A stretch of DNA of 63,716 nt, the filler included, from Octopus bimaculoides (Eukaryota), in assembly GCF_001194135.2 (NCBI RefSeq). It is 5 parts of 5 records of this genome, joined end to end, with 100 filler letters (N's around TTAATTAATTAA, not from the genome) between each part and the next. Parts side by side here need not be neighbours in the genome. Positions count along the whole stretch, not along the records: positions 1 to 28,665 come from NC_069002.1; 4 more parts are not named here. One strand, given 5' to 3'. Below, piece after piece: positions 1 through 63,716 of the stretch; position 1 is the first letter of the stretch; each line of letters begins with the position of its first letter. A program made the position numbers and the translations under genes. The notes under the pieces are model-generated. The model was not told the DNA's origin. It saw nothing but the letters and a program-made list of their open reading frames with translations, and did no database searches.

Positions 1-1627
1 ATATATACGGTTTAGATATAGATTCAAGGTTTGAATATGGTACTTATGCGAAGGCACCCGAATATCGCATCCCAAAAGGATGGGTGATTAAAATCAAACA
101 ATAAGCAACACGGATTTCAAAAGTGATTGTATATATTGCTTGCAACGTCCTGTACCCAGATATGCATCTATATATATACAGGTAGATGTNNNNNNNNNNA
201 ATGCATATAAATAAAAGTTCCTTTAATTCCTACACAAATCGGCTGTGATACCTTGTTTTTTAGTGTAATTTTGCGACCTCTGGTAACTATTAACATATTT
301 ACATTATCAAGGTTTTTTTTTTTAATAACTGAGATAATATTAATATATACATAAACTAATATATATGTATGTATGTACACACACACACACGACACACTTC
401 TTTCAGTTTCCGTCCACCAAATTCCACTCACATGTCTTTGGTCAGCCCAAGGCTACATAAACCAGTAAATAATCATTCAATGTCTACTCTTCCATGCTTG
501 CATGGGCCAAATGGAATCTAATGAGGCAGATTTTTTTTATGGCTGGATGCCCTTCCTGTTTTCAACCCTCACCTATTTCCAAGCAAAGTAATATTCACAC
601 ACACACACACACACATACACACAGAGTCAGACATGTTCTTCATAGAAATGAACATCCTTGCTTGCATAACAGTGAGTTTCGTTTACAATCATCAAGTGAT
701 GCCAAGAAAAGGCGATAGTAACACACACACATACGTATATATGATGGGCCTCTTTCAGTTAGAGACATCCAAGTGCGTAACGAGACGTAACTGGAGACAG
801 GTGACACGGCAGAAGGTGTTTGTGAAGGAACAGCGAAAATAATTAGTGGGTGTTCAAAAGATGGACAGTGGTCAAGTTTTAGAGTAGAGTCCCGCTCCCC
901 CACCCCACCCCGGAAGACTGTTGTGATGAGGTCATACCATAGCAGGAAGGTTACAGAGGAAGAGGAAGACGGATGTGTGGACACTGAATCATTGACTGGG
1001 ATGAAAGAAGGGAATTATTTGCAAACAATATTTACATACACACACACAATACACACACAGAACACGCACACACATGCATACACTTACGCACACAACACAT
1101 GCACAACACACACACAAATACAAACACGTGCACAGCACAACACAAAACACACACACACACAACATAAACACATAACACACACACATTTGTAAGTGTGTAT
1201 TGACGTCATAAGAATTTTATGAACTTTCGAGAGAACGTGAAATAATTCTGTTTCAGAAGAATGGATCACGAAGCAGATAAAGCTATAAAGGATAGCATGT
1301 AAATAAGGGGTTGAAAAACAATTTGGGATAGAAAAAGTCGAGAACTGTCATGGTTAAAAGTGATTTGGGTTCGACTTCCACAGGCAGCCTTCGACTTTTC
1401 TATCGAAAAGCGTTTTTCAATCCAATATTGACGTGCAGTTAATTATAGTCGTGTGTGTGTAAGTAGATGCTTGTGTGTGTGTGTGTACGTGTGTGTGAAT
1501 GCACAGGTGTACTGTTTCTGTTGACCAAAGTTCACTACAAAGGAATTGGTTGAACTGGGCGTTGCTGTGTTTTAGGATCGATCTCAGAACAACATGGTTA
1601 CAAAGCCTACTTCTTATGTACATAACC

Positions 1628-1922
1628 GGAGGCGCAATGGCCCAGTGGTTAGGGCAGCGGACTCGCGGTCATAGGATCGCGGTTTCGATTCCCAGACCGA
1701 GCGTTGTGAGTGTTTATTGAGCGAAAACACCTAAAGTTCCACGAGGCTCCGGCAGGGGATGGTGGCGAACCCTGCTGTACTCTTCCACCACAACTTTCTC
1801 TCACTCTTACTTCCTGTTTCTGTTGTGCCTGTAATTCAAAGGGTCAGCCTTGTCACACTGTGTCACGCTGAATATCCCCGAGAATTACGTTAAGGGTACA
1901 CGTGTCTGTGGAGTGCTCAGCC
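1628..1922 (+). mobile_element. tRNA-derived SINE family A, cut by a gap
   Basis: Head GGAGGCGCAATGGCCCAGTGG (A box) and GGTTTCGATTCC (B box); body shared with copies at 6.7, 7.2, 11.8 and 19.7 kb. Confidence 0.85.
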
Positions 1923-3842
1923 NNNNNNNNNNNNNNNNNNNNNNNNNNNNNNNNNNNNNNNNNNNNNNNNNNNNNNNNNNNNNNNNNNNNNNNNNNNNNN
2001 NNNNNNNNNNNNNNNNNNNNNNNNNNNNNNNNNNNNGAATGAACCTGTGGAGGATGAGGGAGTGTTGCTTTTTGTGTGTGTGTGTGTGTGTGTGGTTTGT
2101 AGGAAGAGGTGCTTGGGTCGTGCGGACCTGGACAGCCATCAGAGAACTCAGGAATCTACCCATGGTAAAATGTGATGTGGCTATTGTTCACAACAGAACA
2201 TGTGCAACGTGTAGAATGGTGTGTGTCTCTCAGTTGGAGGATTGAAAAGGCATGGCAGCTATTTCTTCAGGCAGCACAGTTATGCTTTAGGTAATCGAAT
2301 GGGCAAAACTTTCGCGGGTCTCAAGGGTCATGCAAGGCCCTCACATTGCGTCACCAATGACTCGTTTTAATGATTCTTTCGGTTAATATTAACCATTCTT
2401 TCTAGCAAATGGCTTTGCTTGTATACAAGAAAGCATCTAAGATTTATGTTATGTCATACATGGGTGCGTGTCCATGTCGACCGAAGCCTTATAAATAGAT
2501 TTGATAAATAAAAACTAAAAGAAATCGTGTACATACATACATACATCATACATACATACAAACATACATACATACATGCATACTTACATACATACATACA
2601 AACATACATACACAACATACATACATACATATATACATACATCATACATAATGTTTGTGTTGTATTTGTCCCGACCACCGCTTGAAAACCGGTGTTGGTG
2701 TGTTTACGAACCTGTAACAGCATAGTGGTTCGGCAAAAAGAACGGATAGAATAAGTACTGGGTTAAAAAAAAAAAACAAGTACTGGGATCGACTTGTTCG
2801 ACCAAACCCTTCACCGCGGTGCCCCAGCATGGACGCAGTTCAATGATTGAAACAAATAAAAACAATCAGACACAAACACACACACACAACTGTGCGATTT
2901 CAGTCACCTTGGGACGTTTACATCAATAACCTGATAGAGAAAAACATCGAGGTGCTGGTGCCAGATATTATCCACGACCAAAGTACTAGAGGCTCCAAGT
3001 TCGTCCCTCAGAGACCTGTCAGGAAATAGGAGCCAAAATTTCCTTGGAACGATAGGTTTAATAATACAAAGGAAGGACATGGAATAATGGAAGTCCTGGT
3101 TACACACAATCAGACGAAAAGGTTGCGATGGCCACGAATGGGATGGCATAACTTTGATTACATCTGCTCTTCGTCGGGGTCCACCTGGAGCACTAAACAG
3201 ATCCCGTTTTCTGGGGCCGACAAGGGAGCTCTGCGAGATTAGCAAGAATTTGTAAGAGAACCCTATTTATAGAAGGGGGAAAAAAAACTAAATAAAAAGG
3301 GACACGTAGGAAAATGTAGTCCCTATTTCTTGTACACAAAAAGGCGGGATGATCACGACTGGAATGCCTTTTGCTTATCATAAATCTGTTCGATTAGGAC
3401 TGAGCTAGATCTGAACAACCACCACCACCACTACCACTACTATGATCACAAATATTGCGTGTTATTGAAGGCATTAATCAACAAAGCGGGATGGTCACAA
3501 CTGGAACGCCTTTGCTTATCGGTCTGAACCACCACCACCACTACTACTACCACTGATACTACTGTAAATACTACTACTACTACTACAACTACAACTATAA
3601 TTACAGTGTGTCGTGGATGTGACGTTAATTAACAATGATCAACAAATAGCAAGGTGCTTCTTTCTGGACGGTTGATCGGTCGACGCGCTAGAAATGGCAA
3701 CTAAATCTTCCAAGCGACACGCTCACCAATATTAATACAAACTGACTGGATGGTCACGGCTGAAATACCTTTAAATCGTATGGGCTCGCCTAGTATTTAA
3801 ATAGACTCCAACTCGTTTGATAAGTGAAGGTAAGAAAGAAAA

Positions 3843-3910
<68 letters not shown>

Positions 3911-3932
3911 GTTGGTAGGTAGATAGATAGAT

Positions 3933-3996
<64 letters not shown>

Positions 3997-4008
3997 TGGT
4001 AGGTAGAT

Positions 4009-4066
<58 letters not shown>

Positions 4067-4082
4067 ATAGATGAAGCATTAC

Positions 4083-4163
4083 CTTGGCAGTTCCGGGTAG
4101 CGATTCCTTAAGGGTAGCATGGAGCTGTACTAATTGATCTTGTGTTAATACTTTGTACATCAT
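4083..4163 (-). CDS. Probable first coding exon of a glycine N-acyltransferase-like (GLYAT/GLYATL3-like) protein ([27 protein letters not shown])
   Basis: Unique 27-codon segment ending in AAG|GTAATG. The pattern resembles the GLYAT-family N-terminus (L...L..SLP.S.KV). Downstream exons were not identified, so the family call is tentative. Confidence 0.45.
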
Positions 4164-4339
4164 CTCATAGCCGTTTGGATGTTTTGGTTGTCCTAAAAGT
4201 TTGTCTTGTTGTGTACGGGGCAGAGAGAAAGAAGGAAGAATGCCCGAGTAGAATCTATGTATGAGGAAATGAATGTTATCTGTGGGTGGCTGGATGGATG
4301 GTAGCTACATGGCCATGTCGTGTCCTTCTGATGTTTTTA

Positions 4340-5060
4340 GTTATGTAAAGAAATGGGGGGGGGGCGAACGACGGGTGGAGTGCGAGAGGGAATAGACAGA
4401 CAGAGAGAGAATAGATATATACAGAGTGTGGAGAAACAGAGAGAGACAGAGTAGAATATAGAAGGAATAGAGTGAACTGGTTGGTACGAAATGGGGAGAG
4501 AGAGAGGAGGAGGAGGAGAAGAGATATGAAAAGGTAGGGAGAAGGAAAAAGGAAAGTAAGAGATACGGAGAGAGAGGAGAAAGGGAAGCAAAAGATGAAG
4601 ATAGGAGAAGGAGAGAGTGAGAAGAGATAAAGAGAGTTGGCGATAAGAAAGAGGGAAGGAAGAGATAAAGGGAGAGGGATGAAAGAAAGAGAAGAGACAA
4701 GGAAAGTGTAACATGAGAGGAAGCTGGAGTAAAGAGAAAACGAGAGGGTAGCGAGAGGGAGAGGAGATAAATAAAGAGAGGAACGAAAGAGTGAAGTGAG
4801 AAATAAAGAGAGCGTAAGAGATAAAGTGAGAGGGGCGAAAGAAATAGAAGTAACAGCTGAAGAGAGAGCGATAAAGAGAAAGGATGAGAGAGAGAGAGAG
4901 AGGGGGACGATAAAAAAAAATCAGAGAGGACGAGAGAGAGAGAGAAAAGATAGCTGAAGAAAGAGGGGGATGAAAGATAGAGACAGAAAGAAGAGAGAGG
5001 GGTAATAAGAGACAAAAATCATAAGATAAAGGAGGTGTAGGAGAAGTAGGGAAGAGGAGG
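4340..5060. repeat. Long GA-rich low-complexity tract
   Basis: Purine-only stretches; this explains the S/L/F-rich pseudo-ORFs. Confidence 0.9.
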
Positions 5061-5735
5061 AGGAACTAAAGTAAGTAAGCGTAGATAGGATAGGGGGGGG
5101 AGGACGAAAGGAATGAGGGAAGAAGAGAAAAAGAGGAAGACAGAATGTTGTGTGTATGTGTGTGTGTGTCTATAAATATATGTGCTTGTGTTAATGCGTG
5201 TGTCTGTGAAAACGAGAGAGAGAGAGAGAGTAGTAATGATAGAGAGGGAGTAAGAAAGAAAGAGTATAAGTTATAGGGAAGAGATTAAAATAGAAAGACT
5301 AACCGGCAGATAGAAAACGATAGACTAAGAACTGTGTAGAGGGGAGTAAAAAAGAAAGAGGGTGAGAAAGAACATAGAAGAGAAAGGTATGAGTGTGTGT
5401 GTTTCAAAGAGATTATAATGGGAGAACACGTGAGGGGTGTCTACACGCGTATGATTACAATAAACGGATACACCTACACCTGTCTATAAAGTAAGCATGC
5501 ATTTATGTATGCATATATATAACATAGGGTAAAAATCAGATATTAATAAATATCGATTTATTACCATGTGGTCTATTTCTAGCATATTAGGGGTATCCGT
5601 TTATTGTGATCACGGATCTCTTTAGATAACATTAAGCAGAGCATTTAAACGAGTCTATTTGGGTCCCATTTATTGTATAACATTTGATAACATCTTTGTG
5701 TATACACACATGCACACACACACACACACACTACA

Positions 5736-5777
<42 letters not shown>

Positions 5778-5847
5778 TACATATCTCTCTCTCTCTCTCA
5801 CACACACACACTACATCTCTCTCACACACACACACACACACTACATA

Positions 5848-5879
<32 letters not shown>

Positions 5880-5963
5880 TACATCTCTCTTTCTCTCTTT
5901 CTCACACACACACACTACATCTCTCTCTCACACACACACACACTACATCTCTCTCACTCTCTT

Positions 5964-6017
<54 letters not shown>

Positions 6018-6513
6018 TCACGCATGCACACATACATAGCTTTCAAGAGTATGATAATATCGATCTCAGTATTTAACTGATATTTATTTTATCCGCCCCT
6101 GGAGGGTAAAAAAAGCAAGCTCGTCGTGGACGGTATTTGAACGAAGAACATGAAGGGACCTTAAGTAAACACCAGAAGGTACTTCTTTGGACGTTTTACC
6201 GAATTTGAGAGAAAGGTCGGCGAGTGTGTGCACGATGGAAGGGGAGGAGAAAAGAGTATAAGCAGGAGGGGTAGTAGAAGTGTAAACGGAACATAAAGAG
6301 AGGGTAGAAGGATAGGGAGAAAGAAGGGGAGGTCAATATAGAGGAGGTGGTGAGAGAAAAGGTAGAGGGAGAGTGAGAGATCAATATAATGAGTGAAGGA
6401 GAGAAGAGAAATAGCGAGTGAGTGGCGGTGAGAGATGATGCAACAGCGAGCGAGAAGACAAGAAGGGAAGGAAGCATTGACGGAGGAATGATAGAAGGAA
6501 GAAAGGATAGAGC

Positions 6514-7136
6514 GGAGGGAGGAAGGAAGGAAGAAAGAACTGAGCGAGGAAGTAAGGATAAAAAGAAAGAAAGGGTTGGAATAGAAAGGGAAGAACGAAG
6601 GAAGGGAGGGAGGGAGCACGGAGAAAGGAACAACGAAAGGATAGAGGGGAGGGAGACACTCCGTCGCTTACGACGTCGTGGGTTCCAGTTGATCCGATCA
6701 ACGGAACAGCCCACTCGTGAAATTAACGTGCAAGTGGCTGAGCACTCCACAGACACGTGTACCCTTAACGTAGTTCTCGGGGAGATTCAGCGTGACACAG
6801 AGTGTGACAAGGCAGACCCTTTGAATTACAGGCACAACAGAAACAGGAAGAAAGAGTGAGAGAAAGTTGTGGTGGAAGAGTACAGCAGGGTTCGCCACCA
6901 TCCCCTGCCGGAGCCTCGGGGAGCTTTTAGGTGTTTTCGCTCAATAAACTCTCACAACGCCCGGTCTGGGAATCGAAGCCGCGAGTCCGCTGCTCTAACC
7001 ACTGGGAGGGAGGAAGGAAGGAAGAAAGAACTGAGCGAGGAAGTAAGGATAAAGAGAAAGAAAAGGTTAGAATAAAAAGGAAAGAACGAAGGAAGGGAGG
7101 GAGGGAGAACGGAGAAAGGAACAACGAAAGGATAGA
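6514..7136 (+). repeat. About 132-bp GA-rich direct repeats (6514-6646 and 7005-7136) flanking a SINE
   Basis: GGAGGGAGGAAGGAAGGAAGAAAGAACTGAGCGAGGAAGTAAGGATAAA...GGAACAACGAAAGGATAGA occurs twice with several substitutions. Confidence 0.85.
6655..7006 (-). mobile_element. SINE family A, 5'-truncated
   Basis: Reverse complement of the family A body; the extreme 5' head is missing and there is a short deletion near the B box. Confidence 0.85.
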
Positions 7137-7203
7137 AGGTATAGTGGGAAGGGTGGTATCGTTTGTGGAGTAAGAGGAAAGTATAAGATTAAGAATGTAC
7201 AGT

Positions 7204-7586
7204 GGAGGCGCAATGGTCCAGTGGTTAGGGCAGCGGACTCGCGGTCATAGGATCACGGTTTCGATTCCCAGACCGGGCGTTGTGAGTGTTTATTGAGCGA
7301 AAATACCTAAAAGCCCCACGAGGCTCCGACAGGGGATGGTGGCGAACCTTGCTGTGTTCTTCCACCACAACTTTCTCTCACTCTTACTTCCTGTTTCTGT
7401 TGTGCCTGTAATTCAAAGGGGTCAGCCTTGTCACACTCTGTGTCACGCTGAATCTCCCCGAGAACTACATTAAGGGTACACGTGTCTGTGGAGTGCTCAG
7501 CCACTTGCACGTTAATCTCACGAGTGGGCTGTTCCGTTGATCGGATCGACTGGAAACCCTCGACGTCGTAAGCGACGCAGTGCCAA
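7204..7586 (+). mobile_element. SINE family A, full length
   Basis: A and B boxes and a full body ending ...GCGACGCAGTGCCAACA; imperfect flanking duplication AAGAATG(T/A)ACA. Confidence 0.88.
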
Positions 7587-8002
7587 CACACACACAAGAA
7601 TGAACAAATGTTTGTAATGATATATCAGTGTGTGTAACGCGTGGATAAACGTGTGTAGAACGTGCGTATCATGCGTGTAACACACAATATGATGTATATA
7701 AACTTGTCTTCACTTCACAGACTTTGAACAATGTTTTCTTTTGTTTTGCTTTGTTTTGTGTGTTCTTTGTGTGAGTTATTTTCGTTTTTTTAGTCCATGT
7801 TTCCAAACTCTAAAATAGCCGACCTTTTAACTGTTGTCTTTTCCTTGACTAACTAGTCAGTCGTCTGCTGCGTAGCACACGCTCAGACACACACTCATAC
7901 ATACATACATACATACATACATACATACATANNNNNNNNNNATACATACATACTTACGTACATACATACATACATACTTACGTACATACTTACGTACATA
8001 CA

Positions 8003-8394
8003 TACTCTTTTACTTGTTTCAGTCATTTGACTGCGGCCATACTGGGGCACCGCCTTTGGTCGAGCAGATCGACCCCGGGACTTTATTCTTTGTAAGCCTA
8101 GTACTTGTTCTATCGGTCTCATTTTGCCGAACCGCTAGGTTACGGGGACGTAAACACACCAGCAACGGTTGTCAAGCGAAGTTGGGGGGACAAATACAGA
8201 CACACAAACATATACACACAAACACACATACATATATATATATATACGACGGGCTTCTTTCAGTTTCCGTCTACCAAATCCACTCACAAGGCTTTGGTCG
8301 GCCCGAGGCTATAGTAGAAGACACTTGCCCAAGGTGCCACGCAGTGGAACTGAATCCGGAACCATGTGGTTAGTAAGCAAGCTACTTACCACAC
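8003..8394 (-). mobile_element. tRNA-derived SINE family B (CORE-like CTTGGGCAAG domain)
   Basis: Reverse complement of TGTGGTAAGTAGCTTGC...GGCACCTTGGGCAAGTGTCTTCTAC...; many copies in the window. Octopus CORE-SINEs (OR families) are known, but the exact family name is not verified. Confidence 0.85.
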
Positions 8395-8419
8395 AACATA
8401 CATACATACATACATACAT

Positions 8420-8555
8420 ACCCATTTGGAACAAACTATGGCTGAACTTGGGTTCTTGGGGAAAGAACGCAAATGCTTAATTCATACACTACAAATGATC
8501 GCGATATCTGGGACTATAAAAATCTTAAAGACCTTAAGAGTCAAATGATGATGAG
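8420..8555 (+). mobile_element. 3' end of a non-LTR retrotransposon (REL-endonuclease type, R4/NeSL-like)
   Basis: Translates to HLEQTMAELGFLGKERKCLIHTLQMIAISGTIKILKTLRVK**, resembling the LQ....GT.KI.K C-terminal motif, followed by a TGA-repeat tail. Confidence 0.45.
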
Positions 8556-9084
8556 CAAAACAACATGCTTTCCTTCACAATTTTGCTACTAAGTAGGGAG
8601 CTGAACAACATTTACTCCAAATTAAAAAGAGAAAGACGTGATCTGGACATTATGGACAAACCAGATCTCTAAGATTGTCAAGAAGGCTGAAACTTTGAGA
8701 GAGGGATTTTAGTCGATTACATGGACCCCAATGCTCAACAGGTACTTATTTTATCGGCCCCGGTGCCGAAAGGATGAAGGGCAAATTGGACCTCGGCGGA
8801 ATTTGAACACAGAACATTAAGAGGGACGAAATACCGCTAAAAATTTGTCCGACCTCTTAACAATTCTGCCAACTTGCAGAAATTAATTTAATGTTACATA
8901 GTTACAAAGGGGGTAAGTGTTGCTTAAATTCCAGTACTATCTCACCAAGGCGACGACCTGGTAGAATCGTTAGGACGCCGGACGAAATGCTTGGAGGCAT
9001 TTAGTCCGTCTTCATGTTCTGAGGTCAAATTCCGCCGAGATCNNNNNNNNNNNNNNNNNNNNNNNNNNNNNNNNNNNNNNNNNN

Positions 9085-9745
9085 CAATCATGAGGTAGTG
9101 AGTTCGATTCTCGAACTGGGCTGTGTGCCGTGTTCTTGAACAAAACACTTTATTTCACGTTGCTCTAGTTCAGGGGTTTTCAAACTGTGGTCCGCGGACC
9201 ACAGGGGGTTCGCAAGGACAAGACAGGGGGTCCGTGGACAACAAATACTTTTTATGGGCAATTTGATTTTATATATGTTTTTTTATCGAAATCTTTTAAT
9301 TGACAATAAACCTATTTGTTAAATACTGTTAATTAATAAATGTAAAAATATGTTATTTTAAGCAAATACTTATGTATAAATTTCATAAGCGTTTATAAGG
9401 GGGTCCCTAAGGTAAAGCCCGAAATATAAAGGGGTCCGCAAGTCAAAAAGTTTGAAAACCCCTGCTCTAGTTCACTCAGCTGCTGAAATGCAGAGCGTGG
9501 GGGGGGGTACGCATGGGTGACTGCTGGTCTTCCATAAACAACCTTGCTAGGACTTGTGTCTTGGAGGAGAACTTTCTAGGTGCAATCCCCTGGTCAATCA
9601 TGAGGTAGTGAGTTCGATTCTCGGACTGGGCTGTGTGCCGTGTTCTTAAGCGTAATTTTACATTGCTCTGGTTCACTCAGCTGTTGAAATGGAGAGGGGG
9701 AGGCTGGTATGCATGGGTGACTGCTGGTCTTCCATAAAACAACCT
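9085..9745 (+). mobile_element. Two tandem segments of SINE family D, the first interrupted by a hAT MITE
   Basis: CAATCATGAGGTAGTGAGTTCGATTCTCG...TTGCTCT(A/G)GTTCACTCAGCTG...GACTGCTGGTCTTCCATAAA occurs twice. Confidence 0.7.
9171..9464. mobile_element. hAT (Charlie/Buster-type) MITE with an 8-bp TSD
   Basis: TIRs CAGGGGTTTTCAAACT / AGTTTGAAAACCCCTG; TSD CTCTAGTT at 9163-9170 and 9465-9472. Confidence 0.9.
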
Positions 9746-9747
9746 TG

Positions 9748-9812
9748 CCCTAACCCTAACCCTAAAACCCTAACCCTGACCCTAGCCCTAACCTTAACCT
9801 TAAAACCCTTGT
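9748..9812 (+). repeat. Telomere-like (CCCTAA)n variant array
   Basis: CCCTAACCCTAACCCTAAAACCCTAACCCTGACCCTAGCCCTAACC... Confidence 0.8.
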
Positions 9813-11179
9813 AAGGGAACGACCGGGTCACCAATTGTAGGGAACGACCGTGCGAACTCAAAAAGGAGAAATGGTGACGAATGGAAAAACAGAGGACTCC
9901 TTTTATTTAAACGCGTCACACGGTCGAACACAAAAAAATATATATCAAAGATGATATACAAAATATGTTATACGACAATAACCTAGATGACCAGTAATGA
10001 AAGACCACAACCGTATTAGATGAATAACAGAGATATTTATTGTAGCGTTAAAGATGTATGTCTGTGTGAGAGTGTGAATGCGACATATAATAACATAATC
10101 AAAGACAGGCCGTCGTACAAAGAAAAGTGTGTATGTGAGTGATACATGTGTGTGTATGTGAGATATTACAGCATATAGAAAGAGTCAGTAACACGTGTGC
10201 AGTTATACCAGTTCTTTAGTACACTATAGGAAAAGTTCTGTATGTGAAAGTGAGGAGGCTGAGTGTGGCAGAGCTGATCACTAGTTGTGATGTAGTGGCA
10301 TCGATGCCGGGCCGTGATTCTTGTTATACAGATGTTCGTCGTTTGGCAGAGCNNNNNNNNNNNNNNNNNNNNNNNNNNNNNNNNNNNNNNNNNNNNNNNN
10401 NNNNNNNNNNNNNNNNNNNNNNNNNNNNNNNNNNNNNNNNNNNNNNNNNNNNNNNNNNNNNNNNNNNNNNNNNNNNNNNNNNNNNNNNNNNNNNNNNNNN
10501 NNNNNNNNNNNNNNNNNNNNNNNNNNNNNNNNNNNNNNNNNNNNNNNNNNNNNNNNNNNNNNNNNNNNNNNNNNNNNNNNNNNNNNNNNNNNNNNNNNNN
10601 NNNNNNNNNNNNNNNNNNNNNNNNNNNNNNNNNNNNNNNNNNNNNNNNNNNNNNNNNNNNNNNNNNNNNNNNNNNNNNNNNNNNNNNNNNNNNNNNNNNN
10701 NNNNNNNNNNNNNNNNNNNNNNNNNNNNNNNNNNNNNNNNNNNNNNNNNNNNNNNNNNNNNNNNNNNNNNNNNNNNNNNNNNNNNNNNNNNNNNNNNNNN
10801 NNNNNNNNNNNNNNNNNNNNNNNNNNNNNNNNNNNNNNNNNNNNNNNNNNNNNNNNNNNNNNNNNNNNNNNNNNNNNNNNNNNNNNNNNNNNNNNNNNNN
10901 NNNNNNNNNNNNNNNNNNNNNNNNNNNNNNNNNNNNNNNNNNNNNNNNNNNNNNNNNNNNNNNNNNNNNNNNNNNNNNNNNNNNNNNNNNNNNNNNNNNN
11001 NNNNNNNNNNNNNNNNNNNNNNNNNNNNNNNNNNNNNNNNNNNNNNNNNNNNNCTACGCCCGCGTTTATTTATATTTAAATGAGAAGAATGACGATAGTA
11101 GTTTTGTATCTAATGGCGGTAGGTAGTTTTGTATGTAATGGCGATCGAGGTGTTAGAGACGATAGGTAGTTTCACTACA

Positions 11180-11204
11180 CCCTAACCCTAAAACCCTAAC
11201 CCTG

Positions 11205-11242
<38 letters not shown>

Positions 11243-11302
11243 ACCCTAAAACTAACTCTAAAACCCTAACCCTGACCCTAAAACTCTAACCCTAACACCC
11301 TA
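11180..11302 (+). repeat. Telomere-like (CCCTAA)n variant array
   Basis: About 20 CCCTAA/CCCTAAA/CCCTGA units. Confidence 0.85.
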
Positions 11303-11754
11303 GTGGAAATCGTGCGGGCGTTAATCTGAAAATCTTCCGTGTTTTCTACTGTAGCCCCCGGTCAACCAAAGCCTTGTGAGTGGATTTGGTTGATGGAAAC
11401 TGAAAAATGTCCATTATGTATGTATGTATGTATGTATGTATGTGTATGTGTGTGTGTGTGTGTGTTTGTTTGTCTTCCTCACCATCGCTTGACAACCGTT
11501 GCTAGTGTGTTTATCTCCCCATAGCCTAGCGCTTCAGCAAAAGGAACCGAAAGAATAAGTACTAGGCTTTAAGGTGATGCTCCAGCATGGCCGCAGTCAA
11601 ATGACTGAAACAAGTAAAAGAACACTATATGGCGTTCCTGTAGAATAACGCCGCAAATTATCTAGAGGTGCGCACACACACTGACACACGTCAAATTTTT
11701 TTTTTTTTTCAAAATTTCAAGTTCCATTTCGTAGATGTGTATCAGGATGAGCAT

Positions 11755-12068
11755 GGAGGTGCAATGGCCCAGTGGTTAGGGCAGCGGACTCGCGGTTATA
11801 GGATCGCGGTTTCGATACCCAGAGCGGGCGTTGTCAGTGTTTATTGAGCGAAAACACCTAAAAGTTCCACGAGGCTCCGGCAGGGGATGGTGGCGAACCC
11901 TGCTGTACTCTTTCACCACAACTTTCTCTCACTCTTACTTCCTGTTTCTGTTGTGCCTGTAATTCAAAGGGTCACCCTTGTCACATTGTGTCATGCTGAA
12001 TACCCCCGAGAACTACGTTAAGGGTACACGTGTCTGTGGAGTGCTCAACCACTTGCACGTTAATTTCC
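11755..12068 (+). mobile_element. SINE family A, 3'-truncated
   Basis: Same head and body as the other family A copies. Confidence 0.85.
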
Positions 12069-12630
12069 AATATAATCGCAATTTACACAGTCTGAAAGGT
12101 ATTGATGGAATTTTCATTAAAATATATGCATTTTTCTGAAAGTTATGAGGAAACAAAGTCGTGTAAGGGGGTAATCTTGTATAAATATACATATTCGAAT
12201 AGATGTAATGGCCGTGGCTGGAGCGACTTTGGTCATAACTCTGTGCTGATTTCGGTCTAAACAATAATAGTAATAACGGTAATTATCGGCAATTATCTTC
12301 CGCCTTGTGAAATTCTTTCTTTAATCATGAGAGTTTCCACAGCTAAAGTACAAGAGAAGGCTTGTAATAGATTTGTCATCAACCAACCAGAGGGGAGAGA
12401 AAGGGAGGGAGAGAGCGAGAGGGGGTCACGAGAGAGAGAGAGAGAGAGGGTAACGAGATAGATAGAGAGGGTAACGAAAGAGAGATGATAGAGAGGGGAT
12501 AACGAGAGTGAGAGAGAGAGAATATAACGAGAGAGAAAGAAGAGAGAGAGAAGATAGAGAGAGGATAACGAGAGAGAAAGAAGAGAGAGAGGATAACGGG
12601 ACAGAAGTTAAAGAGAGAAAAGATAATAAT

Positions 12631-12659
<29 letters not shown>

Positions 12660-12661
<2 letters not shown>

Positions 12662-12800
12662 CCATATACTCACGCGCGCGCACACACAGAGGGAAGCAGA
12701 AAGAAAGTAAGAGAGAGGGAGGGAGTCGGTGTGTATAGCGAAGCGACTCCAATAGAGGGCGTTGCAGTCGCTGAGATGGCGGCCGCAGCAACTCACGTCG
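12660..12800. promoter_or_regulatory. CpG-rich promoter/5' region of WDR91, possibly bidirectional
   Basis: Local CpG enrichment (cacgcgcgcg, gtcggt, agcgaagcga, gggcgttgcagtcgc) next to the ATG, in an otherwise AT- and microsatellite-rich region. Confidence 0.45.
12674..12745 (-). other. Candidate non-coding first exon of a divergent transcript (5' boundary approximate)
   Basis: Consensus donor GCGC|GTGAGTA on the - strand at 12673, about 100 bp upstream of the WDR91 ATG, in a CpG-rich patch. Confidence 0.35.
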
Positions 12801-12898
12801 ACGAATTGGTAAAAGAATATCTTTTACAGAGAGGCCTCACTTCTTCTTTCCGTGCATTTGAGTTGGAACTGAAGAATGAGAAAGAGAAAGGACTTCGG
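12776..12898 (+). CDS. WDR91: WD repeat-containing protein 91, coding exon 1 (MAAAATHVDELVKEYLLQRGLTSSFRAFELELKNEKEKGLR)
   Basis: ATG at 12776 and a GTAAGC donor at 12899. The 41 aa match the WDR91 N-terminus as I recall it (human [21 protein letters not shown]...KEKGFR). Phase 0. Confidence 0.95.
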
Positions 12899-13373
12899 GT
12901 AAGCACATGTCTATATATATCTAATATGTACACCCCGTAATGCTTTGATGTCGAGCACCTGCTTGCTGCTACTAATTGCTGATGTGAAGAATCACGATTA
13001 TGATGATGATGGTGGTGGTGGTGGTTTCGGTTTCGCTTCGCTTCGGTTCCAGTTCTATGGATGATATTATTATTATTATTATTGTTAGTCATAATGATTG
13101 CAGCTGGCTTTTTCTTGGGTTCTCGTGCTAAAACCTTGGGAGGGGGGGCCGAATCAATTGCAATCTGTCCCACCACAGCTACTCATTTCAACAAAACAAC
13201 ATAACACTATACTTGCACAACGATACACACACACACATATGTATATATATATATACAAAAATAAGGGGAATGACCAGCAAAAGTATACTCCTATATGCTA
13301 GAAATAGATGCCGAATCATCTAACCAATTTCTACCCTTATTAATAAATTTTATGTATATATATATGTATATAG

Positions 13374-13410
<37 letters not shown>

Positions 13411-14431
13411 TTATATAACGAGTGTATACTTTTGATATGTGTGCTTGTACCCCTACCTATCACTTTTCTTTTGATTCTACCATCACCACATCCAGTGCTA
13501 TTTTACTAATAATTTTTACGATTTCTGTTGCATAGTATCACCACCATACACCTGTAGATGTCTTAGAATTATATTAATCCTAACTGTTCCTTTTAAATTT
13601 TTATTCTGTAATTAACTTGCTGTACGTCTAAACCACTTCAAAGTTGTTATTAAAACACCTTGTGTTGTCTTCAATGCATCCTGTTTCTGTTTTTTTTTTC
13701 TTTTTTAAATTTGTAAATCCTGGATCCAAATGACTGATTCTTATGATCTATCCTTGTTTCGTTCACATATTGATTATCTATCTATCTATCTGTCTGTCTA
13801 GCTATCTGTCTATCTAATCATATCTATCTATCATACATTTACACGAGTTAAATATGCTTATTGAACATAAACAAAAATATATTTATAACACACCGCTGTC
13901 AGTAATAATAATATAGCTATATATATATATATATATATTTGGTGATGTGAATAGGAAAAAGAATATATATAATTAACAATTTAATAACAAACTGGCTCTA
14001 GTTACGGAATCAGTTATACATTTGTATACCAGTGATAATGATATTTCCTTAGATATAGACGTGCATTTCTATGTACATGTGTGTACATATATATATATAT
14101 ATAAGATGAGTGTGAGTGTGTATATATTTGATTAAGGGTGTATATAAGTCCCGTTGTTTGTATCTAAGCCAACATGATTACTCACATATTTAAATATATA
14201 TTTCCGTGTATGTATTATTAGCTTGATAAGCGGCATGATCAAAGATCTTCTGTTATGTTATGCAAGTGTCACGATACACTCCAAATCACGTACATCATTT
14301 AATAAACACGGAATTTAAATATAAGCTACTATAGATTTCATGCATCCGGCATTACACTAATCGGACGAGTCTGTTATTTAGCGTGCTGTGTAGTATCCCT
14401 GCAATTTTCCAGGCTCAAAACACGTGTACAT

Positions 14432-14831
14432 ACTCTCTCTCTTTTACTTGTTTCCGTCATTTGACTGTGGCCATGCTGGAGCACCGCCTTTAGTCGAGCA
14501 AATCGACCCCAGGACTTATTCTTTGGATGCCTAGTACTTATTCTATCGGTCTCTTTTGCCGAACCGCTGAGTTACGGGGACATAAACACACAAGCATCGG
14601 TTGTCAAGCGATGTTGGGGGGACAAACACAGACACACAAACATATATATATATATATACATATATACGACAGGCTTCTTTCAGTTTCTGTCTACCAAATC
14701 CACTCACAAGGCTTTGGTCGGCCCGAGGCTATAATAGAAGACACTTGCCCAAGGTGCCACGCAGTGGGAACGAACCCGGAACCATGTGGTTGGTAAGCAA
14801 GCTACTTACCACACAGCCACTCCTGCGCCTA
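14432..14831 (-). mobile_element. SINE family B, full length (WDR91 intron 1)
   Basis: Complete head (AGGCGCAGGAGTGGCTGTGTGG on the - strand) and tail. Confidence 0.87.
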
Positions 14832-15252
14832 TGTACACACACAACACAACACGCACATATACATACACGCATACCGTTATATATATGCAGTTGTTTTTCT
14901 GTTTGTTTGATACTACTCATCATCATCATCATCATCATTTAACGTCCGCCTTCCATGCTGGCATGGGTTGGACGGGGTGACCGAAGCTGGTAAGCCTGGG
15001 GACTGCGTCATCTGCATTGGCATGTCCTTTTTACTGCTGTATGTCTTTCCTAACGCCAGTCACTTTACAGAGTGGACTGGGTGGGTTTTTTTACATGGCA
15101 TCAGCACTGGCGAGGTGACCAAGTAACTTGCAGGACAAGGATCCTTTGAGAGGTGGAGTGGTATTGAAGGAGGTGGCTTTGTACCAGGTGATGAGAGGTT
15201 AGAAGTTAGAGTATGACAAACTGACAGAAACAAGTGACTTGCAGTAGAAATA

Positions 15253-15468
15253 TGAGGGGATGCTGAAAAGTTCCTGGCATTAAGGGTGTCGCGAAGGGCC
15301 TGGTTGGAGACCCGACCTTCCGAGTTCTTTTACAGAGCTTAGAAAAACTGAAGGACTGCTGCAATAAGTGTGTGAATCTGAGAGGGAAATACGTTTAATA
15401 AAATCATAATTAACTGAACCGCTAGTATTTTCTTTTACCCAAATCCAGGATCTTTTCAGCACCCCTCG
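15253..15468 (+). mobile_element. Tc1/mariner deletion derivative (MITE)
   Basis: TIRs (T)GAGGGGATGCTGAAAAGTTCCTGG / CCAGGATCTTTTCAGCACCCCTCG with TA on both sides. The interior retains a mariner C-terminal-like KKLKDCCNKCVNLRGKYV*. Confidence 0.82.
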
Positions 15469-15699
15469 TACGTATATTGATACAACAAAGGTCACAGACA
15501 CATTTCCACTACATTCATCTTTATTTATGACATTTTCTGTCTTGTCTTGTTGCCGACCAGATTTGACGAATGAAATATATTTTGTTGACTGTTAGCTGTC
15601 TAATTTAGTGAAACAAAACGTGCGCGCGTGCACACACACATACACACACTTGCAAAACTTTGTATGCCAAATGGATCATCAATATACATATCCTGTTCC

Positions 15700-15905
15700 T
15701 CCTTTTACTTCCATACATAAACACGAACACTTCACAATTTTTTTTTATTCTCTCTCTATTTATTTCTTCATGTTCCTTTCTGTTGAAGAGCGTAGGCTCG
15801 AAACTTAAAAGACTTTCTCAACTTCCCGAGCGTCAAACTAATACACCTGTTTGTTGTTTATACTCTTGTCTTTGTTTTTTGTTCTGTGAATTTCATTTAT
15901 ATTGT
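15700..15905 (+). mobile_element. Penelope-like terminal repeat with a hammerhead-like motif, copy 1
   Basis: CTTTCTGTTGAAGAGCGTAGGCTCGAAAC followed by CGTCAAACTAATACACC..TTGTTGTTTA, shared with the 18.0 and 39.5 kb copies. Confidence 0.55.
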
Positions 15906-16622
15906 TTAGTCTCAGGGCAATCCTAATCGAACGGACTTAGAGTCGATGACACCCCAGCCGTGACCATACCGTCTTATTTCAGGATATTTATGGACAAAAT
16001 TATCCAAATTGCTTTCTGCTATTTTTAAGACAGCAAGACATGCTTTGAGGAAGATTTTTTTGCTCGTTCTAACAACTGGTGAACTTGTATTGTTATTGTT
16101 TAACCATTGGCCAGCAGAGATGTTATTGAAGGCGTTCCAACCGTGATCATCACGTATCTTTACACCTAGTTTATGACAAAATAAGTTGTACAATGTGTCT
16201 TCTTTTTGTTATTTATTTAGCGATAATATTGTGCCATTTAAGAGAGGAGATATGGCTCTTACCTCTAGCCAGCTCTTCCCAATAATCTTTCTTGTTTGCG
16301 TTTGATAAATTCGGTTAATTACGGTCGTACGTACTGATAGATAGATAGATAGATAGATAGAGAAACGGATAGATATGTAGGCTGAGAGATAAAGTGATGA
16401 TGGTGGTGTTGGTGGTGGTGGTTAATTAGTTTATCAATGCCAGACCAATAAGTTTGATGTCATAGCATTCTCGTGACTAAACACACACACACACTTGTTT
16501 ATGTGTGTATATATAATTAATGTTCCCATTAACACTATATTTTAAAATAGCCACTGTTAGGTTACGGCATCACGTGCGCATGTACATATGTATGTCTGTG
16601 TGTGCGCACGTATGTACGTATG

Positions 16623-16668
<46 letters not shown>

Positions 16669-17223
16669 GAGGCCTAGATAACAATGACCTCTCGGCATTG
16701 TGTAAATCACGGTCATTTGCATATGCTTCCAACTGTGTAGTTGTTGCTGTTGATTTTGTTAGTGGGAGTTAGGCCTGCTACCCATGCACCTGCTGTTGGA
16801 ATTTTTTTTTTTTTTAAATTACAGACTTACTTCCCTTTACGTTCTGTGTTTAGCTCTTACAGGGGTTAACTTTTGTCGATTTAACTCTTCCAAGATCGAT
16901 AAAATAAATATACACCAGTCATGTACTGAAGGATTCGATTGAAGCGATTAAAAATGCCACCTATCTCTCTCCCCCCCCCCATTTTCCGAAAACAAACAAA
17001 CAAACGACAATCCGTATGGACTTTTGCCTTGAAGCAATGCACGCAAGAATAATGGTGCAGTAACAGTTATGTCCCTTCGCTTTTAGCTTTCCAGGTACGG
17101 CTGTGGGTTCTGTTTGCAGTCACCTAGTTTCGGATTCAGCCCCACTGCACGTGTATAGCCCCAGACCGACTAATGCCTTGTGAGTAAATTTGGTAGACGG
17201 AAAGGATGTGGAAGCTCGACGCA

Positions 17224-17257
<34 letters not shown>

Positions 17258-17262
17258 ACTCT

Positions 17263-17420
17263 TGGCTGTGTGGTAAGTAGCTTGCTCACCAACCACATGG
17301 TTCCGGGTTCAGTCCCACTGCGTGGCACTTTGGGAAAGTGTCTTCTTCTATAGCCTTGGGCCGACCAAAGCCTTGTGAGTGGATCTGGTAGACGGAAACT
17401 GAAAGAAACCCCCTCCTATA
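17263..17420 (+). mobile_element. SINE family B, 5' half (WDR91 intron 1)
   Basis: GGCTGTGTGGTAAGTAGC...GGTTCAGTCCCACTGCGTGGCACTTTGGGAAAG...GGAAACTGAAAG. Confidence 0.8.
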
Positions 17421-18039
17421 TATGTATATACATACTCTATATTAAAAAAAAAAATGTTTACCCATGTTGTCACGTTTTTGCTTTCTTACTTGGTCTAGGT
17501 GTACCATGGAGTAAGATGGCAGTAAGTAGTTTGTAAGAAATTTTGGTAGCTACTTGTAGCAGGTCAAACACCCACATAGAAATTCCCCTCATTCTTGTTA
17601 AGCTGTAGGGCAGCTGAAATTACTATGCATTGATCTCTAATGATAGAGAATATTTACATCTTGTTCTGGGTTCAAATCCTGTCTACATCAACTTTGTTCT
17701 TCATCCTTCCAGGGTCTATATATACAAGAGTTGGTTTCTTTATTGATTTATCAATAACTCCTCTTTTTCTACTAATTTGTGGCCTCTTGCCAATGTCAGA
17801 GGTGATTTTGTTTTTATTATTTTTTTTTTATTGATTCGTGATAATCTGTTTTGAAAATAGTATCTTTCTGCTTATGTAAGAAACATAGATAGTATGGAAG
17901 TGTGTGTATATGTATATTCTTTTATTTGTTTCAGTCAATTGACTGCAGCCATGCTGTGTATAAATGTATATGTGCATGTGTGTGTATATTCGCCATGATA
18001 GATCGCTGACCACTACATAAAAATTTTTTTTTTTTTCCT

Positions 18040-18195
18040 TGTTTCTTTCCTTATTTCTTTCTGTGTTCTTTTCTGTAGAAGAGCGTAGGCTCGAAACGTC
18101 AAAGACTTTCTCTATTCCCAAGCGTTAAACTAATACATCCATTTGTTGTTTACACCACCTGTCTTCGTTTGTTGTTTTTTTCGTAAATTCGGCAC
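18040..18195 (+). mobile_element. Penelope-like terminal repeat with a hammerhead-like motif, copy 2
   Basis: TCTTTTCTGTAGAAGAGCGTAGGCTCGAAACGTCAAAGAC plus the shared downstream sequence. Confidence 0.55.
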
Positions 18196-18666
18196 TGTCA
18201 TGGTATTAGCTGTCAGAAGTGAAAGTAGATGGAACAGGGACAACTGACGAAGGGGTATACTCTTTATGTTGCATGTCTCGTTTCTCTGTTTGTTTTTTCA
18301 TTGTTCGAAAAAAAGTTCGTTTTCTATGTTTTCGTTTCTCATTGTGTTTAACGTTTTTTTTTTATGTCCTGTACCCATATATGCATGTATATATATACAT
18401 ATATATGTAGGTGTGTACATATATGTATGTATATATGCATATATTTATATATTATTTATATTATTATATATATGTATGTATGTATATGTGTGTGTGTGTA
18501 TATATATATGTGTGTGTGTGTGTGTGTATATATATATGTGTATATATATGTGTGTGTAAGACTGTCACATTCTCTGTTTGTTTATGCCTGTTCTCTCTCT
18601 CTTTCTCTCTCTCTCTCTCTTTTTCTTCCTCTCTCATTGTATTCTTTTCATTTCTCCTGTTTTCAG

Positions 18667-18931
18667 GTCGACAAATTGCTGGATCAGTTACAGCAATATA
18701 TCTCCTCGTTTGACTTGACCAGTCTTCGAGACTACTGGTCTCGCCTCAACACACGCCTCTTCTCACGCCTCGACCAGCGGTACATGGCCGGAGTGCGGAA
18801 AATGGAAGTCGGCCTCCTCAAGTTTTATCTCATATATGCAACGCAGAACAACAAGCATGACAAGATAATGGAATTCTTCGAGAAACTCACTATGGAACTT
18901 CAGAATCAACCTGAATTTCGAGAATGGTTTA
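18667..18931 (+). CDS. WDR91: WDR91 coding exon 2 (VDKLLDQLQQYISSFDLTSLRDYWSRLNTRLFSRLDQ...ELQNQPEFREWF)
   Basis: Pyrimidine tract plus TTTCAG acceptor and a GTAAGT donor; 265 nt. Closely resembles human [36 protein letters not shown]...ELQNQAEWKDWF. Confidence 0.95.
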
Positions 18932-19002
18932 GTAAGTATATTCTTAAATTTAACAGTAGTAGTCGTAGTAGTAGTAGTAGTAGTAGCTGCTTTTGTTCCT
19001 TT

Positions 19003-19203
19003 ATTCTTTTACTTGTTTCAGTCATTTGACTGTGGCCATGCTGGAGCACCGCCTTAAAAGGAATCGACCCCAGGGCTTATTCTTTGTAAGCCTGGTACTT
19101 ATTCTTTCCATCTCTTTTTGCCGAACCACTAAGTAACGGGGACGTAAACACACCAACATCGGTTGTCAAGTGGTGGTGGTGGTAGGAGAGGGGACAAACA
19201 AAG

Positions 19204-19286
<83 letters not shown>

Positions 19287-19400
19287 CATATACATATATA
19301 TAATATATGTATGTATATACGATGGGCTTCTTTCAGTTTCCATCTACCAAATCTGCTCACAAGCATGGCCGCATTCTAATGACTGAAAACAAGTAAAAGA
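19003..19400 (-). mobile_element. SINE family B, partial, with an expanded (CA)n tract
   Basis: Tail and central parts match family B. Confidence 0.75.
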
Positions 19401-19494
19401 TGTAAGATATATATCTTTGATCTACTTTCTCCATTTTTTTCTGTGTTTATTTTCTTTCTTTTGTCTATTTTAAAATTTTTGTCTTCTTTTCCAG

Positions 19495-19617
19495 TTTTAC
19501 CTTTCGTTCGGAATCCAGAAGAACATCCATTATTTTCAATCCATTTCACACGCCAATGGCAGGAAACCTATTTTCTATCACTTCACAATTTCCTCAGTGC
19601 TGTCTTACAAGTTATCC
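19495..19617 (+). CDS. WDR91: WDR91 coding exon 3 (ILPFVRNPEEHPLFSIHFTRQWQETYFLSLHNFLSAVLQVI-P), ending at a U12 ATATCCTT donor
   Basis: TTTTCCAG acceptor with phase 1 matching exon 2; 123 nt. Matches human [42 protein letters not shown]. Confidence 0.92.
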
Positions 19618-20820
19618 ATATCCTTTTTTTTTTGCATGCGTGTTTGAAGATTCTTGGTCATCTAACAAAATTTTTGGGCAATTTTTTATTACTTTTCTGA
19701 TTATCAAAATATTCTTCTTATAAGCCCATATGTTGGCACTCCGCGCTTATGACATCGAGGGTTCCAGTTGATCCGATCAACGGAACAGCCTGCTCGTGAA
19801 ATTAACGTGCAAGTGGTTGAGCACTCCACAGACACGTGTACCCTTTACGTAGTTCTCGGGGATATTCAGCATGACACAGTGTGACATGGCTGGCCCGTTG
19901 AATTACAGGCACAACAGAAACAGGAAGTAAGAGTGAGAGAAAGTTGTGGTGAAAGAGTACAACAGGGTTCGCCACCATCCCCTGCTGGAGCCTCGTGGAG
20001 CTTTAGGTGTTTTCGCTCAATAAACACTCATAACGCCCGGTCTGAGAATTGAAATCGTGATCCTTTGACCGCGAGTCCGCTGCCCTAACCACTGGGCCAT
20101 TGCGCCTCCACATAAGCCCATATACATACGTACATACATAATTACACCCACTACAAAAACACACACACACATATTGTTGCTATTATGCAAAATTGTCGTA
20201 AGTCCAAAATGTTGCTTTTTCAGTAAATGTTAAAAAGAGTTTCATCATTCCATCTCTTTTTACCTTAGCAACAGTTTCAGCTTAGCAACAGTTTCAGCTT
20301 ATCAATAATACTTTGTTGGGTGCATAACATCGTTGGCAAAAATGGCATTTGTGGGACGTAAACATCAAGCAATGGTAAGGGGACAAACAAAGACACACAT
20401 ATATGATGGGCTTCTTTCAGTTTCCGTCTACCAAATCCATTCACAAGGCTCTGGTCGGCCCGAGGCTATAGTAGAAGACACTTGCCCAAAGTGCCACGCA
20501 GTGGGACTGANNNNNNNNNNNNNNNNNNNNNNNNNNNNNNNNNNNNNNNNNNNNNNNNNNNNNNNNNNNNNNNNNNNNNNNNNNNNNNNNNNNNNNNNNN
20601 NNNNNNNNNNNNNNNNNNNNNNNNNNNNNNNNNNNNNNNNNNNNNNNNNNNNNNNNNNTATGGACACCGAAAAAAATGAAAGGCAAATTTGCTTTGGCAG
20701 AATTTGAACTCCGGACATTAGGAACCAAAAGTAAAGCCACCAAACAATGTTCAAATAATGATAGGATTTCAGTTAAGGATTTCATTTTGTGTGATTTTTT
20801 TTCCTTAATTCCATTTCCAC
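19618..20820 (+). other. U12-type (minor spliceosome) AT-AC intron of WDR91
   Basis: 5' end ATATCCTTT, branch site TTCCTTAAT at 20801-20809, terminal AC at 20819-20820. Splicing here rebuilds a CCC Pro codon and keeps the frame. Confidence 0.88.
19732..20111 (-). mobile_element. SINE family A, full length with a 12-bp TSD, inside the U12 intron
   Basis: ATAAGCCCATAT is present at both 19720-19731 and 20112-20123. Confidence 0.9.
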
Positions 20821-20903
20821 CCCGTCCAACACTGCTTGCTTTTGAAGAAGACACACTTCAGAAGAAGAAAATCCTACAAGAAAATGAAATGCTGAAAATG
20901 AAG
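20821..20903 (+). CDS. WDR91: WDR91 coding exon 4 (P-RPTLLAFEEDTLQKKKILQENEMLKMK)
   Basis: 83 nt after the AC acceptor, GTATTG donor. Aligns with human [28 protein letters not shown]. Confidence 0.9.
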
Positions 20904-21451
20904 GTATTGCTTCTCAGTACATCTTTTCCTTCCTTCCTTCCTTCCTTCCTTCCTTCCTTCCTTTCTTTCTTTCTCAAAGTAATTTCATTTTAGTGGGTTG
21001 TATAAGTCATTGTTATTATCATCATCATCATCATCATCATTATTTGACACCCATTGTCCATGCAGGCAAGGGTCTGACGGTTTGACTGGGCTGGCACACT
21101 GGAAGGCTGCACCAGACCCCAGTCTGATCTGGCATGGTTTTCTACGGCTGGATGCCCTTCCTAACGCTGACCACTCCGAGAGTGTAATGGGTGCTTGAGT
21201 TAATGTGAAGCTGCTGTCTGATTTGGCATGGTTTCTACAGCTGGATGCCTTTCCTAACTCCAACCACTTTACAGAGTGTGCTGGATGCTTTCGACAGAGT
21301 AATCTGAACGCTAAAGGGTTGATATAAAGTTAATTACTATACCAGATTTAGCTTGGTGCTCGTAGGGTCTTAGCTTTGTCCAGTCCACCACAGCCTTCCT
21401 TTTGCCATGATATTAACAAATGTATGTTTACTTTGCTCTTGCACTTCCCAG

Positions 21452-21576
21452 CTTCATGCCCAGATCCAAGCTGAGGCGGCCAAACACAGCAACAGTGGAG
21501 AACGGCGCCACACAGTCTCTGCTGACCATGTGCATCCTTCCGAGGAATTGATCTTTGATTTTTCCGGTCTTTCAGA
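21452..21576 (+). CDS. WDR91: WDR91 coding exon 5 (LHAQIQAEAAKHSNSGERRHTVSADHVHPSEELIFDFSGLS)
   Basis: TTCCCAG acceptor in phase 0 and a GTTAGT donor in phase 2. The start resembles human LFALQAEI and the frame is continuous with the flanking exons. Confidence 0.8.
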
Positions 21577-21746
21577 GTTAGTATTGCTTATTCTTAATCT
21601 AAACTTTGTTTCTCTAAACTGGATTTTTGTCCGTGATATGGTTTTGTTTGTCGTAATGTTCCTTTATGTTTTTTTTTTTTTTGTTACATTAACTTCTTAA
21701 CAACATTCTTTGAAAAGGTTAGCAACATTTGTTGTTCCCCCTCCCT

Positions 21747-22160
21747 TTGTTAGCAACATTTGTTGGCTACTTGTTAGCAACATTTGTTGGCTACTTGTTA
21801 GCAACATTTGTTGGCTACTTGTTAGCAACATTTGTTGGCTACTTGTTAGCAACNNNNNNNNNNATTTGTTGGCTACTTGTTAGCAACATTTGTTGGCTAC
21901 TTGTTAGCAACATTTGTTGGCTACTTGTTAGCAGCATTTGTTGGCTACTTGTTAGCAACATTTGTTGGCAACTTGTTAGCAGCATTTGTTGGCTACTTGT
22001 TAGCAGCATTTGTTGGCTACTTGTTAGCAACATTTGTTGGCTACTTGTTAGCAGCATTTGTTGGCTACTTGTTAGCAGCATTTGTTGCCTACTTGTTAGC
22101 AACATTTGTTGGCTACTTGTTAGCAACATTTGTCAGCCACTTGTAAGCAATATTTGTTAA
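21747..22160. repeat. 24-bp minisatellite (TTGTTGGCTACTTGTTAGCAACAT)n, about 16-17 copies, in WDR91 intron 5
   Basis: Directly visible tandem array with AAC/AGC variants. Confidence 0.95.
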
Positions 22161-22489
22161 ACATGTTACCAAACACTCATCAAACACTTGTGTACAAGAA
22201 TTTCTTCTGGAATTTGCTAGCAACATTCGCTGATCATTTGTTGGCAACATTTGCAGATGGGCTTCTTTGAGTTTCTATCTACCAAATCTACTTACAAGGC
22301 TTTGATCAACTCAGCGCTATAGTAGAAGACACTTACTCAAAGTGCCTGACTATGGGACTGAACCGGGAACTAAGTGGTTTGGAATCAATCTTCTTACCAC
22401 ACAACCACACCTGTGCTTATATCTTGAGTAATCTGAATATCAAGGTGCTAAACAACAACAGTAGTAAAGTTCCTTCTGGAGTCATACTG

Positions 22490-22925
22490 ACTCATAAGGG
22501 CCGGTTCCCATGGCGTATATATTCCCAACCTGGATGGGCTGCCAGTCCGCCGCATGATTACTCATTTTTGCCAGCTGAGGCGACTGGAGCAACGTGAAAT
22601 AAAGTACTTTGCTCAAGAACACAATGCGTTGCCTGGTCCAGAAATCGAAACCACAATCATATGATCATGAGTCCAACATCCCTAACCACTAAGTTACCTT
22701 CTTGAATCATGCCAATTCATAAGGCTGGTTTCCATGACGTATAAAATTCTCCACGTGGATGGGATGCTGGTCCATCACAGAATTACTCATTTTTACCTGC
22801 TGAGTGAACTGAAGCAACGTGAAACAAAGTGTTTTGCTGAAGAACGTGTTGCCTGGTCCAGGAATTGAAACCACAATCTTAGGATCATGAATCCAACATC
22901 CCTAACCACTAAGCCACATGCCCCC
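22490..22925 (-). mobile_element. Two tandem decayed SINE family D-like copies
   Basis: ATTACTCATTTT...GCTGAG..ACTG.AGCAACGTGAAA...GAAACCACAATC...CCCTAACCACTAAG occurs twice. Confidence 0.6.
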
Positions 22926-23087
22926 AGTAAACAACAATGACGTATTTTTATACACAGTTGTCAACAGCATGCTTTTGTATTAATGTGATATTTTTCAGTA
23001 AATGAAGAATAAAGAGGTTGATTTCTTGTCCAAATGGGAATCAAATGTTTGATTGTTTTAATATTTCTTCTTCCTGCCATATTGCAG

Positions 23088-23457
23088 TGAGTCTCTCAAT
23101 GAAAAGACTAAAAAGACCGGGAAACGGTTTGCGCTGAACTTCTCTTCATCACCTCTGCTTGGCAAGAAATTAAGTGTGGCCACTTTAAAGAAATCAGAAT
23201 CATCGACGGCTCCGAAAGAAGTACCGAAATCTTCAAAGAACCGAAACAACCAAGGCTTCCCTATAATCAATGGAGCACAGGCTAACACGAGTGGACTGAA
23301 AGTTGGTTCTGTTGGCAACATATCCGGATCACCTTCGCACTCTGAGGAAAGTCTTTCAGGAGTGGCCAGCAGCCGATCTCGACACCAAATGGAGGAGTAC
23401 GAAAAGCAGCGGCGAGCCCTTCTTGGACTGTCCGATTCCAGCCGTTCCAAAGATAAG
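23088..23457 (+). CDS. WDR91: WDR91 coding exon 6, low-complexity linker (D-ESLNEKTKKTGKRF...RSRHQMEEYEKQRRALLGLSDSSRSKDK)
   Basis: ATTGCAG acceptor in phase 2, 370 nt open frame, GTAAAA donor. RHQMEEYEKQRRALL resembles human RRLQDHGKERKELF. Exons 1-6 total 1089 nt, or 363 codons. Confidence 0.82.
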
Positions 23458-25106
23458 GTAAAAAAATAACTTCCTCTGTGTTTGCTTTTTTGTTTTTCTC
23501 GTTTTCTCAGTTTTTATTACTTAACAGTATGACTATCGACTATCTGCCACCCCACCCCTCTCTTTTACCGTTTTTCTTCAAATTGATGACAGTACTCCAG
23601 CATGGCCTTACCTGTGATTATTTATACTACTAATAAACTTAAAAAAACAAGAATTACTGAAAGCCATGTTGCCTGCCAAAGTGACAGTTGGGTTTTGCAG
23701 GTCCCAAGACTGTCCGCTAATAATACTTGTCATCTTTCCATTTTTAATGCCGCATTTCATGAAATGCATGAGAAGGGATGCAGTTCATGTGTCTGTCTGT
23801 TTGTCTTGCTCTCTAAATATATATATATCTCTTTGTCTTGCTCTGTCTCTATCTGTTTATATATGTAAAGTTGTGATTCATGGAAGTCTGGTTTACAGCC
23901 ATCACATGTTGTTAAGCCATGGAAGTGCATGCCCACATGTGCATGCAAGCACACACACACACACACCAGGCTTTTGGCCCGGCACCATAATAAGACTCTT
24001 GCCTGTATATGCATGTCATCATCATCATCATCATTTAATGTCCATCTTCCATGTAAATATGTATATACATGTGAAATAATGGAGGGAGCCATACTTAGCT
24101 TTGAAAAAGAAAATTTTTCCCAAAATGTTACTGGAAGTTTGTAAATATTATCGACATGCGAAGACAGTCTAGGCGGGAGTTTCAAACAGCTCCATTGTCA
24201 CAACTCACCATTACTTGAATTAGAAATAATTTTGAAGCAAATGCAACTGTTCAGAATGTCCATAAGAGACGTCCCAGAAGATCGCGAACATCAAAGAATT
24301 CCACAAAGTAAGAAAGGGTACAAGAAACGTATTGCCAGAGCTAAAGGAAGTCTGTGTGGCAAGCAAGTAGTGAGAAGGAAATTTCAAAATTCAGCATCCG
24401 TCGCAATTTGAAGTGCTGTCATTGGTAAAAAGTTACATTCGAAGAATAGTCCGTTCTTTTAATGAAGACAATCTGGATGAAAGAGTAGAGTGTTGGAAGT
24501 GGTACTTGGTAAGATATGTTGAAGATACATGCTTTCCGGTGAAAATTGTTTGTAGTCATGAGACTATGTTTAAATTAAAATGGCTCATATAGCTGCTACA
24601 TTTGCACTTACTGGGGATCAGAGAATCCGCATAGTACAGAGGAATATCAGTCCGATGCAGCTTATCAGCAAAAGGATTAATTGGAACATTCTTTTATTAC
24701 TTTCCATTTTCTTGAACTTCTGCAATGGTCTGTTATGCCAAGCATTCAAGAGGACATTGAAGATATGAACATAGAAGGTATTTTACTGAACTTCTTCATC
24801 CAATCAACCTATCTGACAAAATCCCATCAAGGTAGACCCTTACATGAAGTTGATTTAACAATTTCTTTTGAAGCAATAAAAACTAAAAACCCCACTTACA
24901 TTATTTAGATTAATCTCTTTCTGTTACTGCTCTTTCCACTCTTGCATGAAGATTGAGTTCTTCCACAGCTTGTTAACTTATCTAACACACAAACACACAC
25001 ACACACACAGTGGCTGTCCACTTGTTTTCAGGTATGACCACCTTTTGTGCTAAAAGTATAGATAATACTTCTCTCTCAAAAAACAAAAACACTTTAATTT
25101 AACCAT

Positions 25107-25300
25107 TTAACCATTTACTCTTTCAAATGGAATTCTTATTTTATTCACATTGTCTTGAATTAGTCATCCATTATCTCGTAGCTTCAAGATTTCAGTGTTG
25201 TGATTGTTTATTTTCAGAATGACATTGTAGAATAGGTGAGAGAGGCCAGATCTGGACATTTTGGGCCGGATATGGCTGGGTTTAAATGCTAAGGGGTTAA
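25107..25300. mobile_element. piggyBac-like non-autonomous element (TTAACC...GGTTAA ends)
   Basis: Ends in AATGCTAAGGGGTTAA; similar ends occur at about 21310-21325 and 57100-57115. Confidence 0.4.
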
Positions 25301-25600
25301 GCTTATATTTAAATTATTAATTAAACCACTATTTTAATTTTCCCTTATACACGGTGGGACAGAGAGAATGGACATTTTTTTTGAAAAATTCATAAAATCA
25401 TTAATTTTAGCTGTAAACAAATTTTCGTGCAGAATTGTCGTTATCAGGCTCTTGAAAATCTGAAAGAACTGCACGAAAATTTGTTTACACCTAAAATTAA
25501 TGATTTTATGAATTTTTCAAAAAAAATGTCCATTCTCTCTGTACCACCGTGTATAAGGGAATATTAAAATAGTGGTTTAATTAATAATTTAAATATAAGC
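25301..25600. mobile_element. Foldback MITE with about 130-bp TIRs and a 3-bp TAA TSD (PIF/Harbinger-like)
   Basis: Left arm GCTTATATTTAAATT...TTTTCGTGCAG and right arm CTGCACGAAAA...AATTTAAATATAAGC; TAA at 25298-25300 and 25601-25603. Confidence 0.85.
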
Positions 25601-25649
25601 TAATGAAGTCCATTATATAATTTCTTATTCTTTTGTCATTTATTTAATT

Positions 25650-25684
<35 letters not shown>

Positions 25685-25857
25685 TACACACACACACACT
25701 TTCACATCCGTAGGTTAGATTCCATTGTCTAAGTCCTCTCTGTCAGTCTTTACAAACCTGACATTTGTATGATGATGTTTAACAAGCATTCATTGTTAAT
25801 TAAACTGAAATATAAATTAATTGAACACACTGATAAATAAATAAGCAAACAAAACCA

Positions 25858-25893
<36 letters not shown>

Positions 25894-26725
25894 GTCTGTC
25901 TGTCTGTCTGTTTGTCTCTGCCTCACTTTGTTTCTCTCTCCACTAATCTCCCTGTAATGTCCTAACCATCTCTTTTCTGTCAATCCTCTCTATTTTTCAG
26001 ATCCCCAACACTAACATCGAAACCCTGTAATTGTTGCCTCACAAAACAACAACAAAATATCAAAAAACAACAACAAATAGTTTCAAAAAAAAAAAAAACA
26101 AGGAGCCAACCAAATTCCTGCTCCTAAATTTACTCTACAAAAAAAAACAACAACAAACAAACCAAAAATAACAAAATTTATTTAATCACCAAGCCTACCA
26201 ACCAACCTACCTAACTACCTACCTACCAATCAACCAATTAACCAACCTACGAACCAATCAACCAACCAACCAGCTAATCAAACCTGACAACCAACAGAAA
26301 ACATCACTACGAACTCCATAATGATGTGAAGTTCCGCTTGCTTCTTGTACCCACCCAAAAATACCATCCGCCATCCACCATCTTAGGCAGATTTCCTTTT
26401 CATTTTATTTATTTTTAATTAATTTTTTTATATCGCTTCTTGATTTTTAAGTTTATATGTTTTCATTGCAATTTAATTTAAACTTTATTTATTTATTTAT
26501 TCATTCGTTCATTATTTATCAATATATTCATTCATCCAATCACTCAGTCAATCATTATATATAGATAGATAGATAAATAAAAAACAAAAAAACAATGCAG
26601 AGAGGCAGAGGTTCACTACAGCTGTTTCAAATATGTTTTTTAATGACGATCAAATCAATTAAATCATGCAAAAATCCGTTTTCTTCAGGTGAATTAAAAT
26701 TAAGGATACATACATATATATGAGT

Positions 26726-27125
26726 ACAGGTGTGGCTGTGTGGTAAGAAGCTTACTTCCCAACCATATTTCTCCGGGTTCAGTCCCACTGCAGTGGTATT
26801 GAACCAATGTCTGTGTTAATTATATTGGCATAATAGCTCTCCCTAGACACAACAAAATTTGTTTTAACACACAAATTCACATAAAGAATTTTGGAAACCA
26901 GATATAAAAATGAAAGTAGCTTGCTTACCAACCATATGGTTCTGGGTTCAGTCCCACTGTGTGGCATCTTGGGCAAATGCCTTCTACTATAGTCTCAGGC
27001 TGACCAAAGCCTTGTGAATGGATTTAGTAGGGGAAAACTGAAAGCCCAGAGTTGATTTGTTCAACTAAAATCCCTCAAAGTGGTACTCCAGCATGGCCAC
27101 AGTCAAATGACTGGAACAAGTAAAA
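26726..27125 (+). mobile_element. Composite, decayed SINE family B copies
   Basis: Two head segments plus a tail, with many CpG-to-TpG changes. Confidence 0.65.
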
Positions 27126-27220
27126 AAAATTTAGAAATTTATATTATATATAAATATATATATATTTATATAAAAAGGGGTTTGTATGATTGTGTTTAGA
27201 GGAATATATTATTCAAAGAA

Positions 27221-27522
27221 ATTCCAACTGTCTGTTTTTTATGTTTTATTTATATTCTTATAATATTAATGTAGGATATAGTATATATAGTAAAATGAAA
27301 TGAAGTATTGATTGTCTTACTGAATAAATGAAATATTGAATATCAAATATTAAAGGACTACTATACTTCCTTGCATTTAAGCAATCTTCAAGGTCCCAGG
27401 TTGTGACAGGAATCTTTGAAACATTCCTTATTCAATAAGACAATCAATACCTCATTTCATTTTACTATATATACTATATATTCTATAATATAAATAAAAC
27501 ATAAAAAACAGAGTTGGAATTG
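27221..27522. repeat. AT-rich inverted repeat (about 95-105-bp arms), probable foldback element
   Basis: 27221-27327 is the approximate reverse complement of 27429-27522. Confidence 0.75.
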
Positions 27523-27669
27523 CTTNNNNNNNNNNNNNNNNNNNNNNNNNNNNNNNNNNNNNNNNNNNNNNNNNNNNNNNNNNNNNNNNNNNNNNNNNNN
27601 NNNNNNNNNNNNNNNNNNNNNNNNNNNNNNNNNNNNNNNNNNNNNNNNNNNNNNNNNNNNNNNNNNNNN

Positions 27670-27716
<47 letters not shown>

Positions 27717-28094
27717 TCATCATCGTTGTCATCTTTTAACATCTGTTTTCCATGCTCTCATGGGTTGGAAAATAGATGTTAAACAATGATGATGATGATG
27801 GTATATCCTAAAGGTAGTAAGCCAGTAGAAATTGTTTCAGCAGCAGATATATGGTTTAATAGCATTCCATCTGGCTTTTTACATTCTGTGTTCAAATCCA
27901 GCCAAGGTCGCCTCTGCCTCTCATCCTTTCAGGGATCAATAGAATAAGGGGCCAACACAATTGACTCCCCACCTCCACATCTCAAAATTGCAGGCCTTGT
28001 GCCAAAAGCTGTTACAAATATTTATATCTCTTTGTTGCATAAGTTAAGCTGCAATATATATATATATACGCACCGCATGAAAGTTGTAACTTAC

Positions 28095-28103
28095 CTCAAG
28101 ACG
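28095..28103 (-). other. Candidate 9-nt microexon CGTCTTGAG
   Basis: The minus strand reads tttctgcatcttttgcag|CGTCTTGAG|gtaagt: pyrimidine tract, CAG acceptor, perfect donor and a frame-preserving length. Confidence 0.3.
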
Positions 28104-28288
28104 CTGCAAAAGATGCAGAAATCTGGTTTTTTTTTTTTTACAAGATGTTATGTAAATAAATGTTAGAAATTAATAAATGAAAGTTGTTGTTGTTTAACGT
28201 GTTTGTTGAGTGAATTAATATGAGAACCCATCATAAAATTGCAAACAGTGTGTATGCACGTATATATATATGTGAAGATATATACAGA

Positions 28289-28665
28289 TAGGCGCAGGAG
28301 TGGCTCTGTGGTAAGTAGCTTGCTTACCAGCCACATGGTTCCGGGTTCAGTCCCACTGCGTGGCACTTTGGGTAAGTGTCTTCTACTATAGCCTCGGGCC
28401 GACCAAAGCCTTGTGAGTGGACTTGGTAGACGGAAACTGAAAGAAGCCCGTCGTATATATGTATATATATATATGTGTGTTTGTGTGTCTGTGTTTGTCC
28501 CCCCACCATCGCTTGACAACCGATGCTGGTGTGTTTACGTCCCCGTAACTTAGCGGTTCGGCAAAAAGAGACCGATAGAATAAGTACTAGGCTTACAAAG
28601 AATAAGTCCTGGGGTCGATTTCCTCGACTAAAGGCGGTGCTCCAGCATGGCCGCAGTCAAATGAC
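28289..28665 (+). mobile_element. SINE family B, near-consensus, cut by a gap
   Basis: AGGCGCAGGAGTGGCTCTGTGG head and an intact body. Confidence 0.88.
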
Positions 28666-29513
28666 NNNNNNNNNNNNNNNNNNNNNNNNNNNNNNNNNNN
28701 NNNNNNNNNTTAATTAATTAANNNNNNNNNNNNNNNNNNNNNNNNNNNNNNNNNNNNNNNNNNNNGGGGGGGGGTTGTTTTATTTTCATTTTTAAATTGA
28801 AGTCCATTTCAGTTTTACGACCAACAAACTATAAATCTTTTACTCTCTTGTAACACTGCAGCTTTTTTATTGGTAGTCATTGTTTCTGTTGTTGTTGTTG
28901 TTGTTGCAGAAATGGAGGTGGTGGTGGGAGTGATGGCTATTGTTGTGGAGGTAGTGGTGAGGGTGGTGGTGGTGGTGATTGTTATGGTAGTTAGCGGTAG
29001 CTGTGATGGTGGTCATGGAGGTGGTGAGTGGTGGATATCATAATGGTGGTGGTGGTGGTTGTAGCCTTGAAGTCAGTGCCATGTGGTTGTTTAGTCCTAG
29101 GTCAGCTATCATCAAGCAAACCTCCAGTCAAAAAAATTAAATATTCCAGCCATGCCCATCCCTCCTTTTTCTCTAAACTGATATTGTGTGATTTGAGGGT
29201 GATTCAGCTGTTATTTCTAGCAGACTGAGTGAGCATGCAGAAGCTCCCTCATTGTCTCATAGCTGTTGTTGTTGTGTTTTGCTTTTGTTTCTGTTGGATT
29301 TATTTATTTAACTTTTCTTCTTCTCTTTTCAAAACATAATTATTGCTTTATACAGTGTGTGTGTTTGTGTTTGTGTTAGGGGTGGCATAGGGGTAGATGG
29401 ACATATTGAATTTGTGCCAGGCTTGTGAGAGGATTTATCATCTTTGAAATTGTATTTTAGAGAGCAAGTCTGTCAGGTTTTTGTAGCAATGTAAATTCTT
29501 TACCACTGCAACC

Positions 29514-29545
<32 letters not shown>

Positions 29546-29924
29546 CACTGTACCACCCTATTATCTCTCTCTCTCTTTTGTCCTCCCCTTCTATTTTTGC
29601 CCTCCTCCCTCCTTTTAAAAATGTTTTTCTAATTCCCCATGTTTCTCTTTTCTTCCATTTAACTTAACATTTTTCTCTCTTTCTTTATTTCCATATTTCT
29701 TTCTGTCTTTCTGTCTCCTCACATCTCTCTCTCACTCTCTCTCTCTCTCTCACTCTCTCTCTCACCCTCTCACTCCTCGTTAACCCTCACCAACACCACC
29801 ATTTCTGTATAATTCATTCCACAATGACAAGTCAGTATTTTGTGTCCCCTACCCTACCTCCCACCCCATCCACAACTACAAATATTGAAAAAAAAAAAAA
29901 GACCAAATGAATGGCAGAAAAACG

Positions 29925-30240
29925 GGGTGGGGTGTTTGGTTTTAGAGGTGGAGATCTAGTGATAGGGGTGGGGATTTTGTGATGTGAGGAGGGAGATCTA
30001 GTGTTTGGGGTGTAGGCCTTGTAGAAATCTGGTTTCAGGGCTAAAAGTTTAATGTCAGAGGCAGTATAAGGGGTGGAGATTGTTGATAGGGGTGGAGGAC
30101 TAGTGTTGGGGTGAAAATTTAATGTTAGAGGTGGTATTTTGGTTTTAGAGATGGAACTCTTGTATTCAGGATGAAGATTTGGTGATAGGGGTGGCATTCT
30201 GGTATTAGGGGTGGATTTTGATATCAGTTTAAGAGTCAAA
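29925..30240. repeat. Degenerate GT-rich minisatellite (TAG(A/G)GGTGG motif)
   Basis: Recurrent GATAGGGGTGG / TTAGAGGTGG / TATTAGGGGTGG at roughly 20-35 bp spacing. Confidence 0.55.
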
Positions 30241-31828
30241 AATATAACCACATTTGTCCAGTTCTATTTTTCCGTCAGCAAAGCTGTTAATTTGCTGAGC
30301 ATCGTCACTCGGATACTGACCACCCTCACTGCCACCCAGTCTCTCTTTTGGTAGGGAGACATGCTTGACCTTAGTGATTAAAAAGTGATGTCATATATCT
30401 ATATAGATCAACCCTAATCCAGATGGCTTAGGATAAAAGACGTTCTATTCATGACCATTCCATCTTTTTTGTATGTGGAAGTTTCAGACAATTTTAAAAT
30501 TAATCAAGAATTTGGAAGAATTTTGGAAACTAACTAATTTCATTGTTACCGATTTCAGTGAATTTTGAAAATAACAAAGCATTTACCTGGGGTAGATTAC
30601 TTTTGACAAACCAATTTGAATGATTGATTGACTGATCAATTAATGAAACAATTGATTAGTTAATTGGTTAAATGATTGACCAATTGACTAATAATAATAA
30701 AAGAAGTGAAACAGAAGCAGTGTGTGTGTGTTTATTAGCAAAATGATCCTCCCAAGATTCTACAAAATCTGTTTCAATACACAGGTTCACATCAAGAATC
30801 TTGTAAACAAAATAGAAAAATGAAATATGAATAAAATAATTTTGTCATCATTAAGCTGGTGTGAGAAACGAATTAACATGAAATTTTGATGGAAGTTTTA
30901 ATGTAGATCACTTAAGCACATCAAGTTTGTATCAGCAGAGAATCAGGGAGGTTGGTGTTAAAAGAGTTTTTAAAAAGGTCAGTTTTTGTATCATGGAACT
31001 AGAAGTTGGTCTGAAATAAGTTTGTCTTACAGGGTTTAAAATGGTTTTTGGGGATAGAACTGAAGAAAAGGATTCTGGCATAAACTTTCAGTGGTGGGAA
31101 GTTTCAATTTAAAAATGATAGAAACACTTAAAAACAAAAGGTTTTTGTTTCACAGAACCAGATGTGGTCTCAGGTGGGTTTTATATCAAGAAGGGTTAAA
31201 TCAGATTATCTAAAGTTTATCAGCTTAGATTAGCAGTTGACTTGCAACTTATATAAGCAGTTTGTTGTTATGGGGTAAAAAGAAAAAATTCAGTAACAAG
31301 ATCTGAGATATTTTCGATAAGTAAATGGAATTAAATCACAAATAGATATTCCACAAGATTAAAAAATGAAAGCCATTCTCTGCATTCAATTAGTTATTCA
31401 TTTGGTTTGTTTTTTTCTTTCCTTCTCATCAAAATACCATTCCACAGATGAGTAACATTATATATACATACATGCATACATATATATATATATANNNNNN
31501 NNNNACGTAGAGAGATACGCATGTATATATTAATAAATACTTCCATGTGTACATGCTCACAATGCTAAATATGCCTGTTCCTAAAATATCCTGGCATCAC
31601 CACTGTCCGGTTAATATTTGCTTCATAACTCTGGTAGTTTGGGATTTTGTCCTAGAATATGGTACCTTGAGTAAGTGAGTGGGTTTCCATTTGCCAAATC
31701 CACTCACAAGGCCTCGGTTAGCCTGGGGTTATAGTAGAAGACACTTGCCCAAAGTGCCATGCAGTGGGACTGAATCCGAGACCATGTGGTTGGGAAGCAA
31801 GCTTCTTACTACAAAGACATGCCTGCAC

Positions 31829-31867
<39 letters not shown>

Positions 31868-32332
31868 GAGAGGCGACATTTGAGCTGAGCAGAGTGCTGT
31901 AGCTTGTCCTGCCAAACCATCCAGCTGATGCCAGTTTGAAAAAATGTTAAATGATGATGATGCTATACACCCATGCATACATACTACAGCCTCCCCACAC
32001 ACCCACACTCGCACACATACAACAGATTCCCAGACACTCCATTCACAAGGTTTCACCTGAGACTGTAGTGAGAGGCCCCTTCTTTCCAATGTGCCCTACT
32101 GTGGGACTGAACCCACAACTCTGTAGTTTAACCACACAACCATGCTTTGCTTCTGACCTTCATTAAAATTTGAACCTAGTAAATTTACTGTTCTACTCTC
32201 ACTCACTCTTTCACTCAACTCTTTCACTCAACCCTTTCACTCAAGTCATTCACAGTCTTTCGCTCTTCTAGTTTATTAGTCCTGAATATAAAACTTAATT
32301 TTTACACACACACATATACATATATATATATA

Positions 32333-32374
<42 letters not shown>

Positions 32375-32889
32375 CACTCTCCTTCCCCATTCTCCCTCCT
32401 CTCTCTCCCTCTTGACTGTCTGCAACTGTTTTTGGTACTTTAGTATGAAGAGTGTTTATCAGTAAATCAAGTTTGGTGGTAGGTAGTTTTATTGTCCGTC
32501 TTGTTANNNNNNNNNNNNNNNNNNNNNNNNNNNNNNNNNNNNNNNNNNNNNNNNNNNNNNNNNNNNNNNNNNNNNNNNNNNNNNNNNNNNNNNNNNNNNN
32601 NNNNNNNNNNNNNNNNNNNNNNNNNNNNNNNNNNNNNNNNNNNNNNNNNNNNNNNNNNNNNNNNNNNNNNNNNNNNNNNNNNNNNNNNNNNNNNNNNNNN
32701 NNNNNNNNNNNNNNNNNNNNNNNNNNNNNNNNNNNNNNNNNNNNNNNNNNNNNNNNNNNNNNNNNNNNNNNNNNNNNNNNNNNNNNNNNNNNNNNNNNNN
32801 NNNNNNNNNNNNNNNNNNNNNNNNTATATATATATATATATATGTATACATTCATACACACCCACATATACATACATATGTGTAAGTCT

Positions 32890-32921
<32 letters not shown>

Positions 32922-33004
32922 ATCTTTCTCTACTTTTACGTATTTCTTATATTTTCTCTCTCCCTCTCTCTCTCTCTCCTTCTCTCTCTCCCTCTCTCTC
33001 CCTC

Positions 33005-33035
<31 letters not shown>

Positions 33036-34363
33036 CACTCACTCCTGTAATGTCTGTCTGTCAGTCTCTTTCTGTTATCAATATTTATAACTTCCACAGA
33101 AAAAAAAAACTAATGTTACTGTTTCTTTTTGTTGTTGTTGTTTGTAATATAATTTACAGTAACCATAGCAACCATAAATAGTTGGTCCTACCATTATAAT
33201 TTCTACTTCACTTTTCCTCTTGTGACTTTAATTAACTTTGCTTTTTATGTATTCATTGCCTCATTTTATATATATTTTCTTTTTGCTTTTAATTGTTTTT
33301 ATTCTTCATTTTTAGTATTAACAAAACAATATAAAATTTGTGAAAAACAAAAAAGCAAACAAAAACGCAGAAAATATACTAAATCAACATTGAATACCAA
33401 TTAAAATAATAAGTGTTTCACAAATAAGGTACAACACCATAAATGTGCGAGGAAACGATTTGTTGTGATTAGATTAATCCGTCATTAACTGGTGTTTTAT
33501 TTTATCAACCTATGTCCTGATAGGGGCAAGCAGGGACATGGTCCGGAGGCCACCAAGAATGCCAGGGGTCTCAACTGGCACACGTTGTGACTCCTTGTCC
33601 AGTGGCAACTTTGTGTTGTCAGCAACCTGTCCATTTTATTTGAAAGTATAATGGAAGGTTTTGATTTGCATCATTTTAAAACAACAAGTTTTTATCATGG
33701 TACCTGGGGGTAATCTGTGTGGATTAGTATCAAAAGGATTAATGTTATCCCCTGGAAGAATCTTTGTCAGACATTGACAAGACTGATAATTTGATTTCAG
33801 GTACAATCTGTCTTGTATGAGTGGCTGAGTATTCCTCAGAGACCTTTACTATTAATGTAATCGATGGGTGGAATCAGTGTGATATACTGAGTGAGAAAGT
33901 TTGGGGTCTTTGACTCATAAGTACAGGCAGGCTTCCTCACAGTTTCTGTCTGCCTAATTTCACTCTGAGGTCAGCTGCTGATTATAGACTTGAACCCGAA
34001 TCCAGGACCCTTTAATTATGGAGTGGACCTCTTAAATTTTTTCCCTGTTTGGTCCTGTCCTCATAAATGCTCCCATACAAACACACACACACACACACAC
34101 ACATGTACATGGTCTGTATGTACGTATGTGTGTATGCCTGCATACATGTATTTATGTATGAATGTATGCATGCACGTATGAATGTATATATGTATGTGTG
34201 TACATGTGTGCATGTATCCTTACATTCACACATACATACATACACATATATATATACGCTTGCNNNNNNNNNNNNNNNNNNNNNNNNNNNNNNNNNNNNN
34301 NNNACACACACACACATACTCACTCTCAGCGTAAGTATTTCTTGCATGTTAGTGAAATGCTAA

Positions 34364-34396
<33 letters not shown>

Positions 34397-34634
34397 CGTA
34401 TACCATCATCATCATCATCATCATCATTTAATGTTCATTTTCCATGCAAGAATGCACACACACAACGTATACCTAACACACATACACATATACACGCATA
34501 CAAATACACATGTTCATTAATTTCCACATGTTTTGTTTGTGATTCATAATTGAAACATCTCTCACACGCTTACATACACGCTCACACACATGCACAGGCA
34601 CATAAACTCACACACACGCATGTACACAGCTATA

Positions 34635-34668
<34 letters not shown>

Positions 34669-35573
34669 TAGCACAGATATGTGTGCGTGTTGTATATATA
34701 TATATATAGAGAGAGAGAGAGACACACACACAAGCAAACACAAACTTACACAGTCATACAAACGCATCTTCACATACATGCAAAGACACACATACTTACG
34801 TACACTCCCATACGCACATAAACACACACACATCCNNNNNNNNNNNNNNNNNNNNNNNNNNNNNNNNNNNNNNNNNNNNNNNNNNNNNNNNNNNNNNNNN
34901 NNNNNNNNNNNNNNNNNNNNNNNNNNNNNNNNNNNNNNNNNNATTGTCTTTATTAACCTCATTATTATGATTATTATTATTCTTATTAATAATCTATGAA
35001 AGAAATCATAACAATAAGGATTAATAATGATATTATTATCATTATTATCATTATTATTATCATTATTATTATTATTATTATTATTAGTAGTAGTAGTAGT
35101 ATATTTTTATCATTTGTATATCAATTATTTAATCTGGAAGTTTTCAGTTCTTCAACTCCCCCCCCTCCTCCTCCCTTCCCATCATCCATCAGTGTTTTTC
35201 TTCCTTCTTTTATTTTTATTTTTATTTTTTTTCTCTCTCTCTCCAAGAAATCCAGAAGATTCCATCTTTGATAAATCTTTTCTCTGATTTATCCTGACAG
35301 CAAGTGAAGATTAATCTACTTCTCTCCCTGGGTCTTTTTCTTTCAGAGTGTGTGTGTGTGTGTGTACATATGTGTGTAATGTGCTTGTAGTATGTGTACA
35401 TATGTGTGTATACATTGTATATGTCTTTATATTATGTGTGTGTATATATATATGTTTATGTTACGTGTGTATTGTGTCATGTGTGTGTATCACAATTTGT
35501 GGATATGGTGTGTGTTTCTGTATGTGTGAATGTGTATATATGTATTACACGTGTGTGTTGCATGTGTGCATTG

Positions 35574-35608
<35 letters not shown>

Positions 35609-35665
35609 TGTTTGAGTTGTGAATCACTAATAAATAAGTGATACACAGTTGCTAAACATGCGTGT

Positions 35666-35698
<33 letters not shown>

Positions 35699-35828
35699 NN
35701 NNNNNNNNNNNNNNNNNNNNNNNNNNNNNNNNNNNNNNNNNNNNNNNNNNNNNNNNNNNNNNNNNNNNNNNNNNNNNNNNNNNNNNNNNNNNNNNNNNNN
35801 NNNNNNNNNNNNNNNNNNNNNNNNNNNN

Positions 35829-35902
35829 NGGAGGAGGGGATGCGAGGGTGGGGGAAGGAGGAGGGGATGCGAGGGTGGGGGAAGGAGGAGGGGATGCGAG
35901 GG
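35829..35902 (+). repeat. 27-bp G-rich tandem repeat at a gap edge
   Basis: About 2.7 visible copies of a GGAGGAGGGGATGCGAGGGTGGGG-type unit. Confidence 0.8.
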
Positions 35903-36873
35903 CAACAACAACAACAACAACAGCCAACAACAGCAACAGTGATAACATTTAATCCTTCATATTTGGTTATGTAAACGATGAGGAAGAGGAGGAGGAGGAG
36001 GAGGAGAGGATGGCTGGGAGTGTGCTGAGGTCATAGATTGGTGGTGGAGGGGGTGCCAGAGGTGATGGCCACATGGCTATGTCTGTTAGCTCTGCCAGAT
36101 TTATGTTTTCGCTTTGGGTTATATAAATAAAGCAATCATGTGGCTGTGTTGTTATGAGAAGCTTGCCTTCCAACCACATGGTTCTGGGTTCAATCCCACT
36201 TTGGGCAAGTAGATGTCTTCTACTACAGTCTCCTTGCCAACCAAACCCTTGTGAGTGGATTTGGTAGGAGGAAACTGAAAGAAGCCTGTCATATGTGTGT
36301 ATGTCCCTGTGTTTGTCCCCCCACCATTGACAACCAGTGTTGGAGTGTTTATGTTCTCATAACTTTGTGGTTCAGCAAAAAGAAACTGATAAGGCAATGA
36401 TGTGGCATCCATGTGATCATGCACCTTGCTAGAAATAGCAGCCAGTGGAGATAATGGAGTGGAATTGAATATTATCATCATCATCATCATCATCATTCTT
36501 GACCTCATTGATTGACGACAACATCCTCAGCAACCATTGCTCGTCCTGCCAAGGATCAATTCCTGGCTGGCAGAGAACTCTCAGAATCTGAGACAGTGCT
36601 GCAGTGACTACATAAAGAGTCCCTTGGTGCCCAAAATGCCATACCCTGGCTTTGAACCTAGAATCTCTTGTTGCAAAGCAAACTGCTTAACCACTCAACT
36701 ATGTTTATATATGTGGGGAGGGGCAGGGGTGTATAAACCAGTCAGCAGTATTTGCAAATTCTGTGTGCATACACACACACACACACACACACACAGCTGT
36801 TTACATATGCTTGTAATAGAGTAATAGAGATGTATAAACTACTAGGCTATGTTTACAATAATGTGTATGTTTG

Positions 36874-36908
<35 letters not shown>

Positions 36909-37356
36909 TGAGAGAGAGAGGGGGAGAGAGAGATATATACATACTGGCACACATATGCATGTGTGTGAGTATGTGTGTATATATATGTATACATATATAA
37001 ACACACACACACACACATGTATAGACATATAATTCAATGAGCTATATGTGTGTGTATACATCTATATGGATATAATTCAATGCATTTGACATCCACACTT
37101 CAATAATATTTTCACCTGAACAGTTATAATGTTATTTACATATTTATATCTCTCTGGGAGACAAATATCATGAAGCGGGGGAGGGGGAGCGGGGAGGAAG
37201 TATTGGCTCTTATGTCTTCCTATCTCCTACTTACTTCCATTTCCTATCTCCCCCCTCTCTCTCACACACACATACACAATCTCCCCAAGTACTAAATATA
37301 CTGACCTAAATAATATGTGAAATAATGATCATAAATATCTATATGTACATCTGTCA

Positions 37357-37434
<78 letters not shown>

Positions 37435-37445
37435 GGGCAAGGTGA

Positions 37446-37491
<46 letters not shown>

Positions 37492-38934
37492 ATCAAATAA
37501 ACAAATATTAGAAATAGCAATAATGAAACAAGAAGACGTGCACATGGAATGTATTAGTTATGATGCTTGGTAAGAAGATAATATATACACAAACATATAC
37601 ATAGATACACATATATATGTATATAAATATATATACATACATAGATATGCATATATACATACAGGCATACAGACTTGCATGTATGTGTGTGTGTCTGGTG
37701 TCCTTTGGGAGCTGGGATCTGTATGCTTTGAACCCATTATGCCTCCTGCAGGTTGTCTGATGCACAAGTGGCTTGCACATTCACATTTGCAATACAGATT
37801 TTATGCATGTGGGAATTCTTACAGAAAATATTATTTTTTTACCGCTATTGTCAAATGTGTGTGTGGGGGTGGATACGAAGATGTGTATATACATGTATAC
37901 GTGTGTATATATATATGTATATATGTATATAGGTGCAGGCATGGCTGTGTGGTAAGAAGCTTGCTTCACAACCACCTGGTTCCAGGTTCAGTCCCACTGC
38001 ATGGCAACTTGTGCAAGTGTCTTCTACTGTAAGCCTGGGGGCCAACCAATGCTGCATGAGTGCTTTTGGTGGACAGAAACTGTTTGGAAGTCCTTGAAAC
38101 GTAAAGAAGCAGACCACCTTCTATAAGACATCTTGATACTCTTGCAATCCAACCAGTCCACCTCCTGGAATTGGGTTTTTTTTTTTCTTTAATGAAACCC
38201 CAGCAAAATAAAACACAAAATTTGGCCTTCACAGTATTTGTACTCTGAACTCCAAGAGCCAAACCAAATATTAAAAGGCACTTCTATCCACATTCTAACA
38301 ACTCTGTTAATTTACTGCTTTTCAGAAAGAAACAAACAATAATTCTTGGGTTTGAAAGACAAAAAAATAGCAAAGATTGGATTTTCTTGAAAGTTCCATG
38401 TATACATTGTGTCTTTTTTTATTCAATTATTTTTGGGGGAATTTTTTTAGTTTTGATTTTTGATCTTTTCTTTTTCGTATCTTATTTTCCTTCTTTTTTT
38501 TTATTATTATAACATTATTCATTTCTTCCTTTTTTTTCTCTACTATCATTCCCCACCCCCATCTGCCACTCTCTCGCTGTCCTATCTCTCTCTCTCTCCC
38601 TCCCTCTCTCCCGCTCTCCTCATATATTTCTATCAGATGTCACAATATTTGTTGGATCACCATTATCTCTGGTTATTTGTCAATCAGATTTATCTTTCAG
38701 CAACAACAACAACATTAGCACCAACATCACCACCACCAACAACAACAGCAACAGCAATTGCAACATAAATAAATAAATGAATAATGATAACATCAACAAC
38801 AACAACAGAAACAATAACACCAACAACAACAACAACAAATGTGTTTTCTGAAGCGTTTAATATTAGTTTCAAATTCTGGGTGAGGGTGAGAGTCAATTAC
38901 ATCAACCCTCATTGTATGACTGGTATTTATTTAC

Positions 38935-38983
<49 letters not shown>

Positions 38984-39083
38984 NNNNNNNNNNNNNNNNN
39001 NNNNNNNNNNNNNNNNNNNNNNNNNNNTTAATTAATTAANNNNNNNNNNNNNNNNNNNNNNNNNNNNNNNNNNNNNNNNNNNN

Positions 39084-39129
<46 letters not shown>

Positions 39130-39454
39130 AAGTGTTCCATAGCACTCTGATTTTGACCACATGAATTTACATACATGCTCGAAAGGACTTATAAACACTC
39201 AGTCTTTAACATCAGACATAACTTAGTGGGTGCCACCGAACTATAGTCAACAAAGTTTTTAAATAACAAACAACATTCCCTCCTGAACATCCACTCCTTT
39301 TGATCAACCCACAATCACTGCTATATAAATAATAACTTTTCCTCCTGTTGTTTACTTCCCACTGTTTATTATACTTTATTTTTTTTTATACTCTCTCTGT
39401 CCGTCCGTCTGTCTGTCTGTCTCTTTCTCTCTCTCTTTATATATATATATAATA

Positions 39455-39640
39455 AGGAGAATTCACAAAAAACAAAAAAAAAACAAAAAAAAAAACAAAA
39501 GACGAAGTCAGGTGGTGTAGACAACAAACAAATGTATTAGTATAACGCTCGAGAAGTGAAAATGTCTTTAACGTTTCGAGCCTACGCTCTTCCACAGAAA
39601 GGGACACAGAAAGAAACAAGGAAAGAAAAAAAGGAATGTG
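39455..39640 (-). mobile_element. Penelope-like terminal repeat with a hammerhead-like motif, copy 3
   Basis: The - strand reads CCCTTTCTGTGGAAGAGCGTAGGCTCGAAACGTTAAAGAC plus the shared downstream sequence. Confidence 0.55.
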
Positions 39641-39728
39641 TAGTGGCTATCGATCTGTCATGGCGAATGCCGGACAGAAGAGTCACACAGGAGAGGTAAG
39701 AAGAAGGGGAGATAATAAAGTAGTGGTG

Positions 39729-39760
<32 letters not shown>

Positions 39761-40214
39761 ATAGAATAGGCGTGACGGTGTGGTAAGAAGCTTGCTTTCC
39801 AACCACATGGTCCCGGATTGAGTCTCACTGCGTGGTACCTTGGGCAAATGTCTTCTACCATAGCCTCGGGCCGGCCAATGAAGCCCATCGCACATATGTG
39901 TGTGTGTATATATATATATATATATAATTCAATAATAAGATAAAGTCTTTATACGAATTTATGAAGTAGTTATCGTGAAAAAACCTCATAAGGGAAAAAA
40001 AACCCATCATTTTACACTATAAATATATTTAATTTATATAAGGGCATTATTATACAATAACGCCTCACGCTAAGAGGGACTCCGTGTGCTTGTGTGTGTA
40101 TACATATACGTATATGGGCGCGCATGTGTTTTATAAAACATAAAATGCCAAATGCCATACATGTTTTCTGTATGTGATTAATTCTCTTGCGTGGCTCGTA
40201 TTCTGCACACTAAC

Positions 40215-40400
40215 CTATCCTGTGCTTTTATTCCCCGCGTCGTATCATGCTGAGTATAGAAGTGGAGTGATGGACCACCCGCTGAGCCCGAACTTCAGTT
40301 ACTTGTCGCGCCACACAACGCGCGCGCACACACACATTAGCGCGCGCATGCGCATTTATAGAATCATACACAGCAGAAGCGCATAAAATGCATTAAGACA
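40215..40400. promoter_or_regulatory. CpG-rich promoter-like element with an NRF1-type motif
   Basis: CpG cluster with GCGCATGCGC at 40344-40353, TATAAAT on the - strand immediately beside it, and a - strand donor (GGATAG|GTTAGT) near 40217. Confidence 0.3.
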
Positions 40401-40518
40401 ATTCAGCTAACCTAGGAACCTCAACGCGGTTGTTCGCTCTACTAGAAATATCAACCTTTCTCAAATCATCCACGTCGAACGTCGAACCTCCCATCTGGTA
40501 TTCTTGCTAGATATGTGC

Positions 40519-40549
<31 letters not shown>

Positions 40550-40784
40550 CCACCCCCTCGCTCTCTCTGTCTCTGTCTGTCTGTCTGTCTGTCTCTGTCT
40601 GTCTGTCTGTCTCTGTCTGTTTGCCTGTCTGTCTCTGTCTGTTTGCCTGTCTGTCTGTCTCTCTCTCTCTTTTTCCCTCTCCCTCTGTCTGTCTGTTTGT
40701 CTGCCTGTCTGTCTGTCTCTCTCTGTCTCTCTACTGTTATTCTTATGGTCTCCGCGGTGCTAATAATCCATTCTATTATAGGCA

Positions 40785-41095
40785 TAAGGCCTGAAATTTG
40801 GGGGAGGGGGATAATCAATTACATCGATCCCCAGTACTCAACTGGTACTCAGTTTATCGACCCCGACAGGATGAACGGTAAAGTCGACCTCAGCGGAATT
40901 TGAACTGAGAACGTAGCGACCGACGGGTGAAATACCGCTAAGCATTTCTGTCCAGCGTGCTAGCGATGCTTTTCTGCTCTAGGCACAAGGCCTGAAATTT
41001 GGCGGGAGGGGGCTAGTCGATTAGATCGACCTCAGTACTCAAGTGGTACATAACTTATCGATCCCGAAAGGATGAAAGGCAAAGTCGACCTCGCT
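40785..41095 (-). mobile_element. Two tandem SINE family C segments
   Basis: Reverse complement of family C; AAGGCCTGAAATTT...AAAGTCGACCTC occurs twice. Confidence 0.72.
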
Positions 41096-41865
41096 GTTAA
41101 TAAGGTTTGTACTTTGTTGTTTTTGATACTTTATTATTGTTTAACACACAATAAGCTCTGACTGAGCAAGCGTATGATCAAAGGCGTTCCAGATGTCTTG
41201 GATTACGTCATCCAAATATATATTCTTTGTATGTGATTCGTTGGAGATTTAGCTTCTATGTCTAGCAGGTATAGTGACTGCGTGGAGGTTCCATCACTGG
41301 TCGTTGATAACGTCAGAGTTGTCACCATCGTAGCTGTTGCGGTTCTTTATCATCGTTGCCGGCCTTGCTTTTGTTATCGCCGACTCATTAGTAGTGGCTT
41401 CCAATGAAACAAGACAATAACAGTCCCATCCATCGGTAGGAAGGGCTTTCTAAGTGCGTCTCTCTACTACAGCAGATCATAAAACGCTGTCACCTAATTA
41501 ATTATCACGGTTTCAATCTATATGTGAGCAAGGTTGGTAATAATCAATGTTTAAAAGTCCATTTATATCCCCCTTGAGGTCTTCGTATGAATTAATTACG
41601 CTTGCAATCTCATTGCAATCAGTTTCTTGCCTCTGCAGCAAATGAAAATGTTACGGCTATGGTTTATAATTACTCTGAGATTGGCTGCTATATATATCGT
41701 ACCTTTCCTCATGCTTATCCTTTCATGCCTCTCTGCCGCTCTTGCTACCCCCCATCTCTCTCTCTATCATTCTTTCTTTATTCTCTCTCTCTCTCTCGTA
41801 TTATATAATCACATCTCTATTCTTTCCCGTTACCCCTTCACAGACACATATACAACACATTTTGC

Positions 41866-41951
<86 letters not shown>

Positions 41952-41991
41952 GTCTGTCTGTCTGTATGTATGTCTGTTTCACTGTCTGTCT

Positions 41992-42046
<55 letters not shown>

Positions 42047-42605
42047 ATCTATCTGTCTATCTATCTATCTATCAACATCTCTGCTACTCCTTAATTTAAT
42101 CAATCAGCCATTCAGTGAAGCTTTCTTTTTTTTTTTCCTTTTCCCGCTCTGCCTATCTGTCACCCTCTCTGTCTCACTTTCTGTGTGTGTCTCTCTCTCT
42201 CATTCTACTTCTTTCTCTCTCTCTCATTCTACTTCTTTCTCTCTCTTCCTCCCTCTCTCTTCCTCCCTCTCTCCCTCCCTCCTCATCTCTCTCTGTTATT
42301 CATCACCTGTTTCTCAATATTCCTGTCTCTCTCTCATTCTACTTTTCTCTTTCCTCTCTCATTCTACTTCTCTCTCCCTCTTTCTCTCTCTTTCTCTCTC
42401 TTTCTCTTTCTCTGTCTGTCTGCCTCTCTCTCTCTCTCACACACTTATACACACACAGCACCATAGTCCTGATTTTGTTCCCTTCACAGCTTTAACTATC
42501 ATCACATTAGATGTTTATTAGCGATGTCCACTAAGGCCTCAAAAGAGTTAATATTCTGACGGCCAAGTTCGAACCCGGCTGTAGCAATATTTTAATATAA
42601 TATAA

Positions 42606-42820
42606 GGTGGCGAACTGGCAAAACCGTTAGCACGCCCGGCAAAATACTTAGCGGCACTTCGTCCGTCTTTACGTTCTGAGTTCGAATGCTGAGTGGGGTC
42701 GACTTTGCCTTTTATCCTTTCGGTGGGAGATAAAATAATTGCAAGTTGAGCACAGGTGGGGTCGATGTAATCGATTTATTCCTAAATCAGAACTTCTGTC
42801 CTTGTTCCAAAATTTGAAAT
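42606..42820 (+). mobile_element. SINE family C
   Basis: GGTGGCGAACTGGCAAAACCGTTAGCACGCCCGGC head; abuts a family B copy tail to tail. Confidence 0.7.
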
Positions 42821-42825
42821 CAATA

Positions 42826-43242
42826 TACTCTTTTACTCTTTTACCTGTTTCAATCATTTGACTGCGGCCATGCTAGAGCACCGCCTTTAGTCGAGCAAAT
42901 CGACCCCAGGACTTATTCGTTGTAAGTCTAGTGCTTATTCTATCGGTCTATTTTTCCGAATCGCTATGTTACGGGGGTGTAAACACACCAGCATCGGTTG
43001 TCAAGCAATGTTTGGGGGACAAACACAGACGCACGAACATATATACACACATACATATATATATATATGTATATATACGATGGGCTTCTTTCAGTTTCCG
43101 TCTACCAAATCCACTCACAAGGCTTTGGTCGGCCCGAGGCTATAATAGAAGACACTTGCCCAAGGTGCCACGCAGTGAGTCTGAACCCGGAAACATGTGG
43201 TTGGTAAGCAAGCTACTTACCACATAGCCACTCCTGCGCCTA
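42826..43242 (-). mobile_element. SINE family B, full length
   Basis: Colinear with the 14432-14831 copy. Confidence 0.87.
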
Positions 43243-44456
43243 TATCATAACAATATATTAAAATCTATAGCGCTAAATTTTAATTTATGGAGCTGCTTGG
43301 AAGATTGTGTATAGAAATAGCATTCCAAGAGTATTTACCCTTTATCTTTTGTTTGTTTCAAACACTGGACTGCGGCCATGCTAGAGCACTGTTTAGTCGG
43401 ACGAATCAACTCCAGTACTTACATTCGGTCTCTTTAGTCAAACAGCTAACGTACACAGATGTAAACAAACCAGCACCGGCTGGCAAGCGGTGAGTGTGAG
43501 TGACACACACACACAAACACACACACTCACTCATAGACATACACACAGACAGACATACATATATGTATTTCTGTATGTGTGAATGTGTGTGTTTGTGTGA
43601 ATGTGTGTGTGTGTGTGTGTGTGTGTTTGTGTGAGTGCCCCTGGGATACAATGCTATATAGATAGATAGACAGACAGATAGATAGATCAACAGAGAGACT
43701 GACAGACATATAGAAATGTAGATAGATATACAGACTGAAAAATATAGAGAGATACAGTGACGGCTTGATAGTTGCAAATATAGATAAATAGATAGTTAGA
43801 TCGATATATCGTGTGTATACGTGTGCCTGCGAATGAAATAATATGAAAAAAAACAGAAACGATATTAAGTACATGCTGTAACATGTGTAAGCAAGTGTAA
43901 AAATAAGTAACATATAGCAGAGCAATTGCCTTTGGGAAGGCCAATTGCTGTAAAAGGAAGGAGTTATTAAGCAATCCCCTCTAGTTTAGTTACAACGACA
44001 GCAACGATTTCTGGCTGTCACCTCGGCAGAAAAGAGGCGATTAAATGTGTGAATTTTGACACATTTATTGAGCATCGATCTATCAATCAGTTGTTCACTG
44101 AAGTTTATTTATTCTTCCTCTGCTCCTTAACTTGCCTTTGTCTATGTGTATTTATGTGCATGCGTATGCATACGTGTGCATGTTTCTGCGCGCATGTGCG
44201 CGTGTGTATGTGTGTGCATCTTCGTATATGAGTGTATCAAGGATACTAAGACACATTTCTACATTCATCCCTCGTTCTCGCTCAATGTCTCTCTCTCTCT
44301 CAGTACATAAATAGGCAAGTGCGAGTACAAACACACACACGCACACACACATACACACACACACACACACACAATCATGCACATATACGCCTATATTCAC
44401 ATACATGCATTCATACATTTATATAAACTGTTATTGAGTATGTGTGTGTATATATG

Positions 44457-44503
<47 letters not shown>

Positions 44504-44808
44504 NNNNNNNNNNNNNNNNNNNNNNNNNNNNNNNNNNNNNNNNNNNNNNNNNNNNNNNNNNNNNNNNNNNNNNNNNNNNNNNNNNNNNNNNNNNNNNNNN
44601 NNNNNNNNNNNNNNNNNNNNNNNNNNNNNNNNNNNNNNNNNNNNNNNNNNNNNNNNNNNNNNNNNNNNNNNNNNNNNNNNNNNNNNNNNNNNNNNNNNNN
44701 NNNNNNNNNNNNNNNNNNNNNNNNNNNNNNNNNNNNNNNNNNNNNNNNNNNNNNNNNNNNNNNNNNNNNNNNNNNNNNNNNNNNNNNNNNNNNNNNNNNN
44801 NNNNNNNN

Positions 44809-44853
<45 letters not shown>

Positions 44854-45470
44854 TTACACACACGCACTCGGTCACACGCATAAACATATGTGTGTGTATG
44901 TGTGTGTGTGCGTGTGTGTATGTACGTATATGTGAATGTGTGCGTACGGATGCACATATTCTACAGCATCTATCCATCTTACTTGATATCTCGAAAATTC
45001 TCGAAAATTCTTTCCTATTTGTTTTATAAACTTTGGTATTCTTACTTTTCCTCAACTTGTATTTTAATTTTCTTTTCGTGCAGTTCTCTTTTTTCATTTC
45101 GTTTTGTATGGCACTCAAAAATGTGTGTGTGTGTGTGTATCATCCCAGCACAGATACTCAGTCTCGTAGACACACACGCATAGGGTGCTGTATAGTTAAA
45201 TGGTTTAATAGTTCGCTTCGCAATCGCGCGGCACCAATTTCGATCACACTGCGGGCATCTTGAGCCGATGTAATTTTCTGTAGACTAGGGGGAAACCTGT
45301 GTTTTGTGAGTGAAATTGTATAAAGAAAAACTGTATAGGAAATTGTCTGTTAGAATTTGCATGTAATTCAAACAGTACAGTCATGTCACAGTTCTTGCCT
45401 GCAGATTTTGGTGTGGGAATGCGTATGTCTGTGTCTATGTTCTCTTAGACAAAGATGCACAGTCACAAAG

Positions 45471-45540
<70 letters not shown>

Positions 45541-46137
45541 NNNNNNNNNNNNNNNNNNNNNNNNNNNNNNNNNNNNNNNNNNNNTTAATTAATTAANNNN
45601 NNNNNNNNNNNNNNNNNNNNNNNNNNNNNNNNNNNNNNNNTATATAAACATATGTATGAACGTATGAATGATTTTCTGTACGCTGCAATATAAAAAACCG
45701 CCATTTTGAGAAACTCGAGAATATTAAAGTCATTCAAGTTGTAAAAGAAATGGAAGAAAACAGAGCATTAAATTAGAATACGATCTTATATTTAATTTCT
45801 TATGCACACACACACACACACACGCACACACACGTACACACACACGCACACACACATACACACACATACATACATATATATACACACACACACACACACA
45901 TATATACATATATATATATATATATATACGCAATTACACACATATATATATATATATGCATATATATATATATGCATTTACACACATATATTTATATATA
46001 CATATATTTACAACTGTATATATACATGTACTTTTATATCATGCATATATGTATACATACATCTGTAAATGTCTGTATATATATACATACATATATGTGT
46101 GTGTGTGTGTGTAAGTAGTATATATATATATAAATAT

Positions 46138-46205
<68 letters not shown>

Positions 46206-46491
46206 AAATATATACATGTATATACGCATATATACATATGTATACATTTGTAAATATGTGTATATATGTGTGTGTTTATATATATCAATAATTTTTAAAT
46301 GTGTTGAGTACTTTATTGAATACCGGTCTTCTTGATCATATGAAGAAGATCAGGAAGCGTACATCGATACGTATGTATATATGTATGTATGTTTGTTTGT
46401 GTGTGTGTTTGTGTGCGTTTATGTATATATCAAACTATCTTTCAATGGATACATACGCACGCATGGACACGCATATAAATAATCTTTTCTA

Positions 46492-46915
46492 CTCTAGGCA
46501 CAACGCCCGAAATTTTTGGGGTAGGGGGCTAGTCGATTAGATTGCCCCCAGTGCACAACTGGTACTTAATTTATCGATACTGAACGGATGAAAGGCAAGT
46601 CGACTTCGGCGGAATTTGAACTTAGAACGCTAAGACGGACGAAATACCGCTAAGCATTTCGCCCGGCATGCTAACGTTTCTACCAGCTCGCCGCATTATA
46701 TATATTTATTACTTTATTGCTCACAAGGGGCTAAACAGAGAGAGAACAAAGAAGGACAGACAAAGGGAGTAAGTTGATTACATCGACCCCTGTGTGTAAT
46801 CGATCCCGAAAAAGTGAAAGTTGACCTCGGTGGAATTCGAACTCAGAACGTAACGGCAGACAAAATACCGTTAAGCATTTCGCCCAGCGTGACAACGATT
46901 CTGCCAGCTCACCGC
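46492..46915 (-). mobile_element. Two tandem SINE family C copies
   Basis: Both end in ...CCAGCTCGCCG/CCAGCTCACCG, the reverse of the head. Confidence 0.75.
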
Positions 46916-47178
46916 GTAACACGTATATAAATATTGATAAGTATATGTAGTTATATTTATACACACACTCGTATAGATACTCACGTCTCTGCATATGTAT
47001 CTGTGTATGTATATGTATATATGGTTATATATATGCATATGCATATATGATTATATGGTTATATGCACACACATGCATATATGTGTAAAAGTGTGTATAA
47101 ACATACATATATAACAATGCATGCAAAAGTATGTGTAAATGTATACATGTGTGCATAAATATATATATATGTTTGTGT

Positions 47179-47212
<34 letters not shown>

Positions 47213-48271
47213 GAGTGTATCTATGTATGCATATATATATAGAGAGAGAGAGTGAGAGAGAGAGTGAGAGAGAGAGAGAAAGAGAGAGTGAGAGAGAGAA
47301 AGAGAGGGAGATAAATAGTTAGACAGTTATATATANNNNNNNNNNNNNNNNNNNNNNNNNNNNNNNNNNNNNNNNNNNNNNNNNNNNNNNNNNNNNNNNN
47401 NNNNNNNNNNNNNNNNNNNNNNNNNNNNNNNNNNNNNNNNNNNNNNNNNNNNNNNNNNNNNNNNNNNNNNNNNNNNNNNNNNNNNNNNNNNNNNNNNNNN
47501 NNNNNNNNNNNNNNNNNNNNNNNNNNNNNNNNNNNNNNNNNNNNNNNNNNNNNNNNNNNNNNNNNNNNNNNNNNNNNNNNNNNNNNNNNNNNNNNNNNNN
47601 NNNNNNNNNNNNNNNNNNNNNNNNNNNNNNNNNNNNNNNNNNNNNNNNNNNNNNNNNNNNNNNNNNNNNNNNNNNNNNNNNNNNNNNNNNNNNNNNNNNN
47701 NNNNNNNNNNNNNNNNNNNNNNNNNNNNNNNNNNNNNNNNNNNNNNNNNNNNNNNNNNNNNNNNNNNNNNNNNNNNNNNNNNNNNNNNNNNNNNNNNNNN
47801 NNNNNNNNNNNNNNNNNNNNNNNNNNNNNNNNNNNNNNNNNNNNNNNNNNNNNNNNNNNNNNNNNNNNNNNNNNNNNNNNNNNNNNNNNNNNNNNNNNNN
47901 NNNNNNNNNNNNNNNNNNNNNNNNNNNNNNNNNNNNNNNNNNNNNNNNNNNNNNNNNNNNNNNNNNNNNNNNNNNNNNNNNNNNNNNNNNNNNNNNNNNN
48001 NNNNNNNNNNNNNNNNNNNNNNNNNNNNNNNNNNNNNNNNNNNNNNNNNNNNNNNNNNNNNNNNNNNNNNNNNNNNNNNNNNNNNNNNNNNNNNNNNNNN
48101 NNNNNNNNNNNNNNNNNNNNNNNNNNNNNNNNNNNNNNNNNNNNNNNNNNNNNNNNNNNNNNNNNNNNNNNNNNNNNNNNNNNNNNNNNNNNNNNNNNNN
48201 NNNNNNNNNNNNNNNNNNNNNNNNNNNNNNNNNNNNNNNNNNNNNNNNNNNNNNNNNNNNNNNNNNNNNNN

Positions 48272-48320
<49 letters not shown>

Positions 48321-48570
48321 TACTTATATACATATATGTATATTCATACATATATGCATATATATATGTTTATATGTGTATATATAACTGTATATATGTG
48401 CATATGTACATATGTCTATATAAAGTTATATATACATGCACATACATACACATACACACACACGCATATATATACAGTAGAACCTCGGCTTTCAAACAAC
48501 TCTGATCACGAATAAATCGTGCTTTATTAACCTGTCTCTCTGTCTCCCTCTGTCTCTCTCTGTCTCTCTC

Positions 48571-48647
<77 letters not shown>

Positions 48648-48772
48648 CACGATCTGTATATGTAAATTTTAAAATTTTGTCAACACCTTACTTGATAAAG
48701 AGCTTGTGTTCAAAACATCGTGCAGTTTTTGTGCTAATTTCCCAACATATATGAGTATACTTGCATATATAT

Positions 48773-48905
48773 ATATATAAAAATTCAATAATAGGACGAA
48801 TTCTTTTACAAGAATTTATCAAGTAGCTAGCGTGAAAAAAACCCACGCTAGCTACTTGATGAATTCTTGTAAAAGAATTCGCCCTATTATTGAATTTTTA
48901 TATAT
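48773..48905. repeat. Near-perfect hairpin (about 62-bp arms, about 9-nt loop)
   Basis: ATAAAAATTCAATAATAGG...GTAGCTAGCGTG aaaaaaacc CACGCTAGCTAC...CCTATTATTGAATTTTTAT. Confidence 0.88.
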
Positions 48906-49430
48906 TACCAGAATATATTCAGTGCTGAATTTATTCTGAGTAAGAGGCATATTTACCGAGATGCAATTCGATATTCCCGCCACTTACATAGGGAAATAGC
49001 GATGAACAGTCGTCTATATACTATGCTGGATACATGGTATTCGTTTGGTATGTTGATTCACTGTTTATTTCTATTTTTCTGGACCATATTATACTGACGA
49101 GTAGAGGTTGTATAATACTACAATAACTACGAAATCATGAATTATGATTTAATCTGTTTTTAAGGGGTTGGCTTTGAGAATTGCATTTCCTCGCATTCGG
49201 TAAAAATGTGCTCTTTTATAGTAGTCTGACCTTAGAGTCCCTCATGGCGTGAGGCGTTATTATATAGTAATGCCCTTATATAAATATGCATATATATATA
49301 TATATATAGATATATATATATATATATATATACACATAAAATATGTAAATATATAAATATATGTATATATACATATATACATACATATGTACGTATATAT
49401 ATGTATGTATGTGTGTATGTATGTATGTAT

Positions 49431-49470
<40 letters not shown>

Positions 49471-50171
49471 GTATATNNNNNNNNNNNNNNNNNNNNNNNN
49501 NNNNNNNNNNNNNNNNNNNNNNNNNNNNNNNNNNNNNNNNNNNNNNNNNNNNNNNNNNNNNNNNNNNNNNNNNNNNNNNNNNNNNNNNNNNNNNNNNNNN
49601 NNNNNNNNNNNNNNNNNNNNNNNNNNNNNNNNNNNNNNNNTATATATATATATATATATACTTATATATACATATATATATATACATATACATATATATA
49701 TATACATATATATATATATATTTTATCACGTGTAAATCCTTACCGTATGTTTTTTGGGTCTGCTGCTCGTTAGATGTCAGTATCACGTAGCTAGCTTATC
49801 ATTGAATTATATAATATAACGTGAAATATCCATTGCGTACAGGGAAGGATTACAATATATCTGTTTTGACAATGTAATTGTAATCATGGATTAAAGGTTT
49901 ATCATAGATTATTGTGGTTATCTACATTCGCATCATTAACGACGTGGATCTTATATCTAAGTCCATCCGGATTAATCCTCAACATTAATCCATAATTTAT
50001 TTCTTTTGTTTTGCTGAGTTTTATAGCATATATATTAGTGTATAAGTAAAGTGTCTGTGTGTGTATTCATGTATTTTCAGGAAAATATATGTTTGCCTAC
50101 ATATATACACATACTTACATATGTGTGAGCGTGCGCTTGCGTATGCGTGCTGTATGTGTATGACATATATA

Positions 50172-50210
<39 letters not shown>

Positions 50211-51111
50211 NNNNNNNNNNNNNNNNNNNNNNNNNNNNNNNNNNNNNNNNNNNNNNNNNNNNNNNNNNNNNNNNNNNNNNNNNNNNNNNNNNNNNNNNNN
50301 NNNNNNNNNNNNNNNNNNNNNNNNNNNNNNNNNNNNNNNNNNNNNNNNNNNNNNNNNNNNNNNNNNNNNNNNNNNNNNNNNNNNNNNNNNNNNNNNNNNN
50401 NNNNNNNNNNNNNNNNNNNNNNNNNNNNNNNNNNNNNNNNNNNNNNNNNNNNNNNNNNNNNNNNNNNNNNNNNNNNNNNNNNNNNNNNNNNNNNNNNNNN
50501 NNNNNNNNNNNNNNNNNNNNNNNNNNNNNNNNNNNNNNNNNNNNNNNNNNNNNNNNNNNNNNNNNNNNNNNNNNNNNNNNNNNNNNNNNNNNNNNNNNNN
50601 NNNNNNNNNNNNNNNNNNNNNNNNNNNNNNNNNNNNNNNNNNNNNNNNNNNNNNNNNNNNNNNNNNNNNNNNNNNNNNNNNNNNNNNNNNNNNNNNNNNN
50701 NNNNNNNNNNNNNNNNNNNNNNNNNNNNNNNNNNNNNNNNNNNNNNNNNNNNNNNNNNNNNNNNNNNNNNNNNNNNNNNNNNNNNNNNNNNNNNNNNNNN
50801 NNNNNNNNNNNNNNNNNNNNNNNNNNNNNNNNNNNNNNNNNNNNNNNNNNNNNNNNNNNNNNNNNNNNNNNNNNNNNNNNNNNNNNNNNNNNNNNNNNNN
50901 NNNNNNNNNNNNNNNNNNNNNNNNNNNNNNNNNNNNNNNNNNNNNNNNNNNNNNNNNNNNNNNNNNNNNNNNNNNNNNNNNNNNNNNNNNNNNNNNNNNN
51001 NNNNNNNNNNNNNNNNNNNNNNNNNNNNNNNNNNNNNNNNNNNNNNNNNNNNNNNNNNNNNNNNNNNNNNNNNNNNNNNNNNNNNNNNNNNNNNNNNNNN
51101 NNNNNNNNNNN

Positions 51112-51157
<46 letters not shown>

Positions 51158-51524
51158 ATATATATGTTGATTACATGCATATACGAAAGGGTGCTGCTCT
51201 TCCCGAATATCTCCGATCTGGTATTTAAATAGAAACTTTAGGTATACAATTTTTTTTAAGATTATCATTTTCTTGGATCTGCAGAGATCAACGTAGTTGC
51301 TTATATTTTTGTTGAGTTCTGGTTGTTCGATGATAATCTATTATATTATATGCCATATTCTGAATTTCTTACGTTTAATTTCTAAATTCAGTCAGCAATT
51401 TTTTTTTCTGCTAGGTTTATATGCATGTCTAGCAGAAGAGAATATATTACCATAGAATCTTTGCTTAAATTTCCTTTGTTGCATTGATGTGGGTTTATTT
51501 CACATCTTCATGCTTTGTAAGCGT

Positions 51525-51660
51525 GCTATGAAAAGCCTTAGCACAAGAAATTCCAGCCTTTACAAATATAGCAATATTTGATAACGCAGCCTCCAACTAC
51601 AAGAATGTTTTACGAGCTAGCAAGCTCGAAGATAAAATTAACTTCCCTCCTTCAATACAG
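51525..51660 (+). mobile_element. Penelope-like element RT C-terminal remnant (frameshifted)
   Basis: KSLSTRNSSL/(fs)/NIAIFDNAASNYKNVLRASKLEDKINF resembles the PLE-type IF..AA..Y..AL..SG motif, as recalled. Confidence 0.4.
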
Positions 51661-52024
51661 CAAACACGATAAAATTAACTTCCCTTCTTCAATACACCTT
51701 GCACACTAAATAAATCGGGACCCATTTTACTCAATGCTTGTTATTATATAGCAGGGAGTAGCCTAAGCTTTATGAAAACCAACAGCATTTCTTTTTTTCA
51801 TACGTAGATGCGAAAGTTTTGTATGAAACGAGATGAAAATTACCTACAGCTGTACCACGAACATGAAGCGTCTTGAATTTTTAATCGAATGAATCGACCA
51901 CCGAGCTATTTTTTGAAAAAATATGGTACTCCTTTCATCAGTTAGTGGCTGGATTGAACTCACCAAACTTAAGTAGAACCTAGAAAACAGATATACGCAC
52001 ACACATACATATGTTTATGCATAA

Positions 52025-52195
52025 ACGTTTGTGTAGTAAGAATCTTACTTACCAACCACACGTTTCTGGGTTCAATCCCACTGCGTGACGTCTTGGGCAA
52101 GTGTTTTCTATAAAAGTCTCGGGCTGACGAAAGCTTTGTGAGTGGATTTGGTGGACAGAAACTGAATGAAACCCGTCGTGTAACTATGTATGTGT

Positions 52196-52233
<38 letters not shown>

Positions 52234-52470
52234 TTTTGTGTCTGTGTTTGCCCCCCCCCCACCACTTGACAACTGATGTTTATGTCCCCGTAACCTAGCG
52301 GTTCGTTAAAATAACCGACTGAATAAATACTAGGCTTATCGGTAAAATAACCGACTGAATAAGTACTAGGCTTAGAAAGAATAAGTCCTGGGGACGATTT
52401 GTTTGACTAATAGGCGGTGCTCCAGCATGGCCGCAGTCAAATGAATGAAACAAATAAAAGAATAAAAGAA
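52025..52470 (+). mobile_element. SINE family B with an internal duplication
   Basis: Family B body; TAAAATAACCGACTGAATAA(A/G)TACTAGGCTTA is duplicated at about 52307-52375. Confidence 0.75.
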
Positions 52471-52797
52471 TGTATATATGTATGTATGTACGTTTTTATC
52501 TATCTATCTATCTATCAATCTATCTTTCTATCTACCTCTCTCTCTCTCTCTCTATCTATCTATCTAGCGATATAAACACCAGTGCTTCTATGCACCAAAA
52601 GTTCATATGAAAGGTTCTGGTTTTCTCATGGTAAATAACGCAGTATTGTGTGTTCTAACACAACATCAACTTCTAAGTAGAGATATTTATTACCTTTTGG
52701 CACTACAACTGCTTCTGTCGCTATTAAACACATCTATTGTATATCTGTCTAGTCTTCTATCTCTCTCTCGTCTGTCCTTTCTCGCTCTCTCTTTCTC

Positions 52798-52840
<43 letters not shown>

Positions 52841-53473
52841 NNNNNNNNNNNNNNNNNNNNNNNNNNNNNNNNNNNNNNNNNNNNNNNNNNNNNNNNNNNN
52901 NNNNNNNNNNNNNNNNNNNNNNNNNNNNNNNNNNNNNNNNNNNNNNNNNNNNNNNNNNNNNNNNNNNNNNNNNNNNNNNNNNNNNNNNNNNNNNNNNNNN
53001 NNNNNNNNNNNNNNNNNNNNNNNNNNNNNNNNNNNNNNNNNNNNNNNNNNNNNNNNNNNNNNNNNNNNNNNNNNNNNNNNNNNNNNNNNNNNNNNNNNNN
53101 NNNNNNNNNNNNNNNNNNNNNNNNNNNNNNNNNNNNNNNNNNNNNNNNNNNNNNNNNNNNNNNNNNNNNNNNNNNNNNNNNNNNNNNNNNNNNNNNNNNN
53201 NNNNNNNNNNNNNNNNNNNNNNNNNNNNNNNNNNNNNNNNNNNNNNNNNNNNNNNNNNNNNNNNNNNNNNNNNNNNNNNNNNNNNNNNNNNNNNNNNNNN
53301 NNNNNNNNNNNNNNNNNNNNNNNNNNNNNNNNNNNNNNNNNNNNNNNNNNNNNNNNNNNNNNNNNNNNNNNNNNNNNNNNNNNNNNNNNNNNNNNNNNNN
53401 NNNNNNNNNNNNNNNNNNNNNNNNNNNNNNNNNNNNNNNNNNNNNNNNNNNNNNATATATGTGTGTATGTATA

Positions 53474-53514
<41 letters not shown>

Positions 53515-54732
53515 ATATATATATATATATATACGTGCATATGTTTGTGTCTGTGTTTGTATGTTGTGTGAATCTGTGACCTAACCACTCGTGTTCAGTT
53601 ATATTTTGGTCTTATCAAAAGGAATTGATTCGAGATAACAAAACAAAAGCCTCTTATAGTTAACATATTTCTACGCGAGTAAATTACTTCGAAAATGTTT
53701 TTACAAAAGTTTTCACACATCAATTTTCCCTAACTGCTCTTTTATTTCAATCCTTTAAATTATAAAATAAAAAGATACAGATACGGACAGAATTTTACCA
53801 TCAAACACTGGATAATACGAATAATGTAGCATGAATAGGATACACTACCTATATTTTGCAGAAACATCTGACGGCAGCCAGCCATGAGCATCGAACATCC
53901 CTGTGATTACGCGTCTAGTGTATTACCATTAAGTTAAACTGACCGAACGACAAGGATGTGAGTTCGAGTCTCTTGACTGGACGCCGACAGATTTTTCTAC
54001 AAAATATGGATAGTTTATTCTATATTATTAGCTTTATCCTGCATTTGAGAATAAAATTATTTCCTTGTCTGCATCTTTCAATATATTTCAACGCTTATAA
54101 AGCAAACTTTGTTTGTTGACTTTCAACGTAAGTTGAATTTAATATAAAATAAAAGATTATGAATTCAAATAAATCTCCGCTAACAGTGCTTCAGAAATAG
54201 ATGTTTTCAGATCGAAGTCTATGGCTTTCTGATTTGGAAGATTGATGTCCAAAACTTATTCGCTTTTGTAACTCTTCCCTTGCAGTGTCGCATCCCCCGA
54301 AATCTAAATTCTTATAATCTACCTTTCACTCTTTGGTTCTTTCTGTCATTCGACTACGGCCATACTAGCGCACCACGGTGAAAGGTTTTTGTCAAATAGA
54401 ACGACCCTAGTGGTTATTTTAAAATCTGCTGCTTATTCTTTTGGTTTATATTATCGAAACGCTAGGGTGCAAGGACATAAATATATCGACACCGGTTATC
54501 AAGCAGCAGTGGCGAAAACCGCAGAGTCAAGGATACGCACACACACACGCACACGCACACGCGCGCGCATATACATACATGCCTGCATATCTGTATCTAT
54601 CCCTCTACGCATATGTATATCTATCTATATCCATATACACACACATATATAGACATACATATTAACACATAAATAGATATATACATACATACATACATAC
54701 ATACATACATACATACACACACACACATACAC

Positions 54733-54795
<63 letters not shown>

Positions 54796-55032
54796 GTGTA
54801 TATATATAAATAACAGCAGATGGATAATATGTCAATTCACTATGCACACACATGAGCTGCATCTGCCGTTGGCTTTCGAATGTGTTCGAATGTTGCGGTT
54901 CATGTATTCACCTGATGAGAACGGGTTTACCAATGATGTAATGTCCCCATTAATTAATTAAAATTCGTTGGAAACAGCTGTAGCAAATTGACACATTCTT
55001 CATCTGTTTTTATCTGTTTATTAATTATTTAC

Positions 55033-55182
55033 CGCACTCGGAACCTCATCTTCACGTGATCCAAAGAATATCATGGACCATACATTTCGTACAATGTGCG
55101 TTTCTTGATTAGCCTCTAGGCTATCGATATCACTCAGTTGATTACAGTTAATCGTATACATAACCTGGATATCTTTCGGTAG
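55033..55182 (-). CDS. Candidate next exon of the same gene (LPKDIQVMYTINCNQLSDIDSLEANQETHIVRNVWSMIFFGSREDEVPSA)
   Basis: 150-nt open frame in phase 0/0, compatible with 55743-55910, with a GTAAAT donor. The acceptor pyrimidine tract is weak; an alternative CCAG acceptor would start the exon at 55164. Confidence 0.35.
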
Positions 55183-55548
55183 CTGCGAACGTATTCCTCT
55201 CTTTTTGCAGTGTATACATTTTAGTTTTCACTCGACCCGGTGCCTTACTATTCAATTGCCTGACTCTCTTCTATCCTGATCTATTATATATACATACATA
55301 CATACATACATGTGTATATACGAGGTGTGTATGAAAAGTCTTGAGCTTTAAAAAAAATATTGGTGGAATATTTTCCACGTGGTGCAAATAATGTATCGCT
55401 CAACGGGGACGTTGCAGAGAATATATATATATATATATATATATATATNNNNNNNNNNNNNNNNNNNNNNNNNNNNNNNNNNNNNNNNNNNNTTAATTAA
55501 TTAANNNNNNNNNNNNNNNNNNNNNNNNNNNNNNNNNNNNNNNNNNNN

Positions 55549-55589
<41 letters not shown>

Positions 55590-55742
55590 ATACACACATG
55601 CATGTTATAAACATGTGCATATATATGTAAATATATATGCATGGGGATAAATAAGAATGTACGTGTATATATATGTGTGTGTATATAATATATGCACAAA
55701 CATACTGCATCTATATTTTTTCTACACTCACATCTCTCTTAC

Positions 55743-55910
55743 ATAATGTATGCAAGAATGTTTTAGTGTTAAAGATGTAAATGATTTAATTGAATCGAAT
55801 TCAACGCTGGCATCAAGGAAATCTTCACATCTATCTCCTGCTGTGTTAATAAGATTGAACGCACCATTTATTACTTGTGCCGTTTGTGAGTTGATGGTGA
55901 ACTGAACAGG
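55743..55910 (-). CDS. Internal exon of an unidentified gene (PVQFTINSQTAQVINGAFNLINTAGDRCEDFLDASVEFDSIKSFTSLTLKHSCIHY)
   Basis: 168-nt unique island between microsatellites, with a CACTCAG acceptor, GTAAGA donor, phase 0/0, no stops and globular-protein-like composition. Confidence 0.5.
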
Positions 55911-55962
55911 CTGAGTGTAAATTGTTTGAGATTGTGTATATAAACAACCCCACCCCCACTCC

Positions 55963-55989
<27 letters not shown>

Positions 55990-55994
<5 letters not shown>

Positions 55995-56690
55995 TTATAT
56001 ATACACTGTGTGTCTAAACAAAGGCATGAAACAGATAGACAGATAGAAATGTGCATGTGTATGTTTGCATGCTTTCATATGTATATGTGTATGCTTCAAA
56101 TGTGTGTGTTGGCTTTTATATATTGTGTGCACGTACTTCTGTATGTGTATTTGCTTGTGTGTGTGTGTGTGTGTTTGCGTTTGCTTTTTATGTGTATATT
56201 TGTGTGGGTGCTTTTGTGTGTCTGCGCGTGTGTGCACGTGCACTCATGTGTATATCAGTGTGTGCACTTTTATGTGTGTGTGTGCTTTTGTATGTATATT
56301 TGAGTGTGCACGTGCTTGTATATGTGTGCGCTTGTGTGTGTGTGTACTTGTGTATGTATGTATATGCTTGCTTGAGTAAGTGTGTGTGTGCTTGTATATA
56401 TATGTGCGTGCTTATGTATATATGTGTGTGCTTGTGTATGTATGTGTGTGTATGTATGTGTGCTTGTGTATATATGTGTGTGTATGTATGTGTACTTGTG
56501 TATGTGTGTGCTTGTATATATATATTTGTGTGTGCTTATATACGTATATTTGTGTGTGCGTTTATATACGTGTATTTGGGTTTTCGAATGTTTGTATGTG
56601 TGCACATGCTTCATATGCAGGTGTGTGCATGTGTTTTTATATATATATATATATGTGTGTGTATGTGTATATATTTTGTATACATAATTG
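55990..56690. repeat. Degenerate (TG/TA)n microsatellite field
   Basis: GTGTGTATATGTGTGC-type repeats; this explains the C/V/Y/M-rich pseudo-ORFs. Confidence 0.9.
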
Positions 56691-59600
56691 GTACATTTTA
56701 CTCATTTCTGTTTGATGCACAGATTCCAATTTCAATATCAATTTCCAGGAAGGTGTAGTTTGCCAATTATGAAAATCAGAACCATCTCTTTTCTTTGTTT
56801 GTTTAGAGAAATTATTAATAATAAAAATAAGTCGCAAACTATTAAATATTTAAATTTATAGTATTTTAAACTAATCAGATTTATCTAAGTGTAATATCCC
56901 ATCACAGATCGATGTTATTTGTACAGATTCCCATAGCAATCTATTGAAGCCATCTGAGAATTAGGGTTAGATTAAGGTGAAGGGTCAGGGTTTAAAATAT
57001 AAGGGTTAAGGTAAGAATTTTTGAGGTTAGGGTTTCGGGTTAGTCTTTGGGTTTGTGGTACATTGCAAAATTTCATTGCAAGTACGAATTTTTATCTGAA
57101 TGCTAAAGGGTTAAAACAGGTAGTTTATACCTAGAACCAGGGCTGATCTTGAGCAAGTTGGTATCAAAAGGGTTACACATTCAGTGACATCTTTTTTCTC
57201 AAAAAGGTAGGAAATGGCTGGTCAAAATCCTTAGAGTATTGGGAAAAAATGGTTTATAGTATTTCTTCCAGCTCTTTATGTTCTGAGTTCAGATCCTGCT
57301 GAGCTCCGCATTGTCTTTGAGGCTTTTGGGGTTTTATCTTGGGGTCGATAAAATAAAGCCAAAATTAAACGCTGGGGTTGATGGTTTTGACTGACTCTGC
57401 TCCCTTGAAGCATTGCCGGCCTTGTGCCTAAATTAAAATCCATTATTAATTTCTGAAAAACTAACAAATTATGATCGCTGTAGTCAAACATCAAAACTTG
57501 ATGTGGTGCTTTCCATAAGATCACAGTGACACGAAGTAAATGAATGGATGAGGTTGGTTAGAATTACAAAAAACGATTGCAATCTTTTAAAGTTCATAAC
57601 TTCATTAATTTCTCTAGAAAATGTATATGATTTTCATAATTGTCATGCAAACCAAAAATTTCTCTTTCTCTCTCTTTCTACAAACATGCTTCCATGCACG
57701 CATAAACACACACAATTGCGTGCTTTTAATTATGTTTAGAATTTCAACACTACCTTAGGTTTCCTGCTTTATAATTTGCAATTTTCAAGTGTTACATTTA
57801 AAAAAAAGATGATGCTAATCTTATGGAAAATGCCGAATATCCATAAATAAAAGTATTGAGTACTGATTAACACTATTTTATACATACATGTAAATATTGT
57901 ATACACACATGCACACATCTATGCATATATTATACATGTCATTATTACCATTTAACATCCAAGTCCCTTGCTGGATAGATTGGACAATGTGTATACTTGC
58001 GTGTGTCTGAACTTTCTGTCCGCAGAAGCCATGATAGATATTTGGCCAAACACCATTCAATTTTTTTTCTCCGTGTTTTTCTCCTTGTTTTCTCCTTATT
58101 CTAATACATCTTTTTGTTGTTTACACCACCTGTCCTCGTCTGTTGTTGTTTTTTTTCGTACATTCTCCCATATATATATACACATATACATATCTATAAA
58201 TATGTGTGTGTGCATATATATATATATATANNNNNNNNNNNNNNNNNNNNNNNNNNNNNNNNNNNNNNNNNNNNNNNNNNNNNNNNNNNNNNNNNNNNNN
58301 NNNNNNNNNNNNNNNNNNNNNNNNNNNNNNNNNNNNNNNNNNNNNNNNNNNNNNNNNNNNNNNNNNNNNNNNNNNNNNNNNNNNNNNNNNNNNNNNNNNN
58401 NNNNNNNNNNNNNNNNNNNNNNNNNNNNNNNNNNNNNNNNNNNNNNNNNNNNNNNNNNNNNNNNNNNNNNNNNNNNNNNNNNNNNNNNNNNNNNNNNNNN
58501 NNNNNNNNNNNNNNNNNNNNNNNNNNNNNNNNNNNNNNNNNNNNNNNNNNNNNNNNNNNNNNNNNNNNNNNNNNNNNNNNNNNNNNNNNNNNNNNNNNNN
58601 NNNNNNNNNNNNNNNNNNNNNNNNNNNNNNNNNNNNNNNNNNNNNNNNNNNNNNNNNNNNNNNNNNNNNNNNNNNNNNNNNNNNNNNNNNNNNNNNNNNN
58701 NNNNNNNNNNNNNNNNNNNNNNNNNNNNNNNNNNNNNNNNNNNNNNNNNNNNNNNNNNNNNNNNNNNNNNNNNNNNNNNNNNNNNNNNNNNNNNNNNNNN
58801 NNNNNNNNNNNNNNNNNNNNNNNNNNNNNNNNNNNNNNNNNNNNNNNNNNNNNNNNNNNNNNNNNNNNNNNNNNNNNNNNNNNNNNNNNNNNNNNNNNNN
58901 NNNNNNNNNNNNNNNNNNNNNNNNNNNNNNNNNNNNNNNNNNNNNNNNNNNNNNNNNNNNNNNNNNNNNNNNNNNNNNNNNNNNNNNNNNNNNNNNNNNN
59001 NNNNNNNNNNNNNNNNNNNNNNNNNNNNNNNNNNNNNNNNNNNNNNNNNNNNNNNNNNNNNNNNNNNNNNNNNNNNNNNNNNNNNNNNNNNNNNNNNNNN
59101 NNNNNNNNNNNNNNNNNNNNNNNNNNNNNNNNNNNNNNNNNNNAGTGAGAGGGAACATAATCTGCCATATAAACCCGATCTATCTAAGAACAGTAATTGT
59201 ACAAAAAATATAATAAATACACACACACCCATATATATATATATATATATATTTGCATGTATATACATGCGCACACACACACACAAGCATAAAAATAAAT
59301 AATATAAAGATAAATAGCAAGAAAAAAAAGGAAGTATATTTTTGCTCACCAAACTGCTTGGTGGTGGAGGGGAAGGGCAGGTGGTGATTTGTTTGCAGTT
59401 GTCCATGGCTCTGCGATGTTATGTTTTCATTGCAGTGCGGTGCAATGTTTGTGCACATATTAACATGCTTGCCGTTAATACATAAAGCAGCTTTGTTTTT
59501 TTTTATATGTATATATATACATATATATTTTTTTGTTTGTTTGTGTGTGTGTGTGTGTGTGTGATGCTTTGGATTGGATATCAAAGCGAAAAATTTAAGA

Positions 59601-59705
59601 GTCTGATTCGATGTGATGAGAGAAGATGAAATGCAAAATGAGAGATGAAAATGAAATGCTTGTTTTATGATGGTGAAAAGCATGATTATTATTATTATTA
59701 TTATT

Positions 59706-60040
59706 ATGGCGAGCTGGCAGAATCATTAGCTCGCTGGACGAAATGCTTAGCAGTATTTCATCTCCCGCTACATTCTGAGTTCAAATTCCGCCAAGGTCGA
59801 CTTTGCCTTTTATCCTTTCGGGGTTGATAAATTAAGTACCAGTTGCGTACTGAGGTGGTGGGAGGGGCGATGTAACCAACTACTCCCTCCCCCAAATTTC
59901 AGGCCTTGTGCGAAATGCTTAGCAGTATTTTGCCTGCTGCTATGTTCTGAGTTCAAATTCCGCCAAAGTCAATTTTGGAGTTGATGCAATCAACTCGTCC
60001 GCTCCCCCAAAATTGCTGCTCTTGTGGCAAAATTTGTAAC
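59706..60040 (+). mobile_element. tRNA-like SINE family C (GGCGAGCTGGCAGAA head), with a partial second copy
   Basis: GGCGAGCTGGCAGAATC...GAAATGCTTAGC...GAGTTCAAATTCCGCC...GTCGACTTTGCC; recurs at 8.7-9.0, 40.8-41.1, 42.6, 46.5-46.9 and 57.3 kb. Confidence 0.78.
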
Positions 60041-62867
60041 CATTATTATTATTATTATTAGTATTACTACCACTACTACTATTGGGGAATGTAATTGTTT
60101 GGATTCTATTGCCAATTGTTTTTGCTTATTTACTGTTCACATGCATAGTCTAAGCCGCTCCATCCCTTGATAGTTTTGTGTAATGTTGTTTTGCTTTTTT
60201 CGTGTGGGCCCTTGTGGCCAATAAAGAAAGTATTATTATTATCACTCCCCATTTGCCCACCTTCCCAGAACCACCTTCACATTTCATCTCTAGTCCTCTA
60301 ATGCAAGTTTTAGACTCCTCAAACTGCTGCAAGAAATAAAACGAAATAAAATATTACCCTATTAATAGTACAGATGGTCAGTAGCGACGCCTGCTGGGTT
60401 CAGCTGCTCTACATTGATAGGGGAAAACACCCTGAAACTAGTCTATAGATGTCAGACCAGCAAGGGGAAGCGGCTGACCTCCCCTTCATTTCCAGTATTC
60501 TGCAAAAAACATTTGGCCAAAGGGCAATATGACTTTGCTTGGAAACAGCTATGGGTTAGTGACAGAAAAGGCTTCATATCATGGTTATCAACCTGCGGAT
60601 TCATAGGGCTGCTTACCTAGTTTCCGCAGCATGTATAGGACCAAGATCACAGCATTCTCCCTGAACAAGGCACCAGTCCATCACAGTTTTACTCATTTAG
60701 AGCTCAGTGGACAGGCTCAATGGGAAATGAAGTGCTTTGTGGGGTTTCCCTATACAACATTAACCACCATGTTTTGTAAGTTGTGTGGCAAGGAATCACT
60801 CACTATATTTCACCATAATAATGCCTCATAAATCAATAGAGTTCTGTGATGTAATTTCTTCATGTAAACATAAATTTTATTCTGCTGTTGCCCATTACAT
60901 ATTGCCTGATCTGGGAAACAAAACTACAATTGTGCTTCCATGAGTGCAAACAACCTAATGTATAAAACTCCCTTAGCAAACTCTGTCCAACCCCTGCAAG
61001 CAGGGAAAAAGCAGACATTAAAATGTCCAAATAAATTCTATTTAAGCAATGTTCTAGTAAAGGCTTGACACTGGCCTAACTTTCATTGGATTTTATTAAA
61101 TTTCCTTCTATATTTCCAAATGCTCTGCTCGATACTCCCTTTTCTGTTGTAGTCAACATTACATTCAACATTCTACCACTTTTTGTTCTCGTAATTTCTT
61201 CAACGAATGCAAATACATGCTCATGCATGTTTGCAAATGCATTTTTCCTTCCCATTTCCTCCCACCCCCTCTCCCTCATCCTTATTTTATTCTTTTCAGA
61301 CATTTTGTTTGTGTTTTTTGCATTGTTTTAATCTCTGATTGTCTTTCTCTCGCCCACCTTACTTTTATCTTAAAACCAAACGACTTTACTTTATGCTTTT
61401 AAGCATTTGCTGTTGATAAGTAGCACAGATTATCAGATATAAGAAGATTAATGTTAAGGGATTTATTAAAGACTGATTCTGATATGTTTGTTTTAAACTC
61501 ACTCGACTTTGACAAGTTTTCATTCAGCGAGGCTTCTTTTCCCTTTTTAGCATTGTTGTTGTTGTTGTTTTTTTGTTATCATTCTATTATTGCTGTCATC
61601 GTTAACATTATTAATATCATTCATTTTTGCTGTTGTTATAATTATTGTTGTTGTTGTTGCTACTGCTACTGTTGTTCACGTTAATTATTTTTTTTTTTTT
61701 TTCTTCCTTTCTCCTCTATTGTTATCTCAAGGCATCATGCCTGTGTCAGAAAATATCCCCCATCATCCCCACCACCACCACCACCACCATAATTATCATC
61801 ATCCTGGTTGTCACTGTTTCATTGTCACCACCTCCACCATCATCTCTGCCACCATCACTACATCACCACCACCAACATCATCGCATGCATCATCACCATC
61901 ATCACCATCATCATCATCACCATCATCACCACCACCACCCACTCCCTCTCCTCCTCCTCCTCCTCCTCCTCTCATCATCATTGATTTTCTTATAAACTAT
62001 TATTATTTCCATGTAAAATTGCAGTTATGAAATTTTAATATGAAGAAATTCCAAATGCTGCTGCAGTTGTTGTTGCTTTTGTTTTTGTTTTTGTTCTTGT
62101 TGCTGTTATGGAAATGATGGATGATATCGTCATCATCGTCTTACATTATGCCGCTTCCTTTTCTTGAAGAATTTCACAATAATTTCATCACATTATGACA
62201 GTTTGACTTATCTATTCGGTGGTGGTGGTGCTGCAGCAAGTGCTGGTGGGGGAATTTATTGTTTGTTTTGTTATTATCATTTTGCATTAACGATGACCAC
62301 AATTGCAACAGCTGTTTCAACAATGATAGCGGTAACGTCAAAAACAATTAGGTATTTAAGAGAGATGAAAGTTGTTTCATTACCACAACTGCAAACAACA
62401 GCAACGCAACTTGTGTGAAATATGAAATACTCAAAACTGGAACAGAAACGACAACGATAGAATTGTCATCATCATCATCATTGTCATCGTTAAGCATTCC
62501 TTTTTCTGTGCTCGTCTTGTAATGACATTCACCTAGGAGGGGGCTAAGCTGGCTTCTATTGAGTTAACTGCGTCATGGGTCAAGGCAGTCTACACATGTC
62601 TAATGATATATATGCGTGTGTATATATATATTTGTATATGTGTGTGTCTGTATTTGTGTGTCCCCTATCACCGTTTGACAATCAGTGCTGGTATGTTCAC
62701 ATCCCCTTAAGTTAGTGGTTCGGCAGCAGTCTGATAGAATAAGTAATAGGCTTAAAAAAATAAGTCCTGTGCAGCGGTGGGGTCAATATGTCTGATTAAA
62801 ACCCTTTGAGGTGGTGCTCCGGCATGGCCTCAGCCAAATAACTAAAACAAAAGAATATATTTATATA

Positions 62868-63296
62868 TACTCTTTTATACTCTTTTACTTGTTTCAGTCA
62901 TTTGACTGTGGCCATGCTGGAGCACGGCCTTTTGTTGAGCAAGTCGACCCCAGGACTTATTCTTTGTAAGCCTAGTACTTATTCTATCGGTCTCTTTTGC
63001 CGAACCGCTAAGTTACGGGGTCGTAAACAAACCACCATCAGTTGTCAAGCGATGCTGGGGGAATAAACATATACACACACACACACACATACTTATACAT
63101 ATATATATATATGTATATATATACATATATACGACGGACTTCTTTCAGTTTCCGTCTACCAAATCCACTCACAAGGCTTTGGTCAGCCCGAGGCTATAGT
63201 AGAATACATTTGCCCAAGGTGCCAGGCAGTGGGACTGAACCCGGAACCATGTGGTTCGTAAGCAAGCTACTTACCACTCAGCCACTCCTACGCCTA
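62868..63296 (-). mobile_element. SINE family B, full length
   Basis: Colinear with the other full-length copies. Confidence 0.87.
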
Positions 63297-63716
63297 TATA
63301 TATAAACTCATGTTTTGAGTTCTATCTTTCCTGTTTGTATCACCAAACCTCCACACACACACACATACACACGCACACAATTTATGATACCTGTTTTGGT
63401 AACATTCTATTTAATGCTGTCATAAAAGATTGCATCATAATATAAAGCTATCATCATCAGGGGAAATTGCATGTTATAATGTAACTTTTTATGAGTGCAT
63501 TAAATAAAATTCTACTGAAACAGCCATCGTAAGTGTTAAATGTCATTTTGTGTTTACTTTTTGTACTGCCATCACACCACTCACCCACTTGTGACTCAGG
63601 TCTAGGGTTACAAAATGGATTTGGCGCTTGCATGTCTACAGTATCCTACTGAAACTTGAAGTCTTCCAGCATGGAAAGTAGATGTTAAATGATGATGATG
63701 ATAAAGTTTGATGTAT

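What the first reader, a model, noticed from the sequence alone, without database searches (positions are those of the whole stretch)
19618..20820. U12-type AT-AC minor-spliceosome intron in octopus WDR91
Seen: exon 3 ends ...GTT ATC C|ATATCCTTTT, and 1.2 kb later TTTTCCTTAATTCCATTTCCAC|CC CGT CCA. Joining these gives V-I-P-R-P-T-L-L-A-F, colinear with human Q-C-M-P-V-P-V-I-L-N-F. Established: RTATCCTTT donors with a TTCCTTAAY branch about 10-20 nt from the 3' end define U12 introns, and AT-AC is the rarer subtype. Inference: WDR91 expression here depends on the minor spliceosome, and GT-AG-only gene predictors will mis-model this junction.
Basis: partly seen in the sequence, partly recalled or inferred. 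Interest (0 to 1): 0.7.

Follow-up and report, generated by a model that had tools for sequence, protein, structure and literature searches.

The report
Conserved AT-AC minor intron in WDR91
The third intron of this WDR91-like gene is a textbook AT-AC intron of the rare, minor-spliceosome (U12) type, and it matches the minor intron already catalogued at the same spot in human and mouse WDR91, so it is real but ordinary.

Summary
Coding exon 3 ends at 19617, followed by ATATCCTTT (19618-19626). TTCCTTAAT lies at 20801-20809, and the intron ends in AC at 20819-20820, 12 nt after the branch A. Exon 4 starts at 20821. Each motif occurs only once in the window. Joining 19617 to 20821 gives ...LQVI-P-RPTLLAF.

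Among 108 in-frame, stop-free GT-AG, GC-AG or AT-AC junctions, this one fits a profile of relatives best: 96.3 bits against 84.3 for the next and 80.3 for the best GT/GC-AG pair.

The same AT-AC intron, at the same codon position and phase, is present in a bird WDR91 locus, in mammal and fish fragments, and in about ten invertebrate contigs. The published human and mouse minor-intron lists give WDR91 the donor TGC|ATATCCTTT. Other lineages have a U12 intron of the GT-AG subtype here, an ordinary intron 7 nt upstream, or no intron.

The assembly gap (20511-20658) lies inside the intron and starts within a repeat copy. It affects only the intron's length.

Not shown here: junction reads from this species, and that the species is an octopus.

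The finding is already known in kind and of low interest.

The parts
12776..12898 (+). Coding exon 1 of the WDR91-like gene (ATG at 12776), followed by a GTAAGC donor
   Evidence: aligns to bird WDR91 exon 1
18667..18931 (+). Coding exon 2 (CTLH-like domain), with a conventional AG acceptor and GTAAGT donor
   Evidence: 77% nt identity to L001
19495..19617 (+). Coding exon 3, ending ...GTT ATC C (first base of the split Pro codon)
   Evidence: homologous exon found in 59 metagenome loci
19618..20820 (+). U12-type AT-AC intron, phase 1; the length of 1203 nt includes an estimated gap
19618..19626 (+). U12 5' splice site ATATCCTTT, a perfect match to the consensus
   Evidence: Only match in the window. 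The block conserved with L001 ends exactly at 19626. Human and mouse WDR91 have the same donor
19731..20111 (.). Interspersed repeat of ~380 nt inside the intron, with four other copies in the window at 88-94% identity
20383..20510 (.). SINE-like interspersed repeat, cut short by the assembly gap
20511..20658 (.). Assembly gap (148 N), entirely intronic
20801..20809 (+). U12 branch-point sequence TTCCTTAAT; branch A at 20808 (or 20807), 12 (13) nt before the last intron base
   Evidence: Only match in the window. The block conserved with L001 starts exactly at 20801. Distance
20819..20820 (+). 3' terminal AC dinucleotide
20821..20903 (+). Coding exon 4 (CC CGT CCA ... ATG AAG), followed by a GTATTG donor
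21452..21576 (+). Coding exon 5 (LHAQIQAEAAKH...), with a conventional AG acceptor and GTTAGT donor

Best explanation
Positions 19618-20820 are the third coding-region intron of a WDR91 orthologue on the + strand. It is a U12-dependent (minor-spliceosome) intron of the AT-AC subtype, in phase 1.

By established knowledge of this intron class, U11 snRNP and later U6atac pair with the donor /ATATCCTTT. U12 snRNA pairs with TTCCTTAAT and bulges the branch adenosine at 20808 (or 20807). The 3' cleavage then occurs after the AC, 12 nt downstream. This joins 19617 to 20821 and restores a CCC proline codon (...Q-V-I-P-R-P-T-L-L...).

The intron is orthologous to the known human and mouse WDR91 minor intron, so it is inherited at least from the common ancestor of vertebrates and the invertebrate lineages sampled here. 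The other four splice-site pairs of the gene visible in the window are ordinary GT-AG.

Shown here: the motifs, their spacing, the reading frame, conservation of position and phase across species, and the superiority of this junction over all alternatives. Inferred: actual use of the junction in this animal's mRNA, and its dependence on the minor spliceosome.
For: 1. The donor ATATCCTTT and the branch motif TTCCTTAAT are each the only match in the window. They sit exactly at the exon 3 end and 12 nt before the AC at the exon 4 start.

2. I scored all 108 in-frame, stop-free GT-AG, GC-AG and AT-AC junctions around the two exon ends against a profile built without the window or its closest relative. 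AT19618-AC20820 ranks first at 96.3 bits. The next scores 84.3 and the best GT/GC-AG pair 80.3.

3. A 14-sequence alignment across the junction has no gaps, and P42 (the split codon) and P44 are invariant. It includes four uninterrupted sequences: L042, L053, L055 and L057. Of 49 long annotated homologues, 39 are colinear at the junction.

4. The same C|ATATCCTT donor, with a TCCTTAAC-like branch motif 10-11 nt before AC and the same phase, occurs in bird WDR91 (L004), in the relative with 83-86% amino-acid identity in exons 2-4 (L001), and in L002/L047, L007, L043, L046, L048, L060, L061 and L062. Nineteen protein fragments, some deposited under mammal, bird or fish names, read through as '...M-HIL'.

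5. Nucleotide conservation with L001 covers only the exons, apart from about 60 nt of intron 2 before exon 3. At this intron it stops at the last base of ATATCCTTT and resumes at the first base of TTCCTTAA.

6. Literature. The minor-intron tables of Olthof et al. 2019 list WDR91/Wdr91 with 5'SS TGC|ATATCCTTT and branch sequence TATTCTTTAACT. The human WDR91 U12 intron is retained in RBM48 knockout cells, and the RT-PCR primers used there bracket this junction. Molluscs are relatively rich in minor introns, and Octopus sinensis was included in a pan-eukaryotic survey (PMC10639083).

7. Phase 1 fits the known bias of minor introns away from phase 0.
Against: No transcript or spliced protein from this species was found in the protein collections, so use of the junction is not directly observed.

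The presence of minor-spliceosome snRNAs in this genome could not be checked; none lie in the window.

The intron contains an assembly gap, so its length and full content are unknown.

An in-frame, stop-free GT-AG alternative exists on paper: GT19611 with AG20777, which would insert DFILCDFFSLIPFP.
Confidence: 0.93

Rival explanations
1. The intron is removed by the major (U2-type) spliceosome using a nearby GT-AG pair, for example the GT at 19611 with the AG at 20776-20777. The U12-like motifs would then be relics.
For: GT19611 with AG20777 is in frame and free of stops. In insect-like lineages a genuine GT-AG intron has its donor at the position that corresponds to 19611.
Against: That junction would replace V-I with a 14-residue insert (DFILCDFFSLIPFP) seen in no relative, and it scores 76.2 bits against 96.3. 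The AG at 20777 follows a purine-rich stretch with no pyrimidine tract. In the insect-like lineages the acceptor is also displaced, so the coding sequence stays colinear; that is not the case here. Both U12 motifs are perfect and conserved in the closest relative.
Confidence: 0.03
2. The scaffold is mis-joined at the gap, or the gap hides a further exon. Exons 3 and 4 would then not be neighbours, and the 'intron' would be an artefact of assembly.
For: There is a 148-N gap of estimated length at 20511-20658, and its left edge falls within an interspersed repeat.
Against: Exons 3, 4 and 5 are in the right order, strand and frame. Gap-free orthologous introns of 110-1681 nt in at least ten loci contain no extra exon. 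No residue is missing across the junction. Both splice signals lie in sequenced DNA, 893 nt before the gap and 143 nt after it.
Confidence: 0.02
3. The locus is a decaying or non-expressed copy of the gene, so the intron signals are present but no longer used.
For: No expression data are available for this species. The window covers only the first five coding exons.
Against: All five exons have open frames, intact splice signals and an ATG. The exons are 77% identical in nucleotides to L001 while the introns cannot be aligned, which is the pattern expected under purifying selection.
Confidence: 0.02

Closest known systems
Human and mouse WDR91 minor intron (MIDB / Olthof et al. 2019; hg38 chr7:135207203-135208790, 1588 nt)
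   Same: Same gene family and the same codon position and phase (...M/I-C|ATATCCTTT ... AC|C-). The nine-base donor is identical, the subtype is AT-AC, and the mature junction is the same x-P-x-P-x-L.
   Different: The branch motif is TTCCTTAAT here and TTCTTTAAC in human and mouse. Intron length and repeat content differ. The residues beside the junction differ (Q-V-I-P-R-P here, Q-C-M-P-V-P in vertebrates).
U12-type introns of the GT-AG subtype at the same WDR91 site (metagenome contigs with exon end ...LSTM, e.g. L028)
   Same: Same position and phase, with a U12-type donor core TATCCTT and a TCTTAAC-like branch motif 12 nt before the 3' end.
   Different: The termini are GT...AG rather than AT...AC. 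This is the subtype switch already known from other minor introns.
Conventional U2-type GT-AG intron in insect-like WDR91 genes (e.g. Timema podura P0034/P0073, L008, L041)
   Same: It interrupts the same short stretch of the coding sequence.
   Different: It lies 7 nt upstream and in phase 0 (FQ|CMP). It has a GTAAGT-like donor, a pyrimidine tract and an AG, and no U12 motifs.

Membership tests
U12-type (minor-spliceosome) intron | 5' splice site matching /RTATCCTTT | tested here: met
   ATATCCTTT at 19618-19626, 9 of 9 bases, the only match in the window
U12-type (minor-spliceosome) intron | Branch-point sequence matching TTCCTTRAY | tested here: met
   TTCCTTAAT at 20801-20809, 9 of 9 bases, the only match in the window
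U12-type (minor-spliceosome) intron | Short distance from branch point to 3' splice site (about 10-20 nt) | tested here: met
   12 nt from A20808 to C20820; orthologues have 10-12 nt
U12-type (minor-spliceosome) intron | AT-AC termini (for the subtype) | tested here: met
   AT at 19618-19619 and AC at 19819+1001 = 20819-20820
U12-type (minor-spliceosome) intron | The junction restores the reading frame and is colinear with orthologues | tested here: met
   Best of 108 candidate junctions; gap-free alignment with invariant P42 and P44
U12-type (minor-spliceosome) intron | Orthology to an intron already classed as U12-type | tested here: met
   Bird WDR91 locus L004; human and mouse entries in the Olthof et al. 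supplement
U12-type (minor-spliceosome) intron | The junction is observed in mRNA of this species | not testable with these tools
   No spliced product of this species in the protein collections; no read data on hand
U12-type (minor-spliceosome) intron | Removal depends on U11, U12, U4atac and U6atac snRNPs | not testable with these tools
   Needs an experiment. For human WDR91, retention in RBM48 knockout cells is published
WDR91 | N-terminal LisH/CTLH-like region | tested here: met
   Pfam PF23138 CTLH_Armc9, E = 3.2e-21, residues 47-168
WDR91 | Orthology to vertebrate WDR91 | tested here: met
   Exons 1-4 align to bird locus L004, whose downstream exons match solved WDR91 structures at E = 1e-76. 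The U12 intron position is shared
WDR91 | C-terminal WD40 beta-propeller | not testable with these tools
   That part of the gene lies beyond the end of the piece (28665); only exons 1-5 are in the window

The most novel reading that the evidence does not exclude
The WDR91 site may be a compact natural series for studying how minor introns change. One homologous site carries an AT-AC U12 intron, a GT-AG U12 intron, an ordinary GT-AG intron displaced by exactly 7 nt with the coding sequence left unchanged, or no intron.

The most novel reading not excluded is that the displaced intron descends from the U12 intron by a relocation that moved both ends together, rather than by loss followed by an independent gain. 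The GT at 19611 in this window would mark the latent upstream donor.
Probability: 0.25. Interest if true: 0.4.

Novelty: already known. Interest (0 to 1): 0.15.

Why it matters
For annotation, the junction 19617/20821 should be modelled as AT-AC. Predictors limited to GT-AG will produce a wrong peptide here, as seen in public models of other species (P0058, P0109).

Biologically it adds one more animal lineage to an intron that was already known to be an ancient, conserved minor intron. WDR91 output in this animal is therefore expected to be sensitive to minor-spliceosome activity, as it is in human cells. It opens no new question.

Tried and rejected
1. A protein search with the 68-aa exon 3+4 peptide found nothing. 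The 198-aa query found only fragments called on genomic DNA. No spliced product of this species was recovered, so there is no direct transcript evidence.

Exon 2 alone was used instead. It returned no identical protein but many annotated orthologues.

3. An Rfam scan of the window gave no hits, so no snRNA or other RNA gene is present. ARAGORN found no tRNA genes, so the repeats are not recognisable as tRNA-derived by that tool.

4. The introns of the window and L001 cannot be aligned, so L001 could not be used to read across the gap. The gap was assessed through repeat copies and exon colinearity instead.

5. A human WDR91 sequence recalled from memory was used only as a probe to locate exons. 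No conclusion rests on it. Its role was taken over by tool-derived sequences: bird L004, mammal P0088 and the PDB hits.

6. The organism label 'octopus' could not be tested. The annotated collections cover phages, plasmids, E. coli and prokaryote genomes only.

7. GT-AG alternatives were enumerated and rejected.

Full report
**Observation.** On the + strand...CAA GTT ATC C is followed at 19618 by ATATCCTTTT. At the other end...TTTTCCTTAATTCCATTTCCAC finishes at 20820 and is followed by CC CGT CCA. RTATCCTTT and TTCCTTAAY each occur once in the whole window on both strands. Chance would give about 0.9 matches of each somewhere in the window, so the motifs alone prove nothing. Their placement does. 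One sits exactly at the end of an exon. The other sits 12 nt before an AC that restores the reading frame. From the counts I estimate the joint chance at about 1e-9 for fixed positions, and about 1e-6 if each exon end is allowed some 60 nt of freedom.

**Gene model.** A probe search followed by reading the sequence gave five coding exons on the + strand:
- exon 1: 12776-12898, beginning with ATG
- exon 2: 18667-18931
- exon 3: 19495-19617
- exon 4: 20821-20903
- exon 5: 21452-21576

Introns 1, 2 and 4, and the donor of intron 5, are ordinary GT-AG with pyrimidine tracts. Only intron 3 is unusual. It is in phase 1, which fits the known bias of minor introns away from phase 0 (PMC10639083).

The 198-aa product of exons 1-4 matches Pfam CTLH_Armc9 at E = 3.2e-21. 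It aligns exon by exon to a locus in the bird Callipepla squamata (L004). The downstream exons of that locus match solved structures named WD repeat-containing protein 91 at E = 1e-76. The gene is therefore a WDR91 orthologue. Its WD40 part lies outside the piece.

**The gap.** The 148 N at 20511-20658 lie inside the intron, 893 nt after the donor and 143 nt before the branch motif. The left edge cuts a ~180-nt interspersed repeat that has at least ten copies in the window. Other copies run on for about 60 nt beyond the break, so this is a typical repeat-induced assembly break.

Exons 3, 4 and 5 are in the right order, strand and frame. Gap-free orthologous introns of 110 to 1681 nt contain no extra exon. 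The alignment across the junction has no gap or missing residue. The gap therefore makes the intron length (1203 nt) an estimate and changes nothing else.

**Is this the junction?** I enumerated every GT-AG, GC-AG and AT-AC pair with a donor between 19560 and 19720 and an acceptor between 20660 and 20880. Of these, 108 are in frame and free of stops. I scored them against a profile built from twelve relatives, leaving out the window and its closest relative.
- AT19618-AC20820 ranks first at 96.3 bits.
- The runner-up scores 84.3 bits.
- The best GT/GC-AG pair scores 80.3 bits.
It would insert 14 residues seen nowhere else.

**Relatives.** Protein searches returned mostly open reading frames called on genomic DNA that run on into the intron. 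This turned out to be useful: a C|ATATCCT donor reads as '...M-HIL'. Nineteen fragments show this signature, among them a rhinoceros entry and sequences of mammal, bird and fish type.

A scan of metagenome contigs with the exon 3 peptide gave 59 loci. The states at the orthologous base were as follows:
- **AT-AC U12 intron.** Fourteen loci have C|ATATCCTT (one of them A|ATATCCTT). In L001, L002/L047, L004, L007, L043, L046, L048, L060, L061 and L062 the other end was also recovered: a TCCTTAAC-like motif 10-11 nt before AC, followed by the homologous exon.
- **GT-AG-subtype U12 intron.** About 28 loci, whose exon ends ...LSTM, have C|GTATCCTT (three with one base changed). Where the 3' end is visible (L028), it is TGTCTTAAC, then 11 nt ending in AG.
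- **Shifted ordinary intron.** Ten loci have a conventional GT-AG intron 7 nt upstream, in phase 0.
- **No intron.** Six loci have no intron at the site.

A 14-sequence alignment across the junction, including four uninterrupted sequences, has no gaps, and the two prolines (P42, the split codon, and P44) are invariant. Of 49 long annotated homologues, 39 are colinear at the junction.

The closest relative, L001, has 83-86% amino-acid identity and about 77% nucleotide identity in the exons. Apart from about 60 nt of intron 2 upstream of exon 3, its nucleotide similarity to the window is confined to the exons. At this intron it stops at 19626, the last base of ATATCCTTT, and resumes at 20801, the first base of TTCCTTAA. 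This is the footprint expected if both signals are under selection.

**Literature.**
- The supplementary tables of Olthof et al. 2019 (PMC6717393) list a minor intron in human WDR91 (chr7:135207203-135208790) and mouse Wdr91, with 5' splice site TGC|ATATCCTTT and branch sequence TATTCTTTAACT. The exonic TGC is the end of ...CAG TGC ATG C, as in the bird locus.
- A study of RBM48 knockout cells shows retention of the WDR91 U12 intron and reports a maize homologue that also has a U12 intron. Its RT-PCR primers lie in the exons on either side of this junction. I placed them by comparison with the mammalian sequences, which is an inference.
- A survey of more than 3000 genomes notes relative enrichment of minor introns in molluscs and includes Octopus sinensis. 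It gives about 26% of human minor introns as AT-AC.

**Mechanism.** By established knowledge of this intron class, the donor is recognised by U11 and later U6atac. The branch sequence pairs with U12 snRNA, with the adenosine bulged. The 3' site is chosen by its short distance from the branch point. All requirements that can be read from DNA are met. Use of the junction in this animal, and its dependence on the minor spliceosome, are inferred and not shown.

The prediction that GT-AG-only predictors would mis-model the junction is supported by examples in other species. Models P0058 (...LQAM-HILFAEIS-LLNF...) and P0109 (...HTM-HILYINIKESIQS-LPVPS...) translate the start of the intron. Ten of the 49 long models deviate at this point. 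The 'octopus' label could not be tested.

**Verdict.** This is a real, well-supported AT-AC minor intron, orthologous to one already catalogued in human and mouse. It is useful for annotation and is not new. The only mildly unusual point is the variety of states at this one site across animals, in particular the ordinary intron displaced by 7 nt with the coding sequence unchanged. I recorded this but did not resolve it.

Noticed in passing
Orthologous site in L003, L008, L016, L020, L026, L032, L041, L045, L052, L054; corresponds to window 19611: In insect-like and some other lineages the WDR91 intron is a conventional GT-AG intron exactly 7 nt upstream of the U12 position, in phase 0 (FQ|CMP). 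The coding sequence is unchanged, so both ends are displaced together. A simple splice-site shift does not explain this. Whether it reflects loss plus gain or relocation is open.
   Followed up: partly
L009, L011-L015, L017-L019, L021-L025, L027-L031, L033-L038, L040, L050, L051 (donor); L028 (both ends): In one group of related contigs (exon end ...LSTM) the same intron position carries a U12-type intron of the GT-AG subtype (C|GTATCCTT). This is an AT-AC to GT-AG subtype switch at a single orthologous site.
   Followed up: partly
Proteins P0058, P0109 (also P0056, P0070, P0078, P0099, P0108): Public full-length gene models of WDR91 homologues are mis-modelled at this junction. P0058 and P0109 translate the start of the AT-AC intron ('HIL...'). 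Others delete or replace residues there.
   Followed up: partly
window 1628-1922, 6657-7006, 7202-7588, 11754-12067, 19731-20111: A ~380-nt interspersed repeat has five copies at 88-94% identity, in both orientations. One translated frame happens to resemble the WDR91 peptide HNFLS..VPVI, which gave spurious tblastn hits.
   Followed up: partly
window 8226-8353, 14658-14769, 17309-17425, 20383-20510, 22256-22361, 26948-27044, 28347-28462 and others: A SINE-like element of ~180 nt has ten or more copies. The gap at 20511 starts inside one copy. ARAGORN finds no tRNA-like gene in any of them.
   Followed up: partly
window 21747-22000: A 24-nt minisatellite (TTGTTAGCAACATTTGTTGGCTAC, about 10 copies) lies in intron 5 and is interrupted by a 10-N gap at 21854-21863. 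A (TTCC)n array at 20926-20971 lies just after exon 4.
   Followed up: no
L004 10001-10715 and 11785 onward: In the deposited annotation of the bird assembly, WDR91 is split into two gene models (116 aa and 607 aa). The break lies in the intron before the exon that precedes the U12 intron.
   Followed up: no
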